A DNA stretch of 64,000 nucleotides from Actinomycetes bacterium. Its GTDB lineage: Bacteria; Actinomycetota; CADDZG01; JAHWKV01. The first letter of the stretch is position 1. Each line of letters starts with the position of its first letter. The notes below the pieces were generated by a model. That model was not told the origin of the DNA. It made no database searches and saw nothing but the letters and a program-made list of their open reading frames with translations. Positions 1 through 64,000 of the stretch are shown here, piece after piece. The position numbers were made by a program, and so were the translations under genes. Where the stretch lies: the NCBI GenBank assembly GCA_029263075.1, contig JAJCYE010000019.1:10454-74453 (forward strand), given 5' to 3'.

Positions 1-435
1 GATTACGAAGACCAGGAAGAAGGTGAGGACAACTTCGATCAAACCACCCTGCAGCAGGCTTGTGCCGTCACCAAGGGCGGGGGCCCCCGAACCCACGGAC
101 GCCACGATTTCCGAGGAGAAGATCTGCTTGACCACCACTGCGGCCACAAGGCCTCCCAGCAGTTGGGCTGCTACGTAACCACCCAGATCTTTGAGTGAGA
201 GCCGCTTGGCGATGTAAAAGGCCAGACTGACTGCCGGGTTTGCGTAGCCCCCGGAGATCCGGCCGACTGCGGCGATGGCCACAAAAAGCGCCAAACCGAA
301 AGCAAGGGCGATACCCAGGGTCCCCACCGTGCTCTGAAGGTTGACCACCGCCTGCTGCTGATCGGCTACGATCGCAGCCGTCCCGACGAAAACAAGAATA
401 AAAGCAGCAATAAACTCGGCGACATACCTCTTCAA
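1..435 (-). CDS. Aquaporin / MIP-family channel, partial (C-terminus lies beyond the window edge)
   Basis: The minus-strand translation reads LKRYVAEFIAAFILVFVGTAAIVADQ...ISGGYANPAVSLAFYIAK...GGYVAAQLLGGLVAAVV. It contains an NPA box and MIP-type transmembrane helices. A TTG start is preceded by GGGGGAG. It is absent from the ORF track because it runs off the window. Confidence 0.65.
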   Translation of the reverse strand, partial: MKRYVAEFIAAFILVFVGTAAIVADQQQAVVNLQSTVGTLGIALAFGLALFVAIAAVGRISGGYANPAVSLAFYIAKRLSLKDLGGYVAAQLLGGLVAAVVVKQIFSSEIVASVGSGAPALGDGTSLLQGGLIEVVLTFFLVFVI

Positions 436-482
436 GTAACTCCCCCTTCAGTGTTCGTTTACCAGGTGGCCAGCAGAATCAT

Positions 483-1586
483 ATGCGCCTTCTAGTCATC
501 ACCAACGATTTCCCTCCGAACCCGGGCGGGATCGAGAACTACATCTACTCACTGGTTCGCCGTTGGCCGCCGCATGAGGTGATCGTTGTCACTCGACGGA
601 TGGCGGGCAGCGAACGCTTCGATGCCATGCAGGATTTCGAAATCGTCCGCGAGCCGGTCGATACCCTGTTCCCCAAGCCCGGGCTGGTGCGCCGGCTCAA
701 TCGAATGGTCCATAAACGGGAAATCGATTTGGTTCATTTCCCTTCGGTCCTACCCCTGGGTCTCATGGGAGAAGGCCTCGGCCGACCCTACGCCCTCACC
801 ATTCACGGTGGCGAGTTCGTTCTCGCTTCGCGCATCCCGGGCGCCAGAACCGCCCTGAAGGCCGTCTGCAGGGGGGCCGGGATGATCATGCCCGAGTCGT
901 CGTTCGCCGAGTCTTTGGTGACGGCGCTGCTCGGGCCGCAAGTTCCGATGGCCCGGGTTACCTGCGGGGTGGATGTGGATCGGTATGCCCGGGGGGCGGC
1001 CGACCCGGTGACCCTCGGGACGGACGGCCCAGTAGTCGTGTCGGTCGGCCGGCAGATTCCGCGCAAAGGCGGGCGCACCCTCATTAGCGCTTTTCCGGAG
1101 GTCCTGAAGTCCCACCCCGACGCCCACCTGATGATCGTCGGTGGGGGACCGGATCTAGCGCGCCTTGAGGACATGGTCGCCGAAGGCCGGCTCGAAGCAT
1201 CGGTCACCCTCGCGGGGCCGCAGCCGTGGGATCGAATCCCCGGCTACCTGGCGGCTGCAGACATCTTTGCTCTGCCGACCAGAACCAGATTCCTGGGGAC
1301 CGAAACCGAGGGCCTGCCCTTGGTCTACGTTGAGGCCGCCGCCGCCGGACTACCCCTGATCGGGGCGGACGTCGGGGGGGTTTGCGACGCGGTCCGCCCC
1401 GGGGAGACTGGTCTGCTCGTCGACGGCTCAGATCCCGGTCAGACCGCCTCCGCGATCGTCGGCCTCATGGACGACCCGGGCGAGGCTCGCCGGTTGGGCT
1501 CGGGCGCTCGGAAGATGGTCGAGCAGGAGTTCAGTTGGGATGCAATCTACGGCCTTTATCGCAAGGCGATGGAGAGTGCCCGCTAG
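483..1586 (+). CDS. Glycosyltransferase family 4 (GT1-fold) protein
   Basis: 367-aa ORF. The C-terminal half has the GT4 signature (GRQIPRKG ... [26 protein letters not shown]). Its stop overlaps the convergent surface-protein gene by 4 nt. Confidence 0.75.
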
Positions 1587-4309
1587 GAGCGCCGCCTGCG
1601 ACGCGTGCGGTGTGCTGAGGGCGCACCCCGGTTTGCCAGCGCGCCGAGAGCTATCAGCGCCAGCGCCAGCGCGAACCACTCAAGGCTGGCGACTCCGGTC
1701 CGGCTGAGCCTCGAAGGAGGCGGGCTGGCCCCTGCCGCGGGAGTGGGGGAGGGTGTTGGAGAGGCGGTTGCCGTCGGCTGCGGAGTAGGACTGGTCGTCG
1801 GGGTGGGTGAGGCCGAGGGGCTGGGTGTCGGGGTTGCCGAGGCCGAGGGGCTGGGTGTCGGGCTCGGGGTGGCGACCAAAGGCTCGGTTAGAAGCACAAG
1901 CACGGAGTCATCGTCGGTGGCCGTGTTGCCTTCGTTGTCCACCGCCGAGGCGATGGTGCGGCTCGTCTGGCGATCACCGTTTACGCCGGTCAACGATGCC
2001 GTGTAGCTGCATGTGTAGGTCGCTCCGACCTGAATCGTTCCGCCGGTGCTACAGGATCCCCGGCCGTTCAGATCACCGTGAATGTCGTCCCCCAATGACG
2101 TGAGAACCACGTTCTCGACGCTCTGGTTGGCGATCTCCACCTGGAACGTGAAGGTCCCCCCCGGGGCGGGCAAGCTGGAAGGAGAAGCCTGTTTGTCCAC
2201 AGCGATCACCGGGGCAGTGTCGGTGATGGTCAGGGTCGTCGCCGGGGCGCTGTCGCTCACCACAGCCTCCCCGGGTCCGGTTGCGGTTACGGTGGCGATG
2301 CTGGTCCGGCTGGCCCCTGAGTCACCTATGAACTGGACGGTGAACTGACAGGTCAGGTTCTGACCCGCCGGGACCACCCTCCCTATCAGCAGGTTGCAGG
2401 TGTTAGGCGCTGGGAGTGCGGCGACGTTCCCATACAGGCTGTCGACTATCGAGGTAATGGTGATGTCGACCGGATTGCTTGTATTGGTGACCATGACGCT
2501 GTAGACCACCGGTCCGCCTGGTTCCGGCTGCGACGCCGGGCTGGCGGTGGCGTCGATCTGAACCCTCGGGGTTTCGGGGGGGACCGGCGTGGTTAACGTA
2601 ACGGTGGCGTCGTCCTGTCCGGTTGCCGTGTTTCCGGCGACATCGGTGGCGATTGCAGTCACGGTGTCGGTTTCCGAAGTACCTGCCGCACCGGTAAACG
2701 TGCCCTCAAAAGAGCAGGACAGGGTTGCACCGGCACTGATGGTAGCGCCGATGAGGTCGTCGCAGGTGTTGACTCCGGCCCTGGTGGACAGGTTGCCGTA
2801 AACGCTGTCGGCGAGGGAGGTGATCACCAACGGCACCGTGGAGGTGTTGGTCACGCCCACCGAAAACGTGAAGACGCCGGAGGGGGCCGGCAAAGAGGTG
2901 GGGGCTGCCGTCTTAGCAACCGTGATGGTTGGGAGGGGGACTACGGTAACCATCTCTGACGCATCGTTGCAGGCTCCGCTCGCCGGGTTGTTGTTGGCGT
3001 CACCGCTGTAGGCAGCGACGAACCGGTACTCGCCGGGCGTCGTAGGGACGAACGCCGGAGTTGCGCCGTAGGAGCCGTTGCCCGCCACGGCAACCGTGGC
3101 GGTGTAGACGGGTGCCCCGGCGCAGGTTGGGTCGCCGGGTCCGTAAGCGTCAAACCTGATGGTGCCGCCCGGGTTGCTGCCCCCGGCGATGGTTGCCGTA
3201 TCGACGACCTGCTGGCCAACCGAGGCCGTCGCCGGGGCGACCTGCGTGGAGATGGTGGGGGTAACCGGTCCGACCGTGGTGACGAGCACCGACTCGCCCG
3301 CATCGTTGCATGCCCCCGAAACCGGGTTATTGCCGTCGTCGCCCCCGTATCGGGCGATCCAACGGTAGGTGCCCGCCGCCGCCGGGGTGAACGCGTCTGA
3401 GGTGTAGGAACCATTTCCGGTCACCGGCTTGCTGTTGGTGAAGACCGCGGGCGAAGCGCAGGTGGCGTCGTCCGGGCCGAACAACTCAAAGTTGATGTTG
3501 CCCGTCGGGCTGTTTCCCCCCGCCAGCGTGGCAGTGTCGCTGACCTGTCCACCCAGGACAACCGGGGCAGAGGCGGTGGTGGAGATGGTGGGGGTAACCG
3601 GTCCGAGCGTTCCGGGGACCGTGGTGATGTCCTCGTTGGAGGTCGTCAGGGGCGTGCCGTTGAGGTGGGTCCCGGCGGCGAACGCCAGATTGTAGGTCGA
3701 GATGCCCGCCTCGCCCGGCAGCACATCCACCGCGGGCGCCTTCAAGACATCGAAGGTGAACAGGATTCGGCATCGATCCAGGTCGGATGCAATGTCGACG
3801 GCGGTAAGGACCACCGGCAGTCCGTCCGCGGGGGTAAAGCTGACCTGGCCGGTAGTGGGATTGATGATGTTGATGTCGAAAGTCCTGCCGGCGCACGCCG
3901 ACCCGGCTTCCCCGGTTCCGGTTGCGCTTAGGGCGAAGGTCCCCGGGTCCGCCGACGCAGGTACATCGTCGCAGTTCACATCGAAAGACGAACAAGACGG
4001 AACCAGGGTCATCGTAGTTATGTTGATGCTTCCCGTTCCGTCCGGTGGGCTTGAGCTGTTGATAACGGTGAAGTTTGCCGGGACCGAAGTGTCGCCGACG
4101 TTGACCTGCGTCGGGAAGGCGACGATCACCCCAAGGACGGCCGTAGCCTGGGCAGAAGTGATGGGGACCAGGCTCGCCACCAGCATGAGGGCGACGAGGA
4201 TGCCGTTCCGGCGTCGACGCTGGACCGATGTCGGATCCTCCAGAACCCGCCCGGTTCTCCAGAACACAGACGCGCTCCGGCGTGGTGAGAGATTTCTCTC
4301 GCCCTTCAT
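1583..4309 (-). CDS. Large secreted surface protein with DUF11-type conserved repeat domains, a Pro/Thr/Ser-rich linker and a sortase-like C-terminal anchor
   Basis: 908 aa. The N-terminus has a signal peptide ([25 protein letters not shown]). A GGGAGG RBS sits 5 nt before the ATG. The body has many ~50-aa repeats with a DUF11-like pattern ([27 protein letters not shown]...). The C-terminus has a [30 protein letters not shown] linker, then LSRTG, a hydrophobic helix and an RTRRRRRS tail. Confidence 0.7.
1809..1868. repeat. Perfect-to-near-perfect 30-bp tandem duplication inside the PT-linker coding region of the surface protein
   Basis: The unit gaggccgaggggctgggtgtcggggttgcc is followed immediately by gaggccgaggggctgggtgtcgggctcggg. 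This could be a slipped-strand or expansion locus. Confidence 0.8.
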
Positions 4310-4693
4310 CCCGACCTCCCGGCTTGCGCCAAATCGATAGAAGTCTTCGGCCCCGAAAGACTTCCTAGCCGGAATCTAGCAGAATCAGGGGCGAAATTGG
4401 CAGATCGCCGCCGATTCCCGGTCGGAAACGAACCCTCGGTCACGTTCTCGGTTGACGTACGCTTGGGGAGGTCCCAAATCTTCAGGAGGCAGCCATTTTT
4501 CCCAAAACGTTCGGCACAGTGTTGATGATCGTCGGGACGATATGGATTGTTCAGGGTGCCGGGATTGCGGCCACGGGCTCATTTATGGACGGGCGAAAGA
4601 TCTGGGCGGTGTTGGGGGCCGGACTGTTTGTTGCCGGTTCGGTTTCGATGGTGGTTCAGAACCGTAGGAACAAACAACCGAAGTAGGTGCCTT

Positions 4694-5074
4694 TCAGTCG
4701 GGCAGCACCGCGATGGCTTCGATCTCGAACAGGGCGTTTTTGGGCAGGGTTCTGACCGCTACCGTGCTCCGTGCCGGGGGCAACTCCGTGAAAAACCCGG
4801 CGTAGATTTCATTCATGGCCGGGAAGTCCTCCATGGATGCCAGGAAAACGGTGGTCTTTACGACGTCGCCCGCCCCGATACCTGCTGCTCGCAGAACTGC
4901 GTTGAGGTTCTCCAGCGCTTGGCGGACCTGCGCCTGTAGGCCCTCCGCCAGTTCGGCGGTCACCGGGTCGAGCCCCAGTTGTCCGGAGCAGAACACAAGT
5001 CCGTTGACGGCCATCGCTTGGGAGTAGGGGCCGATTGCGGCCGGGGCTTCGGTGGTGGATATGACCCGCTTCAT
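4694..5074 (-). CDS. ridA: RidA/YjgF/TdcF family reactive-intermediate deaminase
   Basis: The translation MKRVISTTEAPAAIGPYSQAMAVNGLVFCSGQLGLD...AVLPD matches the RidA family. The start is placed at the internal Met (codon 30 of track ORF 4694..5161), which has an upstream GGAGG. The longer track start adds a non-homologous extension. Confidence 0.8.
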   Translation of the reverse strand: MKRVISTTEAPAAIGPYSQAMAVNGLVFCSGQLGLDPVTAELAEGLQAQVRQALENLNAVLRAAGIGAGDVVKTTVFLASMEDFPAMNEIYAGFFTELPPARSTVAVRTLPKNALFEIEAIAVLPD

Positions 5075-5254
5075 CACTAAAACTGCCTCCTTGTTCAAGG
5101 TAAGGATCGCTTTCGAGTACACCACAGGACCGGCGGTGCTTGAAACCGGCGGTGCCTCCATATCCTCAGGCTGTGCCTGAGGCTGTGCTAGCGTGAAAGT
5201 TCATTTGTGCGTAAACAGGCGGCGTTTAAGCCTGAACTGAGAGAGGAGTCTTAC

Positions 5255-5410
5255 ATGGCCGAGGAGTACGAAGGCTACTGCGTGAAGTGCCGGACGAAGC
5301 GGACGTTCCAGGGCGAAAAAAAGGATCTGCCGAACGGTCGGAAAGCGGCCCAGGGACTTTGTCCCGAGTGCGGGACCAAGGTCACGCGCATGCTGGGCAA
5401 GTCGGCCTAG
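5255..5410 (+). CDS. Small zinc-ribbon protein (CxxC...CxxC), DUF5679-like
   Basis: 51 aa: MAEEYEGYCVKCRTKRTFQGEKKDLPNGRKAAQGLCPECGTKVTRMLGKSA. A strong RBS GAGAGGAG lies 6 nt upstream of this ATG, which is codon 17 of track ORF 5207..5410. Confidence 0.5.
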   Translation: MAEEYEGYCVKCRTKRTFQGEKKDLPNGRKAAQGLCPECGTKVTRMLGKSA

Positions 5411-6354
5411 CCGGACAACTCGCTTGAGGCGTACCGCCGGGCCATGGACGCGGCGGTCGCCTTCAGCTTTTGTTTCAAAGACTCGGGTTCAATCAATCGG
5501 GCCTCGGGGCCCAGTCTGAGTAGCAGCCTCTCGAGCCACGCCGTTCCCCCGGCCTTCAAGCTGATCCTTATCCATCCGTCGTCCAGTAACTCTTGCGACG
5601 TAAGAGGGTAGTAGTCGCAAACCCAGTTTGCCCTAGGGTCAATCTCCAGAGTCACCGACATCGCTTGGTCGCTTTCGAAGTACACCGCGTCGTACCGGGA
5701 GAGGTCGAAATCTGCGGGGATCGGCGCAGCTTGGTCCATGGCCACGACGCTGCGCATTCGGTCCACCCGGAAGATTCGTTCATCCCCAACCCGGTGGCAG
5801 AAGCCGAGTAGGTACCAGCGGCCGTCGGACAAGAGCAGTGCCCAGGGATCCACTTCCCGCTCGGTCACCTCGTCCTTGGACTGCGATTGGTATACCAACT
5901 GCAGACGCCGACGGCTTTCCAGTGCTTGTTTGACCACCGATAGCTCTTTGGGAGCCTCCAGGCCCACACTTACCCGCTCGAGGGCTCCTGGTGCCAAGGC
6001 CTTCGACAGCTGCTCCATTGCCCGTTCCAGCGCCGGGTCGGGGCCGGATACCGCGGCCAGCGCCTGGCCTCCTGCGTACAACATCAGCCCTTCGGCCGGG
6101 GTGAGGCGCATCGGTCTCGAAAAGTAGTCCGCCATGCGGATCCAGACCCGGCCGTCGTCGATGTATGCCTCGATCAGATCCCCCGGCCCGTAGCCGGGTA
6201 GGCCGCACATGAACAATAGGTTCAGGTCGGCCGCCAGTTCCGAGCGGGAGATGGCGAAGCGCTCCGAGATTTCTTTCACGGAGACGCCGTTGTTGCGAAG
6301 AACGTAGGGCACCAGCAGCAACAGCCGCCTGAAGCGCCCCTCAAGGTCAGCCAC
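5407..6354 (-). CDS. pafC: Proteasome accessory factor PafC (WYL-domain regulator)
   Basis: RFRRLLLLVPYVLRNNGVSVKEISERFAISRSELAADLNLLFMCGLPGYGPGDLIEAY matches the PafC N-terminus. The GTG start is codon 82 of track ORF 5407..6597 and overlaps the pafB stop by 4 nt (GTGGCTGA). The first 81 track codons are an out-of-context extension that overlaps pafB. Confidence 0.8.
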   Translation of the reverse strand: MADLEGRFRRLLLLVPYVLRNNGVSVKEISERFAISRSELAADLNLLFMCGLPGYGPGDLIEAYIDDGRVWIRMADYFSRPMRLTPAEGLMLYAGGQALAAVSGPDPALERAMEQLSKALAPGALERVSVGLEAPKELSVVKQALESRRRLQLVYQSQSKDEVTEREVDPWALLLSDGRWYLLGFCHRVGDERIFRVDRMRSVVAMDQAAPIPADFDLSRYDAVYFESDQAMSVTLEIDPRANWVCDYYPLTSQELLDDGWIRISLKAGGTAWLERLLLRLGPEARLIEPESLKQKLKATAASMARRYASSELSG

Positions 6355-7309
6355 AGATCTCCTCCAGGCGTTTGCGGGTAAGTTCCCGCAGGCGCGGTGG
6401 CTCCAGGACCTCGGCCCCCTCCCCGAATCCCAACAGCCAGGAAATGAACCCGGAGTCGTCGGCCACCTCGACCTCTGCTGTGGCGCCGAGAGCGCCGTCG
6501 GGCTCCAGACGTAGCCATGGCTGGCTTCGCTCCACCCACCATGAGGTCGAGTGGTCGAAACGTACGATGGCCTTTTCCGGGAGCGAACCCTGAACAAACG
6601 GGGGCCGGTCCAGGTATCCCTGCACCGAAAACCCTTCAGGTATTTCGAACTCAGGGCCCGGACGGCTGGGGTGAGTCAGGTGGATTGCTCCCTCCACGCG
6701 GTCGATGCGGAATGATCGAACCTCCTCATTCTTTTCGTCCCGGCCGATCAGGTACCACTTTCCCCGGCGGTGAGTGAGCCCGTAAGGCTCTACGGTACGG
6801 CTCCGGGTGCCCTGTTTGCTGCGATAGGGAAAGCTCACCTTCTTCTTCTCTCCCACGCTCTCAAGCGCCACGGAGAGATTGGGAGCTGCCAGGCCCATGT
6901 CGGCGGTCAGCCAGGAAAGGTTGGCTTCCGCTGGAGGGGGAGCGCCTTCGGTCAACTTCATCAGGGCGCTGCGAGCGGGACCGGGGTCGTTCATCCGGAG
7001 CAGGCCGGCGGCCAGCCACAAAGCTGCCAATTCGTCCGGCTCGAGATGCAGGTCGGGCAGGTAGTAGCGGTCTTTGGGGATGCGGTAGCCCTGCTCGGTG
7101 TCCCACGCGTCCACGGCGGTCAGTTCCACCGGGATGCCCATCTCCCGGAGTTCTTCCTTGTCGCGCTCGAACATCCGCTTAAAGGTGTCCCAGCTGTCCT
7201 GTCCGTAGCCGGGAATGGTTCGGTGGATCTGCTCGGCGGTGACCGGCTGGGTGGTCTCCAGCAGCATAACGATGAGGTTAAGAAGTCTTTCCGACTTACG
7301 AACGGGCAA
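6347..7309 (-). CDS. pafB: Proteasome accessory factor PafB (HTH + WYL regulator)
   Basis: MPVRKSERLLNLIVMLLETTQPVTAEQIHRTIPGYGQDSWDTFKRMFERDKEELREMGIPVE is collinear with mycobacterial PafB. Confidence 0.85.
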   Translation of the reverse strand: MPVRKSERLLNLIVMLLETTQPVTAEQIHRTIPGYGQDSWDTFKRMFERDKEELREMGIPVELTAVDAWDTEQGYRIPKDRYYLPDLHLEPDELAALWLAAGLLRMNDPGPARSALMKLTEGAPPPAEANLSWLTADMGLAAPNLSVALESVGEKKKVSFPYRSKQGTRSRTVEPYGLTHRRGKWYLIGRDEKNEEVRSFRIDRVEGAIHLTHPSRPGPEFEIPEGFSVQGYLDRPPFVQGSLPEKAIVRFDHSTSWWVERSQPWLRLEPDGALGATAEVEVADDSGFISWLLGFGEGAEVLEPPRLRELTRKRLEEICG

Positions 7310-7341
7310 CGCCTACCTCCACGCCCAGCGAGCCGAACCCT

Positions 7342-8427
7342 CTAGTCGGTTTGATAGAGAAGCTGTCCGGCGAACAGTCCCGCAGCGCCGGCCGCTTCGA
7401 AGAACGCGGGATCGTCCTTGGGGGTACGTCCCATAGAACTGATCGACTCCAGCCCGTAGTTGTGGAGGGCCGGGATGGTCTCCCAAGCGTCGACGATGCG
7501 TACGTCGTGCATCTCGGTCAGTCCGTAGTCGATGAGACTGTTCATGACCAAGGTCAGCTGTTCAACCGGCAGGTCCGGGACCGCCATGGTGCATCGGGCA
7601 AGTGCTCCGAATCGGAGGGCGGTGAGTGTCTGCCTGCTGATCGCCTGGTGGCGGGGCCGGGGATCGGCGAAAGAGATCCTGAGGGCAGCGACCGGGCGCC
7701 CGCCCAGTGATGCCGCCGCGGAGACGACCTGACCCTGCTCCATAGCGCTGTGACCAAGTGAAGTCTGGGTGCCGGTAACTCCCGGGCCCATCGCGACTAT
7801 TGCGATGTCGGCGGAGGCTATCGTGTTGGCCGCCACCAGCCCGCTGAAGATGTTGACGCTCTCGTAGTCCCCGCCGAAAGCATGGCCGCAGGTGACTGTG
7901 GCGTCTATCAGACCCTTCTCCTTCAGGTAGCGCACCATGTTGCTCTGCACCAGAGGGAGGGAGCCGCCGTCGGTCATGACGTAGGCAATCCGAAGATCGG
8001 GGTCCAGCTGTTTGAGCGTGGCAGCCGCCGGCGCGATCTGAGAGTGCAGTCCGCAGGCCACCACGGGCATCCCGTCCAACGACTCGGCGTTCTCAAGAGC
8101 GGCGTGGTGCTCGCTTTCGGGCGACTCCGCCGCCAGAACGTCGAGCTGGCAGGGGCTGTAGCGCAACTTCATGATGTGGCCGCCGGACTTAACGTCGTGC
8201 GATTCGTGTTCCAGATTCCACAAAACGAAGTCGTGGCCGCCCGTTCCCAGGTCCATGTCCACCGCCGTCGTGTTGAGGACGACCTTGTCGCCCAGAGCGA
8301 TTTCTCCGGTCAGGGCGGTGATGTTGCACGCTTGGCGGATTTCATCCCCGACCCGCACACGGATCCTCATCAGTCCCTCAAGGGACTCGGTAATCTCCGA
8401 AACTACGCCGGTGCGAAAGGTAGGCAT
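7342..8427 (-). CDS. Conserved hypothetical protein (resembles DUF3866 family), inserted between pafA and pafBC
   Basis: About 361 aa from the internal Met (codon 74 of track ORF 7342..8646). The sequence is globular and non-repetitive (GGHIMKLRYSPCQLDV, MTDGGSLPLVQSNMVRYLKEKGLIDATVTCGHAFGGDYESVNIFSG). There is no obvious RBS, so the start is uncertain. The family name comes from memory of the domain, not from a search. Confidence 0.5.
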   Translation of the reverse strand: MPTFRTGVVSEITESLEGLMRIRVRVGDEIRQACNITALTGEIALGDKVVLNTTAVDMDLGTGGHDFVLWNLEHESHDVKSGGHIMKLRYSPCQLDVLAAESPESEHHAALENAESLDGMPVVACGLHSQIAPAAATLKQLDPDLRIAYVMTDGGSLPLVQSNMVRYLKEKGLIDATVTCGHAFGGDYESVNIFSGLVAANTIASADIAIVAMGPGVTGTQTSLGHSAMEQGQVVSAAASLGGRPVAALRISFADPRPRHQAISRQTLTALRFGALARCTMAVPDLPVEQLTLVMNSLIDYGLTEMHDVRIVDAWETIPALHNYGLESISSMGRTPKDDPAFFEAAGAAGLFAGQLLYQTD

Positions 8428-8585
8428 CACTTCGATTGTAGTGCGCTTGACCACTTGGCGTATCGGGCGGGAGTTCGGGCATCCTAAGATCAGGCAGATT
8501 TGGGGGTGGATGCGGCTACAAAACAGGGGTTGGCGGGGTTCGGGTTCGGGGTGCGAAGCGGTGTCAGCGCAACGAGAACGGTGCC

Positions 8586-9938
8586 TTAGAGCGACGCGAT
8601 CAGCCGGGCGACCCGGTCGTCGACGCTCTTGAACGGGTCTTTGCACAACAGGGTTCGTTGCGCCTGATCGTTCAGCTTGAGATGGACCCAGTCCACCGTG
8701 AAGTCCCGGCGGCGCCTCTTCGCGGTCTTGATGAACTCGCCGCGCAGTTTGGCCCTTGTGGTCTGGGGAGGCTCCAGCTTGGCTGTGTCGATTTCGGCAT
8801 CGGTTACGTACCGTTCGGCCATCCCGTTGCGCTCCAGCAGGTAGTACAGGCCCCTGCGCCGGCTAACGTCGTGATAGGCGAGGTCCATGAGGGCGAGTTT
8901 GGGGTGACCCAGCCCAAGGCCGTGTTTGGTCCGGTAATCCTGCAGCATCGTGTATTTCATGACCCAGTCGACCTTGGTATCCAGCTTGGTGAAATCGTCC
9001 TCCAGCAACACCAGGCACTCCTCCCAGGCCCGCACGGTTTCTTTCATCTCGGGGTCGTCGCGGCGGTCGACGTAATCCGCGGCCCGGTTGAGGTACTCCC
9101 ACTGCAGATCGATGGCGGAGGCCTCCCGGCCGTTGGCCAACCGGACCTTGCGACGGCAGGTTATGTCGTGGGATATCTCACGGATCGCCCGGATCGGATT
9201 TTCCAGCGACAGGTCCCTCATGACGATTCCTTCCTCCAGCATGCGCAGGAGGACCGCGGTGGTGGCGATCTTGATCCAGGCGGTGTACTCGCTCATGGAG
9301 GAGTCGCCCACGATCACGTGAAGGCGCCGGTACTTTTCGGCGTCGGCGTGGGGTTCGTCGCGGGTGTTGATGATGGGGCGGGACCGGGTGGTGGCCGAAG
9401 AAACGCCCTCCCAGATGTGCTCCGCCCGTTGTGAAATGCAGAAGCGGGCGCCCCTGGCGGTCTGCAGCACCTTGCCCGCTCCGGTGAAGATCTGCCGGGA
9501 GACGAAAAACGGGATCAGATGCTCGGCGAGTTTGCCGAACTCACCGTAACGGCTGACCAGGTAGTTCTCGTGACAGCCGTACGAGTTGCCGGCGGAGTCG
9601 GTGTTGTTCTTGAACAGGTAGACCTGCCCGGCGATGCCCTCCTCCCGAAGCCGCATCTCGGCGGCGTTGACCAAAGCTTCCAGGATGCGTTCGCCCGCCT
9701 TGTCGTGGGCGATGAGTTGACGGATGTCGTCGCACTCAGGCGTTGCGTACTCGGGGTGCGACCCCACATCCAGGTAGAGCCGGGCGCCATTTTCAAGGAA
9801 GACGTTGGAGGAGCGGCCCCAGGAGACAACCCGGCGAAACAGGTATCTGGCGACCTCGTCGGGGGAGAGCCGGCGCTGGCCCCGGAACGTGCAGGTGACG
9901 CCGTACTCGTTCTCCAGGCCGAAGATTCTGCGTTCCAT
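8586..9938 (-). CDS. pafA: Pup--protein ligase PafA
   Basis: [70 protein letters not shown] is near-identical in pattern to mycobacterial PafA. It lacks the Dop-specific insertion. The start is Met21 of track ORF 8586..9998. Confidence 0.9.
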
Positions 9939-10106
9939 CAGGCGGATTCCGCCTGGCTCATGCCGTTCAGGCCCGGAGGGTACCGACCCGTTCCGCACCG
10001 TGCACCATAGTTGCCCTTCAGGCTCACCCAGTCAGTGTAAGGGTATCGAGGACGGCCCGCCCGGTGGCGTCGAAACGGTCCCGAACCACCTCCTACCGGC
10101 ACCCTC

Positions 10107-10802
10107 CTAGGGGGCGGCGCCACCTTCGATGATCGCGGCAAGTTCTGCATTGGTGAGGCGGGCAAATTTGCGCCGGTCCCTGGTCCGGTCCAGAACCCCG
10201 ACCTCCAGGTGCCCGTTGGGCAACTCCCGGTTCTCCACCTCTCGCAGGGACGCCACCCCCAACCGAACCGCCTCGTTGAGCGGCAGGTTGGGTTTGAAAT
10301 TTTCGCCTAGGTAACTCGACAACTCCTCGGCCTGGCCGCCCATGGTCACGTAATTGGTTTCGTCGGCCACCGAGCCGTCATAAAGGATGTGGTAAAGCTC
10401 GTTGGCCTCGCCTGCCTCTCCCACCGCGGCTACCAGGATCTCGACCTCGAACGGCTTCATGGCCTCGGTGAAGATCTGGCCCAAGATCTGTGAGTAAGAG
10501 TTGGCGAGACCCCGGGCGGAGACGTCGTCGCGGGAGTAGGAGTATCCCCGGACGTCGGCCTGACGGATGCCGTGCATCCGCAAACTCTCGAATTCGTTGA
10601 ACTTGCCCACGCCGGCAAAGGCCATGCGGTCGTAGATTTCAGAAATCTTGTGGAGGGTGCTGGAGGGGTTCTCGGCAACGAACAACACGCCGTCTGCGTA
10701 GTCCATGGCCATAACGGACTTGCCCCGTTTGATTCCCTTGCGGGCGTAGTCGGACTTGTCCTTCATGAACTGCTCGGGTGAAACGTAGAAGGGAAGGCTC
10801 AT
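10107..10802 (-). CDS. prcA: 20S proteasome alpha subunit
   Basis: MSLPFYVSPEQFMKDKSDYARKGIKRGKSVMAMDYADGVLFVAENPS... is collinear with M. tuberculosis PrcA. Its start overlaps the prcB stop by 4 nt. Confidence 0.9.
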   Translation of the reverse strand: MSLPFYVSPEQFMKDKSDYARKGIKRGKSVMAMDYADGVLFVAENPSSTLHKISEIYDRMAFAGVGKFNEFESLRMHGIRQADVRGYSYSRDDVSARGLANSYSQILGQIFTEAMKPFEVEILVAAVGEAGEANELYHILYDGSVADETNYVTMGGQAEELSSYLGENFKPNLPLNEAVRLGVASLREVENRELPNGHLEVGVLDRTRDRRKFARLTNAELAAIIEGGAAP

Positions 10803-11659
10803 TCGACCGGCCTGCTTGTTCCGGGAACCCGCTCCGCCGACGATTTGCCCAGCTCGGAACGCTCGTGCAGCAGTTCCTGGAACAGCTCGGCGATGCGGTC
10901 GTCGGAGTACTCGGTGAAGCCGTCGGCGGTTATCGACGCAATGTTCGGGTAAATGCGGCGGAGAACATCCGGACCCCCGGTTCCCACGTCTTCCTCGGAT
11001 GCGTCGAAGAGCGCCTCCAGGGCAACTTTGAGGGCGTCGTCGGAAGTAATCCCCGTCCGGTATCGCTTCTTGATGGTGGCCCGTGCGTCCCGCCCGCCCG
11101 ATCCGGTGGCCCAGTACTCGCTTTCTTCGTAACGGCCGCCTGTGACGTCGTACTTGAAGATCCGGCCCATGCCTGCTCGGTCGTCGTAACCGGCGAAGAG
11201 AGGTACGACCACCAGGCCTGCTTGCATGGCGAGCATGAGGTTGGCCCGGATCATTTGCCCCAGCTTGTTGGCCTGCCCTTCGAGGCTGAGCCGTTCACCT
11301 TCAATCTTTTCGTAGTGCTCCAGTTCCGTCTGAAACAACTTGGTCATCTCGATGGCCGGACCGGCCGACCCGGCGATGGCCACGGCCGAACAGCGGTCGG
11401 TTCGGAAGACCTTCTCGATGGAGCGGTGGGCAATGGAGTACCCCTCGGTGGCGCGCCGGTCCCCGGCGATCATCACGCCGGTGGCGTGTTTGAGAGCCAG
11501 GATCGTGGTGGCGTGGGGCGCCTCCAGGGGAGTCGAGCCGCTGAGGTCGGGGGTTACCTCGACCTGCATTCTCCGGAGCAAACCGCTGAAGGAGGAGGAG
11601 TCCAGGGATGCGCCCGGGGCGTGCTCGAAGGGGAAGTGCGGTCTGTCCATCCGTCGCAT
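10799..11659 (-). CDS. prcB: 20S proteasome beta subunit with propeptide
   Basis: Propeptide then HATTILALKHATGVMIAGDRRATEG. The TT after HA is the catalytic Thr1 exposed after autoprocessing. The sequence is collinear with PrcB. Confidence 0.9.
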   Translation of the reverse strand: MRRMDRPHFPFEHAPGASLDSSSFSGLLRRMQVEVTPDLSGSTPLEAPHATTILALKHATGVMIAGDRRATEGYSIAHRSIEKVFRTDRCSAVAIAGSAGPAIEMTKLFQTELEHYEKIEGERLSLEGQANKLGQMIRANLMLAMQAGLVVVPLFAGYDDRAGMGRIFKYDVTGGRYEESEYWATGSGGRDARATIKKRYRTGITSDDALKVALEALFDASEEDVGTGGPDVLRRIYPNIASITADGFTEYSDDRIAELFQELLHERSELGKSSAERVPGTSRPVE

Positions 11660-11720
11660 TCTAGCTTGACCTCCCGAAGGTGCGAGCCGGAAGGCCTACC
11701 TGTGCCGAACCGCGAACATG

Positions 11721-11769
11721 GATGGGGTGCGGCATTGTGGGCCGCACCCCATCCGGCACTTGTTTTTTG
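11721..11769 (+). terminator. Strong GC hairpin (13-bp stem GATGGGGTGCGGC/GCCGCACCCCATC, 7-nt loop) followed on the plus strand by TTGTTTTTTG
   Basis: Sits between the stop of the Gly-rich gene and the prcB start. The geometry fits a plus-strand intrinsic terminator, and for the minus strand only an A-tract/hairpin. It may insulate the Gly-rich gene from prcBA, or terminate antisense transcription. Confidence 0.35.
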
Positions 11770-11778
11770 ACCGATGAA

Positions 11779-12435
11779 TCAGCAGGCGTTGATCAGGGCC
11801 TCGACGCAAGCGTCGCCACTGTCGCCGGTGGCGCCGGTGCTTCCGCTGGTGCCTCCGTGGCCCGCATTTCCGCTGGAGCCGCCGGATCCGCCGGATCCGG
11901 CGTTGCCCGAAACCCCGTTTCCGCCGTTGCCGTTGCCGCCGTTCCCGGCGGCCGCAGCCCCACCGCTTCCGCCGTCGCAACCCGCTGCGGCCAGGCAGGC
12001 GCCCGCTCCACCGCTTCCGCCGTTGCCTCCACCGCCGTCGCCGCCGCCGGTGGTTGCGCCGGCGTGGTCACCGCTGCCTCCGGCCGCACCTCCACCACCG
12101 CCGTCGCCACCGCTGCCTCCGGCGCTGCCACCGCTGCCCCCGGCTGCCCCTCCACCGGCCCCGCCGTCGCCGCTGCCGCCTGCGGCGGCCCCGCTGTGCC
12201 CGCCGGCCCCACCGCTTCCGCCCGCTCCGCTGGAGCCGCCGTGGCCCGCGTTGCCGCTGTCGCCCGAGTTGCCGGTGTCACCGGTATCCAGGTCGTACTC
12301 CTGACTGCACTCAACCGTGTCGTCGCCCGGACCGTTGGCGTCGCAGTTGTTTAAGGCGAAAGCCGCCGGCAGACCCAGCGCTGCGACCACACCGATGACC
12401 AGCACAACACCCGTAAGTTTGTTGGATGACTTCAT
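11779..12435 (-). CDS. Secreted glycine-rich (about 45% Gly) low-complexity protein with Cys-containing termini, located between pup and prcB
   Basis: AAGGAG RBS lies 6 nt before the ATG (Met29 of track ORF 11779..12519). The signal peptide is MKSSNKLTGVVLVIGVVAALGLPAAFA. The mature protein is LNNCDANGPGDDTVEC...(GGSGG/GGAGG repeats)...GDSGDACVEALINAC. Mirror ORFs on both strands (a Pro-rich plus-frame) are artifacts of the GGC-repeat DNA. Confidence 0.55.
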   Translation of the reverse strand: MKSSNKLTGVVLVIGVVAALGLPAAFALNNCDANGPGDDTVECSQEYDLDTGDTGNSGDSGNAGHGGSSGAGGSGGAGGHSGAAAGGSGDGGAGGGAAGGSGGSAGGSGGDGGGGGAAGGSGDHAGATTGGGDGGGGNGGSGGAGACLAAAGCDGGSGGAAAAGNGGNGNGGNGVSGNAGSGGSGGSSGNAGHGGTSGSTGATGDSGDACVEALINAC

Positions 12436-12500
12436 TGCCGTCTCCTTTATTCCCGCCGGAACCGTGTGTTCTCGACGGAGATAGGAGTAGGGCGCGCCGG

Positions 12501-12539
12501 AAAGCTTACGAAAATGCAAAGAAGAAATTTGTTTTTGTG
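12501..12539 (-). promoter_or_regulatory. AT-rich island (acaaaaacaaatttcttctttgcattttcgtaagcttt on the minus strand) in the pup/Gly-rich-gene intergenic region; candidate internal promoter
   Basis: A conspicuous drop in GC inside an otherwise ~68% GC locus. It contains TTGCAT and T-rich tracts. No confident -10 element could be assigned. Confidence 0.25.
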
Positions 12540-12557
12540 GCGGGCCGGGCTAGGGGG

Positions 12558-12746
12558 TTATTCGCCGCCCTTTTGGACATAGCTGCGAACGAATTCCTCG
12601 GCGTTTTCTTCAAGGACCTCGTCGATCTCGGAGATCAGCTTGTCTGTTTCTTCGGTGCTGCGGCGCACCGACTTGGGCGGGGCCTCTACCTCGGCGTCCG
12701 CGCTTTGTTCGGTCCGGCGCCTTACGCGCTTTTGATCTTCTGCCAT
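12558..12746 (-). CDS. pup: Prokaryotic ubiquitin-like protein Pup (C-terminal GGE)
   Basis: 62 aa: MAEDQKRVRRRTEQSADAEVEAPPKSVRRSTEETDKLISEIDEVLEENAEEFVRSYVQKGGE. RBS AGGTGA lies 7 nt upstream. Confidence 0.9.
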   Translation of the reverse strand: MAEDQKRVRRRTEQSADAEVEAPPKSVRRSTEETDKLISEIDEVLEENAEEFVRSYVQKGGE

Positions 12747-12792
12747 CAGATATTCACCTTGATACAGATTGTAGCCCGAGCGGCCGATTCAA

Positions 12793-14292
12793 TCACGATT
12801 GGAGACGCCGGAGTAGGTCGGCGGCGTCGGTCGCGGCGTCGAACAGGGCCCCGGTGGTGGCTTTTGTACCTTTTAGCGGCTCCATCATAGGTACCTTTTG
12901 GAGCGAGTCGGCACCGGTGTCAAAGATCACTGCGTCCCAGGATGCCGCGGTCACCTGCGAAGAAAAACGTCCCAGCGACCGGCCCCGGAAGTAGGCGCGG
13001 GTGTCGGCCGGAGGATTCACGATGGCGGCTTGAATCTCGTCTTCGGAGACGAGGGTCTCTATTTGGCCGGTTTCTACCATCTTGTAGTAGACGCCTTTGT
13101 CCATTCTGATGTCGTGATACTGCAGATCCACCAGCGCCAGTTTGGGGTCGTTCCAATTCAGGTGGTGACGTTCCCTGTAGCCATCGACGGCCCTGAGCTT
13201 GGCCACCCAGTCCAGTTGCCGGTCGAGCTGCATGGGATCGGACTCCAATGCAGTCAACGTCTGCTCCCAGCGGGCCATCACCTGCGCCGTCACCTCGTTT
13301 ACATCCTGGTCCGCCAGATATTTTCGGGCCCAGTCGTAGTACTCCCACTGCAGGCCGACCGCGGTTACCTTGCGTCCGTCCTCCAGTTCGATCTTTGCCT
13401 TGCAGGTGGGGTCCCGGGAGATGGTCCTCAGGGCGGCAACCGGCTCGGAAATTCTCAGGTCGGCGGTGATGAAGTTGTCCTCGATCATCGAAAGCACGAT
13501 GGCGGTGGTGCCAACCTTGAGAAAGGTGGAGATCTCGCTCATGTTGGCGTCGCCGATGATTACGTGAAGGCGCCGGTACTTGTCGGCGTCGGCGTGCGGT
13601 TCGTCTCTGGTGTTGATGAGGGGCCGGCGAAAAGTGGTCTCAAGGCCCACCTCGACCTCAAAAAAGTCGGCCCTCTGGGAAATTTGGTACGGGATGTCTT
13701 TGGAGGCCGACGCACCCTCTGAGCCCACTTTTCCGGCGCCGGTGAAGATCTGCCGGGTGACGAAGAAGGGGGTCAGGGTGGTAACGATGCTCAAGAATGG
13801 GGTCGAGCGGCTCATCAGGTAGTTCTCGTGGCACCCGTACGAGTTGCCCTTCCCGTCCGAGTTGTTCTTGTAGACCAGGATCCGGTTCCGGGGGGGCAAG
13901 GAACGTCCCGCCGCCTCCACGCTGCCGGCGAGGATCCTCTCTCCCGCCTTGTCGTGGATGACCAGGTCGCGGGCGTTGCTGCACTCGGGCGTTGAATACT
14001 CCGGATGGGCGTGATCCACGTAGTAGCGGGCGCCGTTTTCCAGGATGACCGAGACCAGTCCGCCGTCGTCTTCAAGCAGGTCCAATCCGGTGCGCTCGAA
14101 GGTCCCCCGAGCGTCGCGCAGAGGGGTTTCCTCTTCGTAGTCCCAGCGCACGCGCTTCAAGCGGGGAGAGACGTAGGAGTTGATCAGAAGGGACGAAGCG
14201 AAAATCGGGTTGTGCTCCTCATCACCTTTGCTGATGATGCCGTATTCGGTTTCGATGCCCATCACTTTAGGAACGGCCAAACAAGTCTCCAA
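12793..14292 (-). CDS. dop: Pup deamidase/depupylase Dop
   Basis: About 495-499 aa: GIETEYGIISKGDEEHNPIFASSLLINSY...[15 protein letters not shown]... It has the Dop-specific extra loop relative to PafA. The track start is TTG (METCL...). A more likely start is the second in-frame TTG at 14280, which has a GGAG 6 nt upstream. Confidence 0.9.
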   Translation of the reverse strand: METCLAVPKVMGIETEYGIISKGDEEHNPIFASSLLINSYVSPRLKRVRWDYEEETPLRDARGTFERTGLDLLEDDGGLVSVILENGARYYVDHAHPEYSTPECSNARDLVIHDKAGERILAGSVEAAGRSLPPRNRILVYKNNSDGKGNSYGCHENYLMSRSTPFLSIVTTLTPFFVTRQIFTGAGKVGSEGASASKDIPYQISQRADFFEVEVGLETTFRRPLINTRDEPHADADKYRRLHVIIGDANMSEISTFLKVGTTAIVLSMIEDNFITADLRISEPVAALRTISRDPTCKAKIELEDGRKVTAVGLQWEYYDWARKYLADQDVNEVTAQVMARWEQTLTALESDPMQLDRQLDWVAKLRAVDGYRERHHLNWNDPKLALVDLQYHDIRMDKGVYYKMVETGQIETLVSEDEIQAAIVNPPADTRAYFRGRSLGRFSSQVTAASWDAVIFDTGADSLQKVPMMEPLKGTKATTGALFDAATDAADLLRRLQS

Positions 14293-14412
14293 CTCCTCGG
14301 GGATTTGGTCGGTAGACCTTACAGGGCTTTGGTTCGGTCTGGGAGAAGGTCGCTCCCATCAAGCTCACGGTCGACGCGGGCTCTGGCCGGATGAACGACC
14401 TGCGGAGCCCCT

Positions 14413-16194
14413 TTATAGATACTGGCCGGTCTGAATCTGCTCGATAGAGCGGGACTCCGCCTTTTTCTGTTCGCTCACCAGGGTCCGGACGAAGACAATG
14501 CGTTCGCCCTTCTTGCCTGAAATGCGCGCCCAGTCGTCCGGGTTTGTGGTGTTCGGCAGGTCCTCGTTCTCGTGGTACTCCTGATGGATTGACTCGATGA
14601 GGTCGGAGGTCCTGATGCCTCCCTCCCCGTGGCCGATCAATCGTTTGATGGCCATCTTCTTGGCCCGGCGAACGATATTTTCGATCATGGCCCCGGAGGA
14701 GAAGTCCTTGAAGTACAAAATCTCTTTGTCGCCGTTGGCGTAGGTGACCTCCAGGAAGCGGTTGTCGTCGGCGACCGAGTACATCTCCTCGACGGTGACC
14801 TCGATCATCGCCGCGATGGCCTTTTGCACGTCTCCGTAGCGTTCGGTCTCCCCCGGGCTGATGGGGACTTCCGAGATTAGGTACTTGGCGAAGATGGCCT
14901 TGGCCGACTCGCTGTCGGGCCGCTCGACCTTGATTTTCACGTCCAAACGGCCCGGACGCAGGATGGCGGGGTCGATCAGGTCCTCCCGGTTGGAGGCCCC
15001 GATGATGATTACGTTTTTCAGTTGCTCGACACCGTCGAGTTCGGAAAGAAGCTGCGGGACGATGGTGGTTTCTATGTCGCTGGAGATGCCCGAACCGCGG
15101 GTCCGGAACAGGGACTCCATCTCGTCGAAGAAGACGATCACCGGGACCCCCTCCTCCGACTTCTCCTTGGCTCGCTGGAAGATCATCCGGATCTGACGCT
15201 CGGTTTCACCGACGTACTTGTTGAGCAGTTCCGGGCCTTTGACGTTCAGGAAGTAGGCCCGGACATCTTCCCGGCCGGTAACCTCCTGTGTCCGTTTGGC
15301 CAGGGAGTTGGCGACCGCCTTGGCAATCAGTGTTTTGCCGCATCCGGGGGGGCCGTAGAGCAACACGCCCTTGGGCGGCGGAAGTTGGTAGTCGCTGAAC
15401 AACCCGGCGTAGAGGAACGGCAACTCCACGGCATCCCGCAGGGCCTCGATCTGTTCGTCCAGTCCACCGATTGCCGTGTAGTCGATATCGGGTACCTCTT
15501 CGAGGACCAATTCTTCGACTTCGGCCTTGGGTAGCTTTTCCATGAGGTAGCCGGAGCGGGAATCAAGTAACACCGAGTCGCCCGCGTTCAGGATCTGACC
15601 GTCAAGCTGGGCCGAGAGCGAGACCACCCGTTCTTCGTCGGCGTGGGTCACAACTATTGCCCGGTCCTGGCTGATGAGTTCTTTTAGCTGCGCCACCTCG
15701 CCCTGGGCCTCGTAGCCACGACCTTCCACGATGTTCAGGCCTTCGTTGAGACGGACTTCCTGACCCTTGACCAGGGTTGCCAAATCCACGCCCGGAGCGA
15801 CGTTGACACGCAGCTTGCGGCCGCCGGTGAAAATGTCGGCGGTGCCGTCATCGTAGGGGCCGAGAAAAACGCCGTAGCCGGAGGGGGGCGAGGACAGTTT
15901 GTCTATCTCTTCCTGGAGGTTGACCAGTTCTGCGCGGGCTTGGGCGAGGAGGGCAGCCATACGTTCGCTTTGATTGCGTGAGCGGCTGGCTTCGTGGCGT
16001 ACCTCCTGAAGCTGGCTTTCAAGTTTGCGAATTTTGAGCGGTGCGTCGAGAAGTTTGCTTCTGAGTACCGCGGACTCCTCTTCGAGGTCCTTGATGTGCA
16101 TCTGCAGTTCGCCCACTTCTTGTTCGAATGCGGCGATTCTGCGATCGAACTCAGATGATCCGCGCATATTCAGGCCCGCTCCTTCAATTTCCAA
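14413..16194 (-). CDS. arc: Proteasome-associated AAA ATPase ARC/Mpa
   Basis: Coiled-coil N-terminus, an OB region and an AAA module (GPPGCGKT Walker A, FFDEMES Walker B). The C-terminus GQYL is the proteasome-docking motif. The sequence is collinear with M. tuberculosis Mpa. Confidence 0.92.
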
Positions 16195-16286
16195 AGCACC
16201 GGGTATCGAAGCATCGCATCCTGTCCAAGTATAGGGGCCTCATTGATTGTTCCTTAGCTTTACCGGACCGAGCCAGGGGGCAAACC

Positions 16287-17063
16287 CTACTCCTTTACGG
16301 TGATCCGGGCGAAGGTCAAAAATCCGGTGTGCGCCACCATGCGGTGGTCCGGCCGGACGGACTGTCCGTCGATGTGCCAGGTGCGGGTGAGGGTTTCTTG
16401 ACTCCACACCGATGTCCAGCGGGTGTCCGCCTGCAATTCTTCGGTCAGTCGTTGTACCTGGAGAATGGTGGGAAGGAAGCAGACCATGATGCCGCCGGGC
16501 CTCAGGGATTCTGCGACCTGGGGCAGGGCCCTCCACGGTTCTGGAAGGTCCAACGAGACGCGGTCGACCTCGGTGGGTTCGATGGGTTCGTAGATGCTGC
16601 CCATCCGGACCTGCAGATTTTCAACCTTGCCCAAGAACTCTTCGATGTTGGTGAGGGCCCTGGAGGCGAAATCTTCCCGCTGTTCATACGCGATTACCTC
16701 TCCCTCGGGGCCAACCGCTCTCAGTAGCGCCATGGTGGTTGCACCGGAACCCAGGCCGGCCTCCAAGACCCGTGCGCCCGGGTAGACGTCGGCTTGCATC
16801 AGCATGATGGCCACGTCTTTGGGGTAGATCACCTGCGCGCCCCGGGGCATCTTGAGGACGTAGTCGGCGTAGGTCGGCCGGAAAACCGTCATGACTTCCG
16901 AGCCGGTGGAAGTCACCAGGCTCCCGTCCGGTTGGCCGATGATCAGGTCGTGCGGGACGATTCCCCGATGGAAGTGGAACAACGCCCCCGTTCGCAGGGT
17001 GAGCAGGTAGCGCCGGCCCTTTCGGTCGGTGAGCATGGCCTTGTCGCCGGGTTCAAAATTCAC
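16287..17063 (-). CDS. trmI: tRNA (adenine58-N1)-methyltransferase TrmI
   Basis: Collinear with Rv2118c-type TrmI (GARVLEAGLGSGATTMALLRAVGPEGEVIAYEQRED). Synteny upstream of arc matches mycobacteria. The GTG start is codon 30 of track ORF 16287..17150; an ATG at 17036 is an alternative. Confidence 0.75.
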   Translation of the reverse strand: MNFEPGDKAMLTDRKGRRYLLTLRTGALFHFHRGIVPHDLIIGQPDGSLVTSTGSEVMTVFRPTYADYVLKMPRGAQVIYPKDVAIMLMQADVYPGARVLEAGLGSGATTMALLRAVGPEGEVIAYEQREDFASRALTNIEEFLGKVENLQVRMGSIYEPIEPTEVDRVSLDLPEPWRALPQVAESLRPGGIMVCFLPTILQVQRLTEELQADTRWTSVWSQETLTRTWHIDGQSVRPDHRMVAHTGFLTFARITVKE

Positions 17064-17228
17064 AACCGCAGTCCGTTCGCTTTTATCATCGGGCGATCTT
17101 AGCCGCAGGTAGGGAGAACAGCGCTTGGGAACCCTGTCCGTGCCGGGCAAACCGGCCCGACTGCCTGGTGATGAGCGCGTCCGGCGGGCCGGACCCCCTG
17201 GACGATTCGAATCGGGTCTGACCCGAAC

Positions 17229-17264
17229 AAAAAAGGAGCCGGGTCCCCGTGGGGGCCCGGCTCC
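17229..17264 (-). terminator. Intrinsic terminator of glnII (about 13-bp GC-rich stem GGAGCCGGGTCCCC/GGGGCCCGGCTCC, then UUUUUUGUU on the minus strand)
   Basis: Lies about 20 nt downstream of the glnII stop (17283), with the hairpin followed by a T-run in the direction of transcription. Confidence 0.6.
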
Positions 17265-17282
17265 CGGTTTGAGTGCAGCCGG

Positions 17283-18314
17283 TTAGCCGACCACGGACTC
17301 CAGTTCGGCTTCGGCCAGGGCGCCGCAGCAGGTCTCCATGAGCAGGCGGCTCACGACGTAGGGGTCCATGTTGGCGTTGGGGCGCCGGTCCTCCAGCCAT
17401 CCCTTGCCGGCCTTGGCAACGGCCCACGGGATGCGGATCGATGCGCCCCGGTCGGAGGTGCCGTAGCTGAACTGGTTCCACTTCTGAGTTTCATGGGCGC
17501 CGGTCAGGCGGTCCTCGATGCCTTCACCGTAGTTCTCCACGTGCTTGAGGGGGTCCTTTCCGAGCGCCTCGCAGCAGGCGATGATGGCGTCCCAGCTCTC
17601 GCGGGTGCCTTTGGTGGAGAAGTTGGTGTGGGCACCGGCGCCGTTCCAGTCGCCGGGAACGGGCTTGGCGGCGAGGGTGACGAATACTTCGTGCTCCTCC
17701 GCGATGCGGTAGAGCAGCCAGCGGCCCATCCAGATCTGGTCGGCGATGTCGGGGGCGCCCAGGACGCCGATCTGGAATTCCCATTGGGCCATCATGACCT
17801 CGGCGTTGGTGCCTTCGATCGAGAGCCCGGCGTTGATGCAGGCGAGGGTGTGCTCTTCGATGATGTCGCGGCCGACCATCTTCTGGCCGCCTACTCCGCA
17901 GTAGTAAGGGCCCTGCGGGGCGGGGAACCAACCACCGGCTACCGGCCATCCGAGGGGGCGACCGTCCTGCATAAAGGTGTATTCCTGCTCGATGCCGAAC
18001 ATGGGCTCCTGGTCGGCATACTTGTCCGCCACCTCAACGCACGGGCGGCGGGTGTTGGTGGGGTGGGGGGTGCCGTCCGGGAGGAAAACCTCGCAGAGGA
18101 CCAGAATGTTGTCTCCGCCGCGGATGGGGTCCGGGCAGATGAACACCGGCTCAAGAACGCAATCGGAGTTTTCGCCCGGGGCCTGGTTCGTGCTGGATCC
18201 GTCGAAGCCCCAGGTTCCGGGCTTTTGGCCGTCGGCAAGGATCTTGGTCTTGTTACGCATCAAGGCAGTCGGCTTCGTGCCGTCAATCCAGATGTACTCG
18301 GCCTGATAGCTCAA
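17283..18314 (-). CDS. glnII: Glutamine synthetase type II (eukaryote-like GSII)
   Basis: 343 aa: MSYQAEYIWIDGTKPTALMRNKTKILADG...GGDNILVLCEV... This is the GSII length and motifs. It has a TTG start with RBS AGGAGA 7 nt upstream. Confidence 0.85.
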   Translation of the reverse strand: MSYQAEYIWIDGTKPTALMRNKTKILADGQKPGTWGFDGSSTNQAPGENSDCVLEPVFICPDPIRGGDNILVLCEVFLPDGTPHPTNTRRPCVEVADKYADQEPMFGIEQEYTFMQDGRPLGWPVAGGWFPAPQGPYYCGVGGQKMVGRDIIEEHTLACINAGLSIEGTNAEVMMAQWEFQIGVLGAPDIADQIWMGRWLLYRIAEEHEVFVTLAAKPVPGDWNGAGAHTNFSTKGTRESWDAIIACCEALGKDPLKHVENYGEGIEDRLTGAHETQKWNQFSYGTSDRGASIRIPWAVAKAGKGWLEDRRPNANMDPYVVSRLLMETCCGALAEAELESVVG

Positions 18315-18563
18315 AGTATTTGTCTCCTATATCTGTTTCGGGTCACGGCCCGTTCGGCGCCACCCTGCGTGTCCAATGACCGGCAGCCTAGCAGCGGAGT
18401 GTTACGAGCCTGTTGCGCATTTGTGACTCGGCGATGCGTTACTGCCGGAGCAGAATCGAAGGCGGAGTCCCGGGATCGGCCGCTCCTGTCCCCGTCCAAA
18501 CTGACCGGACGTAATCGAATCGTAAACGCGTCTTTTGATGTCGAACCACAAAAGTCGCCGATG

Positions 18564-18590
18564 TTAACTGTTTCGTAACAATTCGGGAAC
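18564..18590. promoter_or_regulatory. Candidate GlnR-box-like site: TTAAC-n6-GTAAC-n6-GGAAC
   Basis: Three 5-mers at 6-nt spacing that fit the actinobacterial GlnR a-site/b-site architecture (gTnAc-n6-GaAAc). They lie in the 538-bp divergent glnII/LOG intergenic region, about 250 bp from either start. Confidence 0.25.
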
Positions 18591-18852
18591 TCCCCCGACT
18601 AATTGCGGTTTGTATTTTCTCCTGCCTGGGAGTCGTGGGTCTTGGCCCTATCCGCGAGGGGGGTTTCACCCCGGGCCTGCTCGGTTCCCGGACCGACCAT
18701 CAGCGCAACAACGAGCCTAAGAACTCGGCCGGCGGACGCATCTGTTCGGGGATTTAGGTACTCCAAGGCACCTGGTTCGTTGAGAAGTCCGGGTGCTGGT
18801 TTTGATCGCCCGGTGATGCGCGTCCGGTTGATGCCCGCACTAAGCTTGGGGG

Positions 18853-19434
18853 GTGAAGCGACTCTGTGTTTTTACCGGATCCCGGCCCGGGGCGCTCCCT
18901 GAGTATGCCCGGGCCGCCCAGGAACTTGCCGGCGAGATCCTCGAGCGCAAGTTGGTGCTCGTTTACGGGGGCAGCACCGTCGGGCTGATGGGAATTTTGG
19001 CCGACGCGGTGTTGGAGGGCGGCGGCGAGGTGATCGGGGTCATCCCGGAGGGGCTGTTCTCCAAGGAGGTCCCCCACACGGGGCTCACCGAAATTCACAT
19101 GGTCAAGTCGATGCACGAGCGCAAACAGGTGATGTCGGACCTCGCGGACGGGTTCGTGGCACTGCCCGGCGGGGTGGGGACTCTGGAGGAGTTGACCGAG
19201 ATCTACACCTGGGGCCAGTTGGGCTTGCACCGCAAACCCTGCGGTTTGCTCAATATCGAGGGGTACTACACCCACCTCATCCGGTTCCTGGACCACGCGG
19301 TTCACGAGGGGTTCCTGGAGCCCACTCAGCGCCACACGCTGCTGGTCGCCGAAGATCCGCGCAAACTGCTGGATGAGTTCGAGGGGTACCGGGCACCCCA
19401 CCTTGACAGGTGGTTGGACCGTGTCGGCACCTAG
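18853..19434 (+). CDS. LOG-family protein (TIGR00730; cytokinin riboside 5-prime-monophosphate phosphoribohydrolase-like)
   Basis: VFTGSRPG...GGSTVGLMG...PGGVGTLEELTE matches the LOG signature motifs. It has a GTG start. Confidence 0.8.
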   Translation: MKRLCVFTGSRPGALPEYARAAQELAGEILERKLVLVYGGSTVGLMGILADAVLEGGGEVIGVIPEGLFSKEVPHTGLTEIHMVKSMHERKQVMSDLADGFVALPGGVGTLEELTEIYTWGQLGLHRKPCGLLNIEGYYTHLIRFLDHAVHEGFLEPTQRHTLLVAEDPRKLLDEFEGYRAPHLDRWLDRVGT

Positions 19435-19489
19435 CCGTTAATCGGCCGGGGAGATCGGGACCCTGCGGGAGCCGTCGAGCCGTTCCCGG

Positions 19490-21217
19490 CTACTCCGGCC
19501 GGTACCTATTCGTGATGGGCAACCGGCGATCCCGCCCGAACGCCCTCGACGTTACCTTGATTCCCGGGGGCGACTGGCGCCGTTTGTACTCCGCCCGGTC
19601 GACCATCTCTGCGACCCTTTTGACCATCGGCCGGTCGTAGCCGAGGGCGGCGATCTCATCGATCCCGAGGTGATTCTCCACGTACTCCTTGAGGATCGGG
19701 TCCAGAAGTTCGTAGGGAGGGAGTGAGTCCGTGTCCAACTGGTCGGGAGCCAGTTCGGCGGTAGGCGGTCGATCCAGGATCGCAGGTGGAATGGCTTCGC
19801 CCAGGGCGTTGCGCCAACCGGAGAGTTTGTAAACGAGGGTTTTCGGCACGTCCTTCAACACCGCGAAGCCCCCGGCCATGTCGCCGTAGAGCGTGGCATA
19901 ACCCACGGCCATCTCGGATTTGTTGCCGGTGGACAGCAGTAGCCGGCCGGTGGAGTTCGACACGTACATCCACAGGTTTCCCCGGATCCTTGCCTGTAGA
20001 TTCTGATCGGCTACTGAGAACTCGGTCTCTTCGAACTCCTCCGCCAGTGTGCGGCGCAGGGACGCCAGTGGGATTCCAATGGGCAGGGTGATCAGTTTGA
20101 AACCCAGGTTCTCCGCCAGCTGTTTGGCGTCCTGCGTGCTCTGGGAGGACGTGAACTCGCTGGGGTTGGAGAGGCCAAGTACGTTTTCGGGTCCGATGGC
20201 GTCCACCGCGATCGCAGCCGTCAGGGCGGAGTCGACCCCACCCGAGATGCCGATCACCGCCTCGCGGAAGCCGTTCTTCGCCATGTAGTCCCGCACCCCG
20301 AGGACCAGGGCGCCGTAGACCTCGCCGATCGGATCCAGCTCCGGCGCAATCTTGGGCTCGATGGGAACCCGGTCCGGGGCCGGTCGCCAGTCCAAGTCGA
20401 CCACCACCACGGTCCCGGCGCCCATCTCGTCCGCCACCTGCTCGATTAGGACTCCCTCGGGCTCCGGTACGCGGGCGCCTTCCTCGCCGTCGGGGTCGAA
20501 GTCGAAGATCAGGAGTTCCTCGCTAAATTGACCCGCCCGGGCGATCAGTTTGCCGTCGGCGGAGACCACCATGGACTGGCCGTCGAAGATCACCTCGTCA
20601 CCGCCGCCGACGCAGTTCACGTAAGCGACCGCGACGCCGTTGCCGCGGGCCCGGCGGGTCAACAGGCCGAGGCGTTCGGCGCCCTTCCCGGCGTGGAAGG
20701 GAGAGGCGTTGATGTTGATTATGAGTTGGGCGCCGGCCTCGGCGCAGTCGACGTGGGGCCCGTTCTCCAGCCACAGGTCCTCGCATACCGTGACCCCGAA
20801 GGTGAGGCCGTCGATCTCCGCCAGGACCACCTCGTCCCCCGACGAGAAGTACCTGCGTTCGTCGAACACCCCGTAGTTGGGCAGGTGATGTTTGTGGTAC
20901 ACGCCCTTAACGCGGCCGTCGCCCACGAGGGCTGCGGCGTTGTAAAGACGACCGTTGACCCGGTCCACGAAGCCGATGACCGCCGAGATCCCCATTGTGG
21001 AGGCGGCGATGGAATCCAGCGCGGCCCTGCTGTCCGCAACGAAACTGCTTTTGAGGAGGAGGTCGTCCGGGGGGTAGCCGGTAATGACCATCTCGGGAAA
21101 GGCGATCACGTCGACGCCGGACGATTTGGCCTGCTCGATGTACCGCAGGATCAGCGCGGAGTTGCCCCGCAGATCACCGATAGCGGGGTTTACTTGAGCC
21201 AGTGCAAGGCGGACCAT
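19490..21217 (-). CDS. nadE: Glutamine-dependent NAD+ synthetase
   Basis: 575 aa with an N-terminal nitrilase/CN-hydrolase domain and a C-terminal NAD synthetase domain (GISGGVDSALTAAIA). Confidence 0.9.
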   Translation of the reverse strand: MVRLALAQVNPAIGDLRGNSALILRYIEQAKSSGVDVIAFPEMVITGYPPDDLLLKSSFVADSRAALDSIAASTMGISAVIGFVDRVNGRLYNAAALVGDGRVKGVYHKHHLPNYGVFDERRYFSSGDEVVLAEIDGLTFGVTVCEDLWLENGPHVDCAEAGAQLIININASPFHAGKGAERLGLLTRRARGNGVAVAYVNCVGGGDEVIFDGQSMVVSADGKLIARAGQFSEELLIFDFDPDGEEGARVPEPEGVLIEQVADEMGAGTVVVVDLDWRPAPDRVPIEPKIAPELDPIGEVYGALVLGVRDYMAKNGFREAVIGISGGVDSALTAAIAVDAIGPENVLGLSNPSEFTSSQSTQDAKQLAENLGFKLITLPIGIPLASLRRTLAEEFEETEFSVADQNLQARIRGNLWMYVSNSTGRLLLSTGNKSEMAVGYATLYGDMAGGFAVLKDVPKTLVYKLSGWRNALGEAIPPAILDRPPTAELAPDQLDTDSLPPYELLDPILKEYVENHLGIDEIAALGYDRPMVKRVAEMVDRAEYKRRQSPPGIKVTSRAFGRDRRLPITNRYRPE

Positions 21218-21306
21218 CGCTAAAGAGTAGCCGTTTGCGGGGCCCCGGTTCCAGACGGAGGCTTAAACGGGTCGCTCAGTTACAGATGCTGGTCTTTGAA
21301 GGAGGA

Positions 21307-22317
21307 CTAATCCTTCCCAGGTGCAATCCCGGGGAGAGTTACTACCATCCGGCAGCCGACCGGCCGTCCGGAGTCCACCCGGATCTCGCCGCCGTGCAGG
21401 TCGACGATCCAGCGGGCGATGGCCAGCCCCAGCCCGGTTCCGCCCTGGGTAGAGGACCGTGCGGCATCGGCCCGGTAGAACCGTTCAAAAACCCGGCTCG
21501 CCTCGTTCTGGGGGATCCCGGGGCCTTCGTCTGCCACCTCGATGGTCACCCGCCGCTCGTTGCCGTGGGCGGCAACCGTGACCTCGGCGTCCTCGGGGGA
21601 GTGACGGACCGCGTTCTCGATCAGGTTGGCCATCACCTGGTGTACCCGCTCCTGATCGCCGTCGACGGTAAGGTCCGGCGGGTCGACGGAGACCGTTAGG
21701 TGAACGTTGCGGGAGTGGAGTTTGGACTCCCTCACTGCCTGCTGGAGCAGGTCTTCGATCCGGAAGTGGGTCCGCTGTAGGGGGACCGCTCCCGACTCCA
21801 GCCGGGACAGGTCCAACAATTGGGTCACCAACCGGCCGAGCCGGCGCACCTGCTCGTGCATGGTGGTGAAGGTGACCGGGTCCGGTTCCTCTACGCCGTC
21901 GATCAGATTTTCGAGCACCGCCTGGAGTGCGCTGATGGGCGTCCTCAGCTCGTGGGATACGTTGGCAATCAGGTCCCGCCTCATGCGGTCGACCTGTTCC
22001 AACTCCGACGCCATTGCGTTGAACGCCCGGGCCAACTCTCCCACCTCGTCCCGGGAGGTGGCGGTGACCCGCTTGGAGTAGTCCCCGCGGGACATGGTGC
22101 GGGCGGCCGAGACCATCTCCCTAAGCGGCGAGGTCATGCCCCGGGCCAGGAACTGGACCATCAGCAGCGAGAGCGCCCCGGAAGCCGTACCTACAACCAG
22201 GAGGGGGATACCGGCGCGGATCCCAAGGGTGTGGACCGCCACGGTGACCGCCACCGAGGCGACGATTACTACGCCGAGTTTGGTCTTGATCGAAGAAAGC
22301 GGATCTAGTGGTCTCAA
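21307..22317 (-). CDS. Sensor histidine kinase (two TM helices, HAMP, HisKA with HELRTP, HATPase)
   Basis: NVSHELRTPISALQAVLENL H-box; C-terminus GTGLGLAIARWIVDLHGGEI. Overlaps the response-regulator gene by 4 nt. Confidence 0.85.
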   Translation of the reverse strand: MRPLDPLSSIKTKLGVVIVASVAVTVAVHTLGIRAGIPLLVVGTASGALSLLMVQFLARGMTSPLREMVSAARTMSRGDYSKRVTATSRDEVGELARAFNAMASELEQVDRMRRDLIANVSHELRTPISALQAVLENLIDGVEEPDPVTFTTMHEQVRRLGRLVTQLLDLSRLESGAVPLQRTHFRIEDLLQQAVRESKLHSRNVHLTVSVDPPDLTVDGDQERVHQVMANLIENAVRHSPEDAEVTVAAHGNERRVTIEVADEGPGIPQNEASRVFERFYRADAARSSTQGGTGLGLAIARWIVDLHGGEIRVDSGRPVGCRMVVTLPGIAPGKD

Positions 22318-22994
22318 ATCCCTCCAGATTCCACTGCGTAGCCGACCCCGTGGACGGTTCGAAGCAGGTCCGATCCCAGCTTACGCCGCAGTGCTCCCAC
22401 GTGGGAGTCGACCGTCCGGCCGCCGAAACCTTCCCGGTATCCCCACACTTCGGCGAGGAGTTGTTCCCGGGTAAACACCACACCGGGCCGGGCTGCCAGC
22501 GTGTAGAGAAGTTCGAATTCGATGGGGGTGAGATGGATGATCTCCTGCGCCCTGCGGACCTGGCGGCGGGAGGGGTCGACCTCCAGGTCGCCCACCCGGA
22601 ACACCCTGTCCGGGGGCGTAGGGAACTTGCGGGCGCGCCTGAGAAGGGCGCGGACCCGGGCTACGAGTTCCCGGGGGCTGAACGGCTTGGTCATGTAGTC
22701 GTCGGCCCCGATACCCAAGCCCACCAGCATGTCTGTCTCGGAGTCTCTTGCGGTCAACATAAGGACGGGGATCGGGCGCTCCCGCTGGATGCGCCGGCAC
22801 ACCTCCAGGCCATCGAAGCCTGGCAGCATGACGTCCAGCACCACCAAATCGGGGCGGGACCGCTCGCACAACTCCACGCCGGAGGGACCGTCGGGCGCCA
22901 CCTCCACCTTAAAACCTTCACGCCTGAGCCGTGCGGCAACCGCAGCGGCAATGATCGACTCATCTTCGATTACTGCAATAGTTGCTGAATCCAT
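22314..22994 (-). CDS. OmpR-family response regulator
   Basis: MDSATIAVIEDE...DLVVLDVMLPGFDG...winged-helix C-terminus (VHGVGYAVE). The start is Met11 of track ORF 22314..23024. Confidence 0.85.
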   Translation of the reverse strand: MDSATIAVIEDESIIAAAVAARLRREGFKVEVAPDGPSGVELCERSRPDLVVLDVMLPGFDGLEVCRRIQRERPIPVLMLTARDSETDMLVGLGIGADDYMTKPFSPRELVARVRALLRRARKFPTPPDRVFRVGDLEVDPSRRQVRRAQEIIHLTPIEFELLYTLAARPGVVFTREQLLAEVWGYREGFGGRTVDSHVGALRRKLGSDLLRTVHGVGYAVESGGI

Positions 22995-23079
22995 GGGACC
23001 AGTGTAGGAACCGACTGCGGTCATGGTCTGTAGACCGTGTCGAGATTTTGTAGAGATTGACCGGGGCCCGGGGCCGGCA

Positions 23080-24246
23080 CTAATCGGCTACGTACTCGAA
23101 GTGCATGCCGTCGGGGTAGGTCCAGCGCCCTCCCCAGCTGAAGCCGTGGCGTTCCATAATCTCCACCAGGCGGAGGTCCATGGTGGGAGGCTGCCCGTAA
23201 AGATTTCCGGCGACGTTGAAGTCGAAGGCGATTCCCCACGAGTGGCGCGACAAACCGGCTTGTTTTCCCGAGCGGATGTACCGGGGCGAGTAGCACCCTC
23301 CGAACTCTCCCGGGCGGATGAGGTCGCCCAGGCCAGCGTCTTCGACTTCCCGGAAAGCAGCCCGCATCTTGGGGACGATCTTTTTGTGGCACCGGAAGGT
23401 CCCCAGCCGGTAGATGCTCGCCATCTCGGTGTTGGCATCGACCCAGGCCTTGTCGATCCCGATGTTTTCGGACGCTGAATTGACCGCGGGGAACTCACCG
23501 AAGATGGTTTTGATCCTGCCCAAGGACAGCAGGGGCGAGGGAGCCGAGGTAGCCCCGCTGCCTTCCGGTCCTCTGACCCTGCGGGACGGGTCCGCAGGCA
23601 TTGCGCCTCTTATGCGGTCTTCAACCGCTCTGCCCGACTCCAGCTTCTCCAAACCGATCACCAGATAGCGGGTGTCGTTCAGGTGGATCGACGCCCCCGT
23701 CTGGTGGGACACCATCACTTCGTGATCGTGCAGGTAGATATCGTCGACCACTCCGATCACCGGGATCTCCACCTGGTGGAACTGCAGTGAACCTTTATCG
23801 GCGATGCTCCTCAGGGCGGCGCCGGTACGGGAGAGGATGGCGCCGCCCCCGCTCAGCTCGGCAAACTTGGCACGGAGCGGTTGAGGAAGGGTTTGCTTGT
23901 ACTGCTCGGGGTCCACCGCCACTGCGTCGACCGGGACCTTGAGCCCGCGGGGAGGAGCGAGTGGGTGGGGACCCCCGTTGGCCCAGGCGGTCAGCCATCC
24001 GGTCCCGCTGCGCATTTCCGCCACCCCGGTTACTTCCGGCATGCTACGGGCGGCATTTACGACTTGGGGGATGAACTGAGCGTCGGGGGCGACGGTTAGA
24101 TAGGGGAGGGCCGTTCCCGGCCTGCCGGCGACCCTGATCTCCGCCTCGGAGGACGGCATACGAAAGCCGGCCAGGGCAACCAGCATGAGGCCTCCGATCA
24201 GGAAGAGGCAGAGTCCGGGCGCGATTAATACCACTGGCTTTTTCAT
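23080..24246 (-). CDS. Membrane-anchored M15-family (VanY / D-Ala-D-Ala carboxypeptidase-like, LAS) metallopeptidase
   Basis: N-terminal signal-anchor; the C-terminal domain has SRHSWGIAFDFNV (H-x6-D) and GGRWTYPDGMHFEY. It lies immediately upstream of the co-oriented RR-HK pair. Confidence 0.7.
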   Translation of the reverse strand: MKKPVVLIAPGLCLFLIGGLMLVALAGFRMPSSEAEIRVAGRPGTALPYLTVAPDAQFIPQVVNAARSMPEVTGVAEMRSGTGWLTAWANGGPHPLAPPRGLKVPVDAVAVDPEQYKQTLPQPLRAKFAELSGGGAILSRTGAALRSIADKGSLQFHQVEIPVIGVVDDIYLHDHEVMVSHQTGASIHLNDTRYLVIGLEKLESGRAVEDRIRGAMPADPSRRVRGPEGSGATSAPSPLLSLGRIKTIFGEFPAVNSASENIGIDKAWVDANTEMASIYRLGTFRCHKKIVPKMRAAFREVEDAGLGDLIRPGEFGGCYSPRYIRSGKQAGLSRHSWGIAFDFNVAGNLYGQPPTMDLRLVEIMERHGFSWGGRWTYPDGMHFEYVAD

Positions 24247-24350
24247 AGGCGTCTTGTCGCTTAGCAGTTGCCGGTTGGAGCGGACCTGTACCTATCGGCA
24301 CGTTTGGCCCGTCCTTCAGTGCTTTCCGAACATTCGGGCGGAGCAGGTCC

Positions 24351-25394
24351 CTAAGAAGCGGCTTCTGCGATCAGTTCCGAAGCTTCCCTGGTCGACAGGT
24401 GGTCCGGCGCGATCTTCCCCGCTACCGCCTCAACCGCCCGCTCGAGCCGTTCGGCGCCGGCGTCTTCGCCCAGGTGTTGGAGCATCATGGCGGCGGAGAG
24501 GATGGCCCCGATGGGGTTGGCCAGGCCGGTTCCGGCGATGTCGGGGGCGGAGCCGTGAACCGGCTCGAACATCGACACCTTCCCCGGGTGCATGTTGGCG
24601 CTGCCCACAAAACCGATGCCCCCCACCAGTCCGGCGGCCAGGTCGCTGAGGATGTCGCCGAACAGGTTGTCGGTGACCACCACCTGGAACCGTTTCGGCT
24701 GGGTGACCATCAACAGGCAGGCGGCGTCGATGTGCTGGTAGGCGGTCTCGACGCCCGGGAATTCGGGGCCGATCTCCTTCATTGCCCTCAGGTACAAGCC
24801 GCCCGCCCTTTCCAGGACGTTGGTCTTGTGCACCAGGGTGAGCGACTGCTTGCGGGCGGCCGCCAGTTCAAACCCGTAACGAACGATCCGGCTGATCGAC
24901 GGCCAGGTGTTCAGGGAGACCTCGGTGCTTATCTCCAGTTCGGTCCCTGGGTTCTCCGACTCCCCGCGGCCGCAGTACAGGCCCTCGGTGTTCTCACGAA
25001 CGATGGTGACGTCGAGTTGGTCGGCATTGTTGAGCACGCTGGAAACTCCGCTCAACAGGCGCGAAGGGCGCAGGTTCACGTAGAGGTCCAGTTCCCGGCG
25101 GAGGCGCAGGAGAAGGCCCTTCTCCAGGATTCCGGGTGGCACCCGGGGGTCGCCGACTGCCCCCAGGAGGACTGCCTCGTGTTCGTGCAAACGCGCGAGA
25201 TCGTCGTCGGTCAAGATCTCGCCGGTGTTCAGGTACCTGTTTGCGCCCAACTCATAGTTGGTGACCTCAAGCGCAAAACCTTCCGCATCGGCCACCGCAT
25301 CGAGGGCCATGAGCGCCCCTTCGATGACTTCCGGACCGATGCCGTCCCCCGGCACCACGGCCAGGTTGTGGCTACGAACGACCTCGGCCATCAA
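24351..25394 (-). CDS. leuB: 3-isopropylmalate dehydrogenase
   Basis: 347 aa with LeuB motifs (NLFGDILSD). Its start overlaps the leuA stop (ATGA). Confidence 0.9.
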   Translation of the reverse strand: MMAEVVRSHNLAVVPGDGIGPEVIEGALMALDAVADAEGFALEVTNYELGANRYLNTGEILTDDDLARLHEHEAVLLGAVGDPRVPPGILEKGLLLRLRRELDLYVNLRPSRLLSGVSSVLNNADQLDVTIVRENTEGLYCGRGESENPGTELEISTEVSLNTWPSISRIVRYGFELAAARKQSLTLVHKTNVLERAGGLYLRAMKEIGPEFPGVETAYQHIDAACLLMVTQPKRFQVVVTDNLFGDILSDLAAGLVGGIGFVGSANMHPGKVSMFEPVHGSAPDIAGTGLANPIGAILSAAMMLQHLGEDAGAERLERAVEAVAGKIAPDHLSTREASELIAEAAS

Positions 25395-26932
25395 AACGAC
25401 GGTGCGTCGTGCGCGGCACGACGGGTGTTGACGTTGGTAGCTCGATTGACTGCGTTCAAGAACGCTCGTGCCGAGCCCTCCACCACGTCGGTGGAGACAC
25501 CCCTGCCGGAGTAGATGACGCCGTCTACGTTGACCTGGACCGAGACCTCGCCGACCGCGTCGGTTCCTCCGGTCACCGCGCCGACCTTGAAGCTCAGCAA
25601 CTTGGCGTTGATCCCCAGGGCCCTCTTGATGGCACCGCAGGTCGCGTCGATCATCCCGTCGCCCTCGGCCGATTCCTCGAATGTCTCGTCGCCCGAACGG
25701 ATGCGAACCTTGGCGGTCGGATGGACGTGGGTCCCGCCCCGGACCTGCAGGTCCTCTAAAACGTAGTTGTCCTGGGAGGTGCTGATCTCGTCGGTGACCA
25801 CGGCCAACAGGTCGGCCTCCGTCATCTCCTTCTTGCGGTCCACCAACTCCCGGAAGCGGCCCCAGGCCCGGTTCAGGTCTTCGCCGTTCAGGTCGTAGCC
25901 CATGTCGGACAGGGTTTTGGCGAAGGCGTGGCGGCCTGAATGTTTGCCCAGCACGATCCGGTTGGAGTCCCAGCCGACCGAGGTCGCGTCCATGATCTCG
26001 TAGGTGGTCCGGTCCATCAGCACGCCGTGCTGGTGGATCCCCGCCTCGTGGGCGAAGGCGTTGGCTCCCACGATGGCTTTGTTCGGCGGCACCTGGTAGC
26101 CGGTCAGCGCTGAAACCAGCCGTGAGGTACGGACAATCTGCTTGGAGTCGGCACCCGTGGTGACGCCCATGCTGGCACCCCGGGTCTGGATGGCCATGAT
26201 GACCTCCTCGACCGAACAGTTGCCCGCCCGCTCACCGATGGCGTTGATGGCGCCCTCTACCTGCCGGGCGCCGGCACTCACGCCGGCCAGGGCGTTGGCA
26301 ACCGCCAGGCCCAGGTCCTGGTGGGTGTGGGTGGACCAAACCACGTCCTGGGCGCCCTCAACGTTGTCGATCAGGTAGCGGAACAGGTCGGCGTATTCGT
26401 TGGGCAGCGCATAGCCGACGGTGTCGGGCACGTTGCAAGTGGTGGCGCCGGCCTTGATGGCGGCGTTGAACATCTTCACCAGGAACTCGGGGTCGCTGCG
26501 GGTGGCGTCCTCAGCGCTGAACTCCACGTCCGGGCAGTAGTTGCGGGCTCGTTCCACCCCAGCGATGGCAATGCTCATTACCTGCTCGGGAGTTTTGTGC
26601 AGCTTCTTCTCCATATGGATGGAGGAAGTTGCGATGAAAACGTGGATCCGGGATCTCTGGGCGTCCTTGATGGATTCCCAGGCCCGGTCGATGTCGTCGA
26701 ACTGCATACGCGCCAGCCCGCAGATCACCGGCCCCTTTACGTTTTGGGCCACCGCCCTCACCGCCTCGAACTCGGACTGCGAGTTAATGGGGAAGCCCGC
26801 CTCGATGATGTCTACTCCCAGCGCGGCCAATTGGTGGGCTATCTCCACCTTTTCTTTGCCGCTCAGGTTGATGCCCGGGGACTGCTCCCCGTCGCGCAGC
26901 GTGGTGTCGAAGATGTGTACCTGGTCGGTCAT
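25391..26932 (-). CDS. leuA: 2-isopropylmalate synthase (short form, with C-terminal LeuA-dimer regulatory domain)
   Basis: VHIFDTTLRDGEQSPGINLSGKEKVEIAHQLAALGVDIIEAGFP is very close to the Firmicutes-type short LeuA rather than CimA. RBS AAGGAG lies 7 nt upstream. Confidence 0.85.
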   Translation of the reverse strand: MTDQVHIFDTTLRDGEQSPGINLSGKEKVEIAHQLAALGVDIIEAGFPINSQSEFEAVRAVAQNVKGPVICGLARMQFDDIDRAWESIKDAQRSRIHVFIATSSIHMEKKLHKTPEQVMSIAIAGVERARNYCPDVEFSAEDATRSDPEFLVKMFNAAIKAGATTCNVPDTVGYALPNEYADLFRYLIDNVEGAQDVVWSTHTHQDLGLAVANALAGVSAGARQVEGAINAIGERAGNCSVEEVIMAIQTRGASMGVTTGADSKQIVRTSRLVSALTGYQVPPNKAIVGANAFAHEAGIHQHGVLMDRTTYEIMDATSVGWDSNRIVLGKHSGRHAFAKTLSDMGYDLNGEDLNRAWGRFRELVDRKKEMTEADLLAVVTDEISTSQDNYVLEDLQVRGGTHVHPTAKVRIRSGDETFEESAEGDGMIDATCGAIKRALGINAKLLSFKVGAVTGGTDAVGEVSVQVNVDGVIYSGRGVSTDVVEGSARAFLNAVNRATNVNTRRAAHDAPSF

Positions 26933-27024
26933 ACCAGACTCCTTAAGTGGTCAACTCGTGGGTCGCTTTTTGATGGATGGGCTCTGGGTCGCACCTTTAC
27001 AGCAGCGACCCGAGCCCTCAAAGC

Positions 27025-27060
27025 GCGAGTAAGAGAACAGTCGGGGGGGTGCCCCCCGAC
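27025..27060 (-). terminator. Hairpin GTCGGGGGG-gt-CCCCCCGAC followed by UGUUCUCUU on the minus strand; probable terminator of the ilvBNC unit
   Basis: Lies 40 nt downstream of the ilvC stop and upstream of the leuA start. Confidence 0.4.
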
Positions 27061-27101
27061 GACCCCCCAAAAACCTCGTTGGAGTTAGCAGGCATTGATG
27101 T

Positions 27102-28097
27102 TCAGTCCTTTCGCAGCCAGGGCATCATGGACCTGAGTTCTTTGCCGACCGCCTCGATCTTGTGGGCTGCCGCGTCGTCTCGCATCTTCTGGAAGTTGGG
27201 GGAGCCGGCCTCGGCTTCCGCCACCCACTCGTCGGCAAAGTTGCCGCTTTGGATGTCGACCAGGATCTTGTCCATGGCTTCGCGGGTCTCGTCGGTTACC
27301 ACCCGCTGGCCGCGGGTCAGGTCGCCGTACTCGGCGGTGTCGGAGATGGAGTTGCGCATCTTCGCCAGACCGCCTTCGTAGATCAGGTCGACGATCAGCT
27401 TCACTTCGTGAAGACACTCGAAGTAGGCGACTTCCGGCTGGTAGCCGGCGTCCACCAGGGTCTCGAAGCCGGTCTGGATCAGCCGGGTCAGGCCGCCGCA
27501 CAGCACGGCCTGCTCGCCAAACAAGTCGGTTTCGGTCTCCTCGGTGAACGTGGTAGCGATCAGCCCGGCGCGAGCCGAACCGATGCCGTAGGCGTAAGCC
27601 AGGGCGTAAGCCAGGGCCTTGCCGGTGGCGTCCTGCTCCACGGCCACCAGCGCCGGGGTGCCGATGCCTTCGGTGAAGGTGCGGCGGACCAGGTGCCCGG
27701 GTCCTTTGGGGGCGACCATGAAGACGTCGACTCCCGCCGGGGGAGTGATCCTCTTAAAACGGATGTTGAATCCGTGGGCGAAGACCAGGGCGTCGCCGTC
27801 GTTGAGGTTGGGTGCTATCGACTCGTCGTAAATCGCCTTGCAGGTCTGGTCGGGGACCAGCAGCATGATGACTTCGGCGTCGGCCGCAGCTTTGGAGGTT
27901 TCCATCACCTTCAGGCCCGTGGCTTCGGCCGCAGCCCAAGAGGACGAACCTTCCCTGAGGCCGACGCGGACGTCGAAGCCCTGGTCCTTGAGGTTCAGGG
28001 CGTGAGCATGGCCCTGGGAACCGAAACCGATGATCGCGATGGGTCGCCCCTTCAGGACTTCGGGATCGGCGTCCTTTTCGTAGTACTTCGTGGCCAT
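27102..28097 (-). CDS. ilvC: Ketol-acid reductoisomerase
   Basis: 331 aa; [24 protein letters not shown] motif. Confidence 0.92.
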
Positions 28098-28124
28098 GCC
28101 TGGTGCCTCCTAGATTGTTGTGTG

Positions 28125-28637
28125 TTAACCCGCCACCCGCAGTTGACGGTCTTTGATTGATTTGGAACCCCGGCCCAGTGCCACGCGGCCGGATTTGACC
28201 AGTTCGATTATCCCGTAGACGGCGACGAGATCTTCGAACGCCTGGATCTTCTCGGGGGAACCGGTGATCTCGATGGTCATGGAGTCGGTGCCGACGTCGA
28301 TGACCTTGCCCCGGAACACGTCGGCCAGCTCGATGATGCGGGCCCTGACCTCCGCAACGGCCCGGATCTTGATGAGCATGAGTTCACGCTCCACCGACGA
28401 TCCGGCCTCCAATTCGATGACCTTGAGCACGTTGATCAACTTGTACACCTGTTTGGTCACGTGCTCCAGCGGCCGCTCGGGCAGGTCGACCACAATCGTC
28501 ATGCGGCTGACGTTAGGGCTCTCGGTGGTGCCGACCGCCAGGGAGTGGATGTTGAAGCCCCGGCGGGCGAACAGCCCCGAAACCCGGGCCAACACGCCCG
28601 GCTTGTTCTCGACAAGGACTGCGATGGTGTGTTTCAC
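28125..28637 (-). CDS. ilvN: Acetolactate synthase small (regulatory) subunit
   Basis: 170 aa with an ACT domain (MKHTIAVLVENKPGVLARVSGLFARRGFNIHSLAVG). Confidence 0.9.
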   Translation of the reverse strand: MKHTIAVLVENKPGVLARVSGLFARRGFNIHSLAVGTTESPNVSRMTIVVDLPERPLEHVTKQVYKLINVLKVIELEAGSSVERELMLIKIRAVAEVRARIIELADVFRGKVIDVGTDSMTIEITGSPEKIQAFEDLVAVYGIIELVKSGRVALGRGSKSIKDRQLRVAG

Positions 28638-28674
28638 GAGATGGCGCTCCCCTCAGTGATGTAGTGGCTCTCGA

Positions 28675-30459
28675 TCAATTTCCATGCTCCTCGTCGTCGC
28701 CGTACAGGTGGTCGCCCTGCTCGTGTTCAACGGGCTCGTCCCGCTCGAACTCCGGGCCCAGGATGATGTCGTCGTTGGAACTGCCGGCGGCGACCATCGG
28801 GTAACACATCTCACCCTTGTCGCAGCGGAAGTCGATGACCACCGGGCGGTCGTTGACCCCCCTGGCCTTCTCTATGGCGGCGTCGACCTCGTCCATCGAC
28901 TCGACCCTCAATCCGATGCAGCCGTACGCCTCGGCGAGCTTCACGTAGTCGGGGATGTCCCAGCCGAACTCCACCTCGGAGTAACGCTCGCTGTAGAACA
29001 GCTCCTGCCACTGGCGCACCATGCCCAAAAAGGCGTTGTTCAGGATGGCGATCTTGATCGGGATTTTCTCTACCGCCATTGTTGCGAGCTCCTGGCAGGT
29101 CATCTGGAAACAGCCGTCGCCGTCGATGCACCACACTTCGTCGTCCGGCATGGCCACCTTGGCGCCCATCGCCGCCGGTACACCGAAGCCCATAGCGCCG
29201 GAGCCGCCGGAGTTGATCCAGGTGCGGGGGCGCCGGAACGGGATGAATTGCGAACCCCACATCTGGTGCTGGCCCACGCCGGAGCAGTAGATCGCGTTGC
29301 CTTCGGTCAGTGCGGCGATCCGCTCTACCACGTACTGCGGCTTCAGGGGTCCGTCCTGGGTCTGGGTGTACCGGTAGGGGTACGCATTCCTCCAGCCGGT
29401 GACGGTTTCGAGCCACGCCGAGTAATCGGGGACGGGATCTTTGCCCCGGCGGGATTCGATGACCTTGATCAGCTCGGTCAGGACCGCTTTGGCGTCGCCG
29501 ACGATAGGCACGTCCGCCTTGCGGTTCTTGCTGATTTCCGCCGGGTCGATGTCGGCATGAATGATCTTGGCATCCGGGGCGAATGAGGCCAGCTTGCCGG
29601 TAACCCGGTCATCGAAGCGCGGTCCGATGCCGATCAGCAGGTCGCTGCGTTGCAGGGCGGTGACGGCGGTGTAGTTGCCGTGCATACCGGGCATGCCCAA
29701 GCACAGTTCGTGGGAGTCGGGGATGACGCCACGGGCCATGAGGGTGGTGACCACCGGGATCCCGGTCATCTCCGCCAGTTTTACCAGCTCCTCAGAGGCT
29801 CCCGCTTTGATGATTCCTCCGCCGGCGTACAGCACCGGCCGGGTTGCCGACGCCATCAACTTGGCCGCCTCGACAATCTGGCGCTGGTTGGGTTTGGTGG
29901 TGGGCTGGTACCCGGGCAGGTCGACGGGACCGGCCGGCTTGTACTCGAATTTCGCCTGCAGGACGTCTTTGGGGATGTCCACCAGGACCGGACCGGGCCG
30001 GCCGGTGCCGGCGATGTGGAACGCCTCGGCGATGGTTTGCGCGATGTCGTCCGGCTCCATGACCAAAAAAGTGTGTTTGGTGACCGGGCCGGCGATGCCG
30101 GTGATGTCGGATTCCTGGAAGGCGTCGTAGCCCATCGCCGGCCGCGGGACCTGCCCGGTGATGGCGACCACAGGGATCGAGTCCATAAAGGAGGACGCCA
30201 GGCCGGTGATCAGGTTGGTTGCACCCGGTCCCGAGGTGGCCATGCAGACGCCGACCTTGCCGGATGCCTGCGCGTAGCCGTCGGCGGCGTGTGCCGCACC
30301 CTGCTCGTGCCGGCAGAGGATGTGTTTGACCGTTGAATCGATCAACGGGTCGTAGGCGGGCAGGATTGCTCCGCCCGGTATACCAAAAATGTGCTCGACG
30401 CCAACTGCTTCGAGCGCAAGGAATAGGGCCTTTGCCCCGGTGACCTCGCTCATAGTCAT
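28675..30459 (-). CDS. ilvB: Acetolactate synthase large subunit
   Basis: 594 aa ThDP enzyme ([14 protein letters not shown] ... [14 protein letters not shown]). Confidence 0.92.
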
Positions 30460-30587
30460 GTTCCTTTCCTGAACGGCTCTAGGCAGTTCTTGCTCTTAAT
30501 GCAGTGGTTTGCAGGCGTGTTGGGAAGACTCGAAGGACTGAGCTCTACTCGCTCGGCTCGAAGTAGGGGGAGTCTGCAGTATCCGGG

Positions 30588-30619
30588 AAACAAAAAACCT
30601 CTCAGCTGCTGAGAGGTTT
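30588..30619 (-). terminator. Attenuator terminator in the ilvB leader: stem CCUCUCAG/CUGAGAGG (extendable with A-U pairs) followed by UUUUUUGUUU on the minus strand
   Basis: Located 130 nt upstream of the ilvB ATG and about 30 nt downstream of the leader-peptide stop. Confidence 0.6.
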
Positions 30620-30649
30620 CGTAGCGCTCGCCGGTGCTGCAGGCGCGCG

Positions 30650-30724
30650 CTACCGCGATACGAGAAGAAGAACCAGTTGCCCCTGAGGGCTCCTTTCTTT
30701 CCGGTCCGTTTCGCCGCGCGTCAC
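30650..30724 (-). CDS. Candidate ilvB leader peptide (24 aa) rich in branched-chain codons: MTRGETDRKERSPQGQLVLLLVSR
   Basis: GTG start 7 nt downstream of GGAG. The run Leu-Val-Leu-Leu-Leu-Val lies just before the stop, which is followed by the terminator hairpin. A TTGACA -35-like hexamer sits about 55 nt upstream on the same strand (around 30778-30783). Confidence 0.45.
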   Translation of the reverse strand: MTRGETDRKERSPQGQLVLLLVSR

Positions 30725-30878
30725 TGTCAGACTCCTGTTCGTTGCCGTAGGTCAATAGTGACCCAGCGCTCCTGGGGTGTCAAGCACGGGTTGGCGGCAG
30801 TTAGACTCGGCGCCGGAGATCAGGGCTCAGCGTTATGCGGGTTTGAAGTTGGGGAAGCTGCCCGGGGGCCCGTAACGA

Positions 30879-31091
30879 GTGGGAGTGCACTTGGAATCGA
30901 TTGAAATCCCGTGGGCCGCAGTCGCCCCGCTACTTGTTCTGGTTCTTGCCTTTGTGGGGTACTGCCTGTTCGACCTCTCACGCAGTGAGGTGAAGCACCT
31001 CCCGCGGTGGGCTTGGGGGCTTATCTGTGTCCTCTCCATCCCATTGGGCGGGATCATCTATCTACTGGTGGGCCGCGAGCCGAGGAGCTGA
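30879..31091 (+). CDS. PLDc_N (PLD-nuclease N-terminal) family small membrane protein
   Basis: 70 aa with two TM helices: ...HLPRWAWGLICVLSIPLGGIIYLLVGREPRS. Its stop overlaps the start of the next gene (TGATG). Confidence 0.6.
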   Translation: MGVHLESIEIPWAAVAPLLVLVLAFVGYCLFDLSRSEVKHLPRWAWGLICVLSIPLGGIIYLLVGREPRS

Positions 31092-31966
31092 TGGTCCGCA
31101 CCACCGGTTTGACGAAGCGCTACGGCGCCGCAGCCGCGGTGGACGGGGTCAACCTGATGGTCCCGGCAGGATCGGTCTACGGACTGGTCGGACCCAACGG
31201 TGCCGGTAAGACCTCGCTGCTTGCCCTGCTGGCCGGTTTGCGCCGTCCGACATCCGGTTCGATGATCATCGATGCCGGACCCGGGGAGATTGCGGTGCTG
31301 CCCGATACCCCGCGCTTCGACCCCTGGCTTACGGGCCGGGAGGTGGTGTCGCTGGCACAACAACTTTCAGGTGCCGCTCCCGACAGCGTCGACCGGGTGA
31401 TTTCGGAGGCTGGGATCGCCGAAGCGGCGGGCCGGGCGGTGGGGGGTTACTCCCGGGGCATGCTGCAACGCCTTGGAGTGGCGTGCACGGTGGTGGGTGC
31501 GCCCAAGCTTCTGTTGCTCGATGAGCCGGCGTCGGCGCTGGATCCTTTGGGTCGCCGGGAGGTCCTCAATCTGGTCGCCAGGCTGCGCGGGGTGGCAACC
31601 GTGCTCTTTTCGAGCCACCTCCTTGCCGATGTTCAGGAGGTCTGCGACACGGTCGGCGTGATGAAGGGTGGCCGGATGATCTTTCAGGGTCCTATCGACC
31701 GGTTGTTGGTCGGTTCAGCGCTGCCCCGGTATGTGGTGCGCTGCCGGCCGCCCATTGAGCCGGTCATCGCCGGTCTGCGGCTTCAAGAGTGGATAGCGGG
31801 CGTTGAGCGAAGCGGGCCCGACGAATTGTCGATCACGGTCCGCAGCCTTGCCGACGCCGAACTCCGGCTCATGGCGGCACTTGCCGGCACCGGGGCCCGG
31901 GTGGTTTCGTTCGGCCCTGAGGAAGTTTCCCTTGAGCGGGCATTCCTGGAACTCACGCAGCCGTGA
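31091..31966 (+). CDS. ABC transporter ATP-binding protein
   Basis: GPNGAGKTS Walker A, LSGGMLQR-like signature (YSRGMLQRL), LLLDEP Walker B. The start is Met29 of track ORF 31007..31966. Confidence 0.85.
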   Translation: MVRTTGLTKRYGAAAAVDGVNLMVPAGSVYGLVGPNGAGKTSLLALLAGLRRPTSGSMIIDAGPGEIAVLPDTPRFDPWLTGREVVSLAQQLSGAAPDSVDRVISEAGIAEAAGRAVGGYSRGMLQRLGVACTVVGAPKLLLLDEPASALDPLGRREVLNLVARLRGVATVLFSSHLLADVQEVCDTVGVMKGGRMIFQGPIDRLLVGSALPRYVVRCRPPIEPVIAGLRLQEWIAGVERSGPDELSITVRSLADAELRLMAALAGTGARVVSFGPEEVSLERAFLELTQP

Positions 31967-32715
31967 GTTTGTGGCGGCTCGAGTGGCTGCGGCTGCTGAG
32001 GACCAAACGGTGGGTGGCCCTGCTGGGTGTCTACATCTTTTTCGGGTTTCTCGGGCCTCTGACCGCGCGCTACCTAAGCGAGATCGTCTCGTTCGCCGGG
32101 GCGGGGGGTGCCACCATCAATTTCCCGCCTCCGGTGCCGGCGGACGGCATGGCCCAGTACGTCTCCAACGCCCTGCAGTTGGGAACTCTGGTCTCGGTGG
32201 TCGTTGCGGCCGGAGCGGTTGGTTTTGATGCCGTCCCGGAAATGGGGGTCTTCTTGCGCACCCGGGTGCCGGGGACGTTGCGCATCCTTCTTCCCCGGAT
32301 GGTGGTGGTCTGCGGAGCCATTGTGTTTGCGTTCGTGGCGGGGTCGCTCGCGGCCTGGTACGAAACGTGGGCTCTGCTCGGCTCGCCGGGGGCCAGGGCG
32401 GTACTTGCCGGGATCGGATTCGGTTCAATTTTCCTGGTCTTCGTGGTGGCGCTGGTGGGCGCCGTATCGGCCCGCTTGAACTCGGTCTTGGGGACCGTCA
32501 TGGTGTCGATAGTCATCCTGCTTTTGATGCCGGTGGTGTCGGTTGCCGGTGCCGCCGGCCGCTGGCTGCCCAGTCACCTGGCCGGGGCATTGGGTGAACT
32601 CCCGGCGGGCGGCGCCCGCCCCTCAGACTACCTGGGTGCCGCGGTGGTGACCCTGGTTGCTACGGTGTGCCTGACCTGGCTGGCGGTCGTCATGGCCGCC
32701 CGCCGGGAGCTTTGA
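31963..32715 (+). CDS. ABC-2-type transporter permease
   Basis: 250 aa, six predicted TM helices, translationally coupled to the ATPase. Confidence 0.7.
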
Positions 32716-32818
32716 CCGGTTCGGCCCAAAGCTACCCCCGCCGCACCTTTGTTTCAGCTTCAAGTCCGCAGCCGGGAGCGTTGTTATGCTCTTTGAAACT
32801 TTCCGACAGGAGATCTGG

Positions 32819-34519
32819 ATGAGCGACGAGCCGAACCTCAAGCCACGTAGCGCCGATGTCACCGAAGGGTCCAAGAGGGCCCCCGCCCGGGCGATGTTGC
32901 GTGCGGTAGGCATGAAGGACGGCGACTTCTCCAAGCCCATCATTGCGGTCGCGTCGTCCTGGAACGAGGTCACGCCCTGCAACCTCCACCTCGACAAACT
33001 CGCCGATCGCTCCAAGGCGGGGGTCCACGAAGCCGGCGGTTACCCGCTGGAGTTCACCACCATCGCCGTCTCGGACGGCATCTCGATGGGGACCGAGGGG
33101 ATGCGGGCATCCCTGATCTCCCGTGAGGTGATTGCGGACTCGGTGGAGGTAGTGGTGCACGCGGAGCGCCTCGACGGTGTGGTGACGATCGCCGGGTGCG
33201 ACAAGAGCCTGCCCGGCATGGTCATGGCCGCGGTCCGCCTCAACCTGCCTTCGGTGTTCCTCTACGGCGGGACGATCATGCCCGGTCGGTTCCGGGGCAA
33301 AGACGTCACCATCCAGGACGTCTTTGAAGGAGTGGGAGCCCACGCCGCAGGCAAGATGTCCGACAAGGATCTTCATGAACTGGAATCCAGCGCCTGCCCG
33401 GGCGCCGGTTCCTGCGCCGGTCACTACACCGCCAACACGATGGCAGCGGCCGTCGAGGCGATGGGCTTGTCCCTGCCCGGGAGCGCTTCGCCGCCGGCGA
33501 TCACCGAACGCCGTGCCGAGTTCGCATTCCAAAGCGGCATGGCGGTTGTTGAACAGCTTCGCCGGGGAATCACCGCCCGCGACATCGTCACCAAAAAGTC
33601 CATAGAGAACGCCATCACCGTGGTCATGGCCACCGGCGGGTCGACCAATGCGGTGTTGCACATGCTGGCAATCGCCCACGAAGCCGGGCTGGAGTTGGAC
33701 ATCGATGAGTTCGACGTAATCTCCCGCCGGGTTCCCCACATCGCCGACCTACGGCCGGCCGGCCGGTTCGTCATGGCCGATTGGGACCGGGTCGGGGGAG
33801 TTCAGGTGGTCATCCGGGAACTGCTGGAGGCAGGTTTGCTTCACGGCGACTGCCTGACCGCGAACGGCAAGACGCTGGCGGAAAACGCAGAGGGCGCCGG
33901 CGAGCCCGACGGAGAGGTCATCCGCCCGATGTCCGCGGCCTTGCACCCGACCGGAGGCACCGTGATCCTCAAGGGGACCCTGGCGCCGGAGGGTTCGGTC
34001 TGCAAAGCGGCCGGCCTGGAGGGCGCCGATGAGATCCGTGGCCCCGCCCGGGTATTCGACTCCGAGGACGACGCCTTCGAAGCCGTCGTCAACAACCGGA
34101 TCAACAAGGGCGACGTGGTAGTCATCCGATACGAGGGCCCGAAGGGCGGACCGGGTATGCGGGAGATGCTGGCGGTCACCGGGGCGATTTTCGGCGCCGG
34201 GATGGGCAAGGATGTCGCCCTCATCACAGACGGGCGATTTTCCGGAGCCACCCATGGGTTCTCGGTGGGCCACGTGGCGCCCGAAGCGGCCGACGGGGGA
34301 CCGATCGCTTTGGTGCGGGAGGGTGACGAAATCGTCCTCGACATCCCCAACCGCAAGATCGACCTGATGGTTGACGCCGATGAACTCAGTCGCCGGCTGG
34401 CTGCATGGACCAATCCTGCGCCCCGCTACGCCACCGGTGCTCTGGAGAAATACGCCCGCACCGTGGGCAGTTCGGCCCGGGGAGCGGTCACCACTGCCTG
34501 GGTACCTCAGTCCAGCTGA
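32819..34519 (+). CDS. ilvD: Dihydroxy-acid dehydratase
   Basis: IlvD/Edd family ([13 protein letters not shown]). RBS CAGGAG lies 6 nt before the internal ATG (codon 12 of the track ORF). Confidence 0.9.
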
Positions 34520-34587
34520 AACCGGCCGATATCCGGGCTGTCACAGCCGGGACTTAGTATGTCCGGCATGTCAGTAGGAGCGGGCAG

Positions 34588-35160
34588 GTGACCACCGGGC
34601 AGGATTCTTTGCCGCTGGATGAGCAGAGCTTTCCCGACCGTCAAGCTGCGGCCGAGCCCTTCGCCCCCCGGGTCGAGGTGCGTCGGTCGGAGCGGCGCCA
34701 TCGCACCGTATCGGCCCGGCTGAAGGAAGGCACCCTAGTGGTGTACCTGCCCGCCCGGATGTCCGGGGCGGAGGAGGATCGCTGGGTTCAGACCATGCTC
34801 AAACGGTTCGAGGCCCGGAGCCGGCGGGCCCGGCTGAACTCGGAGGGCGACCTGCAGCGCCGGGCCCGCGAGCTCAACCGCCTGTACTTCGACGGCCGGT
34901 TGAAATGGAAGTCGCTGGAATATGTAACCAACCAAAACTCGCGCTACGGGTCATGTTCGCCGGGGGAAGGGACCATTCGGATCTCCTCGGCCTTGGCCGG
35001 GATGCCCGGATGGGTGCGGGACTACGTGCTGGTGCACGAACTGGCCCACCTGGAGGAGGCCAACCACTCAGGTGCTTTCTGGGCGCTGGTCAACCGGTAC
35101 CCGTTGACCGAGCGGGCCCGCGGCTACCTGATGGCCAAGGGGATGGAGCAGGAGAGTTAG
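34588..35160 (+). CDS. DUF45 / YgjP-like M48-related metal-dependent hydrolase
   Basis: [19 protein letters not shown] matches the YgjP HExxH...NHS motif. AGGAG lies 7 nt before the GTG. Confidence 0.7.
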
Positions 35161-35462
35161 GCCAGCAGGTTCTTGGCACCGTTCTCAATGAGGCTCTTGG
35201 CCCTGCCTTCGAAGCGGCCGGTGCCGGGAGGCATCTTCCCGCGGATCTCCACCGCCGAACCTTGCACGAGTATCGAGCCCGCAATCTTGAACATCTTCAT
35301 TTTCAGGCTGAATTCGCACCGGTTGTCGTGCCACTGTTCGGTCACATCGTTGACCTGGCCGCCGTAGCGGGACTTGAGGTCGGCAACCAGCAGTTTGATC
35401 CGGCGGAGGGCTTCATCCTCGGAGAGTTGGTGGGGGACGGAAACGACGAATTCTTTACCCAA
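35157..35462 (-). CDS. Small protein resembling the polyhydroxyalkanoic-acid-system protein family (PHA_gran_rgn, TIGR02610)
   Basis: 101 aa: [19 protein letters not shown]...[35 protein letters not shown] fits the family architecture. This is from memory of the family and is low confidence. Confidence 0.4.
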
Positions 35463-35537
35463 TCAAATCTCCCGACTGCATCAAAAGGGCCGGCTCGGAA
35501 TCACCCGAGCCGGCCCTATTCTCTAGTAAACCGTTCG

Positions 35538-35801
35538 TCAGGCTCTGCGCCTGCCGCCCATAGAGCCTTCGGCCACCCCGATTAACAGGACGGCGACAAC
35601 GACGGCCAGGACGAATCCGAGGAAGTTCAACTCTGTGATGCTGCCGGTGCCCAGCAAGCTGGCGATCCAGCCGCCGACCAACGCGCCGACCACCCCGAGC
35701 ACCATTGTCATCAAGATTCCCAGCGTCTGTTTGCCCGGTTTTATCAAACGAGCAAGTGCTCCGATGATCAGTCCAACTATCAACAATCCGATTATGGCCA
35801 T
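35538..35801 (-). CDS. GlsB/YeaQ/YmgE-family stress-response membrane protein
   Basis: MAIIGLLIVGLIIGALARLIKPGKQTLGILMTMVLGVVGALVGGWIASLLG. The start is Met25 of the track ORF. Confidence 0.7.
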   Translation of the reverse strand: MAIIGLLIVGLIIGALARLIKPGKQTLGILMTMVLGVVGALVGGWIASLLGTGSITELNFLGFVLAVVVAVLLIGVAEGSMGGRRRA

Positions 35802-35890
35802 GTTCTCAGACTCCCTTGCCGTACTCCGGCCCCGACCTGCGGGCGAATGATGTTTCCGTTCGAGCAAGTTCATTCTTTAGTGGCCGCCGA

Positions 35891-37492
35891 CTACCCACGG
35901 CTTCGTTTCCAATCCCTCCGCGTCATTCCTATGAACCGCTTGTCGGATCCAGCAACATTGCGGTGAAGGATGTCGGACAGTGTCATGGTGTCGGTGATTA
36001 TCTCCAATCCCAGGGCTGAAAAGGTGTTCTCATTGAAAATTCTGGGAGCAAGTAGCGGGTTGGTGAAAGCCTGGGAGAACGCATCGATGCCCACCATGCG
36101 TCCTATGAGTGAAGGAAGTACGGAGTTGGGTCGAATGTCTTCGGCGTACAGGCCGGTATAAAACTCGATCCGGTCGACGGATCCATAGAGGCTTTTCAGC
36201 GATTCCTGCACCTTGGGGTCGCCCGAGATCTGGTTGAAGGCAGTTACCCGGGGATATCCGCACAGCTCGCGGTAGTCGTTATAGCTCGCCAGGTTCACCG
36301 CCCGACCCTTCTCGATACTCCAGATCTGGACCTGGCGCAAAGCCGGGTCGGTGTTGAAGAGGCGGATCTTGCCGGCGGCTTGGTTCGAGGCGTCTTCCAT
36401 CAACTGGCCCAAGCCGTTCTTGGTCAACATCTCGGTCTGGTAAAGGGTGTCGGCCACCGGCACATTGTCGCCCGCGATGCGGTAGGTACCCGGCACCAGC
36501 GGGTGCCAGCGGTAGACGAGATTGAACTCCACTGCCATCCAGTTGGGGCGGTACCAGGGGGGATTCTTAAAGCTGGCGGGGTTGGCCCGGAACTGGAAGT
36601 GATACGGGGTGATGTGGTTGATGTACTCCTCCACAACGATCTTGATCAAGAGCACGATAAGGACGTTGCGGGCAGTCTCGAAAAGGCGATCGTCGTCCCA
36701 ACTCGGGTATTTGGCGGCCAGTTCCCGTGCGACCCGGTTGTGTTCGCGGAAGAACAGCACGTTCATCAAGACGAACCCGAGTTGCAGGTTGGCGGTGTCG
36801 CTGCCGACGGCAAAAAACTTCGCCAACTCCTCCGGCTTAAAGTCGGGCTTGAGGTTGGTGGGCACGTCGGGGACCTTGGAGAACTCGGCCTTCTTCTTGC
36901 CGGATTCGTCGTATGCGTATTCGGGGTACTCCTCGCCGCCGATGGTTTGGAACTTCAGCAGGCCGCCGTCATGAAGCCTGAGTTGGTCGGTTACATCGGG
37001 AGTCAGCCCGTAGATCTGCATGAGGTCGATTTCGTGGTTGGAGTCGTTCTTGCGGGGGTCGGGCGGGTGTGCCCGGTCGCTGCGCAGGAATCCATCGGTG
37101 AACCAGGCGGCAAAGTAAGAAAAGAGCACCGTCGACTTGTCGGATGAGATGACCTTGCCGTTCTCCCTGAGGAAGATTTCGGCCACGTCCCCGGGATCGG
37201 GAAGGTCGCTCAACGCTTGAGCGGGTGGGGGGAGGTGCCGGCTGCTGTAGCGACGGTTGGAGAGAGATTCCCAACTGGTGTAGTCGGATCGGGTGCTGAA
37301 TGGGTTCGGCCTGAAGGGCATCTTGGCGGTCGCCCGGTCGATCAACTTGCCGTTAACTATCCGTTCCAGTGCCGGCTGGTGTTGAAGCGTCTTCCAGACG
37401 AAGCCGTAGCCGGTGAGCAGCTTAGCCTCCAGGATATTGGCTTTGCCGTCGGCACTCGTATCCCTGTTTTCGATTACCGAACCTTGCGCCAT
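35891..37492 (-). CDS. Cyclooxygenase-like fatty-acid heme dioxygenase (animal heme peroxidase superfamily; COX / alpha-DOX / linoleate-diol-synthase branch)
   Basis: FFREHNRVARELAAKYPSWDDDRLFETARNVLIVLLIKIVVEEYINHI aligns with COX LREHNRVCD...IKIVIEEYVQ. EFNLVYRWHPLVPG matches the COX YHWH / LDS YRWH catalytic Tyr plus proximal His. The distal-pocket FTHQF motif is FTDGF here. Confidence 0.8.
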   Translation of the reverse strand: MAQGSVIENRDTSADGKANILEAKLLTGYGFVWKTLQHQPALERIVNGKLIDRATAKMPFRPNPFSTRSDYTSWESLSNRRYSSRHLPPPAQALSDLPDPGDVAEIFLRENGKVISSDKSTVLFSYFAAWFTDGFLRSDRAHPPDPRKNDSNHEIDLMQIYGLTPDVTDQLRLHDGGLLKFQTIGGEEYPEYAYDESGKKKAEFSKVPDVPTNLKPDFKPEELAKFFAVGSDTANLQLGFVLMNVLFFREHNRVARELAAKYPSWDDDRLFETARNVLIVLLIKIVVEEYINHITPYHFQFRANPASFKNPPWYRPNWMAVEFNLVYRWHPLVPGTYRIAGDNVPVADTLYQTEMLTKNGLGQLMEDASNQAAGKIRLFNTDPALRQVQIWSIEKGRAVNLASYNDYRELCGYPRVTAFNQISGDPKVQESLKSLYGSVDRIEFYTGLYAEDIRPNSVLPSLIGRMVGIDAFSQAFTNPLLAPRIFNENTFSALGLEIITDTMTLSDILHRNVAGSDKRFIGMTRRDWKRSRG

Positions 37493-37541
37493 TGACCATG
37501 TTCCTTCCGGCTGGGGGCGGTGACCGCCCGCGAACTATCGG

Positions 37542-38831
37542 TTAGGCGGTTGGGACCCCGGCGTTGCCGAAGCCGAACCAGAAGCTTTCCGGGAACGGAC
37601 CCCCGTGAAAGTCGATCTTGCCCTCAGGCGGGGGCAGCAGGTGCACGTTGGGTCTCAGAAGGATACGGCGGACGGCTTCTGGGACGATGACCGACCCCAC
37701 ATATTTGCCTAGGCAGGTGTGGTGGCCGTAGCCGAAGTGCAGGCTGAGATGGTCCGGGCGGTCGGTCCGGAAGTCTTCGGGATCTTCGAACAAGTCGGCG
37801 TCGAACCCCGCGGACGAGGTGCAGGCGAATACCAGGGTCCCGGCCGGGATCACCGTTTCCCGCTCGGTTCCGGCAGCGATGGTGTATTCCTCGACCGAAA
37901 GGCGGAAGATCAGCGGGTTGATCGGGTTGTGGCGCAGGCCTTCCCACACGTAGGCGTCGAACGCGGCCATGTCCTCGCCGTGTGCCGCGGCGACCGCCTC
38001 TTCATGGATGCCGGGCCTCAGCAGGATCTGTTCCAGCGACTGGGCGATGGCCTGTGAGGTGGTTTCGCCGGTTCCTACAAGCAATCCCATTATGTTCGAG
38101 AGCAACCGTTCGTCGTCGAACCCGATCTCGTCCGGGAAGTGGGTGCGGACCAGGCGGCTGAATGTGTCCTGGGGCGGGTCGCCGTAACCCCCGCCGGCCT
38201 CGCGTTTTTCGGCCAGGAGCCCGGTCAGGTACTGCTTCATCTCCTCGCCTGCCCGGACTGCCGCCTCGTGGATGGCCGGGTCGTTAAGCAGGTTCTTGAA
38301 CATGTTGGTCTGGGTGGCCTTGGACCAGCGGTACATCGACTCGAGGTTTGGTCCGGGGAACCCGAAGTACTCGCCCACGATGTTTATAGGTACGTAGCGA
38401 CAGAGGTTGTTGATCGCTTCGATCTTGCCCTCAGGGGCGGCGGTGTCCAGGGCCTTGTCCGCAAGTATTCCGGCCGCCTCCCTTACCGCAGGTAGATCCT
38501 CCGGCCGCAGGACCGCCTGCATGATCCCCTTCTCCCGCCAGTTGATGGGGGTGGCGTCCCGGGCCAGCATAAAGGGCCCCACCACCGGGTCCATGTGGGG
38601 CTGGTAGGGCCGCACGGTAAATACCTTCTCGCGCGATAGAACCTCGGTGACGTCCGGAAAGCGGGTGACGAAGGTGAAGTTGGGGGTTTTGAGAATGGGA
38701 CGTTGTTCCCGCAACTCTTTGAAAAATGCGGCCCAGTCGGTGCGGATCCACTTCAGGGCGAGTCCGACCTTGGTCTGGTCGTCGGCGGCGTCGTACTGAT
38801 CAAGAAAGCTGGCGGTCTGGGTGTCCGGCAA
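37542..38831 (-). CDS. Cytochrome P450
   Basis: Heme loop HFGYGHHTCLGKY; EEYTIAAGT I-helix region. The TTG start (codon 87 of the track ORF) has GGAGG 7 nt upstream. The track N-terminus (Arg/Pro-rich) is read-through of the promoter region. It lies 50 nt upstream of, and co-oriented with, the dioxygenase. Confidence 0.8.
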   Translation of the reverse strand: MPDTQTASFLDQYDAADDQTKVGLALKWIRTDWAAFFKELREQRPILKTPNFTFVTRFPDVTEVLSREKVFTVRPYQPHMDPVVGPFMLARDATPINWREKGIMQAVLRPEDLPAVREAAGILADKALDTAAPEGKIEAINNLCRYVPINIVGEYFGFPGPNLESMYRWSKATQTNMFKNLLNDPAIHEAAVRAGEEMKQYLTGLLAEKREAGGGYGDPPQDTFSRLVRTHFPDEIGFDDERLLSNIMGLLVGTGETTSQAIAQSLEQILLRPGIHEEAVAAAHGEDMAAFDAYVWEGLRHNPINPLIFRLSVEEYTIAAGTERETVIPAGTLVFACTSSAGFDADLFEDPEDFRTDRPDHLSLHFGYGHHTCLGKYVGSVIVPEAVRRILLRPNVHLLPPPEGKIDFHGGPFPESFWFGFGNAGVPTA

Positions 38832-39018
38832 AATTTGGCCTCCAAGCAGCGTGATCCGGCGCCGGCCTGTGGGTTCTTTCGGCGCTCCCTCGTAGGATCC
38901 CGCTCTCTGGAGATCTTGGGGAGAGCCTAAAACTTTTGGGGTGCGGGTCAAGGGGGATGGCGGAGGTAATCGCCTCAAAAGTGGGTGCCCAAGGTACCCA
39001 CTTGCCCGGCGGAGGTAC

Positions 39019-39363
39019 CTAGTCCTCTTTGCGCTTCCAGGAAGCCTTGCGCTCGGGCCGGACCCGGATCTGCGATTGTTCGGAGCCAACTCCTTTTGAG
39101 ATCACCTCGGCGACGCCGGTGACCAGCACGCCCCATTTCGGTTTCCCGTAGATGAGGATTGAGACCCGGGGGTCGGCTTCGATGTTGCGCATTTTTGCGG
39201 CGCTGGAGTCGGTCTCGAACCGTAAGTAGCCACTCTCCCAGCGCACGCCTACCGGCGCGGCGTGCGGGTACCCGTCGCGGCCGTTGGTGGTGAGGATTCC
39301 GACGGTTCGATCCGTTCGCTCCCGCTCCCAGTCCTCGAAATGCGGTCCAGCCTTATCGCTCAT
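39019..39363 (-). CDS. Pyridoxamine 5-prime-phosphate oxidase-like (split-barrel, possibly F420-dependent) protein
   Basis: 114 aa; VGILTTNGRDGYPHAAPVGVRW ... RVSILIYG pattern of the PPOX-class split barrel. Confidence 0.55.
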   Translation of the reverse strand: MSDKAGPHFEDWERERTDRTVGILTTNGRDGYPHAAPVGVRWESGYLRFETDSSAAKMRNIEADPRVSILIYGKPKWGVLVTGVAEVISKGVGSEQSQIRVRPERKASWKRKED

Positions 39364-39833
39364 CGGTTCTGCTCCTGTCGGGCGATGACCTCAACTTCGT
39401 TGCCCTCCGGGTCGTCCACGTAGAAGGTTCTCACGTCCGGCAACACCGGGTGGATGCCCTGACGGACGTTGAGCCCGTAGGTGCGGCAGATCTCCTGGAG
39501 TTCGTCGTAACGGGAAGGGTTGACCGCGAAGGCCAGGTGGTGAAGAACCCGGGAGGGTTTATCGGAAGGGAAAGCCGGAGCCTCCTGGGGGTGCGGAAAC
39601 AGCACAATCATCTGGGGCACTCCGCCAGGGCCGGTGCCGGCGCTCAAGAACTTGGCTTTGAAATCCGGTTCCGAGATCATCTCCAACCCAAAAAGATCGC
39701 GATAGAACCGCAGCGTAGCGTCCATGTCGCGGGTCCACAGCACGATCTCGGCGAGTCCGAGGACCGTGCGTTCGGGGTCAGGTTCGGGCAAGCCGGCCCG
39801 GGCTCCGGCCGGTCGCTCGGTGTTTAGTGGCAA
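39360..39833 (-). CDS. VOC (glyoxalase/bleomycin-resistance/dioxygenase) family protein
   Basis: LAEIVLWTRDMDATLRFYRDLFGLEM ... HHLAFAV ... DDPEGNEVEV. The start is uncertain; a TTG about 39791 is plausible. The track start overlaps the metallothionein-like gene by 10 nt. Confidence 0.65.
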   Translation of the reverse strand: MPLNTERPAGARAGLPEPDPERTVLGLAEIVLWTRDMDATLRFYRDLFGLEMISEPDFKAKFLSAGTGPGGVPQMIVLFPHPQEAPAFPSDKPSRVLHHLAFAVNPSRYDELQEICRTYGLNVRQGIHPVLPDVRTFYVDDPEGNEVEVIARQEQNR

Positions 39834-39964
39834 CCTTCGTGCCCACAGCCGCAGTCGTGGGCGACGTGACCTTCGTGGGAACCGTGCTTGGCGCAGTAGT
39901 CGCTGCAGTAGCCGTCTTCACGAGCCTCACACTTGCAACCTTCGTGACCACACTGCTGAGCCAT
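39824..39964 (-). CDS. Small Cys/His-rich metal-binding protein, metallothionein-like (46 aa; 9 Cys, 7 His)
   Basis: MAQQCGHEGCKCEAREDGYCSDYCAKHGSHEGHVAHDCGCGHEGCH. A strong RBS AAGGAGG lies 5 nt before the ATG. It is hidden as the C-terminal 46 codons of the spurious 340-aa antisense ORF 39824..40846. Confidence 0.55.
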   Translation of the reverse strand: MAQQCGHEGCKCEAREDGYCSDYCAKHGSHEGHVAHDCGCGHEGCH

Positions 39965-40072
39965 AGCCGCCTCCTTCGAGTCCGTTGCGTCGGGTCCGCA
40001 CGTTCGCTGCCTACGATACTTCGGTTGGCTATCCGGGGCACCAGGTACGAGGTTTCCGATAACCTGTTGCCC

Positions 40073-41014
40073 ATGCCTAGAGATGATGGTTTGTTGAAGA
40101 TCGGGATCTCCCAGTGCCTGTTGGGAGCCGAGGTCCGCTACGACGGCGGCCACAAGCGGAACAGCTTCATCGTTGATCTGTTGGGCCCGTATTTTTCCTG
40201 GGTCCCGGTGTGCCCCGAGGTGGAGGCCGGAATGGGGGTTCCCCGGGAAGCGGTATCGCTGCGTTCCTCCGAAGGCGGCCCCCGGGTGGTCGGCAGTGAG
40301 ACGGGTACGGACCACACCGAGGCATTGGAGCGGTTCACAGTCCAAAAGCTCGAAGACCTTGCCGGCGTCCCGTTGAGGGGGTACGTACTCAAAAGCGGTT
40401 CGCCGAGCTGCGGCAAAGCGGTTCCGGTGGAGGGTGCCGAGCCGGCGCCGGGTCTTTTTGCCCAGGCCCTGCGAAAACGGTTTCCCTCCCTGCCGGTGGT
40501 TGAAGAAACCGAGTTGGCCGACTCCGCGGGCCGTCAGAACTTCGCCGAACGGGTTTTCGCCTACGACCGGCAGCAAAATTTCTTCACGAGCCAGCGCAGT
40601 ATCGGCCAGTTGGTCATGTCGCACGCCCAGGTAAAACTCCAACTCGAGGCCCACAGGCCGGGCCTCCACGACGAGGTGGCTGAGACCTTCAAGCAGGCGA
40701 ATGGGTTGTCTTACGAAGAGTTGGGGGCCCGATATCTGGCCGCCATGATGAAGGCGTTGGAGGAGCCGGCTACCCCGGCTGGTCACTTCGCCGTCCTCAA
40801 GACGATTTTTGAAGGGGTCCGCAAGAACGTGGAACCGGCGGTCCAAAAGGAGCTGGCCAGGGCGCTGCAGGATTACAGGCAGGGAAACGTCCCGCTGGCG
40901 GTCCCCCTGACCCTCTTAAGACACTACGTGAGGGTCCAGGAGAACCCGTTCTTCAACAGCCAGACCTACCTGGAGCCGGAGCCGAAGGAACTGTTGTTGA
41001 GAATCACGGTTTAG
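40073..41014 (+). CDS. DUF523/DUF1722 (YbgA-family) protein
   Basis: MPRDDGLLKIGISQCLLGAEVRYDGGHKRN... matches the DUF523 N-terminus, and the C-terminal half is DUF1722-like. The start is Met83 of track ORF 39827..41014. Confidence 0.7.
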   Translation: MPRDDGLLKIGISQCLLGAEVRYDGGHKRNSFIVDLLGPYFSWVPVCPEVEAGMGVPREAVSLRSSEGGPRVVGSETGTDHTEALERFTVQKLEDLAGVPLRGYVLKSGSPSCGKAVPVEGAEPAPGLFAQALRKRFPSLPVVEETELADSAGRQNFAERVFAYDRQQNFFTSQRSIGQLVMSHAQVKLQLEAHRPGLHDEVAETFKQANGLSYEELGARYLAAMMKALEEPATPAGHFAVLKTIFEGVRKNVEPAVQKELARALQDYRQGNVPLAVPLTLLRHYVRVQENPFFNSQTYLEPEPKELLLRITV

Positions 41015-41021
41015 CGGACGA

Positions 41022-43721
41022 TCAGTCTTTGCCGATTCCCTCAAGCACTATCTTTACCGTCGCCTTGGCGTAGTTGTCGTCCTGCGGGTCGTGGCCGTTG
41101 GGTGCGAGCCCGTGGGCGGCCAAAGCCCCGATCAGAAGTTGCGCTGCGTGGTCCGGGTGAGCCGTCTTGCTGATTCTTCCCATCCTTTGTTCCAGGGCGA
41201 GATAACCGCTGACCCGGGAGACGTCAACCACCTGACCATCGCCATCTCCCGACCGGAAGTGTAGGTAGGTCGCTTCCGCGACCTGTTCGAGGTTCGATCT
41301 CACGTCTCCGATGCCCGCTTTGAACGGCAGGTCCCGGAGTAGGTGGTCGAGTTCGGACGGGGAGCGCTCGCGGTCGCTTCGGGGCGTGATCCCTGAAGAC
41401 CCAGGGGCGGCAGCCGATTGGTAAGCAGGGTGCCTGGGGAACGCGGCCTGCGGCCGGGCCTCTACGGTCCGGTAGTTGCGGTCCCCGGACCCCGCAGCAA
41501 CTGCGGCACTATCGCCGTTGTCGAAGTCCCCGGCGGTCGGGGGAAGGGCCCCGGGGTGGTCTTCGCCCTCGATGCTGATGTTCGGCAGTATCTTGTCGAG
41601 CCACCTGGGCAGGTACCAGTTGGCCTCTCCCAGCAACTCCATGGTTGCCGGTACCAGCACCATGCGGACCAATGTGGCATCGATGAGGACTGCCGCCGCC
41701 AGGCCGAGCCCAACCAGCTTGGCGTTCGGGTCGTCGCCCAGTACGAATGAGAAGAAGACGGTAACCATGATCGCGGCCGCTGCGGTGATGACCCGGGCGG
41801 TGCCGGCTAGCCCGTCGGCCACGGCCTCTGCGTTCGGTTTGCCGTTGTCGTGCTCTTCTTTGATCCTGGAGAGCAGGAAGACCTCGTAGTCCATGGAAAG
41901 CCCGAACAGGATGGCGAACAGCAACATCGGGCTGAACGCAGCAATGGGTCCGGTGCGGTCGACACCGATCGATTCCGCCGGCCACCAGCCCCACTGGAAG
42001 ACTGCGACAAGCACACCGAAGGCAGAGCCGATGGCGATGATGTTCATGATCGCCGCCTTCAGGGGCACCAGGACCGATCGGAATGCGGCCATCAGCAGCA
42101 GGAAGCTGAGGAGAATGACCCCGCCGAAGAAGTAGGGAAGACGTTCGGTCAGTTTGTCGGTTAGGTCCACGCCGATCGCGGCCGCTCCACCGGCATGTAT
42201 GACCAGGCCGTCTCCGGCCGCCGGGGCGATCAATTCCTCCCTGAGGTGCCGGACCAGATCATCGGTCCTTTCGTCCTGCGGAGCGAACTTGCTGAATACC
42301 TGGATGACGGCCGCAGTTGGATTTTCAGGGTCGTTGGGGATGACCGGGCTTACGGCGGCAACGCCGGGATCGGCGGCCAGGTCGCCCGCAAGTTGTTGCA
42401 GCCGGGGTAGGGATTCGGCCGAGTCGAAGCTTGCCGCGACCAGCAAAGGCCCGTTGGTCCCGGGGCCGAACGCCTCGGTGAGCAGGTCGTAGGCCCGGCG
42501 GCTGGTCAACTCTTTGGGACCGTTGCCGGCGTCCTGGTTGCCGAGGCGGATGCTGAAGGCAGGGGCGGCCAGTGCCCCCAAAACTGCCAGGCACAGGACG
42601 GCCGCGACGATCGGGTGCCTTTGAATGTAGCGGCTCCACCGGTACCAGAACCCGGCCTCAGGCGGCTTGGCCGGCTTTCCCTTGCGCTTGAAGTGAACGG
42701 AGAGGCTGTCGATGCGCCGGCCGACCAGAGACATCAGGGCCGGTAGCAGGGTTATGGATGCCAGCATGGTGACGAGCACCGAAATGCCGGCGCCTACCGC
42801 CAGTCCGTTGATGAAGGACAACTCCATCAAGAACATGCCCATCAGGCTGATGATCACGGTTATTCCGGCGAACACGACCGCACGACCTGCGGTGCTCATG
42901 GCCTTCACCACCGCGGCCTCGACATCCATGCCCTGATTGAGGTTCTGGCGGTAACGCGTGACGATAAAAAGTGCGTAGTCGATCCCGACACCCAGGCCGA
43001 TCATGGCCGACACCAGCGGCGCAAAGGTCACCACGTCCATGTACCGGGCCAATAGGGTAAGGCTCATAAAGCCGATGCCGACGCTGAACAGCGCAGTGAA
43101 GATCGGCAGTCCCATGGCGAGGACGGACCCGAAGGAGATCAGCAGGATAAAGACCGCTGCGATGATTCCGATGATCTCGTTGATGCCGATCGTCGGCGCG
43201 AGTTCCTGGAACGGAGGACCTCCGAACTCGATGGTCAGGTCGTCGCCCGGCTTGGCTGCCTCTTTTACGGCCTCTTCAATCTCATCGGAGAGTTCCAGTG
43301 GGAGTTGTACGGCAAGGCGGTCGAACTGCATCTCGGCATAGGCGATCTTGCCCGCCGAAGCGCCGACCCGGGCGATCTGGCTGGCGGCACCCTGCGGGCT
43401 GTAGGGGCTGACTATCCCCACCAGGTATTCGCCGCTGGCCTCTTCGGCGGCTGCGAACCCGGCCTCCATCCGCTCCCTGACCGCTTCAATGTCGCCGGTG
43501 GTCTTGAATACGATTTGCCCGGAGTCCCCCGCACGCGCCGGCATCTTCTCTTCTAGGATGTCGACCGTCTTTTGGGTCTCGGTGCCCGGCAGGCTGAAGT
43601 TGTTGCTGAGCTTGCCGCCCTCAGTGATTGAGAGCACTACTGTTCCGGCAAGGATGAGGATCCAAATCAGGAACATCAGCCATTTGTGCCGGAAGCTGAA
43701 GCGGGCGAGACCTTCTAGCAA
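41022..43721 (-). CDS. MMPL-family (RND superfamily) membrane transporter with about 200-aa cytoplasmic C-terminal extension
   Basis: 899 aa, 12 TM helices in two MMPL repeats with intervening periplasmic domains; MLEGLARFSFRHKWLMFLIWILILAG N-terminus. Confidence 0.85.
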   Translation of the reverse strand: MLEGLARFSFRHKWLMFLIWILILAGTVVLSITEGGKLSNNFSLPGTETQKTVDILEEKMPARAGDSGQIVFKTTGDIEAVRERMEAGFAAAEEASGEYLVGIVSPYSPQGAASQIARVGASAGKIAYAEMQFDRLAVQLPLELSDEIEEAVKEAAKPGDDLTIEFGGPPFQELAPTIGINEIIGIIAAVFILLISFGSVLAMGLPIFTALFSVGIGFMSLTLLARYMDVVTFAPLVSAMIGLGVGIDYALFIVTRYRQNLNQGMDVEAAVVKAMSTAGRAVVFAGITVIISLMGMFLMELSFINGLAVGAGISVLVTMLASITLLPALMSLVGRRIDSLSVHFKRKGKPAKPPEAGFWYRWSRYIQRHPIVAAVLCLAVLGALAAPAFSIRLGNQDAGNGPKELTSRRAYDLLTEAFGPGTNGPLLVAASFDSAESLPRLQQLAGDLAADPGVAAVSPVIPNDPENPTAAVIQVFSKFAPQDERTDDLVRHLREELIAPAAGDGLVIHAGGAAAIGVDLTDKLTERLPYFFGGVILLSFLLLMAAFRSVLVPLKAAIMNIIAIGSAFGVLVAVFQWGWWPAESIGVDRTGPIAAFSPMLLFAILFGLSMDYEVFLLSRIKEEHDNGKPNAEAVADGLAGTARVITAAAAIMVTVFFSFVLGDDPNAKLVGLGLAAAVLIDATLVRMVLVPATMELLGEANWYLPRWLDKILPNISIEGEDHPGALPPTAGDFDNGDSAAVAAGSGDRNYRTVEARPQAAFPRHPAYQSAAAPGSSGITPRSDRERSPSELDHLLRDLPFKAGIGDVRSNLEQVAEATYLHFRSGDGDGQVVDVSRVSGYLALEQRMGRISKTAHPDHAAQLLIGALAAHGLAPNGHDPQDDNYAKATVKIVLEGIGKD

Positions 43722-44050
43722 CGTCTACCTCCAAACAGGTTGTGAAAAGGGGACCGGTGCGGAGTTTCCGGGACCATTATGTGGCGGGAGCACCGGCCCG
43801 GACAAAACGCCTCTTTACCTGCGCCCCGCCGGAGGTGCCCGGAGACTGCGGCTGCCGGCCCTTTGCCGAGCCCCGGAGGTTGGGACCGGCCGCCGCCCTC
43901 TTTGGGGGCGTGGCCCGAAATGGGCGGCTTTTTGGGGCGCCCTGAGCGCGCCTAATTCGTCCGGGCGGTAGCGGCCTATTGGGCGCGAGGATCAGGTGTG
44001 TTCGTTGCTAGGTGGCTTCCGGGGGCCCGGAGCCTGAGGAGTTGGTGTTG

Positions 44051-44494
44051 TCAGGCTCCGTGCTTCTCGTTATGAACCTTCACACCTTCCAGGAAGGTGT
44101 TCCAGCCGAGCAGCGCACACTTGATGCGCACCGGGTACTTCTGAACTCCCTGCAGTGCCAGCAGGTCACCCAGCGCGTCCTCATCCTCGGCCGCTTCTCC
44201 CTGCATCATGGACTTGAACGTGTTGGCCAACTCCTCCGCCTCGGCGATGGACAGGCCCTTGAGCTTCTCGGTCATCATCGAAACCGATGCCTGGGAGATG
44301 GAGCACCCCCGGCCCTCAAAGCCGACGTTGGTGACCCGGCCGTCCTCGATGTCGACGTAAAGGTCGATTTCGTCCCCGCACAGGGGGTTGTCCCGGTGCA
44401 GGTGGACGTCGGCATTTTCGATCTTGGCCCGGTTGCGCGGGGTCCTGTAGTGATCGAGGATTACTTCCTTATAAAGGTCTTCAAGGTCGCTCAA
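44051..44494 (-). CDS. sufU: SUF-system Fe-S cluster scaffold/sulfur acceptor SufU (NifU/IscU-like)
   Basis: LSDLEDLYKEVILDHYRTPRN...CGDEIDLYV...GCSISQAS. The TTG start (codon 23 of the track ORF) has AAGGAGG 7 nt upstream. Confidence 0.85.
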   Translation of the reverse strand: MSDLEDLYKEVILDHYRTPRNRAKIENADVHLHRDNPLCGDEIDLYVDIEDGRVTNVGFEGRGCSISQASVSMMTEKLKGLSIAEAEELANTFKSMMQGEAAEDEDALGDLLALQGVQKYPVRIKCALLGWNTFLEGVKVHNEKHGA

Positions 44495-44507
44495 CGGCTG
44501 GCCCTCC

Positions 44508-45728
44508 TTAGCCGAACATCTTTCGGCAACTCTCCAGGGCGTCAACAAGGGCGTCGACATCGCTATGAGTGTTGTAAATGTAAAAAGAAGCGCGATTGGT
44601 CGCGCCTACCCCCAGTTTACGCATGAGCGGCTTGGCGCAGTGATGACCGGCCCGGATGGCAACTCCCTTGCCGTCCAGGATTGTGCCGACGTCGTGCGGG
44701 TGGATGTCGTCGATGTTGAACGAAACCAGCCCGCCCTTTAGCTCGGCATCCGTCGGACCGTAGACGGTGATGTCGGGAAGCTCCGCAAGGCGATCGAGTG
44801 CGTACCGGGTTATCTCGATCTCGTGCCGGCGAATGGCTTCCCAGCCGAGGTTATTGAGGTAGTCGATAGCGGTGCTCAGGCCCACCGCTTGCGAGATCGG
44901 CGGGGTGCCGGCCTCGAACTTGTAGGGGATCTCGTTGTAGCTGGAGTGGTCGATCCACACGTCCAGGATCATGTCTCCGCCGCCGTGGAACGGCTCCATC
45001 TCCTCAAGGATGTGTTCGCGGCCCCAGAGGAATCCGATCCCGGTGGGGGCGCACATCTTGTGGCCGGTGCCGGCATAGAAGTCGCAGTCCAGCGAGGGGA
45101 TGTCGATTGCCATGTGGGGGACCGCCTGGGCGCCGTCACAAACGACTATCGCCCCGACGCGGTGGGCCTTGGCGGAGATTTCGGCGATCGGGTTGATCGT
45201 GCCGAGCACGTTGGAAACGTGGCAGACGGCCACGACCTTGGTCTTGTTGGAGAGCAGGCGGTCGTACTCGGCCATGTCCAGGACGCCGTTGTCGTCCACG
45301 GGGACGGCCTTGATTACCGCGCCGGTGTCTTTGCAGGCCAGTTGCCAAGAAACGATGTTGGAGTGGTGTTCCATCTCGGTGATCAGGACCTCATCGCCCT
45401 CGGAGAGGTGGTGCCGTCCCCATGCGTAGGCGACCAGGTTCAACGACTCGGTGGCCGATTTGGTGAAGATCAGACCGTTGGTGCCGGGGACTCCCAAAAG
45501 TGCGGCCAGTTTGGTGCGGGCCCCTTCAAAGAGTTCGGTTGCCCGCTGTCCGAGCGTGTGGACCGAGCGGTGGACGTTGGAGTTGTCCTCTTCCTCGAAC
45601 CGCTTGATCTCATCGATCACCGCCAGGGGACGGTGGGAAGTGGCGCCGTTGTCCAGGTAGACCAACGGATGCCCGTTGACCTGCTGAAAAAGCACCGGGA
45701 AATCCTTGCGGACTGCTTGGGGGTCCAT
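44508..45728 (-). CDS. sufS: Cysteine desulfurase SufS (group II)
   Basis: 406 aa; PLP-lysine region AGTGHKMCAPTGIGFLWG; RAGHHCAKP active-site Cys loop. Confidence 0.9.
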   Translation of the reverse strand: MDPQAVRKDFPVLFQQVNGHPLVYLDNGATSHRPLAVIDEIKRFEEEDNSNVHRSVHTLGQRATELFEGARTKLAALLGVPGTNGLIFTKSATESLNLVAYAWGRHHLSEGDEVLITEMEHHSNIVSWQLACKDTGAVIKAVPVDDNGVLDMAEYDRLLSNKTKVVAVCHVSNVLGTINPIAEISAKAHRVGAIVVCDGAQAVPHMAIDIPSLDCDFYAGTGHKMCAPTGIGFLWGREHILEEMEPFHGGGDMILDVWIDHSSYNEIPYKFEAGTPPISQAVGLSTAIDYLNNLGWEAIRRHEIEITRYALDRLAELPDITVYGPTDAELKGGLVSFNIDDIHPHDVGTILDGKGVAIRAGHHCAKPLMRKLGVGATNRASFYIYNTHSDVDALVDALESCRKMFG

Positions 45729-45847
45729 GATCTAAATCCTACCCCCGACGGCCAAACTAGATTGCCGTTCGACGACGGTGTTACTCTCGACTGGAACGCG
45801 GCACGCAGGATTTGGTTCCGCAAAATACAGATTTCAAGGAGATTAAC

Positions 45848-46069
45848 GTGAAGACGGGAATTCACCCCGATTACAAGATGGCCACGGTGCACTGCTCCTG
45901 TGGAAACACCTTCGAGACCCGCTCGACCCTAACCGAGATGCGCACGGAACTCTGCTCCCAGTGCCACCCCTTCTACACGGGCAAGCAGAAGATGGTCGAC
46001 ACCGGAGGACGGATCGAGCGCTTCGAGCGCAAGTACGGCAAACGTGCCGGCGCCGCACCCGCCGAGTAG
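45848..46069 (+). CDS. rpmE: 50S ribosomal protein L31 (Zn-ribbon type)
   Basis: [27 protein letters not shown]...[13 protein letters not shown]. The GTG start has AAGGAG 6 nt upstream (codon 13 of the track ORF). Confidence 0.9.
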
Positions 46070-46134
46070 GGATCGCTTGTTCCGAGAAACCGAAAATCGC
46101 GCAAGGTCCGGCCTGTTTGCCATGAGCACCAGCA

Positions 46135-47142
46135 GTGGCGAGTAAACCCTCTATAGGGGGGCAGGCCGTGATGGAGGGCGTCATGATGCGCGGCCCCGAG
46201 TCATGGGCCGTTGCCGTGCGCAAGCCGAACAAAGACATTGCCGTCCACGCCTTCGCGCTTCCCGGTTACGGAGCGGAACACAAGTGGACCCGCAAGCCCC
46301 TTCTGCGTGGCGTATGGACCCTGGTCGAGTCGTTGAACCTCGGGTTCAAGGCGCTCAAGATTTCGGGTTCCTACGCGGTCGAGGAGGAGAACGACTCTCC
46401 GGAGGAGACCGCCAAGATCGAAAAGGCGATGAACGCAAGCCTGGGGATCGGCATGGTTATCATCCTGGCTTTGTTCGTCACCATCCCCGCCTTCATATCC
46501 AAGTGGGGCGGCAACCGGATCGGCGTGGAGGGCGACCTCCTTCAGAACCTGTTCGAGGGCGGCATCCGCATCAGCTTTTTCCTCGGGTACATTCTGTTGA
46601 TCTCACTGGTCCCCGACATCAAACGGGTGTTCCAGTACCACGGCGCCGAGCATAAGACGATTTATGCCTATGAAAACGATGATCCTATGGATCCCAAGGT
46701 CATCGACAGCTACTCCACCCTCCACGTCCGTTGCGGCACCAACTTCCTGTTCATAGTGATGTTTGTGGCGATCATCGGGCACTTCGTGGCCGACCTTTTG
46801 CTGGCCGACGCCGCTCTGCCCTTCAAATTGGCGGCCCGGGTATTCATGATCCCGGTGGTGGCGGGGCTTTCTTACGAAGTCATCCGGGCGGCGGGGAAGA
46901 ACGACCGCTCCATCATTTTCCGTACCGTCAGTCTTCCCGGCCTGGCTCTTCAGAAGATCACCACCCGTCCCCCGACGCTCGATCAGATAGAAGTTGCCAT
47001 CAAGGCGATGGAGGGCGTCATCAACCGCGTCGCCGCGGCCGAGCCTTCCACGGTAAAGATCTACGAGGTCGCCTCGCCGATCGAGCGTGCCGGTGACCTG
47101 CTGCACCCGGAAAAGGGCCTTCCCGGAGTGGAACCGGCTTAG
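46135..47142 (+). CDS. DUF1385-family membrane protein
   Basis: GGQAVMEGVMMRG ... YHGAEHKTIYAYEND conserved motifs. The start may be the downstream GTG-ATG about 46168-46171. Confidence 0.7.
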   Translation: MASKPSIGGQAVMEGVMMRGPESWAVAVRKPNKDIAVHAFALPGYGAEHKWTRKPLLRGVWTLVESLNLGFKALKISGSYAVEEENDSPEETAKIEKAMNASLGIGMVIILALFVTIPAFISKWGGNRIGVEGDLLQNLFEGGIRISFFLGYILLISLVPDIKRVFQYHGAEHKTIYAYENDDPMDPKVIDSYSTLHVRCGTNFLFIVMFVAIIGHFVADLLLADAALPFKLAARVFMIPVVAGLSYEVIRAAGKNDRSIIFRTVSLPGLALQKITTRPPTLDQIEVAIKAMEGVINRVAAAEPSTVKIYEVASPIERAGDLLHPEKGLPGVEPA

Positions 47143-47201
47143 CCCCCAAGAGCATTTTGAGTACTACAGGCGCGTCCGGATCAGGAAGGGAACCAGTTCG
47201 A

Positions 47202-48278
47202 GTGAGTGATGCGTTGTTCGGCCGGCTAAGCGAGATAGACACGCGCTACCAGCAGGTCCAGGCCAAACTGATGGACCCAAATATCACGTCCAACGCCAAC
47301 CTTCTTCGCGAGCTGGGCAAGGAGAACTCCGAACTGGAGCCCACGGTGCTCACCTATCGGCGTTGGAAAGTGGCCTTGGAGGAGGTCGACGAGGCGCGCA
47401 AACTCCTGAACGAAACCTCCGATCCGGAGATGAGGCAGATGGCCGAAGCCGAGATCGACGAGCAGGGGGCTCTAGCCGCCAAATTGGAGGAGGAACTCAA
47501 GGTCCTGCTGGTGCCCACGGACCCCACCGACAGCAAGGACGTGATCGTTGAGGTGAAGGCGGGGGAAGGCGGAGACGAGTCGGCGCTCTTTGCCGGCGAA
47601 ATTTTCAAGATGTACGAGGGATACGCCGAACGACGGGGATGGAAGACCGAGGTCCTCAACTCCACCCCCTCCAATATGGGCGGTTTGAAGGACATCACCT
47701 TCGCCGTGAAGGGCAAGGGAGCCTACTCGAGGATGAAACACGAGGCGGGGGTTCACCGGGTGCAACGGGTTCCGGAGACCGAGTCCCAGGGCCGGCTACA
47801 CACCTCGGCAATCGGCGTGGTGGTCATGCCGGAAGCTGAGGAGGTGGAGATCCAGATCGACGCCAAAGATCTGAAATGGGATGTCTTCCGTTCGTCGGGA
47901 CCGGGCGGCCAGTCGGTTAACACCACCGACTCGGCGGTGCGCCTGACCCACCTTCCCACCAGCACGGTGGTCACCTGTCAGGATGAGAAGTCTCAACTAC
48001 AGAACCGGGACAAGGCGCTGCGCATCATGAGGGCGCGCCTGCACCAGATTGAGCTGGACCGCCGGGCCGCGGAGGACTCCGCCGCCCGCAAGAACCAGGT
48101 CAAAAGTGTTGATCGCTCGGAGAAGATCCGGACCTACAACTTTCCTCAAAACCGGGTTACCGACCACCGGGTGAAGGTCTCCGTCCACAACGTCCCTGAG
48201 GTGATGAGCGGCGGGTTGGACCCGTTCATCGACGCCCTGATAGCCAAGTTGAGAACCGAGCAGCTGACCGGCGAATAA
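47202..48278 (+). CDS. prfA: Peptide chain release factor 1
   Basis: GGQ motif (SSGPGGQSVNTTDSAV) and RF1-type PxT region (RVPETESQGR). The GTG start is codon 16 of the track ORF. Confidence 0.9.
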   Translation: MSDALFGRLSEIDTRYQQVQAKLMDPNITSNANLLRELGKENSELEPTVLTYRRWKVALEEVDEARKLLNETSDPEMRQMAEAEIDEQGALAAKLEEELKVLLVPTDPTDSKDVIVEVKAGEGGDESALFAGEIFKMYEGYAERRGWKTEVLNSTPSNMGGLKDITFAVKGKGAYSRMKHEAGVHRVQRVPETESQGRLHTSAIGVVVMPEAEEVEIQIDAKDLKWDVFRSSGPGGQSVNTTDSAVRLTHLPTSTVVTCQDEKSQLQNRDKALRIMRARLHQIELDRRAAEDSAARKNQVKSVDRSEKIRTYNFPQNRVTDHRVKVSVHNVPEVMSGGLDPFIDALIAKLRTEQLTGE

Positions 48279-49135
48279 TGCAGTACACGATCGGGAAGGT
48301 TCTCGACGCCGCCACCCTCGATCTTCAGCGCCGTTGCCCGACCGGTGCCCGCAACGAGGCGGAGATCCTGGTGGGACACGTTTTGGGTATCAGGCGAGCC
48401 GACCTGTACGCCGGCATCGACGAGCCGGTGGCGGCCACCCAGGTGGCACGGTTGGACCAGATGGTGGCCGCTCGCTGCTCCGGCCGGCCCCTGCAGTACA
48501 TCACCGGCGTCCAGGGTTTCCGGGGACTGACGCTGAAGGTTGGACCGGGGGTCCTGGTGCCCCGCCCGGAGACCGAGATGTTGGTGCAGCGGTGCCTGGA
48601 GATCCTTGAGGGATCCGACGGACCGCTGGTTTTGGACATCGGCACCGGTTCGGGCGCAATCGCCCTGTCTCTGGCCACGGAGCGACCCGATTGCCGCGTC
48701 CGGGCTACCGAGATCAGCGAAGATGCCTTCAGGTGGGCGGGCACAAACCTTCGGGAGTCGGGCTTGACCAATGTCGAGCTGCACTTCGGGGATCTTTTTT
48801 CGCCGCTCCCCAGACTTGAGAAGGGAAAGTTCGATTTGGTCGTTTCCAACCCCCCGTACCTGTCTCAGGACGTTTGGATGAACGCACCCGCCGAGGTGCG
48901 GGAGCATGAACCGCAGTTGGCGCTGCTGGCGGGCGACGAGGGGATGCGGACCTGCGTCAAGATCATTGATGAGGGCGCCGGTTGGTTGGCGTCCGGCGGT
49001 CACCTGGTTATGGAGACCGCGGGCCTTGAGCAGTGGGAGAATTTGAGCATGTGGTTCGGTAAACAGTTCGAAGATGTCCGGATTACCGACGATCTGGCCG
49101 GCAGGCCTCGTTTTGTTGAGGGGAGGAAGCCATAG
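48278..49135 (+). CDS. prmC: Release-factor glutamine N5-methyltransferase PrmC/HemK
   Basis: NPPY motif (VVSNPPYL), SAM-binding GTGSGAIAL. The ATG overlaps the prfA stop. Confidence 0.85.
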   Translation: MQYTIGKVLDAATLDLQRRCPTGARNEAEILVGHVLGIRRADLYAGIDEPVAATQVARLDQMVAARCSGRPLQYITGVQGFRGLTLKVGPGVLVPRPETEMLVQRCLEILEGSDGPLVLDIGTGSGAIALSLATERPDCRVRATEISEDAFRWAGTNLRESGLTNVELHFGDLFSPLPRLEKGKFDLVVSNPPYLSQDVWMNAPAEVREHEPQLALLAGDEGMRTCVKIIDEGAGWLASGGHLVMETAGLEQWENLSMWFGKQFEDVRITDDLAGRPRFVEGRKP

Positions 49136-49185
49136 CCACCATCCTGTCTGCCCGGTCGCGCACCGCCCTGTACAAGACCGCCAAG

Positions 49186-49695
49186 GTGCTCGAGGAGGGG
49201 GGAGTGGTGGTCATCCCCACCGACACCGTCTACGGAGTAGCGGCTCGCTTGGACCGGCCGAAAGCCATCGATAAAATTTTCAAGTTGAAGGGCCGGGCGC
49301 GCTCTAAGCCCCTGCCCATCCTGGTCCCCGACATTAAAACCGCACGCCTGCTCGGCGAGTTCGATAAAGAGGCGCTCGAGATGGCCATGCGCAGTTGGCC
49401 CGGCCCGGTGACCATTGTGGTCAGGACCACCGAGGACGTCCCCGACATCGGGGGCGACGGGACGACGGTCGGCCTTAGGATCCCGAACCACCCGTTTACC
49501 CTGGAACTGCTGCGCGATTGTGGGCCGATGGTTGCCACCAGCGCCAACCCAAGCGGCAACCCGACCGCAGCCGTCCTACAGGAGGTGCTGCTGGATTTGG
49601 GCACTGGTCCGGGTATTTACGTCGACGGTGGGATGCTCAGTTCGCCGCCTTCCAAGGTGATCTCCATGCTCGGGGAACCCCGGATCCTGCGCTAG
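49186..49695 (+). CDS. tsaC: L-threonylcarbamoyladenylate synthase (TsaC/YrdC-domain)
   Basis: VVIPTDTVYGVAA ... K..P..K.ARSKPLPILV ... ATSANPSG. The N-terminus looks short; the true start may be non-canonical or further upstream. Confidence 0.7.
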   Translation: MLEEGGVVVIPTDTVYGVAARLDRPKAIDKIFKLKGRARSKPLPILVPDIKTARLLGEFDKEALEMAMRSWPGPVTIVVRTTEDVPDIGGDGTTVGLRIPNHPFTLELLRDCGPMVATSANPSGNPTAAVLQEVLLDLGTGPGIYVDGGMLSSPPSKVISMLGEPRILR

Positions 49696-49767
49696 TTGAC
49701 CGCTCCGGTCGGCCCCCGGGACGACACCCGGTCCGGCGATCCGGGAAAAGATTGTAGAGTTACCCCC

Positions 49768-50229
49768 GTGAAAATAGCGATCGCATCCGACCACGCGGGG
49801 TATGCCCTGAAGTCCGCCCTGGTCGAGTACCTAACCGGTCAGGGCCACGAGATCATCGACTGCGGCACGGACTCCGAGGTTTCCGTCGATTACCCGAAGT
49901 TCTGCGCCGCCGCCGCCCGGGCCGTTGTCCGTGGAGAGGCGGAGCGGGGAATTGTTTTAGGAGGCAGCGGCCAAGGTGAACAGCTGGCGGCCAACAAGGT
50001 CCACGGGGCCCGGGCCGCTCTGTGCAACGAACTGTGGACCGCCAGGATGTGCCGGCTCCACAACGACGCCAACCTGCTGGCAATGGGGGCCCGGATAGTG
50101 ACGACCCACATGGCCTACGAAATAGCGGATCTGTTCCTGGCCACTGAATTCGAGGGTGGCCGGCACCAGCCGAGGGTGGACCAGATCCATCAGATCGAGA
50201 TTGAGGAGTGCGAGGGGCGGTCTCGCTAG
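49768..50229 (+). CDS. rpiB: Ribose-5-phosphate isomerase B
   Basis: VKIAIASDHAGYALKSALVEYLTGQGHEIIDCG...ARIVT. The GTG start is codon 25 of the track ORF. Confidence 0.8.
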   Translation: MKIAIASDHAGYALKSALVEYLTGQGHEIIDCGTDSEVSVDYPKFCAAAARAVVRGEAERGIVLGGSGQGEQLAANKVHGARAALCNELWTARMCRLHNDANLLAMGARIVTTHMAYEIADLFLATEFEGGRHQPRVDQIHQIEIEECEGRSR

Positions 50230-50270
50230 CCCCGGGCGCCTAAGCTGATTTCAGCGGGCTCTCGCCCGGG

Positions 50271-51569
50271 TCAGGCGATGGTTCCGGGAGCCGGGAAGCT
50301 CCGGCAGAAGTCCGTAATTTCAGCGGACACCTTCTTGGCCAGGTCGTCGTCCTCGGGGGCCGAGACAATCTGGTCCATCCACTCCGCGATCCGCGCCATC
50401 TCCGGTTCCTTCATGCCGCGGGTTGTCACTGAAGGGGTGCCGAGGCGGATGCCCGACGGGTCGAACGGTTTGCGTGGGTCGAAGGGGACCGTGTTGTAGT
50501 TGAGTTCGATCCCCGCCCGGTCCAGCGCCTTGGCGGCAGGTTTGCCGAAGACGCCTTTGTTGGTGAGGTCGATCAGGATCAGGTGGTTGTCCGTGCCGCC
50601 GGAAACCAGGTCGAACCCACGATCGATCAGGGCAGCCGCCAGCGCTTTGGCGTTGGCAACAATCTGGTGGGCGTAGTCCTTGAATGCCGGCTGCGACGCT
50701 TCCTTTAGGGCCACCGCGATCGCCGCAGTGGTGTGGTTGTGCGGCCCGCCCTGAAGCCCGGGGAATACTGCAAAGTTGATGGCCTTGGCGTGTTCGGTCC
50801 GGCACATGGCCATGGCGCCCCTCGGCCCACGCAACGTTTTGTGGGTGGTGGTGGTCACCACGTCGGCATAGGGGACCGGGGAGGGGTGGGCTCCACCCGC
50901 CACCAGGCCGGCGATGTGGGCAATATCGGCCGCGAAGACCGCGCCGACCTCTTTGGCCACCTCGGCGAAGATCGAAAAGTCGATCTGGCGGGGGATTGCC
51001 GTGCCGCCGGCCCAGATCAGCTTCGGTTTTTCCTTGATGGCCAGGTCCCGCATCTGGTCGTAGTCGATGAGGTGGTCGTCCTTGCGAACCCCGTACTGCA
51101 CGGCTCGGAACCACCGGCCGGTGGCCGAAACGCTCCAGCCGTGGGTCAGGTGACCCCCGGACGGCAGCGCCATTCCCATGACGGTGTCGCCCGGCTGAAG
51201 GAACGCCAGATAGACCGCCAGGTTGCATGGTGAGCCGGAATAGGGCTGTACGTTGGCGTGCTCGGCGCCGAAGAGATCTTTGGCCCGTTGGATGGCCAGA
51301 TCTTCAATGGGGTCAATGAACTGCTGGCCTTCGTAGTAGCGCTTGCGCGGGTAGCCCTCTGAGTACTTGTTGGTGAGAAGAGACCCGGTAGCCGCTAGGA
51401 CTGCTTCAGAGACGTAGTTTTCGGAGGCGATCAGGCGGATCGACTGGGCTTGGCGCTTCTGCTCCCCGTTTATCAGTCCTGCGATGTCCGGATCTGTCGT
51501 TTCGAGGGCTGCCCAGTACTTGTCCATGTCCTGAACCGTAAGGCTGCGCATTGGAACGGTCAAATGCAT
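50271..51569 (-). CDS. glyA: Serine hydroxymethyltransferase
   Basis: 432 aa; the PLP-lysine region TTTTHKTLRGPRG is an exact family motif. Confidence 0.92.
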   Translation of the reverse strand: MHLTVPMRSLTVQDMDKYWAALETTDPDIAGLINGEQKRQAQSIRLIASENYVSEAVLAATGSLLTNKYSEGYPRKRYYEGQQFIDPIEDLAIQRAKDLFGAEHANVQPYSGSPCNLAVYLAFLQPGDTVMGMALPSGGHLTHGWSVSATGRWFRAVQYGVRKDDHLIDYDQMRDLAIKEKPKLIWAGGTAIPRQIDFSIFAEVAKEVGAVFAADIAHIAGLVAGGAHPSPVPYADVVTTTTHKTLRGPRGAMAMCRTEHAKAINFAVFPGLQGGPHNHTTAAIAVALKEASQPAFKDYAHQIVANAKALAAALIDRGFDLVSGGTDNHLILIDLTNKGVFGKPAAKALDRAGIELNYNTVPFDPRKPFDPSGIRLGTPSVTTRGMKEPEMARIAEWMDQIVSAPEDDDLAKKVSAEITDFCRSFPAPGTIA

Positions 51570-51606
51570 CGGAGGTGGGCGCCCGGCGGCAGTCTAGAAT
51601 GGCGCA

Positions 51607-52722
51607 GTGACCCGCTATCTGATGGTCCTGGTTGTTGCCGCCTTCGTTACGTATGTTTCCACCCCTGCAGTCCTCAAGTTCAGCAGGCGGGTGGGCGCCG
51701 TGGACGTGCCCAACGATCGTAAGGTCCACGCCGTGCCGACCCCGACGCTGGGCGGCATCGCCATGTTCATCGGCTTCATCGTCTCCTTGGCATTTGCGTC
51801 CTTACAGGGGCCTTTTAAAGGATCCTTCCGGCCGCTGTTCGTCTGGCCGGCGCCGGAATTGTTCGCAATTATCGTCGGGGCCGGGATCATCTTTGCCCTG
51901 GGGGTCTTCGATGATCTGAGGGGCCTGGGTGCTCCCATGAAGCTGGCGGGCCAGTTGCTGGCGGCGGGTTTTGTATTCCTTTCCGGGGTTCGGCTGGAGT
52001 ACTTCCGGGTTCCTTTTCGCGGCGTGGGCGCCCTTTCTATGTCGGCCGACATATCCGCTCTGGCCACGATCGCCTGGATCGTCCTGATCGTGAACGCCGT
52101 GAACCTGATGGATGGATTGGACGGACTGGCCGCGGGGGTGACCGCCATAGCCGCGGGCACATTTTTTATCTACACCTACCAGCTTCAGGTCCAGGGACTC
52201 GCGGGTCCCGAGCCGACCGCCGCGCTGATCTCGGCGGTCATTGTTGGCGTGACCATCGGGTTCCTGCGCTTCAACTTCAACCCGGCCCGGATCTTTATGG
52301 GGGACTCCGGGAGTATGGTGCTCGGGTTCTTGTTGGCCACCTCAACGGTGGCGGGCGTGGGCCGGTCCGCCACCCAGAACCAATCGGACATCTCGGCTGC
52401 TTTCCTGTTTTACCTGCCGCTGGCCATCCCGTTGATCGTGTTGGCCATCCCCCTTTTGGACACCGTCCTTGCCATCTTCCGCCGGGCCCGCAAGGGGCTT
52501 CCGGTCTTCCATCCGGATAAGGAGCATCTGCATCACCGGTTGCTGGAGATCGGGCACGGCCACAAGCAGGCCGTCCTGATCATGTACGCATGGACGGCCG
52601 TGATAGCGGGAATGACGCTGGCGTTGTCGTTCGCCCCGGTCTATATGCTCCCGTTCGCCGCGGCGGGCCTGTGGATGGTTCTGTACACCGCCCTCCCCAA
52701 GTTGAGCGGAAAGTCCCTTTGA
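51607..52722 (+). CDS. wecA: UDP-GlcNAc:undecaprenyl-phosphate GlcNAc-1-phosphate transferase (WecA/Rfe, MraY-family)
   Basis: 371 aa, 10-11 TM helices, VNAVNLMDGLDGLAAG and FMGDSGS motifs. Synteny before the atp operon is as in mycobacteria (rfe). Confidence 0.8.
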   Translation: MTRYLMVLVVAAFVTYVSTPAVLKFSRRVGAVDVPNDRKVHAVPTPTLGGIAMFIGFIVSLAFASLQGPFKGSFRPLFVWPAPELFAIIVGAGIIFALGVFDDLRGLGAPMKLAGQLLAAGFVFLSGVRLEYFRVPFRGVGALSMSADISALATIAWIVLIVNAVNLMDGLDGLAAGVTAIAAGTFFIYTYQLQVQGLAGPEPTAALISAVIVGVTIGFLRFNFNPARIFMGDSGSMVLGFLLATSTVAGVGRSATQNQSDISAAFLFYLPLAIPLIVLAIPLLDTVLAIFRRARKGLPVFHPDKEHLHHRLLEIGHGHKQAVLIMYAWTAVIAGMTLALSFAPVYMLPFAAAGLWMVLYTALPKLSGKSL

Positions 52723-52921
52723 GCGACGCTGCCCCCGGTTTGACAGGTAGCTTGAGCGGCCCAGCCGCAGGCTTGACGGGGGAGTCCGGGGGCGGAGCCC
52801 CCGGATGCCATTTGCCCGTTACTTCAATTCCCGACTACTATGTGGGCGGTTCACGGTCGGGATTAGTTGTTCCCGCAATCGTGAGCGGCATTTCGCGCCT
52901 GGGAAAGGGTCGGACGACCTG

Positions 52922-53143
52922 ATGCCCGAAAACTCCAAGCCTCCGTTCACGTCGCACTACGGCAACGCAATGGGGCTTGCGGTCGAACTTGTCGCCACGA
53001 CCGCCGTGGGCGCCTTTCTTGGTTGGTTGATAGACGGCTGGTTGAACACGCGAGTGATCTTCCTTTTCGTCTTCGCTCTATTGGGCGGCGCAGCAGGAGT
53101 TTTGAGGCTTTACAGGACATATGGAACAGACAAAGTCGACTGA
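52922..53143 (+). CDS. AtpZ/AtpI-family small membrane protein preceding the ATP synthase operon
   Basis: 73 aa: MPENSKPPFTSHYGNAMGLAVELVATTAVGAFLGWLIDGWLNTRVIFLFVFALLGGAAGVLRLYRTYG. The start is Met40 of the track ORF. Confidence 0.5.
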   Translation: MPENSKPPFTSHYGNAMGLAVELVATTAVGAFLGWLIDGWLNTRVIFLFVFALLGGAAGVLRLYRTYGTDKVD

Positions 53144-53600
53144 GCAGGAAGTGGATGGCGCAGCCGTGGAGTCCGAGGCTGTGGCCGTTGAACTCGAGGC
53201 GCCTGTCCAAGAACCTGCATCGGCGACCGCACGGCGAGTTTTGCTCAAAGCTTTCACCATCGGCGTACTGGCGGCCATTGTCGGCCTGGGTGCCGGGGGT
53301 AGTTCTGCAGCCATCGGCGCGTTTGCCGGTTGCCTGGCGGCTGCTGTTTATGTAATCGGCTATGTTCGGTCGCACGTGTTCCGCAAGTTTGCAGACAGCA
53401 CCTTCGATCCGCAGGTCACAAGGAACGCAGCGCTTCGCCTGGCAGCCATTATCGGAGCCGGGGTGGCGCTGTACCTGACGCTGGGGAAGCCCGCTACCCG
53501 GGCCTACCTGCTTGCGCTTGCGGCGTGCTGGTTGATTCTCGTAGTGACAGAGGCACCCCGAGCACTCAAGCAATTGAGGGCCCGGGGAATCATCGGTTAG
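53121..53600 (+). CDS. atpI: ATP synthase protein I (AtpI-like, four TM helices)
   Basis: 159 aa hydrophobic protein immediately upstream of atpB. Confidence 0.55.
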   Translation: MEQTKSTEQEVDGAAVESEAVAVELEAPVQEPASATARRVLLKAFTIGVLAAIVGLGAGGSSAAIGAFAGCLAAAVYVIGYVRSHVFRKFADSTFDPQVTRNAALRLAAIIGAGVALYLTLGKPATRAYLLALAACWLILVVTEAPRALKQLRARGIIG

Positions 53601-53612
53601 GAGGAACCAGGG

Positions 53613-54425
53613 TTGGCGTTGTTCTTGGCAACAGAGGCAGTTGAGAAAGAGTCACCGTTTACCGAACTCACAGGGCACCTGACGCCGCACCACTACGGCT
53701 GGGCTCCCCATTGGGAGATTGGCGGGATTGACCTTTCTCCCACCAACGCAGTAGTCAACATTTGGCTGGCGTCGTTCCTCTGTCTGGCGATCTTTTGGAT
53801 GGCTGCCAAGAAGCGTTCTCTGGTCCCCAGCGGCGTTCAGAACGTCATTGAGGTCATGGTCGACTTTGTGAAGGTCAACATCGTCTACTCGGTGATGAAC
53901 AACAAGGACGGTAAGAAGTGGTTCCCGTTCATCGCAACCGTTTTCTTCTTTATCTTTTTCCTTAACTCGGTGGGACTCATCCCGTACATCGGCTTCACCG
54001 CCACCGCCAACATTTTTGTGACCGCCACGCTGGCTATCCTGGTTTACGTCCTGGCGATCACCATCGGCATGGCGAAGAACGGTGTGCTCAAGTTCTGGCT
54101 TAAGACGCTTGTCCCCCCGGGACTCCCGAAGGTCATGGTGCCGTTGATGTTCCTCATTGAGATCATCTCGCAGCTGGCCCGGCCGCTTTCGCTGGCTGTT
54201 CGACTTTTTGCCAACATGCTTGCCGACCACCTGATGCTGCTGGTTTTCGCCGGCTTCATCTTCCTGGCAGCAGGCACTGCAGTGATCTACGGCATCCTGC
54301 CGATCTCGCTGCTCTTCATGGTCATCTTTACCGGGTTTGCCTTGTTCGTTGCCTTCATTCAGGCCGTGATCTTCGCTTTCCTGACCACTATCTACATCAA
54401 TGACGCACTTCACCCGGGCCACTAA
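53613..54425 (+). CDS. atpB: F0F1 ATP synthase subunit a
   Basis: 270 aa; the conserved Arg region ISQLARPLSLAVRLFANMLADH. The TTG start has GGAGG 8 nt upstream. Confidence 0.9.
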   Translation: MALFLATEAVEKESPFTELTGHLTPHHYGWAPHWEIGGIDLSPTNAVVNIWLASFLCLAIFWMAAKKRSLVPSGVQNVIEVMVDFVKVNIVYSVMNNKDGKKWFPFIATVFFFIFFLNSVGLIPYIGFTATANIFVTATLAILVYVLAITIGMAKNGVLKFWLKTLVPPGLPKVMVPLMFLIEIISQLARPLSLAVRLFANMLADHLMLLVFAGFIFLAAGTAVIYGILPISLLFMVIFTGFALFVAFIQAVIFAFLTTIYINDALHPGH

Positions 54426-54464
54426 TCTCGCTACCGGCCCGGTAAAGATCGAAAGGAGAAGGGT

Positions 54465-54737
54465 TTGAGCATTACAGCACTGGCGCAGGAAGCTGCGACC
54501 GGTATGACGGACAAGGGTCTTCAGCAGCTCGGAGCCGGTCTGGCGATCGGTTTGGCAGCAGGTGGAGGCGCTACGGGTATCGGCATCCTGTGGTCCAAGG
54601 GTCTTGAGGGCATCGGCCGGCAGCCGGAAGCACGCAGCACGCTGCAGGGTCTGATGTTCGTCGGATTCGCACTTGCCGAGGCGCAGGTTCTCTACGGCCT
54701 GATCGTCGCACTGCTCCTTCTTCTGGGCATCTTCTAG
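54465..54737 (+). CDS. atpE: F0F1 ATP synthase subunit c
   Basis: 90 aa hairpin with the proton-binding Glu in FALAEAQVLYGLIVALLL. Confidence 0.9.
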   Translation: MSITALAQEAATGMTDKGLQQLGAGLAIGLAAGGGATGIGILWSKGLEGIGRQPEARSTLQGLMFVGFALAEAQVLYGLIVALLLLLGIF

Positions 54738-54748
54738 GAGGCCTGCAA

Positions 54749-55303
54749 ATGCATTTGGTACTACTAGCTACGGAAGCCGCTGAGGGCGAAGGGGGATTTA
54801 ACCCCTTCGAGCCTCAGTGGGGACTTGTTGTATGGACGACGGTGGCATTCCTCGTGGTGCTCTTCCTTCTCTCCAAAAAGGTTTTCCCGAAGCTTCAGGA
54901 AGGCCTGGCGGACCGGGAGCGCAAGATCGCAGACGAGATCAAAGCCGCCGAAGCCACCCGAAACGAAGCCGAAAAGATCCTTGCCGACTACAAGAGCAGG
55001 GTGGCAGCGGCCCGCGAGGAGACCACGCAGTTGGTCGAGGAAGCCCGTGGCCAGGCAGAGAAGGTCCGTCAGGATCTGATCTCCCGTGCCGAAGGTGATG
55101 CCCGACTGATCGTCGACAAGGCGCGAAGGCAGCTTGCCGGCGAAAGGGAGCGGATCCTCAACGAACTGGAGAGCCAGTTGACGGTGTGGTCCACCACCAT
55201 CGCCGGACAGATCGTCCAGCGTGAACTCAACGCGGACTCCCATCGGGACCTGGTCGACAGCTTCATCGCCGACATCCGCAAGAGCGAGGCGGCGAAGTCT
55301 TGA
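54749..55303 (+). CDS. atpF: F0F1 ATP synthase subunit b
   Basis: 184 aa, single N-terminal TM helix then a long charged helix. Confidence 0.85.
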   Translation: MHLVLLATEAAEGEGGFNPFEPQWGLVVWTTVAFLVVLFLLSKKVFPKLQEGLADRERKIADEIKAAEATRNEAEKILADYKSRVAAAREETTQLVEEARGQAEKVRQDLISRAEGDARLIVDKARRQLAGERERILNELESQLTVWSTTIAGQIVQRELNADSHRDLVDSFIADIRKSEAAKS

Positions 55304-55839
55304 GCGAGGCAAATGGAGTCAAGGGCTACGCCCGGGCGCTCTACGAGATCGCGCAGGCCGAAGGCGATGTCGCCCGGGTTTCGGATGAGCTGTTCCGGGT
55401 TGCCCGGGCAGTGGAGTCGCACACCGAACTTCGGCGGGCATTGACCGACATCGCCATTCCGTTTTCGGGCAAAGAGCAGCTTCTCCAGGAGTTGCTCGGC
55501 AAGCAGGCTTCGTCCCACACGCTGAATGCAATTCGTTTTGTGATCAGCCAGGGCAAGGCCCGCGAGTTGGTGGAGATCGCGGACGAGCTGTCGAACATCG
55601 CCGCGGTCGAATCCAACAAAGAGGTGGCCGAGGTTCGCTCGGCTGTTGCGCTCGACTCCGCTCAAAGGGAGGCGCTTGCGCAGGCCCTCAGGGCTGCAAC
55701 CGGGCGCAACGTCGAGGTAAAAGCGATTGTTGACCCGAGTGTCATCGGCGGCGTGCTGGCCAAGGTTGGGGACATCGTTATCGATGGCACCGTACGGGGC
55801 AAGCTGGCGCAGCTCAAGCAGCACCTCGGGGTGGACTAA
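55300..55839 (+). CDS. atpH: F0F1 ATP synthase subunit delta (OSCP); not fused to b
   Basis: 179 aa; C-terminus [26 protein letters not shown] is typical of delta. Confidence 0.85.
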
Positions 55840-55871
55840 CTCAAAGCAAGAACGTACGTAGAGGAGAACTG

Positions 55872-57512
55872 ATGCCCGATCTGACCATAGGACCGGATGA
55901 GGTAAAGGCTGCGCTCAACAACCTCTTCCAAAACTTCAAGCCCTCAACCACTCAGCAGGAAGTCGGACGAGTCATTGAGGCCGGCGACGGTATCGCACGC
56001 GTCGTCGGGCTTCCGAATGTCGTGGCCAACGAGATGCTGAAGTTCCCCGGGGACCTGATCGGCATCGCACTGAACCTTGAGCCCGAGCAGCTGGGTGTCG
56101 TCATCCTGGGCGACGCCAACGCAATCGAAGAGGGAATGCCGGTAACGCAGACCCACAACGTGCTCTCGATCCCGGTGGGCGACGCCTACCTCGGGCGTGC
56201 GGTCGACGCCCTGGGTAACCCCATCGACGGTCTGGGCCCGCTGGACAAGTCCAAGATCGACGGCACCAGAGAGCTGGAGTTGCAGGCGGCCTCGGTCATC
56301 AACCGCCAGCCGGTTACCGAGCCCCTTCAGACCGGTATCAAGGCCATCGACGCCATGATCCCCGTAGGCAGAGGGCAGCGAGAGCTCCTCATCGGGGACC
56401 GGCAGACCGGTAAAACCGCGGTGGCCATCGACACCATCGTCAACCAGAAGCAGTACTGGGGAACCGACAAGGCGGTCAAGTGCATCTACGTGGCCATCGG
56501 TCAGAAGAACTCCACAGTGGCCGAGGTCCTAAGCGGGCTAAAGGAAGCCGGCGCCATGGAGTACACCTGCGTGGTGAACGCTCCTGCTGCCGCTCCCGGC
56601 GCCTTCAAGTTCCTGGCGCCGTACTCCGGCTGTGCCATCGGCCAGCACTGGATGTACAAGGGTGAGCACGTCCTGATCGTGTACGACGACCTTTCCAAGC
56701 AGGCCGACGCCTACCGCCAGATCTCCCTACTGCTTCGCCGGCCCCCGGGCCGTGAGGCATACCCGGGCGACGTCTTCTACCTCCACTCCCGCCTGCTGGA
56801 GCGTTCGGCTCGTCTCTCCAAGGAGTTGGGCGGAGGTTCGTTGACGGCTCTGCCGGTCATCGAGACCAAAGAGGGAGACCTTTCGGCCTACATCCCTACC
56901 AACGTGATTTCGATTACCGACGGCCAGATCTTCTTCGAAGCCAACCTGTTCTACCAGGGCTTCCGTCCGGCCATCAACGTCGGTACGTCGGTCTCCCGGG
57001 TGGGGGGCGCAGCCCAGATCAAGGCGATCAAAAAGATTGCCGGTCCGCTGAAGATCGAGTTGGCTCAGTACCGAGAACTGGCGGCATTCGCCGGATTCGG
57101 TTCTGATCTGGACAAGGCCTCTCAGGCGCAGCTCAACCGTGGCGCTCGGCTGACCGAGCTCCTCAAGCAGGGCCAGTTCAGCCCGATGCCCGTCGAGGAG
57201 CAGTGTGTCTCGATCTACGCCGGTTCCAACAAGTACATGGACGATGTGCCCCTGACCGATCTGATCGAGTTCGACACGGGCCTTCGCGAGTACGTAGGAA
57301 CCAGGGCCCCGGAGATTTACGAACACATCCGGTCCAAGGGCGACTTCCCCGAAGAGATCGAGAAGGCGCTCCGCAAGGTGATCGAGGAGTTCAAGGCGAG
57401 CTTCAGTGCGGCCGAAGTGTCGGTGCCTGCGGCAAAACCCGCAGCGGCCAAGGCTGAGGCAGCTCCGCCGGCCGAGGCCGAGAACGCCGACGAGATGTCT
57501 GAGGAGGCGTAA
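55872..57512 (+). CDS. atpA: F0F1 ATP synthase subunit alpha, with about 35-aa Ala/Glu-rich C-terminal extension
   Basis: [10 protein letters not shown]-loop; the C-terminus ...[34 protein letters not shown] extends beyond the canonical alpha. Confidence 0.95.
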
Positions 57513-57521
57513 GCACCCAAC

Positions 57522-59923
<2,402 letters not shown>

Positions 59924-59926
59924 GAC

Positions 59927-60190
59927 TTGACCACTCTGGAGGTCCAGCTGGTATCGGCGGAGGACGACCTTTACGTCGGCCCGGCGGAGTTCATATCCAC
60001 TCAGACCGTGGAGGGCTCCATCGGGATAATGCCGGGGCACACGCCGATTTTGGCGCAGCTCCCGGCCGGCGAAGTGAAGATTGTCTCCGGCGGGACCGAT
60101 CACAAATTCCAGATCGACGGTGGGTTCTTGACGGTTAAGGACAACAAGGTCATCATCCTGGCCGAGCCGGAAACGGGAGAGCCGGCCTGA
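59927..60190 (+). CDS. atpC: F0F1 ATP synthase subunit epsilon, short form (87 aa; beta-sandwich domain only)
   Basis: LTTLEVQLVSAEDDLYVGPAEFISTQTVEGSIGIMPGHTPILAQLPAGEVKIVSGG...ILAEPETGEPA, then a stop. murA begins 20 nt later, so there is no room for the usual C-terminal two-helix hairpin. Confidence 0.8.
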   Translation: MTTLEVQLVSAEDDLYVGPAEFISTQTVEGSIGIMPGHTPILAQLPAGEVKIVSGGTDHKFQIDGGFLTVKDNKVIILAEPETGEPA

Positions 60191-60209
60191 TCCTGGGTAC
60201 TACCGCCAA

Positions 60210-61481
60210 GTGAATTACCTCACGATAAACGGGGGCAAGCGGCTTTCGGGCCGGGTGCAGATCTCGGGCGCCAAGAACTCGGCGCTCAAGTTGATGGCGG
60301 CATCGTTGTTGGGGCACGGGACCACGGTGCTCACCAACGTGCCCCGTATCAGTGATGTCTTCACAATGATCGAGGTCCTCCAGCGCCTGGGCGCTGGGGT
60401 GTCGTTTGAGGACAACACCCTTCGGATAGACACCTCGGGCGAAATCAGCACCATCGCTCCCTACGATTTGGTGCGCCGTATGCGGGCGTCGATCAACGTC
60501 CTGGGTCCCCTGCTCGCCCGCTCCGGCCACGCCCGGGTGGCCATGCCCGGCGGCTGCAATATCGGCAACCGCACCATCGATATGCACGAGGCTGGACTGA
60601 CCCAACTGGGGGTCAGGTTCACCTTTGACCACGGGTACCTCGAAGGCATTGCCGACAGGCTAGTCGGCAAGAAGCTGGTGCTCGACTTCCCAAGCCGGGG
60701 AGCCACCGAAAACCTGATGACCGCCGCGGTGCTCGCGGAAGGGGTGACCGTAATCGAGAACGCGGCCCGGGAGCCCGATATCGTGGACCTGGCAAGCTTC
60801 CTCAATGCCATGGGCGCTCAGGTTTGGGGCGCAGGCACCTCGACCATCGAGATCACCGGTGTCGGCCGGATGAGCTCCACCGAGTACCAGGTTTCAGCGG
60901 ACCCCATTGAGGCCGGAACCTTCGCCCTGGCCGTGCTGGCAACCGGAGGAGATGCCGAGCTTGCCGGCGCCCAGCCCGAGACCATGGAGATTTTCTTGGA
61001 GAAGCTGGCCCTGTCGGGAGCGGAGTGGGCCCCCACGGAGTCCGGCATCCGGGTCAAGTGTGAACGCAGGCCGCGGGCGGTCGATTTTGCGACCCTTCCT
61101 TACCCAGGATTCCCCACCGATCTGCAGCCACAGATGATGGCGTTTTTGGTGTCCGCCGAGGGGACGAGCATCGTTACCGAGAACGTTTTTGAAAACCGTT
61201 TCGCCCACACCCAGGAGCTGGTTCGGATGGGAGCCGACATAAGGACCGAGGGCCACCATGCGGTGATCCGGGGGGTGCCGGGGCTGCAGGGCGCCCCGGT
61301 GAAGGGTTCCGACCTGAGGGCCGGTGCGGCCCTGGTTGTGGCGGCTCTGGGTGCTGAAGGCACCACCGAAGTGCACGACTTTCATCACGTCGAGCGGGGC
61401 TACGAGGATTTTGCCGGCAAACTACGGAGCCTGGGCGCGGATGTTGAACTGATGGTTGAGACCACCTCGTTGCAGGTCTAA
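60210..61481 (+). CDS. murA: UDP-N-acetylglucosamine 1-carboxyvinyltransferase
   Basis: 423 aa; LTINGGKRLSGRVQISGAKNSALKLMAASLL N-terminus; GCNIGNRTID active-site Cys loop. Confidence 0.9.
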   Translation: MNYLTINGGKRLSGRVQISGAKNSALKLMAASLLGHGTTVLTNVPRISDVFTMIEVLQRLGAGVSFEDNTLRIDTSGEISTIAPYDLVRRMRASINVLGPLLARSGHARVAMPGGCNIGNRTIDMHEAGLTQLGVRFTFDHGYLEGIADRLVGKKLVLDFPSRGATENLMTAAVLAEGVTVIENAAREPDIVDLASFLNAMGAQVWGAGTSTIEITGVGRMSSTEYQVSADPIEAGTFALAVLATGGDAELAGAQPETMEIFLEKLALSGAEWAPTESGIRVKCERRPRAVDFATLPYPGFPTDLQPQMMAFLVSAEGTSIVTENVFENRFAHTQELVRMGADIRTEGHHAVIRGVPGLQGAPVKGSDLRAGAALVVAALGAEGTTEVHDFHHVERGYEDFAGKLRSLGADVELMVETTSLQV

Positions 61482-61777
61482 AGACCTTTTCGGATCAGCC
61501 AATAGATGTAGAGACCGGCTACCAGCACCAGCACCATGGCAATCGGTGCGATCGTGCTTATCAGCCTGTCGGTCCGGGTTCTGACCCTGACGGGCGCCAC
61601 GTCTCCGTCGTAGGGCGGCAAGGTTGTGTGATTGGGGCCGGCCGTCTCAGTGGGTCCCGGGGCCGGCGATACCGGGGGGGAGTCGGTACCCATCGCGGGG
61701 AGAGGTATCAGGGCGCCGAAGGCAACGATCAGCAGGCAGATTAGCTTCGTCGCGCGGGAGCAGAGCTTCGAATCCAT
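61478..61777 (-). CDS. Hypothetical small membrane protein (two TM helices)
   Basis: 100 aa starting at Met140 of track ORF 61478..62194: MDSKLCSRATKLICLLIVAFGALIPLPAMG...IAPIAMVLVLVAGLYIYWLIRKGL. The upstream 139 codons overlap the MBL gene on the opposite strand and are rejected. No clear RBS. Confidence 0.35.
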   Translation of the reverse strand: MDSKLCSRATKLICLLIVAFGALIPLPAMGTDSPPVSPAPGPTETAGPNHTTLPPYDGDVAPVRVRTRTDRLISTIAPIAMVLVLVAGLYIYWLIRKGL

Positions 61778-61855
61778 TGGAAGCCGAGCGTAACCGAAAG
61801 TCTGTGTCTGCGGCGATGTCCACCCAGCCGGACGCTTCGGGCTATCCTGGGTGCG

Positions 61856-62839
61856 ATGCGGTTGCAAAACACCCTTCCGGTCGAGACCCTGCCGATACCC
61901 ACTCCGTTTGGGGTGGGGCAGGTGAACGCCTACATCGTGGCGTCGGATCCGATGACGCTCATCGACGCAGGCGTGAACACGCTGGCGGGCGAGAACGCGC
62001 TGAAGCTCGGTTTCGCCGCCAAGGGCCTCTTCGTTGAGTCGCTGGAACGAATCCTCGTCACCCATGGCCACCCGGATCACTACGGTCTGGTCCCGCTGAT
62101 CTGTAACGGCTCGGGCAGGGTCAAGGCCTACATGGGTGAAAAAGAGATCGAAAGGATCGCCGACACCGGGCCGGTCTGGGAATGGAGCCGGCACCTCCAG
62201 GAGGCGGGTTTCCCCGAACTGCTCCTAAAGGAGATCTCAAAGCTGGAGAGGGCGGTCAATCGGGTACACAAGGTTTGTGAACTTAATTGCCGCCCGATCG
62301 CCGACGGTGAAGTTTTCGAGTTCAGTGAGCTCAACCTGGTTGCTATAGCGCTTCCCGGACACACCGATGGGCATATGGGGTTCTTGGAACCCGACCACCG
62401 TGTCCTGTTTGGGGGGGATACGCTCCTGCCGCACTCCTACCCCAATCCGCTCATCGAGCCGATCCTGGAACCGGAAGGGGACTCGCCCAGCCGGAGGCGT
62501 CACAGCCTCAAGCACTACCTCGAAACTTTGGATCTGCTGCAGTCGTTGGATCTACAAACCGTCTATCCCGGCCACGGACCGGTAATTGACAACCCGAAAG
62601 AAACCATCGCCTTTATGCGAAGGCATCACGCTCGCCGGCTCGATCAGGTGAGTCAGTGCCTGACGGCCGGCGGCGCGACTGCCTTCGATGTTTCAGCCGT
62701 GCTGTACCCGGATGCCCGCTCTTACTGCCGGTTCCTCGCGGTCTCGGAGGCCGCTGCCCATTTGGATGTACTCGTGGCGCAGGGCAGGGCGGCCAACGAG
62801 ATCCGGGACGACGGCGTGGAGTACTTCACTACCGTCTGA
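61856..62839 (+). CDS. MBL-fold metallo-hydrolase
   Basis: LIDAGVNT ... VTHGHPDHYG ... ALPGHTDGH ... GHGP metal-ligand motifs. Confidence 0.8.
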   Translation: MRLQNTLPVETLPIPTPFGVGQVNAYIVASDPMTLIDAGVNTLAGENALKLGFAAKGLFVESLERILVTHGHPDHYGLVPLICNGSGRVKAYMGEKEIERIADTGPVWEWSRHLQEAGFPELLLKEISKLERAVNRVHKVCELNCRPIADGEVFEFSELNLVAIALPGHTDGHMGFLEPDHRVLFGGDTLLPHSYPNPLIEPILEPEGDSPSRRRHSLKHYLETLDLLQSLDLQTVYPGHGPVIDNPKETIAFMRRHHARRLDQVSQCLTAGGATAFDVSAVLYPDARSYCRFLAVSEAAAHLDVLVAQGRAANEIRDDGVEYFTTV

Positions 62840-62844
62840 GTGCG

Positions 62845-63390
62845 TTAGGCCCCGCCGGCCTTCTCGTCGTCTCCGCCACTCAGTTTTTCTGCCAGCTTCG
62901 ACTCCCACTTCATGTTCGGGTCGCTGGAAAGGATGCCGGCCAACTTCTGACCGGTGGTCAGGCCTTCGCCTTCCTCGGCCTGTTCGGCGACTCTCCCGGC
63001 ATCGGGCGGATCTTCGTTGCCGGAGTCGGGGTTGGCGCTCGCGGCGCCGGCCTCGGCCGATGGGTCACTGCCCGTTGCTGGTTGCCCGCCGGCAGCGCTC
63101 TGCCCGTCGGCTTCGCTCTCAACGCCGCCCCCACCTTCGTAGGTCCCGGCGAACTTCGCCTTGGCACGCTCCGCAGCTTCGAACACCTCGGACTCGGAAG
63201 CCCTCGGGAATTCTTCACGGGCCTGCTGGGCCTCCGGGCTGTCGCTCCCCGGCAGGTCGGCGCCGCCCCCGCCGTCTGGGTTGTTCTCCAGGTTGCCCCA
63301 CTTCTTGGTGCCCTGGACATTTTCGATGTTGTCCTGCATTCGGTCGCCCGCATTCTGCCGAATCTGCTGCTCCATGTCGGTGTCCGCCAT
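62845..63390 (-). CDS. Acidic, low-complexity (intrinsically disordered) hypothetical protein
   Basis: 181 aa from Met153 of the track ORF. Strong RBS GAAGGAGGG lies 5 nt upstream. Composition is dominated by D/E/G/A/S (MADTDMEQQIRQNAGDRMQDNIENVQGTKKWGNLENNPDGGGGADLPGSDSPEAQQ...). The track N-terminal extension overlaps the MBL gene and is rejected. Confidence 0.5.
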   Translation of the reverse strand: MADTDMEQQIRQNAGDRMQDNIENVQGTKKWGNLENNPDGGGGADLPGSDSPEAQQAREEFPRASESEVFEAAERAKAKFAGTYEGGGGVESEADGQSAAGGQPATGSDPSAEAGAASANPDSGNEDPPDAGRVAEQAEEGEGLTTGQKLAGILSSDPNMKWESKLAEKLSGGDDEKAGGA

Positions 63391-63537
63391 CTTGACCCTC
63401 CTTCTTGGTTGTGGTCTCGGGTGGTCCCACCGGGACTCACTTGGGGTTTTTCCTACCCGGCAGAGATCGCGATAAACGGTTTGGGAGGGGTGCCGTCCGG
63501 GTAATGAACCACGCTGCGCTGCCCTAGAATGGGGCCC

Positions 63538-64000
63538 ATGGTCTATCTGGATTACGCAGCCACCACTCCGATGATGGACGAGGTCATCGATGCGATGCTG
63601 CCTTACCAAAAGCAGTTCTTCGGGAACCCGTCCAGTGTCTACGGCGCCGGGCGGGAAGCCAAGAAGGGCCTGGAAGAAGCCCGAGAAAAGGTGGCGGCTG
63701 CAATAGGCGCCCACCCTGCCGAGGTCATCTTTACCGCCGGGGGGACCGAGGCCGACAACCTGGCTCTCAAGGGGGCCGTGGCCAGAGCGGACCCTCGTCG
63801 CCGCCACATCATCACAAGTTCCATCGAACACCATGCGGTGCTCCACTCCGCCGAGTGGCTCGAGAGCCAGGGCTACCGGGTGACCTTCCTTCCCGTAGAT
63901 GGCGGGGGGCTGGTGAACCTGGATGCCCTGAAGGCATCGCTGTCGTCGGAGACGGCAATTGTTTCGGTGATGCTGGCCAACAACGAGGTGGGCACGATCC
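63538..64000 (+). CDS. Cysteine desulfurase (IscS/NifS-like, class V aminotransferase), partial at the window end
   Basis: MVYLDYAATTPMMDEVIDAMLPYQKQFFGNPSSVYGAGREAKKGLEEAREKVAAAIGAHPAEVIFTAGGTEADNLALKG... It is not in the ORF track because it runs off the window. Confidence 0.8.
   Translation, partial: MVYLDYAATTPMMDEVIDAMLPYQKQFFGNPSSVYGAGREAKKGLEEAREKVAAAIGAHPAEVIFTAGGTEADNLALKGAVARADPRRRHIITSSIEHHAVLHSAEWLESQGYRVTFLPVDGGGLVNLDALKASLSSETAIVSVMLANNEVGTI

Follow-up and report, generated by a model that had tools for sequence, protein, structure and literature searches.

A Gly-rich, predicted Sec-exported accessory protein encoded between pup and prcB in an actinobacterial Pup-proteasome locus

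Gene order and features of the pup-prcB interval

The window, by which we mean the whole 64,000-nucleotide stretch of actinobacterial DNA that was analyzed, carries the Pup-proteasome genes dop, pup, prcB, prcA, and pafA on the minus strand, with a gene for a Gly-rich protein between pup and prcB. The features of this region are the following.

8586-9998, minus strand: pafA
10107-10802, minus strand: prcA (Pfam PF00227)
10799-11659, minus strand: prcB (Pfam PF00227), probably 10799-11650 with its start at ATG 11650 (MDRPHFPF)
11658-11663, minus strand: TAGAAT box, 7 nt 5' of the conserved prcB start (11650), kept in relatives
11720-11754, strand unassigned: perfect 14-bp GC-rich hairpin, 24 nt 3' of the stop codon of the Gly-rich gene, folding z-score -4.8
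11779-12435, minus strand: gene for the Gly-rich pre-protein (218 aa), stop codon included, recognized by its open reading frame (ORF), homologues, native codon usage, and identical copies
11782-11814, minus strand: C-terminal cap, residues 208-218, DA-C210-VEALINA-C218, resembling the C terminus of the homologue cluster P0006, GDVCVEDTIPAGC
11815-12282, minus strand: acidic Gly-X-X core, residues 52-207 (156 aa), 50% Gly, no Lys or Arg
11977-11997, minus strand: Cys147/Cys153 pair within the core (GACLAAAGC)
12283-12354, minus strand: N-terminal cap, residues 28-51, LNN-C31-DANGPGDDTVE-C43-SQEYDLDT, the family signature, from the alignment
12355-12435, minus strand: signal peptide, residues 1-27, with predicted cleavage after A-F-A, from hydropathy and the invariant A-x-A
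12436-12557, minus strand: 122-nt spacer 5' of the Gly-rich gene, containing TTGCAT at 12514-12519
12442-12447, minus strand: AAGGAG ribosome-binding site, 6 nt 5' of the ATG, kept in the related locus L085
12558-12746, minus strand: pup (62 aa, ending in GGE; Pfam PF05639, E 6.9e-19)
12793-14292, minus strand: dop

The distance from the pup stop to the prcB start is 898 nt, in agreement with the roughly 900 bp given in a first-pass annotation of this DNA, and would be 907 nt with a prcB start at 11650. ATG 11659 sits within TAGAATG; its counterpart is out of frame in the related locus L092, and in L001 a stop follows it. ATG 11650 is probably the true start.

A rare family of predicted exported proteins

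The Gly-rich ORF runs from ATG 12435 to a last codon at 11782, with its stop at 11779-11781. The first-pass annotation had called a gene for a secreted protein on this strand, and the call stands, with a length of 218 rather than 219 aa; the AAGGAG ribosome-binding site and Sec signal peptide that it described were both found. The signal peptide, MKSSNKLTGVVLVIGVVAALGLPAAFA, has two Lys residues in its n-region (K2 and K6), a mean Kyte-Doolittle hydropathy of 2.26 over residues 8 to 27, and an A-x-A cleavage motif in which A25 and A27 are invariant in 11 aligned family members. These are the Lys n-region, the hydrophobic h-region, and the small residues at -3 and -1 of a predicted Sec signal, and the product is predicted to be exported through Sec, cleaved after AFA27, and disulfide bonded. 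Gly accounts for 41.9% of the mature protein (191 aa) and for 50% of the core (156 aa), so that an earlier figure of about 45% for the mature body was right about Gly richness and approximate as a number. A Cys pair at each end had also been recognized before (31/43 and 210/218); there is an additional pair at 147/153, and the spacings of the three pairs are 12 residues for 31/43, 6 for 147/153, and 8 for 210/218. The mature protein contains 17 Asp/Glu residues, no Lys or Arg, one Pro, and one aromatic residue (Tyr47, in the N-terminal cap).

Long mirror ORFs run through the same DNA: two on the plus strand (224 and 176 aa) and one in another minus-strand frame (173 aa). The first-pass annotation had taken only the one minus frame as coding, which is borne out by homologues that conserve the signal peptide and N-terminal cap and by synonymous variation among the Gly codons (GGC 41, GGT 17, GGA 16, GGG 9). 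The Gly and Ala codon usage matches that of ten neighboring genes. On the combined evidence of the ribosome-binding site and signal peptide, the native codon usage, the synonymous Gly codons, and an N-terminal cap that recurs in 10 of 11 related clusters, we judge that the Gly-rich gene is genuine. The mirror ORFs would also fit a nonfunctional sequence, either a chance ORF of a GC-rich repeat or a decaying pseudogene, as would a disrupted copy in the relative L085 and the lack of a Pfam or NCBIfam annotation. We consider this extremely improbable, given that the frame is intact behind its ribosome-binding site, with native codon usage, and that its signal peptide and N-terminal cap are kept in clusters that are independent of one another.

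An exhaustive phmmer search of a library of 1.84e9 proteins returned 11 related clusters, with E values down to 2e-15. In ten of them, the signal peptide, the A-x-A site, and a C..C-x-Q-x-F-D-L-x-T-G cap are all present; the remaining cluster, P0002, matches through the Gly-rich core only, and BLASTP with composition adjustment gave no confirmation of it, which makes its membership in the family weaker. The N-terminal cap segment matched P0006 by BLASTP with an E value of 0.002. The C-terminal cap and internal landmarks are common to P0006, P0001, and P0002, and the core landmarks GGSGDH[AS]G[AV]T and GAGAC are common to P0001 and P0002. No family in Pfam, NCBIfam, or PHROGs reached threshold for the window protein or its relatives, and the window protein had no Pfam match at an E value of 0.1 or less. 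The BLASTP/HMM search proposed with the first-pass annotation has a positive outcome, in clusters that carry no threshold-level family assignment. By these searches, the Gly-rich protein is a member of a very rare, unannotated family.

The family is known from metagenomic contigs alone, mostly labeled Actinomycetota. The identical protein was found in the same gene arrangement on three contigs from two samples, and there were no length variants among cluster members. The window samples are SRR15505512 and SRR15505514, and the related locus L085 comes from sample SRR5857944. Neither viral contigs nor phage or plasmid records contained a relative of the N-terminal module, and tblastn found no paralogue of the protein in the window, where it returned low-complexity noise only. 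Many family contigs end inside the repeat; such proteins, being often at contig ends, are probably under-assembled and under-counted in metagenomes. Where other family members had enough flanking sequence for their context to be judged, they adjoined genes for PBPs, RsiG, DUF4129, glnA, and the like, not proteasome genes.

A small, Gly-rich, Cys-containing protein with predicted export and a patchy accessory distribution could be a secreted antimicrobial or bacteriocin-like product. We hold this to be highly improbable. The features of a class II bacteriocin or microcin are missing: the signal peptide is of the Sec type and not a double-glycine leader, and the gene has pup and prcB as neighbors in the window, while PBPs, RsiG, and others flank family members elsewhere; no immunity, ABC-exporter, or modification gene adjoins it in any locus. 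The mature protein, at 191 aa, is also strongly anionic, and the three family databases gave no match.

The pup-prcB junction and its transcription units

The first-pass annotation held that prcB directly follows pup as a rule. We surveyed 143 sampled pup-prcB loci and found that, although the median gap was 38 nt, 26 junctions (18%) were at least 300 nt long. Genes for endonuclease VII (Endonuclease_7) were present in 21 of these. They occupy the same slot and strand and fall in the same size class (0.4 to 0.9 kb) as the Gly-rich gene, but endonuclease VII is a cytoplasmic Zn/HNH-type nuclease that is unrelated to the predicted exported product of the window. Their occurrence at 21 of 143 junctions indicates that the junction tolerates passenger genes. 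There was no endonuclease VII remnant in the window, and the literature searched does not mention a gene for this nuclease in the pup-prcB interval.

The Gly-rich gene was present at the junction in the window lineage and in L085 only (2 of more than 140 sampled) and was absent from the 143-locus survey. In L085 (87% PrcB identity), the same junction contains a homologous spacer and gene; the gene copy, collapsed to some 75 codons, shows two changes of frame, and a DUF3472 lipoprotein gene lies alongside. The collapse may be a k-mer assembly artifact. The junction lacks the gene in L092 (85.5% PrcB identity), L001 (74%), L002 (68%), and L004 (60%), so that the comparison of related genomes proposed with the first-pass annotation yields varying presence and absence. 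The same annotation had offered a recent insertion as one explanation. A recent foreign insertion does not agree with codon usage like that of the neighbors, nor with a cassette that includes the spacer and is common to the window and L085 at 68 to 72% nucleotide identity. The spacer itself is 68% identical to that of L085, more than the third-codon-position identity of 57 to 59%. The Gly-rich gene looks like a lineage-specific accessory passenger.

Another proposal was a hypervariable contingency locus, in which slippage would change the repeat number and so turn a surface protein on and off or alter it. Repeats and a high GC content do mark the coding sequence, with a 60-nt period of 2.6 copies at 76% matches in TRF and several short arrays; the collapsed L085 copy and the many contigs that end within the repeat also point in this direction. 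However, the repeats are degenerate (60 to 85% identity), the TRF arrays have 70 to 90% matches except for one perfect short array (6 nt by 2.7 copies, 16 nt), and exact repeats reach 17 nt at most, the longest not being tandem. Synonymous codon diversity lowers slippage, all three contigs with the gene encode the same protein, and the L085 collapse may lie in the assembly. We consider a contingency locus very unlikely.

We scanned the spacer (12436-12557) for transcription signals and found no consensus promoter and no terminator. The first-pass annotation had described an AT-rich island with TTGCAT as a candidate internal promoter. TTGCAT is present, but the AT richness is only mild (GC 0.525, compared with about 0.61 nearby), and no -10 hexamer lies 16 to 18 nt from TTGCAT to let it serve as a -35 element, so that this promoter candidate is rejected. 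The sole TANNNT of the spacer, TAAGCT at 12503-12508, is not conserved in L085. The Gly-rich gene may have a promoter of its own or, since there is no terminator between it and pup and no consensus promoter, may be the last cistron of a dop-pup transcript. Read-through from dop-pup may then couple its expression to the pupylation genes.

Downstream of the gene, the hairpin has an A6 tract on its 5' side on the mRNA strand, so its T-run fits the plus strand only. The first-pass annotation was correct about this orientation; the stem is 14 bp and not 13. The hairpin is unique in the window and not a repeated element, and Rfam gave no match in 11000-13200 at an E value of 1 or less. In L085, a canonical A5-stem-U5 terminator occupies the same place. 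The hairpin is a probable transcript end or insulator; as the mRNA strand lacks a U-tract 3' of the stem, transcription may to some extent continue into prcBA.

In the window, L085, L092, L001 (as TACAAT), and L002, the prcB start is preceded at 6 to 8 nt by a TAGAAT box, though the flanks cannot be aligned. In about two dozen of the more distant loci, TAGNNT boxes are found upstream of prcB, with TAGGCT or TAGGGT in many distant loci, and a TANNNT hexamer ending 5 to 9 nt upstream occurs at 0.6% of random positions. Conservation of the box 7 nt before the prcB start suggests that prcB has a leaderless promoter of its own, with TAGAAT as the probable -10 element of a leaderless prcBA transcript. 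From these signals, it is plausible that the Gly-rich gene and prcBA belong to separate transcription units.

The first-pass annotation also raised cotranscription of the gene, or a functional link, with the proteasome. Under such a link, a secreted protein would be made when the degradation machinery is induced, from a transcript shared with dop-pup and perhaps prcBA. The gene does lie on the same strand inside the gene cluster, behind a spacer that is conserved between both carriers and has neither terminator nor consensus promoter, and ahead of a hairpin that lacks a U-tract on the mRNA strand. But only two of more than 140 junctions carry it, one as a collapsed copy, and the junction is empty in L092, an equally close relative. 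All other family members are located elsewhere, in unrelated contexts, and the family shows no conserved co-occurrence with dop, pup, prcBA, and pafA. Moreover, prcB has its own conserved -10-like box, with the hairpin (a terminator in L085) in between, and the predicted product is extracytoplasmic, whereas the system is cytoplasmic. A proteasome link of the Gly-rich gene is not supported, and we regard it as quite unlikely.

The explanation that we prefer as a whole, with a probability of roughly 0.6, is an exported accessory passenger in a cassette acquired once, whose Gly-X-X core would form a polyproline II (PPII) bundle. The cassette (spacer, gene, and hairpin) would have been acquired in the ancestor of the window and L085 lineages and would have landed in the spacer between two transcription units, dop-pup and prcBA, the latter apparently driven by its own -10 box abutting a leaderless start. 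In other actinobacteria, the same spacer hosts other passengers, mainly the endonuclease VII genes. The 218-aa pre-protein would be exported through Sec and cleaved after AFA27 to leave the 191-aa mature protein. With a landing site between two units and other passengers found there, the gene would be a neighbor of the Pup-proteasome system and not a component. The lesson for work on the proteasome is useful, if mostly negative. The pup-prcB junction acts as a permissive slot, occupied by unrelated passengers in about one in six sampled lineages, and in many of these prcBA seems to be served by a leaderless promoter of its own; a functional link should therefore not be read from gene order by itself.

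Possible folds of the Gly-X-X core

Gly recurs in the core with a strong period of three. The lag-3 autocorrelation had a z-score of 6.4 and the lag-6 autocorrelation a z-score of 4.0 against shuffles, homologues gave 3.9 to 5.4, and snow flea antifreeze protein (sfAFP), used as a yardstick, gave 6.2. The core has the Gly content and the Gly at every third residue that characterize PPII-bundle proteins. With this spacing, a bundle of polyglycine II (PGII)/PPII helices is our best guess for the core. Disulfides have been described as stabilizers of Gly-rich PPII bundles (PMC9436101). In the proposed fold, the three local Cys pairs would form disulfides after export, and the Gly-X-X core would pack as a PGII/PPII bundle or sandwich, like sfAFP or PGRS domains. 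The mature protein would then be compact and acidic, would stay outside the cell or with the envelope, and would bind cations or a surface.

No confident fold came from structure prediction. AlphaFold2 reached a pLDDT of 41.7 on the single sequence and of 49.9 with the 11-sequence alignment, with no secondary structure assigned in the core, and a Foldseek search of the better model against the PDB had 0 matches. Searches of the PDB by phmmer and by profile found no solved PPII-bundle relative; the only protein family that they returned was the collagens, at E values of 0.11 or worse. The other PDB matches were between the signal peptide and unrelated hydrophobic (transmembrane or signal) segments.

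The low confidence throughout the core would suit an intrinsically disordered polymer that is secreted and acts as a "bristle" for cation binding or hydration, in keeping with the acidic composition of the mature protein (17 Asp/Glu, neither Lys nor Arg). Two stretches of Gly-X-X, one at either end, continue without a break for 11 and 13 triplets; these, and the nonsignificant collagen matches that rank best in the PDB, would suit a collagen-like trimer. We find either of these unlikely, if less so than the alternatives discussed above. The mature protein has a single Pro and no Pfam Collagen match, the 50% Gly of the core exceeds the one-third of collagen, and a defined structure is favored by the conservation of nonrepetitive landmarks and of three local Cys pairs. 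Bacterial collagen-like proteins such as BclA and Scl do have similar Gly-X-Y runs (here with GDT, GNS, and GSS triplets), but the runs of the window protein are far shorter, with virtually no Pro and no trimerization domain, and Pfam Collagen (PF01391) did not match it.

A PGII/PPII bundle, our preferred fold, has its closest parallel in the snow flea antifreeze proteins. Like them, the window protein is small, predicted to be secreted, and about 42 to 50% Gly, with strong Gly-X-X periodicity (z-score of 6.4, compared with 6.2 for the sfAFP sequence), almost no hydrophobic core residues, and Cys pairs that could staple a bundle. Unlike sfAFP, to which it has no detectable sequence homology, it is bacterial and carries a Sec signal peptide; it is about 2.4 times longer and strongly acidic, without Lys or Arg, and its Cys pairs are local, in distinct nonrepeat caps. 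If the PPII-bundle reading is true, the family would add a bacterial, secreted, disulfide-capped member to the very small natural set of Gly-rich PPII bundles, a set of interest to protein designers and antifreeze researchers. A bolder version, which we offer tentatively and think unlikely to hold in full, is that this is the first bacterial family of Sec-secreted, stand-alone PGII/PPII bundles, with three cap disulfides and an acidic coat, serving extracellular ice, mineral, or cation binding in uncultured soil Actinomycetota and convergent with the collembolan antifreeze proteins.

PGRS domains are actinobacterial, surface-directed GGX/GGA-type triplet repeats that tolerate indels (PMC9436101). 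The window protein resembles PE_PGRS proteins in being actinobacterial with Gly-rich triplet repeats, and a PGII sandwich is the proposed fold of PGRS. It differs in having a classical signal peptide in place of a PE domain or type VII secretion signal, Cys caps, and no hydrophobic edge residues. Pfam PGRS (PF21526) did not match the window protein and matched 1 of 11 relatives at an E value of 0.035. The RTX beta-roll family HemolysinCabind (PF00353), which is defined by tandem GGxGxDxUx nonapeptides, had no match either; by eye, there is one partial GGSGGD without the hydrophobic position. Plant-type glycine-rich proteins (GRPs; PF07172) likewise consist of a signal peptide and, after it, a low-complexity body rich in Gly. 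Pfam GRP did not match the window protein and gave weak matches in 3 of 11 family members (best E value, 7e-6). The resemblance is compositional: unlike the GRP family, the family of the window protein has Cys-pair caps and a QxFDLxTG motif.

The glycine-rich gene and its relatives

The 898 nt from the pup stop to the prcB start hold one minus-strand ORF, the Gly-rich gene. The Pup-proteasome cluster and the insert are laid out as follows.

14413-16194, minus: arc/mpa-like AAA ATPase gene, Pup-proteasome cluster
12793-14292, minus: dop, Pup-proteasome cluster
12558-12746, minus: pup, Pup-proteasome cluster
6 nt 5' of ATG 12435, minus: sequence AAGGAG
ATG 12435 to codon 11782, stop 11779-11781, minus: Gly-rich gene, 218 aa
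11720-11754: hairpin, perfect 14-bp stem, z = -4.8, A6 tract on the mRNA-strand 5' side
11658-11663, minus: TAGAAT box, 7 nt upstream of the conserved prcB start, ATG 11650
10799-11659, minus: prcB, start as annotated, Pup-proteasome cluster
10107-10802, minus: prcA, Pup-proteasome cluster
8586-9998, minus: pafA, Pup-proteasome cluster

The first-pass annotation had described a secreted, Gly-rich, Cys-capped gene between pup and prcB, and we confirmed this with small corrections. The protein has 218 rather than 219 aa, the stem of the downstream GC hairpin is 14 rather than 13 bp, and the Gly content of the mature body is 42% overall rather than about 45%. The predicted signal peptide at the N terminus (MKSSNKLTGVVLVIGVVAALGLPAAFA) is followed by a short, nonrepetitive N-cap (Cys31 and Cys43), a core of 156 residues that is 50% Gly, and the C terminus DACVEALINAC (Cys210 and Cys218). 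The terminal Cys pairs were described correctly, but a third pair in the core, Cys147 and Cys153, had been missed. The mature protein has 17 Asp/Glu residues and no Lys or Arg.

Four agreeing lines of sequence evidence indicate that this ORF is a genuine gene. The insert DNA carries several long mirror ORFs, and we found relatives only for the frame of the Gly-rich gene, in agreement with the earlier observation that this minus frame alone has a signal peptide and an RBS. The database search that had been proposed returned relatives but no family assignment: phmmer, run exhaustively over 1.84 billion cluster representatives, found 11 proteins at E ≤ 1e-3 (best, 2e-15), and no Pfam, NCBIfam, or PHROG family matched the window protein at threshold. 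Ten of the 11 share a signal peptide with an invariant A-x-A, then a conserved cap ([E]-x-x-C-D-A-x-G-x-G-x-D-x-x-x-C-x-Q-x-F-D-L-x-T-G-D-x-G), then Gly-rich repeats. The C-terminal cap GD[AV]CVE...C is common to the window protein and cluster P0006, and the internal landmark GGSGDH[AS]G[AV]T to the window protein and clusters P0001 and P0002. P0002 also shares the GAGAC landmark and is a weaker family member because its match is confined to the Gly-rich part. A few relatives gave weak compositional matches to plant GRP or PGRS. A spurious ORF was excluded by the family conservation. The identical protein, in the same pup-gene-prcB order, was present on 3 further contigs (2 sequencing runs).

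All four Gly codons are used (GGC 41, GGT 17, GGA 16, GGG 9), and the Gly and Ala codon frequencies are those of ten neighboring genes. Therefore, the high GC content of the interval comes from amino acid composition and not from foreign origin, which argues against the proposed recent insertion. The further suggestion of a bacteriocin-like protein found no support, since neither the leader type nor the neighboring genes fit. The window protein is a rare, previously unannotated kind of Gly-rich protein, predicted to be secreted.

Most contigs with a family member break off in the Gly-rich repeat or no more than about 50 nt from it (contig ends in L087, L089, and L091; a member 46 nt from the contig end in L088; a 503-nt contig in L090). 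Because they mostly stop there, assemblies probably miss many members, and databases would underrepresent the natural abundance of the family. The ORF directly upstream of P0006 (L086, 14-268) matches HemolysinCabind, an RTX calcium-binding repeat.

Possible fold of the core

The core has a strong Gly-X-X periodicity, with autocorrelation z scores of 6.4 at lag 3 and 4.0 at lag 6. The homologues gave z = 3.9 to 5.4, and an approximate snow-flea antifreeze sequence gave 6.2. Uninterrupted runs of 11 and 13 triplets adjoin the two caps, with a 2/3-Gly segment in mid-core. Gly-rich triplet repeats of such composition are known to form polyglycine-II/PPII helix bundles or sandwiches in collembolan antifreeze proteins, a phage tail-fiber tip, and ALK; PGRS domains are predicted to do the same, and disulfides can help to stabilize such folds (PMC9436101).

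It is possible that the core is instead intrinsically disordered or a short collagen-like trimer. AlphaFold2 assigned no structure in the core (pLDDT of 41.7 from the single sequence and 49.9 with an 11-sequence alignment), Foldseek found no match to the AlphaFold2 model, and PDB sequence searches gave collagens only, none significant. However, a defined fold is favored by the near lack of Pro (1 in the mature protein) and by the conservation of caps and landmarks. Our best structural guess is that the core would form a polyglycine-II/PPII helix bundle or sandwich. The all-acidic surface suggests that the protein may bind cations, a basic polymer, ice, or mineral.

Passenger genes at the pup-prcB junction

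Of 160 genomic and metagenomic loci surveyed around relatives of PrcB, 143 have pup upstream of prcB. The median gap was 38 nt, and 26 gaps (18%) were at least 300 nt, so the position is less special than had been claimed. A same-strand Endonuclease_7 (PF02945) gene occupied 21 of these 26 long gaps (21 of 143 loci: L006, L008, L013, L015, L037, L038, L041, L095, L098, L100, L101, L103, L109, L112, L126 to L128, L139, L140, L156, and L169), and some other junctions held larger inserts. Thus, passenger genes have settled at this junction repeatedly. Our literature search found no paper on an Endonuclease_7 gene at this site.

The comparison among relatives found a homologous gene in one locus and empty junctions in four.

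Junctions of relatives (PrcB identity to the window)
L085, 87%: homologous spacer and gene, altered
L092, 85.5%: empty 127-nt spacer, no alignment with the insert
L001, 74%: short, empty junction
L002, 68%: short, empty junction
L004, 60%: short, empty junction

Nucleotide identity between L085 and the window is 68% in the spacer and 72% in the part coding for the signal peptide and N-cap; third-codon-position identity in pup and prcB is 57 to 59%. The L085 gene is reduced to about 75 codons and changes frame twice, and the C-cap remnant SGNSGDVCAEA is still recognizable. A symmetrical, textbook A5-stem-U5 terminator (1475-1500) follows, and then a DUF3472 lipoprotein gene (1537-2391; lipobox LTAC). 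PrcB identity between any two of the window, L085, and L092 is about the same (86 to 88%). The simplest history would be one gain before these lineages split, then loss in L092, with decay or assembly collapse in L085. The suggested hypervariable contingency locus is unlikely, since repeats in the DNA are degenerate, with 60 to 85% identity, and no exact repeat is longer than 17 nt; the 17-nt one is nontandem.

The other family members whose flanks are long enough for an assessment lie at different sites, next to class A PBPs, RsiG, DUF4129, glnA/nifU, or small unknown genes; none was found in phage and plasmid records. Together, the sequences indicate that the gene is a passenger, specific to its lineage and dispensable, at a site where passengers are frequent. 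Its significance is modest and lies in the unusual protein family, not in the genomic address.

Several other features were observed at these loci. Short Endonuclease_7 remnants lie in the gaps of L017 and L054, a LAGLIDADG-like ORF in that of L014 (2301-2708), and an opposite-strand mycothiol-S-transferase/DinB gene in that of L015 (5261-5860, minus). L002 has an Rce1/CPBP-like membrane protease gene (PF02517) between dop and pup (4952-5716). The C terminus of Pup is GGE in the window (12558-12563) and L002 and GGQ in L085 (1072-1077), L092 (4857-4865), L001, and L004, with L085 and L092 equally close; therefore, the need for Dop deamidation flips between close relatives.

Probable transcription units around the gene

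A TAGAAT box also lies 6 to 8 nt before the prcB start in L085 (~2451-2475), L092 (~4988-5003), and L002, with TACAAT in L001, and the spacer around it does not align among these loci and the window. In many loci of more distant relatives, some of them with an endonuclease VII gene, TAGGCT or TAGGGT occurs a few nucleotides before a start codon; these boxes are absent where pup abuts prcB. By chance, 0.6% of random positions have a TANNNT hexamer at such a distance. Housekeeping promoters of actinobacteria have the -10 consensus TAGRRT, and leaderless mRNAs are frequent in this phylum. From the conserved box, its chance rate, and this consensus, we infer that a promoter of its own serves prcBA and yields a leaderless transcript. 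TAGAATG includes the annotated start, ATG 11659. In L092 the equivalent ATG is not in frame, and in L001 a stop follows it; the true start is therefore probably 11650, from which PrcB begins MDRPHFPF.

Because of the prcB box and the hairpin (a terminator in L085), the Gly-rich gene would sit between two transcription units and not within one. The view that a secreted protein is embedded in, and coexpressed with, the proteasome operon is not supported. The gene may be transcribed from its own promoter in the 122-nt pup-to-gene spacer or by read-through from dop-pup; our scan of this spacer found no consensus promoter and no terminator. TTGCAT, part of the internal promoter proposed earlier, has no matching -10 element.

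The hairpin at 11720-11754 has its A-tract 5' on the mRNA strand and lacks a 3' U-tract. As a canonical terminator it fits only antisense (plus-strand) transcription, and no plus-strand gene ends there. Elsewhere in the window, a DUF3866 gene (7342-8646) lies between pafA and a PafC-like HTH-WYL-WCX gene (5407-6597), and a 908-aa ORF (1583-4309; GC3, 0.79) has no Pfam match.

Follow-up and report, generated by a model that had tools for sequence, protein, structure and literature searches.

In classical attenuators, ribosome stalling leads to capture of the terminator 5′ arm by leader regions 2:3, which overlap the terminator. Among actinobacterial ilvB genes, those of Corynebacterium, Mycobacterium and Streptomyces are preceded by candidate leader peptides and terminators (Seliverstov et al., 2005; PMC1262725). 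The mode of action of the Streptomyces ilvB leader, MRTRILVLGKRVG (Craster 1999, cited in Seliverstov et al., 2005; PMC1262725), was called unclear in that study, because substitutions of the candidate regulatory codons in S. coelicolor had reportedly been without effect (cited in PMC1262725). In Corynebacterium, the ilvB-II motif has been described as an attenuator that works through an upstream ORF (uORF; Narunsky et al., 2023; PMC10272879). For Mycobacterium tuberculosis ilvB1 (Nat Microbiol 2026; PMC13236596), a leader transcript of ~120 nt ends before ilvB1 and its uORF is translated. That leader responds to branched-chain amino acids (BCAAs), and changing its LVVI codons to AAAA results in low, uninducible expression (PMC13236596). 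The anti-terminator proposed for it is masked when a ribosome occupies the stop codon, and the alternative structures were described as “mutually exclusive” (PMC13236596).

Here we describe the region upstream of ilvB in a 64,000-nucleotide stretch of DNA from an uncultured actinobacterium (the window). We propose that this region is the 5′ leader of ilvB-ilvN-ilvC-leuA-leuB and that it is probably a translation-sensed transcription attenuator. In support of this reading, its parts are conserved, both of its hairpins covary, its sensor codons are mostly rare, and it is weakly related to the validated M. tuberculosis leader.

Parts of the leader and its surroundings

Read on the minus strand, the leader and the genes that follow it consist of these parts:

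30778..30783 (−): −35 hexamer TTGACA, by direct reading
30755..30760 (−): −10 hexamer CACTAT, after a 17-nt spacer from the −35 hexamer, by direct reading
30732..30735 (−): Shine-Dalgarno sequence GGAG, 7 nt before the GTG, by direct reading
30650..30724 (−): leader ORF of 24 codons plus TAG, product VTRGETDRKERSPQGQLVLLLVSR and then the stop; GTG at 30724-30722, TAG at 30652-30650
30659..30676 (−): sensor codons CTG GTT CTT CTT CTC GTA (LVLLLV), six consecutive Leu/Val codons
30621..30653 (−): hairpin B, 33 nt, GC-rich, GUAGCGC-G-CGCC...GGCG-A-GCGCUAC, from folding
30594..30620 (−): intrinsic terminator hairpin GAAACCUCUCAG-CAG-CUGAGAGGUUUU, 12 pairs, with its GC core at 30616-30609 / 30605-30598
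30588..30597 (−): U-tract TTTTTTGTTT, its first four U shared with the A-U pairs at the terminator foot
30460..30587 (−): rest of the 5′ leader before the ilvB ATG (30459), ~128 nt, with no other element recognized
24351..30459 (−): regulated genes ilvB (30459-28675), ilvN (28637-28125), ilvC (28097-27102), leuA (26932-25391) and leuB (25394-24351)

The two hexamers suggest a transcription start at ~30748, which would be ~25 nt before the leader ORF. A strict sigma-70 scan left the TTGACA-17-CACTAT site unflagged. The same −35/−10 spacing is found in the related loci L001–L004 and L010 (numbered within our comparison set of 160 IlvB-anchored loci, 80 of them from species-representative genomes and 80 from metagenomes), and a promoter-like arrangement (TTGACN, a spacer of 16–18 nt, NANNNT) stands upstream of 54 of 86 related leaders versus 1 of 86 random control windows. 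The Shine-Dalgarno region CAACGAACAGGAG is kept in L001–L003, and in L001 the frame of the leader ORF is intact although 9 nt have been deleted there. Five of the six sensor codons are non-preferred: in the window’s own ilvBNC-leuAB genes, CTT and CTC account for 3% and 18% of Leu codons, and GTT and GTA for 10% and 7% of Val codons.

Hairpin B folds with a predicted energy of −19.0 kcal/mol (z = −2.4). Its foot lies 1 nt before the stop codon, placing the TAG inside its 5′ arm, and 8 nt past the first base of the last sensor codon, a geometry that suits sensing. The terminator that follows (−15.9 kcal/mol, z = −5.0) was equalled by none of 200 shuffled sequences and is directly succeeded by UUUUUUGUUU, which runs to 30588. 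By analogy with M. tuberculosis, hairpin B is presumed to be a ribosome-gated anti-terminator. Two further sequence features lie near these hairpins. Just past the U-tract (30583-30591, −), a YUNNCCCGG motif, GUUUCCCGG in the window, is kept in distant leaders. In both the window and L001, a self-complementary CUGCAG occurs in the loop of hairpin B (30637-30642, −) and again 14 nt past the U-tract (30571-30576, −); pairing between the two copies would be possible in read-through transcripts only.

Much of this layout had been recognized in an earlier sequence-only reading of the window. It had pointed out the −35-like TTGACA, leaving the CACTAT 17 nt further on unmentioned, as well as the GGAG-GTG start and the 24-codon ORF with six Leu/Val codons at its end, all of which can be read on the minus strand, and its figure of about 130 nt between terminator and ilvB ATG agrees with the ~128 nt that we count. 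The stem it placed some 30 nt past the ORF is indeed the terminator, but those “30 nt” are no spacer: they are the 33-nt hairpin B, which that reading missed and which, among the RNA features, is second in conservation to the terminator alone.

The gene order ilvB-N-C followed by leuA-leuB, also given by the sequence-only reading, is confirmed by NCBIfam, each of the five proteins scoring at or above its equivalog cut-off. We infer from the shared strand and the spacing that the five genes probably form one operon. The 170-nt spacer between ilvC and leuA contains a 9-bp GC hairpin, GTCGGGGGGCACCCCCCCGAC, followed by a weak T-run (27040-27060, −), possibly a partial terminator or a site of processing within the presumed operon. 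At the start of ilvB there are two in-frame ATGs two codons apart (ATGACTATG; 30453-30459, −), and the true start may be the one at 30453, since L001 carries the second ATG only. The sequence-only reading had rejected a 99-aa ORF covering the same DNA; this ORF (30456-30755) matches no NCBIfam or Pfam family. Directly upstream of the leader region, and after an ABC-ATPase-like ORF, lies a 74-aa ORF (30833-31057, −), which is likewise without an NCBIfam or Pfam match. We also agree that no T-box is present: Rfam gave no match in 29500-32000 even at E ≤ 10, nor any across the whole window at gathering score, curated ilvB-associated Rfam motifs such as ilvB-OMG were without a match, and a tRNA scan found nothing.

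Conservation and covariation among Actinomycetota

The comparison set was scanned mechanically for a fixed order of elements: a small ORF with BCAA codons at its end, its stop, then a hairpin, a terminator and a run of U. The window was scanned along with the 160 loci, and this module turned up in 99 of these 161 sequences, which reduce to 86 distinct leaders. The nearest relatives are uncultured Actinomycetota with IlvB identities of 91–75%; among them the upstream genes vary while the module before ilvB is constant. The stop codon is TAG in 78 of the 86 leaders, and in these the foot of hairpin B lies within −3 to +2 nt of the first base of the stop. Across all 86, hairpin B spans 24–46 nt and the linker joining it to the terminator measures 0–6 nt. 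In the peptides, the C-terminal BCAA run alone is conserved (LVLI, LVVV, ILVL, LLLV), with an in-frame GUA in essentially all related leaders and CUC-GUA-CUU-AUY as the commonest form; the foot of hairpin B is also conserved in sequence, as (G)GCGCG.

By a rough estimate, a spacer this long would contain six successive Leu/Val/Ile codons by chance with odds of ~0.02. What is decisive against chance is the comparative recurrence of ORF end, hairpin and terminator before ilvB. The sequence-only reading had staked its claim on conservation of the Leu/Val run and the hairpin in related genomes, and both are conserved across the 86 distinct leaders. Together with the covariation described below and the relatedness to the Streptomyces leader and, weakly, to that of M. 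tuberculosis, this supports its assignment of the region as a leader-peptide attenuator of ilvBNC.

Many of the main-clade loci carry a conserved ORF of ~105 aa (MRYEFER...WTPWEFERACR...) between the attenuator and ilvB (L009:2678-2998, with equivalents in L008, L011, L014 and others). It matches no Pfam family, and in the loci that have it the attenuator is located ~450 nt upstream of ilvB.

We built a covariance model, R1, from seven seeds of the window’s clade, with the two hairpins as its structure. Searching 100 sources returned 92 matches at E ≤ 0.01, and in the 64-kb window R1 has a single site, 30588-30676, at 88.8 bits. In the R1 alignment, 93.3% of the cells are paired, versus 73.3% with shuffled partners and 44–58% when the partners are slid, figures that lean towards the model because the alignment is fitted to it. 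In the same model-fitted alignment of 92 leaders, compensatory double changes are found at 19 of the 20 pairs: all 12 modelled pairs of hairpin B covary, as do 7 of the 8 in the terminator. A mutual-information measure (MI/APC) that is independent of these pair counts places its top 12 column pairs all within hairpin B or the terminator; no covarying pair by that measure joins the two helices to each other or to the coding stretch, and none is long-range. When 82 leaders were aligned with MAFFT alone, RNAalifold recovered 5 terminator pairs and nothing else. This shortfall arises because the variable loop of hairpin B is misaligned there, and the covariance-model alignment was therefore used instead.

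One locus, L103, has a second R1 match (3876-3961, +; 31 bits), located between ilvN and an aminotransferase-like ORF. It too consists of two abutting hairpins and a U-tract, with a TAA just before the first hairpin; the ORF reaching this TAA ends in ...TLTRRSNK and is without a BCAA run. It may represent an ordinary operon terminator of the same design, or else another attenuator.

Proposed ribosome gating and the search for an antiterminator

As we picture the attenuator, a ribosome translating the leader ORF would meet six Leu/Val codons, most of them rare (CUU CUU, GUA), in a transcript begun ~25 nt before the ORF. Given an ample supply of charged Leu and Val tRNAs, the ribosome would reach the UAG and unwind the 5′ arm of hairpin B, and the terminator would then halt RNA polymerase at ~30590. 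When the charged tRNAs are scarce, the ribosome would stall 8–23 nt short of hairpin B; the hairpin would stay folded against the terminator, and the polymerase would read on into ilvB. The sign of the regulation and the assignment of hairpin B as the anti-terminator are both carried over from the M. tuberculosis relative, and we infer them on that basis.

To model the ribosome, we took its footprint to extend 12 nt downstream of the first base of the A-site codon. Equilibrium folding with such ribosome masks gave the terminator (all pairs or the bottom 3) a level of ~0.9–0.97 in every state; because the E. coli trpL and M. tuberculosis ilvB1 controls give the same level, we discarded this test as powerless. 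We relied instead on a kinetic proxy, which asks whether the terminator 5′ arm is engaged in pairing while its 3′ arm is still untranscribed. For trpL, the proxy (run on a control sequence verified in 5422 E. coli genomes) is 0.71 with the ribosome on the Trp codons versus 0.03 with the ribosome at the stop. Scored on the bottom 3 nt, the stalled and at-stop values are 0.70 and 0.21 for M. tuberculosis, 0.62 and 0.13 for Nocardia, 0.81 and 0.03 for Hoyosella, and 0.36 and 0.19 for Streptomyces. In these described types, hairpin B is predicted to overlap the terminator foot by 2–3 nt.

The window gives 0.06 stalled and 0.01 at the stop for the bottom 3 nt, and 0.09 and 0.40 for the whole arm; the corresponding means over the 86 leaders are 0.31 and 0.40 for the bottom 3 nt and 0.24 and 0.41 for the whole arm. 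This calibrated test thus finds no capture of the terminator 5′ arm under stalling, either in the window or in the TAG-stop subfamily, and in the window no anti-terminator shares nucleotides with the terminator foot. In these models hairpin B and the terminator abut without competing for nucleotides, and the results lend the textbook mechanism no support. The sequence-only reading had called the layout classic. That description holds for the tandem codons and the terminator, but not for antiterminator capture: the check it had proposed, folding the leader for alternative antiterminator and terminator pairings, yields none that captures the terminator 5′ arm.

Pairings elsewhere in the leader were also sought with RNAduplex against shuffled sequences. 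The mean z was ~0 for the upstream leader with the terminator 5′ arm, for the upstream leader with the sensor stretch, and for the hairpin B region with either arm of the terminator. Long-range folds of the whole leader that paired a terminator arm with sequence upstream of the promoter were discarded, because that sequence is not transcribed. Separately, the sensor stretch is nearly a copy of the terminator 5′ arm, a resemblance also seen in the consensus of the whole family (CCCUCG against CGAGGG).

For the TAG-stop subfamily there is one candidate for how hairpin B would block the terminator, which we put forward tentatively and consider possible rather than probable: a steric switch, in which anti-termination would proceed without strand competition. 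A stalled ribosome would stand at the foot of a rigid hairpin B, itself 0–6 nt from the terminator 5′ arm, and the lowest terminator pairs would be kept from forming in the RNA exit channel of the polymerase. Upon reaching the UAG, a ribosome would open up the 5′ arm of hairpin B, the flank would become a flexible single strand, and the terminator could be completed. The uniformly short linker is consistent with such a switch, though no proof of it. If it is true, a large set of actinobacterial attenuators would rely on steric gating by the ribosome and not on the 2:3 / 3:4 exchange, and the “paradoxical” Streptomyces results would perhaps be explained in the same way.

The pairing results bear on the idea that this is, after all, a classical trp-type attenuator, with an antiterminator that shares the terminator 5′ arm but was missed by folding, for example through non-canonical or long-range pairing or through a duplex between the sensor codons and the terminator 3′ arm. 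The last of these has something to recommend it, for the sensor CUUCUCG (30661-30667, −) pairs at 7 of 7 positions with the 3′ arm UGAGAGG (30598-30604, −), and the family averages 5.07 of 7 in one fixed register, with a mean duplex z of −1.3. The Mycobacteriales relatives, in which hairpin B and the terminator foot overlap by 2–3 nt, also speak for a trp-type arrangement. As a switch, however, the sensor/3′ arm pairing was rejected: it shows no covariation, its 5.07 compares with 5.01 for shuffled partners, and that score was reached by 59 of 1000 shuffles. It would moreover give regulation of the wrong sign, because the stretch lies inside the stalled ribosome. With the other pairings at z ~0, no long-range covarying pairs, and a kinetic test that is negative in the window and the 86 leaders but positive for trpL and M. 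tuberculosis, we regard a trp-type attenuator as unlikely.

Explanations in which translation plays no part fare worse still. A terminator controlled by a protein or ligand (riboswitch-like, or similar to PyrR or TRAP), next to which the small ORF would be incidental, could account for the conservation of the (G)GCGCG foot of hairpin B beyond what structure demands, and for the similar two-hairpin module that stands after ilvN in L103 without a BCAA run. It leaves unexplained why the BCAA run, the in-frame GUA and the placement of the stop at the foot of the hairpin are kept in 86 leaders whose peptides otherwise vary, and why indels preserve the frame. Nor does hairpin B resemble an aptamer, its loop varying in both length and sequence (span 24–46 nt); there is no Rfam match, and the Corynebacterium ilvB-II motif is without a ppGpp response (PMC10272879). 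We consider translation-independent control very improbable. The least credible alternative, to which we give hardly any weight, is a plain terminator of the upstream unit of ABC-transporter and 74-aa ORFs that happens to be accompanied by a chance small ORF. That explanation has in its favor that the genes upstream share the strand of the leader and end at 30833, but a conserved promoter stands between the upstream ORF and the leader, and relatives whose upstream genes differ have the same module before ilvB. A translation-sensed attenuator accordingly remains the reading that we favor.

Comparison with known ilvB leaders

For annotation, the leader in the window is an ordinary one: the 99-aa ORF should be dropped, and the spacer labeled an ilvB leader that contains a sensor ORF of 24 codons, from which it follows that leuA and leuB are predicted to be co-regulated by Leu/Val supply. 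For mechanism, it is a clean test case. The module is present in at least 86 distinct leaders of uncultured Actinomycetota, including Acidimicrobiia, has no Rfam family, and joins these leaders to those of Streptomyces and of M. tuberculosis ilvB1. Its TAG-stop form, with an anti-terminator hairpin that does not overlap the terminator, is apparently a widespread variant that has gone undescribed. The clean separation of hairpin and terminator makes it a direct test of how the actinobacterial ilvB “anti-terminator” stops termination, and the question of how termination is blocked bears on M. tuberculosis, where ilvB1 attenuation underlies a vulnerability of rifampicin-resistant strains (PMC13236596).

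Outside the Actinomycetota, the ilv-leu T-box leader of Bacillus controls a similar gene order (ilvB-N-C-leuA-leuB) and also acts through a terminator. The window differs from it in having no T-box or other Rfam family, and sensing would be by translation, not by binding of tRNA to the RNA. The enterobacterial trp, ilvBN, ilvGMEDA and leu leaders share with the window their tandem regulatory codons, a stop just before a hairpin, and a Rho-independent terminator. They are set apart by the capture of the terminator 5′ arm, which the proxy detects in trpL (0.71 versus 0.03) and not in the window. The leaders of C. glutamicum and other Corynebacterium resemble it, going by their description, in having a BCAA-rich uORF and a terminator before ilvB, with experimental support for a role in attenuation (PMC10272879). 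In the ilvB-II motif as described, however, the uORF lies inside stem P1, and in the proposed antiterminator the P1 loop pairs with the 3′ shoulder of the terminator (PMC10272879), whereas in the window the hairpin comes after the ORF and no such pairing was detected.

The Streptomyces leader is nearer. It shares the sensor nucleotides AUU CUC GUA CUU and the two abutting hairpins, and R1 matches the Streptomyces-type leader of locus L056 at 31.7 bits (E 4e-5); unlike that of the window, its ORF continues through the 5′ arm of the hairpin to a UGA stop. The same arrangement, namely a CUC-GUA sensor, two abutting hairpins, and an ORF that passes through the 5′ arm and ends in UGA, is seen in the leaders of Streptomyces, Nocardia, Lentzea and Hoyosella alike.

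The M. tuberculosis locus, which we fetched for comparison, has a leader that encodes MDKAGKPGMLVVIGRRVGA and a stop, followed by CGCGUUGGUGC...GCACCAACGCG and then, with a 0-nt linker, by ACCCUCG...CGAGGGU-U6. The best R1 match in this locus (4.2 kb) falls on the ilvB1 leader, although it is weak (14.5 bits, E ~0.01). As in the window, the leader stands before ilvB-ilvN-ilvC, and the BCAA run of its short ORF contains the rare codons CUC-GUA. Both have a GC-rich hairpin that would be unwound solely by a ribosome reaching the stop, and a terminator of the ACCCUCG/CGAGGGU type with its U-tract placed directly after that hairpin, with a 0-nt linker. They differ in that the M. tuberculosis ORF runs for 6 codons through the 5′ arm, with its UGA in the loop, whereas the UAG of the window is at the foot; in that the M. 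tuberculosis hairpin is predicted to reach 2–3 nt into the terminator foot (0.70 stalled and 0.21 at the stop, against 0.06 and 0.01 in the window); and in the operon, to which leuA and leuB are added in the window. On the strength of these sequence comparisons, the window leader is a member of a broad actinobacterial lineage of ilvB leaders, one that includes an experimentally validated attenuator.

Follow-up and report, generated by a model that had tools for sequence, protein, structure and literature searches.

A cytochrome P450 gene paired with a cyclooxygenase-like dioxygenase gene in an actinobacterium: a candidate bacterial oxylipin module

Introduction

The routes of oxylipin biosynthesis are well established for animals (COX with CYP8A or CYP5A), plants (LOX with CYP74) and fungi (DOX-CYP fusions). 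The characterised bacterial systems in the literature searched comprised only the di-haem operon of Pseudomonas, a few lipoxygenases and one cyanobacterial pair of a dioxygenase and a catalase-related protein. The dioxygenase of the cyanobacterial pair, the 10S-dioxygenase (10S-DOX) of Nostoc punctiforme, carries the distal motif FTDSF and forms the 10S-hydroperoxides of oleic and linoleic acid (PMC13049297). Together with its catalase-related 10S-hydroperoxide lyase it was described by Brash et al. 2014 (J Biol Chem 289:13101, cited after PMC13049297). The oleate 10S-dioxygenase and the 7,10-diol synthase of P. aeruginosa belong to the class of RoxA-like proteins, of which RoxA itself cleaves polyisoprene (PMC4496055), and Pseudomonas oxylipins act as quorum-sensing and biofilm signals (PMC5155153, PMC6377657). 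A review on the fungal enzymes published in 2026 furthermore postulates an “ancient bacterial CYP once fused to a peroxidase-COX member” (PMC13049297).

The stretch of 64,000 nt of actinobacterial DNA analysed here, referred to as the window, contains a cytochrome P450 gene next to a gene for a COX-like dioxygenase (DOX). According to the original prediction such a module is essentially uncharacterised. This applies to the pairing, for which no describing paper was found in the literature searched, but not wholly to the DOX family, given the report on the 10S-DOX and its lyase. Nostoc 10S-DOX is the only characterised member of the family to which the DOX of the window belongs.

Organisation of the locus

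Table 1. Features of the P450-DOX locus (window coordinates)
Feature	Position	Strand	Basis or remark
Transgly_assoc (GlsB/YeaQ/YmgE-like) small membrane protein	35538..35873	(-)	Pfam PF04226, NCBIfam PRK10457
COX-like haem fatty-acid dioxygenase (DOX), 533 aa	35891..37492	(-)	Pfam PF03098, COX-2 alignment, invariant motifs
P450-DOX intergenic spacer, 49 nt	37493..37541	(-)	GGAAGGAA ahead of DOX ATG; no terminator-like site
Companion cytochrome P450, 429 aa	37542..38831	(-)	Pfam PF00067, motifs, AF2 model, orthologues beside DOX in 35 loci
Shine-Dalgarno GGAGG, 7 nt ahead of P450 TTG start	38839..38843	(-)	Direct sequence reading
Promoter-like TTGACC-16 nt-TAGGCT in the 187-nt PPOX-P450 gene gap	38924..38951	(-)	Function inferred
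Terminator-like hairpin, 11-nt arms, 3-nt loop, then TTTT	38979..39003	(-)	Inverted repeat; function inferred

A co-oriented P450 gene about 50 nt upstream of DOX had been proposed, and both open reading frames were recovered as listed in Table 1 with a gap of 49 nt. The promoter-like sequence ahead of the P450 gene is the sole match of its kind in the window, where 0.03 matches would be expected by chance. Its hexamers and their spacing are kept in the orthologous intergenic region of the closest relative (L001), the flanking sequence having diverged. The terminator-like hairpin is located just 3' of the PPOX stop codon and thus between an upstream VOC-PPOX unit and the P450-DOX unit. In L001 the stop codon of the P450 gene overlaps the start codon of DOX.

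The pair is surrounded in the window by genes encoding PPOX-class, VOC and Transgly_assoc/GlsB-like proteins and by a 46-aa Cys/His-rich open reading frame. These neighbours had been interpreted as a redox and stress island and are indeed present, but they are conserved only in L001 and flanked by housekeeping genes, and are therefore not regarded as part of the module. The Transgly_assoc gene, which begins 17 nt past the DOX stop codon, may be co-transcribed with DOX; it adjoins the pair only in L001 and is located outside the conserved module. No catalase-like gene was detected near the pair in the window, and the GC content at the pair (0.604) gave no indication of a compositional anomaly compared to the values along the window (0.598-0.658).

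The dioxygenase

In agreement with its predicted affiliation to the cyclooxygenase branch of the An_peroxidase proteins, DOX matched Pfam PF03098 with an E-value of 1.5e-48 (166 bits; cut-off 25). Its best match in the PDB according to phmmer was COX-2 (E 1.4e-71; residues 25-516 against residues 64-548 of the COX-2 chain), whereas the plant alpha-dioxygenase 4kvj reached just 2.6e-8. Judged by its sequence, DOX is a member of the 10S-DOX family, the bacterial “cyclooxygenase” branch within Family 4 (bacterial and animal cyclooxygenases) of the peroxidase-cyclooxygenase superfamily. The predicted structure model of DOX (pLDDT 53) was too poor for use.

The alignment with COX-2 spans the membrane-binding helices, the catalytic Tyr, the proximal His and the equivalents of Tyr348 and Tyr355. 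The predicted block of REHNRV and IKIVVEEY corresponds column for column to REHNRV and IKIVIEDY in COX-2. The YRWH motif (YHWH in COX) was likewise found at the COX catalytic positions (~E 1e-71), with Tyr327 and His330 of DOX corresponding to COX Tyr385 and His388, and both YRWH and FTDGF are invariant across 81 homologues. In the distal pocket, FAAWFTDGF of DOX stands opposite FAQHFTHQF of COX. The proposed change from FTHQF to FTDGF is correct for His207, the column of which holds Asp133, an Asp in 81/81 family members examined. However, Gln203 had been misplaced, being the Q of FAQHF and not the Q after His207; its column holds Ala129 in DOX and Gln in most homologues.

In common with animal COX-1/COX-2 and prostacyclin or thromboxane synthase, the locus would combine a dioxygenase with a P450 in a cascade, and these COX enzymes provide the best sequence and structure match of DOX (E 1e-71). 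In contrast to them, DOX lacks the EGF domain and the signal peptide, its alignment beginning at the membrane-binding helices with nothing N-terminal of them. Features of COX proper that are also absent according to the COX-2 alignment are the distal His207, Gln203, Gly526 (Val467 in DOX), Ser530 (Ala471) and Arg120 (Thr55). Due to these replacements, in particular Val467/Ala471 for Gly526/Ser530 and Asp133 for the distal His, neither the formation of a prostaglandin endoperoxide nor a COX-type peroxidase turnover is expected, and the hydroperoxide formed by DOX would therefore be released.

The comparison with Nostoc 10S-DOX, which was based on its published motifs and not on the full sequence, revealed a close match. 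FTDSF of 10S-DOX reads FTDGF in the window, IMxxYIxxITPY corresponds to VVEEYINHITPY (including Tyr290 and Thr295) and RxxSxIPAxxARxIGxDAFxQA to RPNSVLPSLIGRMVGIDAFSQA (including Val467 and Ala471). The two enzymes thus share the family, the distal Asp (FTD[S/G]F), the YxWH motif and substitutions at COX Gly526 and Ser530; they differ in the replacement of Gln203 by Ala in the window and in their hosts, a cyanobacterium and an Acidimicrobiia-like actinobacterium, respectively. Dioxygenase chemistry despite the loss of the distal His, as put forward in the original prediction, fits the activity of 10S-DOX.

DyP-type peroxidases use Asp as distal acid-base catalyst. Asp133 might accordingly be taken to play this role in a stress-related or antioxidant peroxidase with the P450 as an unrelated neighbour, as could be suggested by the PPOX-class, VOC, GlsB-like and Cys/His-rich proteins in the vicinity and by the occurrence of DyP peroxidases in fusion with P450s that are remotely related to the P450 clade. 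This seems very improbable, taking into account that those neighbours are conserved only in L001, that the catalytic Tyr is invariant, that the linkage to the P450 is conserved across phyla and found in fusion proteins, and that the terminator-like hairpin and the promoter-like element set the pair apart from the VOC-PPOX genes.

The companion P450

The P450 matched Pfam PF00067 with an E-value of 1e-15 (57.9 bits; cut-off 22.8). It has, as predicted, the canonical haem loop FGYGHHTCLG (with Cys373) and its own GGAGG-TTG start, the ExxR motif being EGLR (Glu297 to Arg300). The start at the TTG at 38831 is in line with an identical 429-aa product in an NCBI-derived collection and with orthologues that align from residues 1-10. 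The I-helix motif GTGETTS contains Glu256-Thr257, the canonical acid-alcohol pair, of which Glu256 is invariant and Thr257 at least 90% conserved across the P450 clade.

Its best PDB match according to phmmer was PikC (1.8e-20), and its identity to P450s of known structure stays below 25%. The AF2 model (pLDDT 85.7) has the P450 fold with TM-scores of 0.72-0.78 to solved P450s and is closest to the redox-partner-dependent bacterial families CYP107, 134, 142 and 109. Affinity of the model to CYP74, PGIS or CYP152 was not detected among the 50 best Foldseek matches listed, and the hydroperoxide- and endoperoxide-converting families CYP74, CYP8A/PGIS and CYP5A/TXAS were absent from these 50 matches as well as from the 60 listed phmmer matches in the PDB; the fungal LDS, AOS and EAS CYP domains have no solved structure. 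Kinship with CYP8A and CYP5A does not extend beyond the superfamily level.

The loss of the I-helix acid-alcohol pair, a hallmark of self-sufficient hydroperoxide-converting P450s, has not taken place in this protein. Since the hallmarks of the fungal, plant and animal enzymes are missing, a role as isomerase is proposed from the genomic context. In view of the canonical motifs and the model resembling class I P450s, the sequence is entirely in keeping with a conventional hydroxylase or epoxidase that depends on O2 and NAD(P)H. The P450 might hence be an ordinary ferredoxin-dependent, O2-activating enzyme that hydroxylates or epoxidises either the fatty acid or the hydroxy acid into which the DOX product is reduced, and is no hydroperoxide isomerase or lyase. 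Consistent with such an enzyme, the I-helix (GxxETT), ExxR and Cys-loop motifs are canonical with both Glu256 and Thr257 conserved across the clade, and the nearest matches in sequence and fold are class I monooxygenases. However, no ferredoxin or reductase gene was detected in the unit of the window or in the conserved Streptosporangiales cluster described below. Actinobacterial P450s are often served by unlinked ferredoxins.

Conservation of the pairing

Out of 185,579 species genomes about 500 encode DOX, and the P450 is present at roughly every second DOX locus sampled. Among 76 informative DOX loci, 35 are immediately preceded by a co-oriented gene for an orthologous P450 (47-82% identity); these belong to Actinomycetota, three cyanobacteria and one planctomycete. 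The co-occurrence of both genes in three phyla (Actinomycetota, Cyanobacteria and Planctomycetota), which is in accordance with what had been predicted, also survived changes in gene order, the succession being DOX then P450 in L088 and L161 and convergent in L090-93. The P450 is missing from the other 41 of the 76 loci, including that of the second-closest relative (L002), and DOX therefore does not need the P450.

The pairwise distances of P450 and DOX are correlated with r = 0.94 overall and r = 0.78 in ten “pair-only” loci (Mantel p ~2e-4), which may simply reflect the shared species phylogeny. In addition, three apparent, independent fusion proteins with an N-terminal P450 and a C-terminal An_peroxidase domain were detected (P0245, P0250, P0263). 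All three are singletons on short metagenomic contigs, and two of them could be read-through artefacts. We conclude that the pairing of P450 and DOX is not due to chance.

In 22 clusters from Streptosporangiales, a fatty-acid desaturase gene (PF00487) is the divergently oriented neighbour. The Streptosporangiales cluster furthermore contains genes for proteins of 718 aa and 88 aa of no assigned function.

Exchange of partners

DOX of the window shares 51-54% identity with cyanobacterial dioxygenases whose genes precede a catalase-related gene. Cyanobacterial DOX genes of close kinship have as partner either the P450 (L053) or the catalase-related gene (L068 and the group L032-36), the mini-catalase following DOX only in L032-34, L036, L068 and L041. 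The loci with DOX and subsequent catalase represent the published hydroperoxide-lyase arrangement. The two-gene design with a separate haemoprotein for the hydroperoxide is common to the Nostoc system and the window, but the mini-catalase is encoded downstream of the dioxygenase in the former and the P450 upstream in the latter.

In a survey seeded with the P450, 38 of 43 informative clusters adjoin one of three unrelated oxygenase classes, namely RoxA-like di-haem cytochromes c (24), COX-like DOX (11) and lipoxygenases (3). P450s related more distantly to the clade occur in fusion with DyP-type and GST-like domains. The exchange of the P450 for a catalase-related lyase beside related DOX genes, together with the association of the clade with hydroperoxide-forming enzymes of three unrelated folds, suggests the peroxide itself as the shared substrate, and speaks against a conventional monooxygenase. 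On the other hand, in the RoxA-type loci a signal peptide or lipobox is present in the di-haem protein but absent from the P450. A direct hand-over of the substrate is hence not general, and an extracytoplasmic partner of a cytoplasmic P450 would fit the conversion of an imported, probably reduced product by an ordinary P450. Overall, we consider the conventional ferredoxin-dependent monooxygenase rather unlikely.

The operon for oleate-diol synthesis in P. aeruginosa (PA2077, 10S-DOX; PA2078, 7,10-diol synthase) is likewise a bacterial two-gene system, with a dioxygenase and a hydroperoxide isomerase that act on oleate, and RoxA-like proteins of this broad family are the commonest neighbours of the P450 clade. 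In contrast to the window, its proteins have entirely different folds (c-type di-haem, exported) and the second step is catalysed by a paralogue of the dioxygenase and not by a P450.

RoxA, after which the most frequent class of partners is named, cleaves polyisoprene (PMC4496055), and this could be taken to indicate that the oxylipin analogy is misleading and that the substrate is another lipophilic compound such as a polyisoprenoid, a carotenoid or a secondary metabolite. The unassigned 718-aa and 88-aa proteins of the Streptosporangiales cluster and the low identity of the P450 to those of known structure (below 25%) would be in line with this. A substrate other than a fatty acid nevertheless appears improbable, since the sole characterised member of the DOX family uses oleate and linoleate (PMC13049297) and the residues of the substrate site are largely kept, while the adjacent desaturase in 22 loci and the lipoxygenase as alternative partner point to fatty acids as well.

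Proposed pathway

Promoter, P450 and DOX presumably form a two-gene transcription unit for the synthesis of oxidised fatty acids. DOX is predicted to be a haem b enzyme that is probably bound to the membrane from the cytoplasmic side. A tyrosyl radical at its Tyr327 (beside the proximal His330) would remove an allylic hydrogen atom from a C16-C18 unsaturated fatty acid. Addition of O2 would then yield a hydroperoxide of the fatty acid, perhaps the 10-hydroperoxide of oleate or linoleate if Nostoc 10S-DOX is taken as a guide. After leaving DOX the hydroperoxide would be taken up by the co-inherited P450, which most likely uses the O-O bond of its substrate as oxidant in a peroxide-shunt or diol-synthase-like reaction without NAD(P)H or ferredoxin, the product presumably being a diol, an epoxy-alcohol or a cleavage product.

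The membership of DOX in its family, its catalytic residues and the conserved linkage or fusion of the two genes are observed directly, whereas the substrate and regiochemistry of DOX and the entire chemistry of the P450 are inferred. We are fairly confident that both genes constitute a functionally coupled module of a lipid dioxygenase and a P450. As an explanation of the locus as a whole, a two-gene unit in which the P450 converts the hydroperoxide released by DOX appears probable: genetic linkage, fusions, the exchange with the catalase-related lyase and the 38 of 43 oxygenase-linked clusters make a fatty-acid hydroperoxide the most likely substrate of the P450. Since the P450 resembles ordinary class I enzymes with a canonical Glu-Thr pair, we assign slightly less than an even chance to its acting directly on the hydroperoxide without redox partners.

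The fungal DOX-CYP proteins (linoleate diol synthases, Ppo, DOX-AOS and DOX-EAS) similarly combine a COX-related dioxygenase carrying the Tyr in YRWH with a P450 carrying the Cys pocket HxCxG (PMC13049297), and the overall logic of a dioxygenase followed by a haem-thiolate enzyme is the same. However, they are single polypeptides with N-terminal DOX and C-terminal CYP domains, whereas the window has two separate genes, and in the apparent bacterial fusions the order of the domains is reversed. The fungal DOX domains moreover keep the distal His and have another membrane-binding region and a conserved Lys, and in a comparison limited to motifs the fungal CYP domains usually carry Asn, Thr or a non-polar residue in place of the acid-alcohol pair, unlike the Glu-Thr of the window P450.

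The pairing of P450 and DOX in several phyla, sometimes as a fusion, points to an uncharacterised bacterial oxylipin pathway comparable to those of fungi and animals. A module conserved to this extent would represent a new bacterial route to diols, epoxy-alcohols and volatile cleavage products, and it is a concrete candidate for the ancient bacterial fusion of a CYP with a peroxidase-COX member postulated in PMC13049297. We tentatively propose that the P450 clade may be a hitherto unrecognised family of bacterial “dioxygenase-companion” P450s which, in spite of their canonical class I sequence, convert fatty-acid hydroperoxides without redox partners and were repeatedly plugged onto unrelated hydroperoxide-forming enzymes, and that split or N-fused P450-DOX could be the precursor of the fungal DOX-CYP proteins. 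If so, bacterial oxylipin pathways would be far more widespread than the single examples from Pseudomonas and Nostoc suggest. The P450 of the window offers a test case for the question whether an intact Glu-Thr pair can serve a dedicated hydroperoxide isomerase; being soluble or monotopic bacterial proteins, DOX and the P450 should be easy to express.

Identity and family of the dioxygenase

The genes of the COX-like haem dioxygenase (DOX) and of its companion cytochrome P450 were both found at the positions originally given, on the minus strand (see table). Among PDB sequences the top match to the DOX was COX-2 (E 1.4e-71), followed by COX-1 (about 1e-63), with much weaker matches to lactoperoxidase, myeloperoxidase and plant alpha-dioxygenase (1e-19 to 1e-8). 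The COX-2 alignment spans DOX residues 25-516, from the COX membrane-binding helices onward; it was used instead of the AF2 model of the DOX (14-sequence alignment, mean pLDDT 53), which was left out of the fold search.

In the alignment REHNRV is identical in both proteins and IKIVVEEYINH pairs with COX IKIVIEDYVQH, in line with the blocks originally recognised. The predicted catalytic positions were likewise recovered, since LVYRWHPL aligns with COX TLYHWHPL and thereby places Tyr327 and His330 at Tyr385 and His388. The alignment of FAAWFTDGF with COX FAQHFTHQF puts Asp133 in the His207 column, whereas Gln203 had been mapped wrongly: it is the Q of FAQHF and corresponds to Ala129 in the DOX. 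The columns of Gly526 and Ser530 hold Val467 and Ala471. The DOX retains none of the COX residues His207, Gln203, Arg120, Gly526 and Ser530 and is therefore not a cyclooxygenase proper; nor is it a fungal LDS-type dioxygenase.

More than 2,700 DOX homologues were scored, whose annotations go no further than "peroxidase family protein" or "prostaglandin-endoperoxide synthase 2", and a relative is encoded in 494 genomes of the GTDB species set. The best 80 DOX loci belong to Actinomycetota (Acidimicrobiia, Solirubrobacterales, Pseudonocardiales, Streptosporangiales, Frankia) as well as to Cyanobacteria, Chloroflexia, Planctomycetota, Verrucomicrobia and Abditibacterium; the nearest relatives are MAGs of Actinomycetes and Acidimicrobiia. 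Without exception, the 81 DOX-family sequences have Asp in the COX His207 column and retain the YRWH motif.

An earlier review described "bacterial cyclooxygenases" as still purely putative sequences (PMC4420034). According to a 2026 review on linoleate dioxygenases (PMC13049297), the one characterised bacterial member is the 10S-DOX of Nostoc punctiforme (Brash et al. 2014), which converts oleic and linoleic acid to 10S-hydroperoxides, carries FTDSF in place of COX FTHQF as well as Ile483 and Ala487 at COX Gly526 and Ser530, and is partnered by a catalase-related hydroperoxide lyase from a separate gene. Since the DOX is close to the substrate-site motifs published there for the 10S-DOX and is 51-54% identical to cyanobacterial DOX genes followed by a mini-catalase gene, it is, judged by sequence, a new member of this known, barely studied bacterial 10S-DOX or "bacterial cyclooxygenase" family. 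The active Nostoc enzyme lacks the distal His as well, so its absence is no argument against dioxygenase activity.

The companion cytochrome P450

The co-oriented P450 gene with its GGAGG-TTG start was confirmed, the distance to the DOX ATG, originally given as 50 nt, being 49 nt. An identical product is predicted by a public gene call, and orthologue alignments start at residues 1-10. Neither sequence nor fold places the protein in the CYP74, CYP8A and CYP5A class, and it belongs to no named P450 family.

Features of the window and of related loci (L numbers: DOX or P450 loci in other genomes or metagenomes; L001: closest relative)
Feature	Position	Strand	Remarks
DOX ORF	35891-37492	(-)	533 aa; Pfam An_peroxidase, E 1.5e-48
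P450 ORF	37542-38831	(-)	429 aa; Pfam E 1e-15
P450 start		(-)	GGAGG-7 nt-TTG; read from the sequence
Promoter-like TTGACC-16-TAGGCT	38924-38951		93 nt upstream of P450 start; comparison with L001
Terminator-like hairpin, then TTTT	38979-39003		after PPOX stop codon; repeat search
VOC (glyoxalase/Fos-like) and PPOX-class F420-type genes	39019-39833	(-)	4-nt overlap
Cys/His-rich ORF, metallothionein-like	39824-39964	(-)	46 aa; MAQQCGHEGCKCEAREDGYCSDYCAKHGSHEGHVAHDCGCGHEGCH
2-thiouracil desulfurase (PF04463) + DUF1722	39827-41014	(+)	longest ORF
Streptosporangiales cluster, examples (within L044-L080)	L065:4470-5474	(-)
	L045:8560-10716	(+)
	L076:10785-11051	(+)
P450-lipoxygenase locus	L082:6001-9835		Nostoc and relatives
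SnoaL_2/NTF2-like protein	L086:7406-7804		beside P450
	L087:5340-5906		beside P450
~816-aa protein, Solirubrobacteraceae	L008:4569-7019	(+)
RoxA-like-linked P450 loci	L081, L085, L086, L102-L103, L107, L110-L111, L113-L117, L119-L120, L122-L132, L134, L136-L140, L142-L144, L148-L149, L152-L155, L159, L166-L167

Linkage of the P450 and the dioxygenase

Genes on the high-GC loci were called with a GC3-filtered caller and by tblastn with defined queries; longest-ORF calling gave antisense shadow ORFs. The tblastn search with the window P450 covered 80 DOX loci, 76 of which had enough upstream sequence to be judged; in 35 of them a full-length P450 orthologue (47-82% identity) directly adjoins the DOX, upstream and in the same orientation. 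The expectation that the pair co-occurs in other genomes was thus borne out, and chance adjacency was rejected on the strength of this synteny survey.

Streptosporangiales with an extended cluster, including Nonomuraea, Streptosporangium, Sphaerisporangium, Thermomonospora, Actinomadura and others, contribute 25 of the 35 loci. Two more loci of this order contain the pair only (L021, Streptosporangium; L022, Thermomonospora, with a partial P450 match). The pair also occurs in a Pseudonocardiaceae MAG, a Kineosporiaceae MAG and further actinobacterial MAGs, in three cyanobacteria (L043, L053, L074) and in the planctomycete Singulisphaera (L071). The association also withstands rearrangement, as metagenomic relatives show the order DOX-then-P450 (L088, L161) or a convergent arrangement (L090-93). 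Pairwise distances of P450 and DOX correlate with r = 0.94, and with 0.78 among ten pair-only loci, which may largely reflect shared phylogeny.

Oxygenase partners and the presumable role of the P450

Four lines of genomic context point to the DOX product as the substrate of the P450. Cyanobacterial DOX genes of close kinship carry the P450 in one case (L053) and a catalase-related gene in others (L068, L032-36), so that one partner seems to have been exchanged for the other at equivalent positions; the partners are patchily distributed on the DOX tree. In the 25 extended Streptosporangiales clusters P450 and DOX are joined by a 718-aa protein and, in 24, by an 88-aa protein, while a divergent fatty-acid desaturase gene (PF00487) precedes the P450 in 22. 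A survey seeded with the P450 (reverse look-ups and a metagenome scan) yielded 87 loci in 53 clusters at 90% identity; 43 clusters were informative, and 38 of these adjoin one of three unrelated oxygenases, namely a COX-like DOX (11), a lipoxygenase (3) or a RoxA-like di-haem cytochrome c (24), and all informative P450s at least 60% identical to that of the window are DOX-linked. Finally, no ferredoxin or reductase gene was found beside the pair in the window.

The main alternative is a P450 that serves this pathway as a conventional monooxygenase. The P450 sequence itself gives no signal of a hydroperoxide isomerase, as its I-helix reads GTGETTS, with an invariant Glu and a Thr conserved to at least 90% across the clade (E-T is replaced by E-S or E-N in the Streptosporangiales subgroup). 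Its AF2 model (pLDDT 85.7) most closely resembles ordinary class I P450s, which share at most 25% identity with it, and at loci of the RoxA type an exported di-haem protein stands beside a P450 that lacks a signal peptide. We therefore consider it likely that P450 and DOX form a coupled lipid-oxidation module, whereas conversion of the hydroperoxide by the P450 without redox partners is given slightly less than even odds.

In its mode of operation the P450-DOX architecture resembles both the fungal DOX-CYP fusions and the Nostoc DOX-catalase pair, yet it is a distinct variant. A more far-reaching reading, somewhat less likely than not, is that the P450 clade is a general one of companions to dioxygenases and that the fungal fusions arose from such a bacterial precursor. 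Such modules had been regarded as essentially uncharacterised. No description of a bacterial DOX-P450 pair or of this P450 clade was found in the literature searched, whose partial coverage gives no proof of novelty; the DOX family, by contrast, has its characterised Nostoc 10S-DOX.

The oleate 10S-dioxygenase PA2077 and the 7,10-diol synthase PA2078 of P. aeruginosa belong to the RoxA-like group (PMC4496055). The RoxA-like proteins, the commonest partners, contain PF21419, two CxxCH motifs and a signal peptide or lipobox, and are usually encoded upstream of the P450 on the same strand; the P450s at these loci are 37-56% identical to the window P450. This arrangement hints that bacteria have another, uncharacterised module of oxygenase and P450. 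In Nostoc and relatives (L082, L098, L100, L101) a member of the P450 clade precedes, in the same orientation, the gene of a 669-aa lipoxygenase (PF00305), with a DUF1304 gene in between in L082 and L098; these loci would represent a pair of a bacterial LOX and a non-CYP74 P450.

A small SnoaL_2/NTF2-like protein recurs beside the P450 (L086, L087; upstream in L095, L096 and L099). As this fold includes limonene-epoxide-hydrolase-type enzymes, it may, speculatively, hint at an epoxide intermediate. In the Streptosporangiales, the 718-aa protein has a weak acetoacetate-decarboxylase-like match (PF06314, E 2.8e-4), the 88-aa protein has no Pfam match, and a flavin amine oxidase gene often follows the cluster on the opposite strand. 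Four Solirubrobacteraceae loci with a DOX and no P450 (L005, L008, L011, L014) encode, directly upstream on the same strand, a protein of about 816 aa whose N-terminus resembles a signal peptide and in which Pfam recognises no domain; it may be another DOX partner.

Fusion proteins

P450 representatives with E <= 1e-30 numbered 783. When 1.84 billion representative proteins were searched with a profile, the best matches included three proteins of 911-979 aa with an N-terminal P450 and a C-terminal An_peroxidase domain according to Pfam (P0245, P0250, P0263), a domain order that is the reverse of the fungal DOX-CYP proteins. All three are singletons. The DOX moiety of P0263 lacks its first ~60 residues, which favours a real fusion over read-through, and the linkers in P0245 and P0250 measure ~30 aa.

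More distant relatives of the P450 profile combine an N-terminal DyP-type peroxidase with a C-terminal P450 (P0296, P0307, P0341, P0345, P0353, P0354, P0391; 889-955 aa) or an N-terminal GST-like domain with a C-terminal P450 (P0318, P0327, P0338; 685-701 aa), and further ones of 660-930 aa carry unannotated extensions.

Transcription unit and gene neighbourhood

A sigma-70/terminator consensus scan gave nothing useful for the P450-DOX region. The promoter-like element is the sole such match in the window and is kept in L001 amid otherwise diverged intergenic DNA. Given this element and the hairpin, the pair looks like a transcription unit of its own, possibly extending into the GlsB-like gene, which starts 17 nt past the DOX stop codon. 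The VOC and PPOX-class genes appear to form a separate unit ended by the hairpin.

The redox and stress island of the original prediction is not conserved. The order PPOX - P450 - DOX - PHA_gran - YgjP is common to L001 and the window, the P450 stop of L001 overlapping the DOX start, and among the 80 DOX loci the window neighbours other than the P450 recur only in L001; the redox and stress neighbours are lineage-specific and lie outside the conserved module. A horizontally acquired stress island was rejected in view of the synteny with L001, the unremarkable GC content around the pair and the housekeeping genes in the flanks. One flank includes an ABC transporter and genes which, from their translations, we take to be ilvB and ilvD; the other includes an MMPL gene, a NifU-like (sufU-type) gene and, presumably, sufS.

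The VOC gene has weak NCBIfam matches to FosB and FosX. The metallothionein-like ORF, without a Pfam match, ends 9 nt within the longest VOC ORF. Since the longest ORF of the PF04463-DUF1722 gene runs antisense to the region of the metallothionein-like ORF, its true start is probably located well downstream of 39827.
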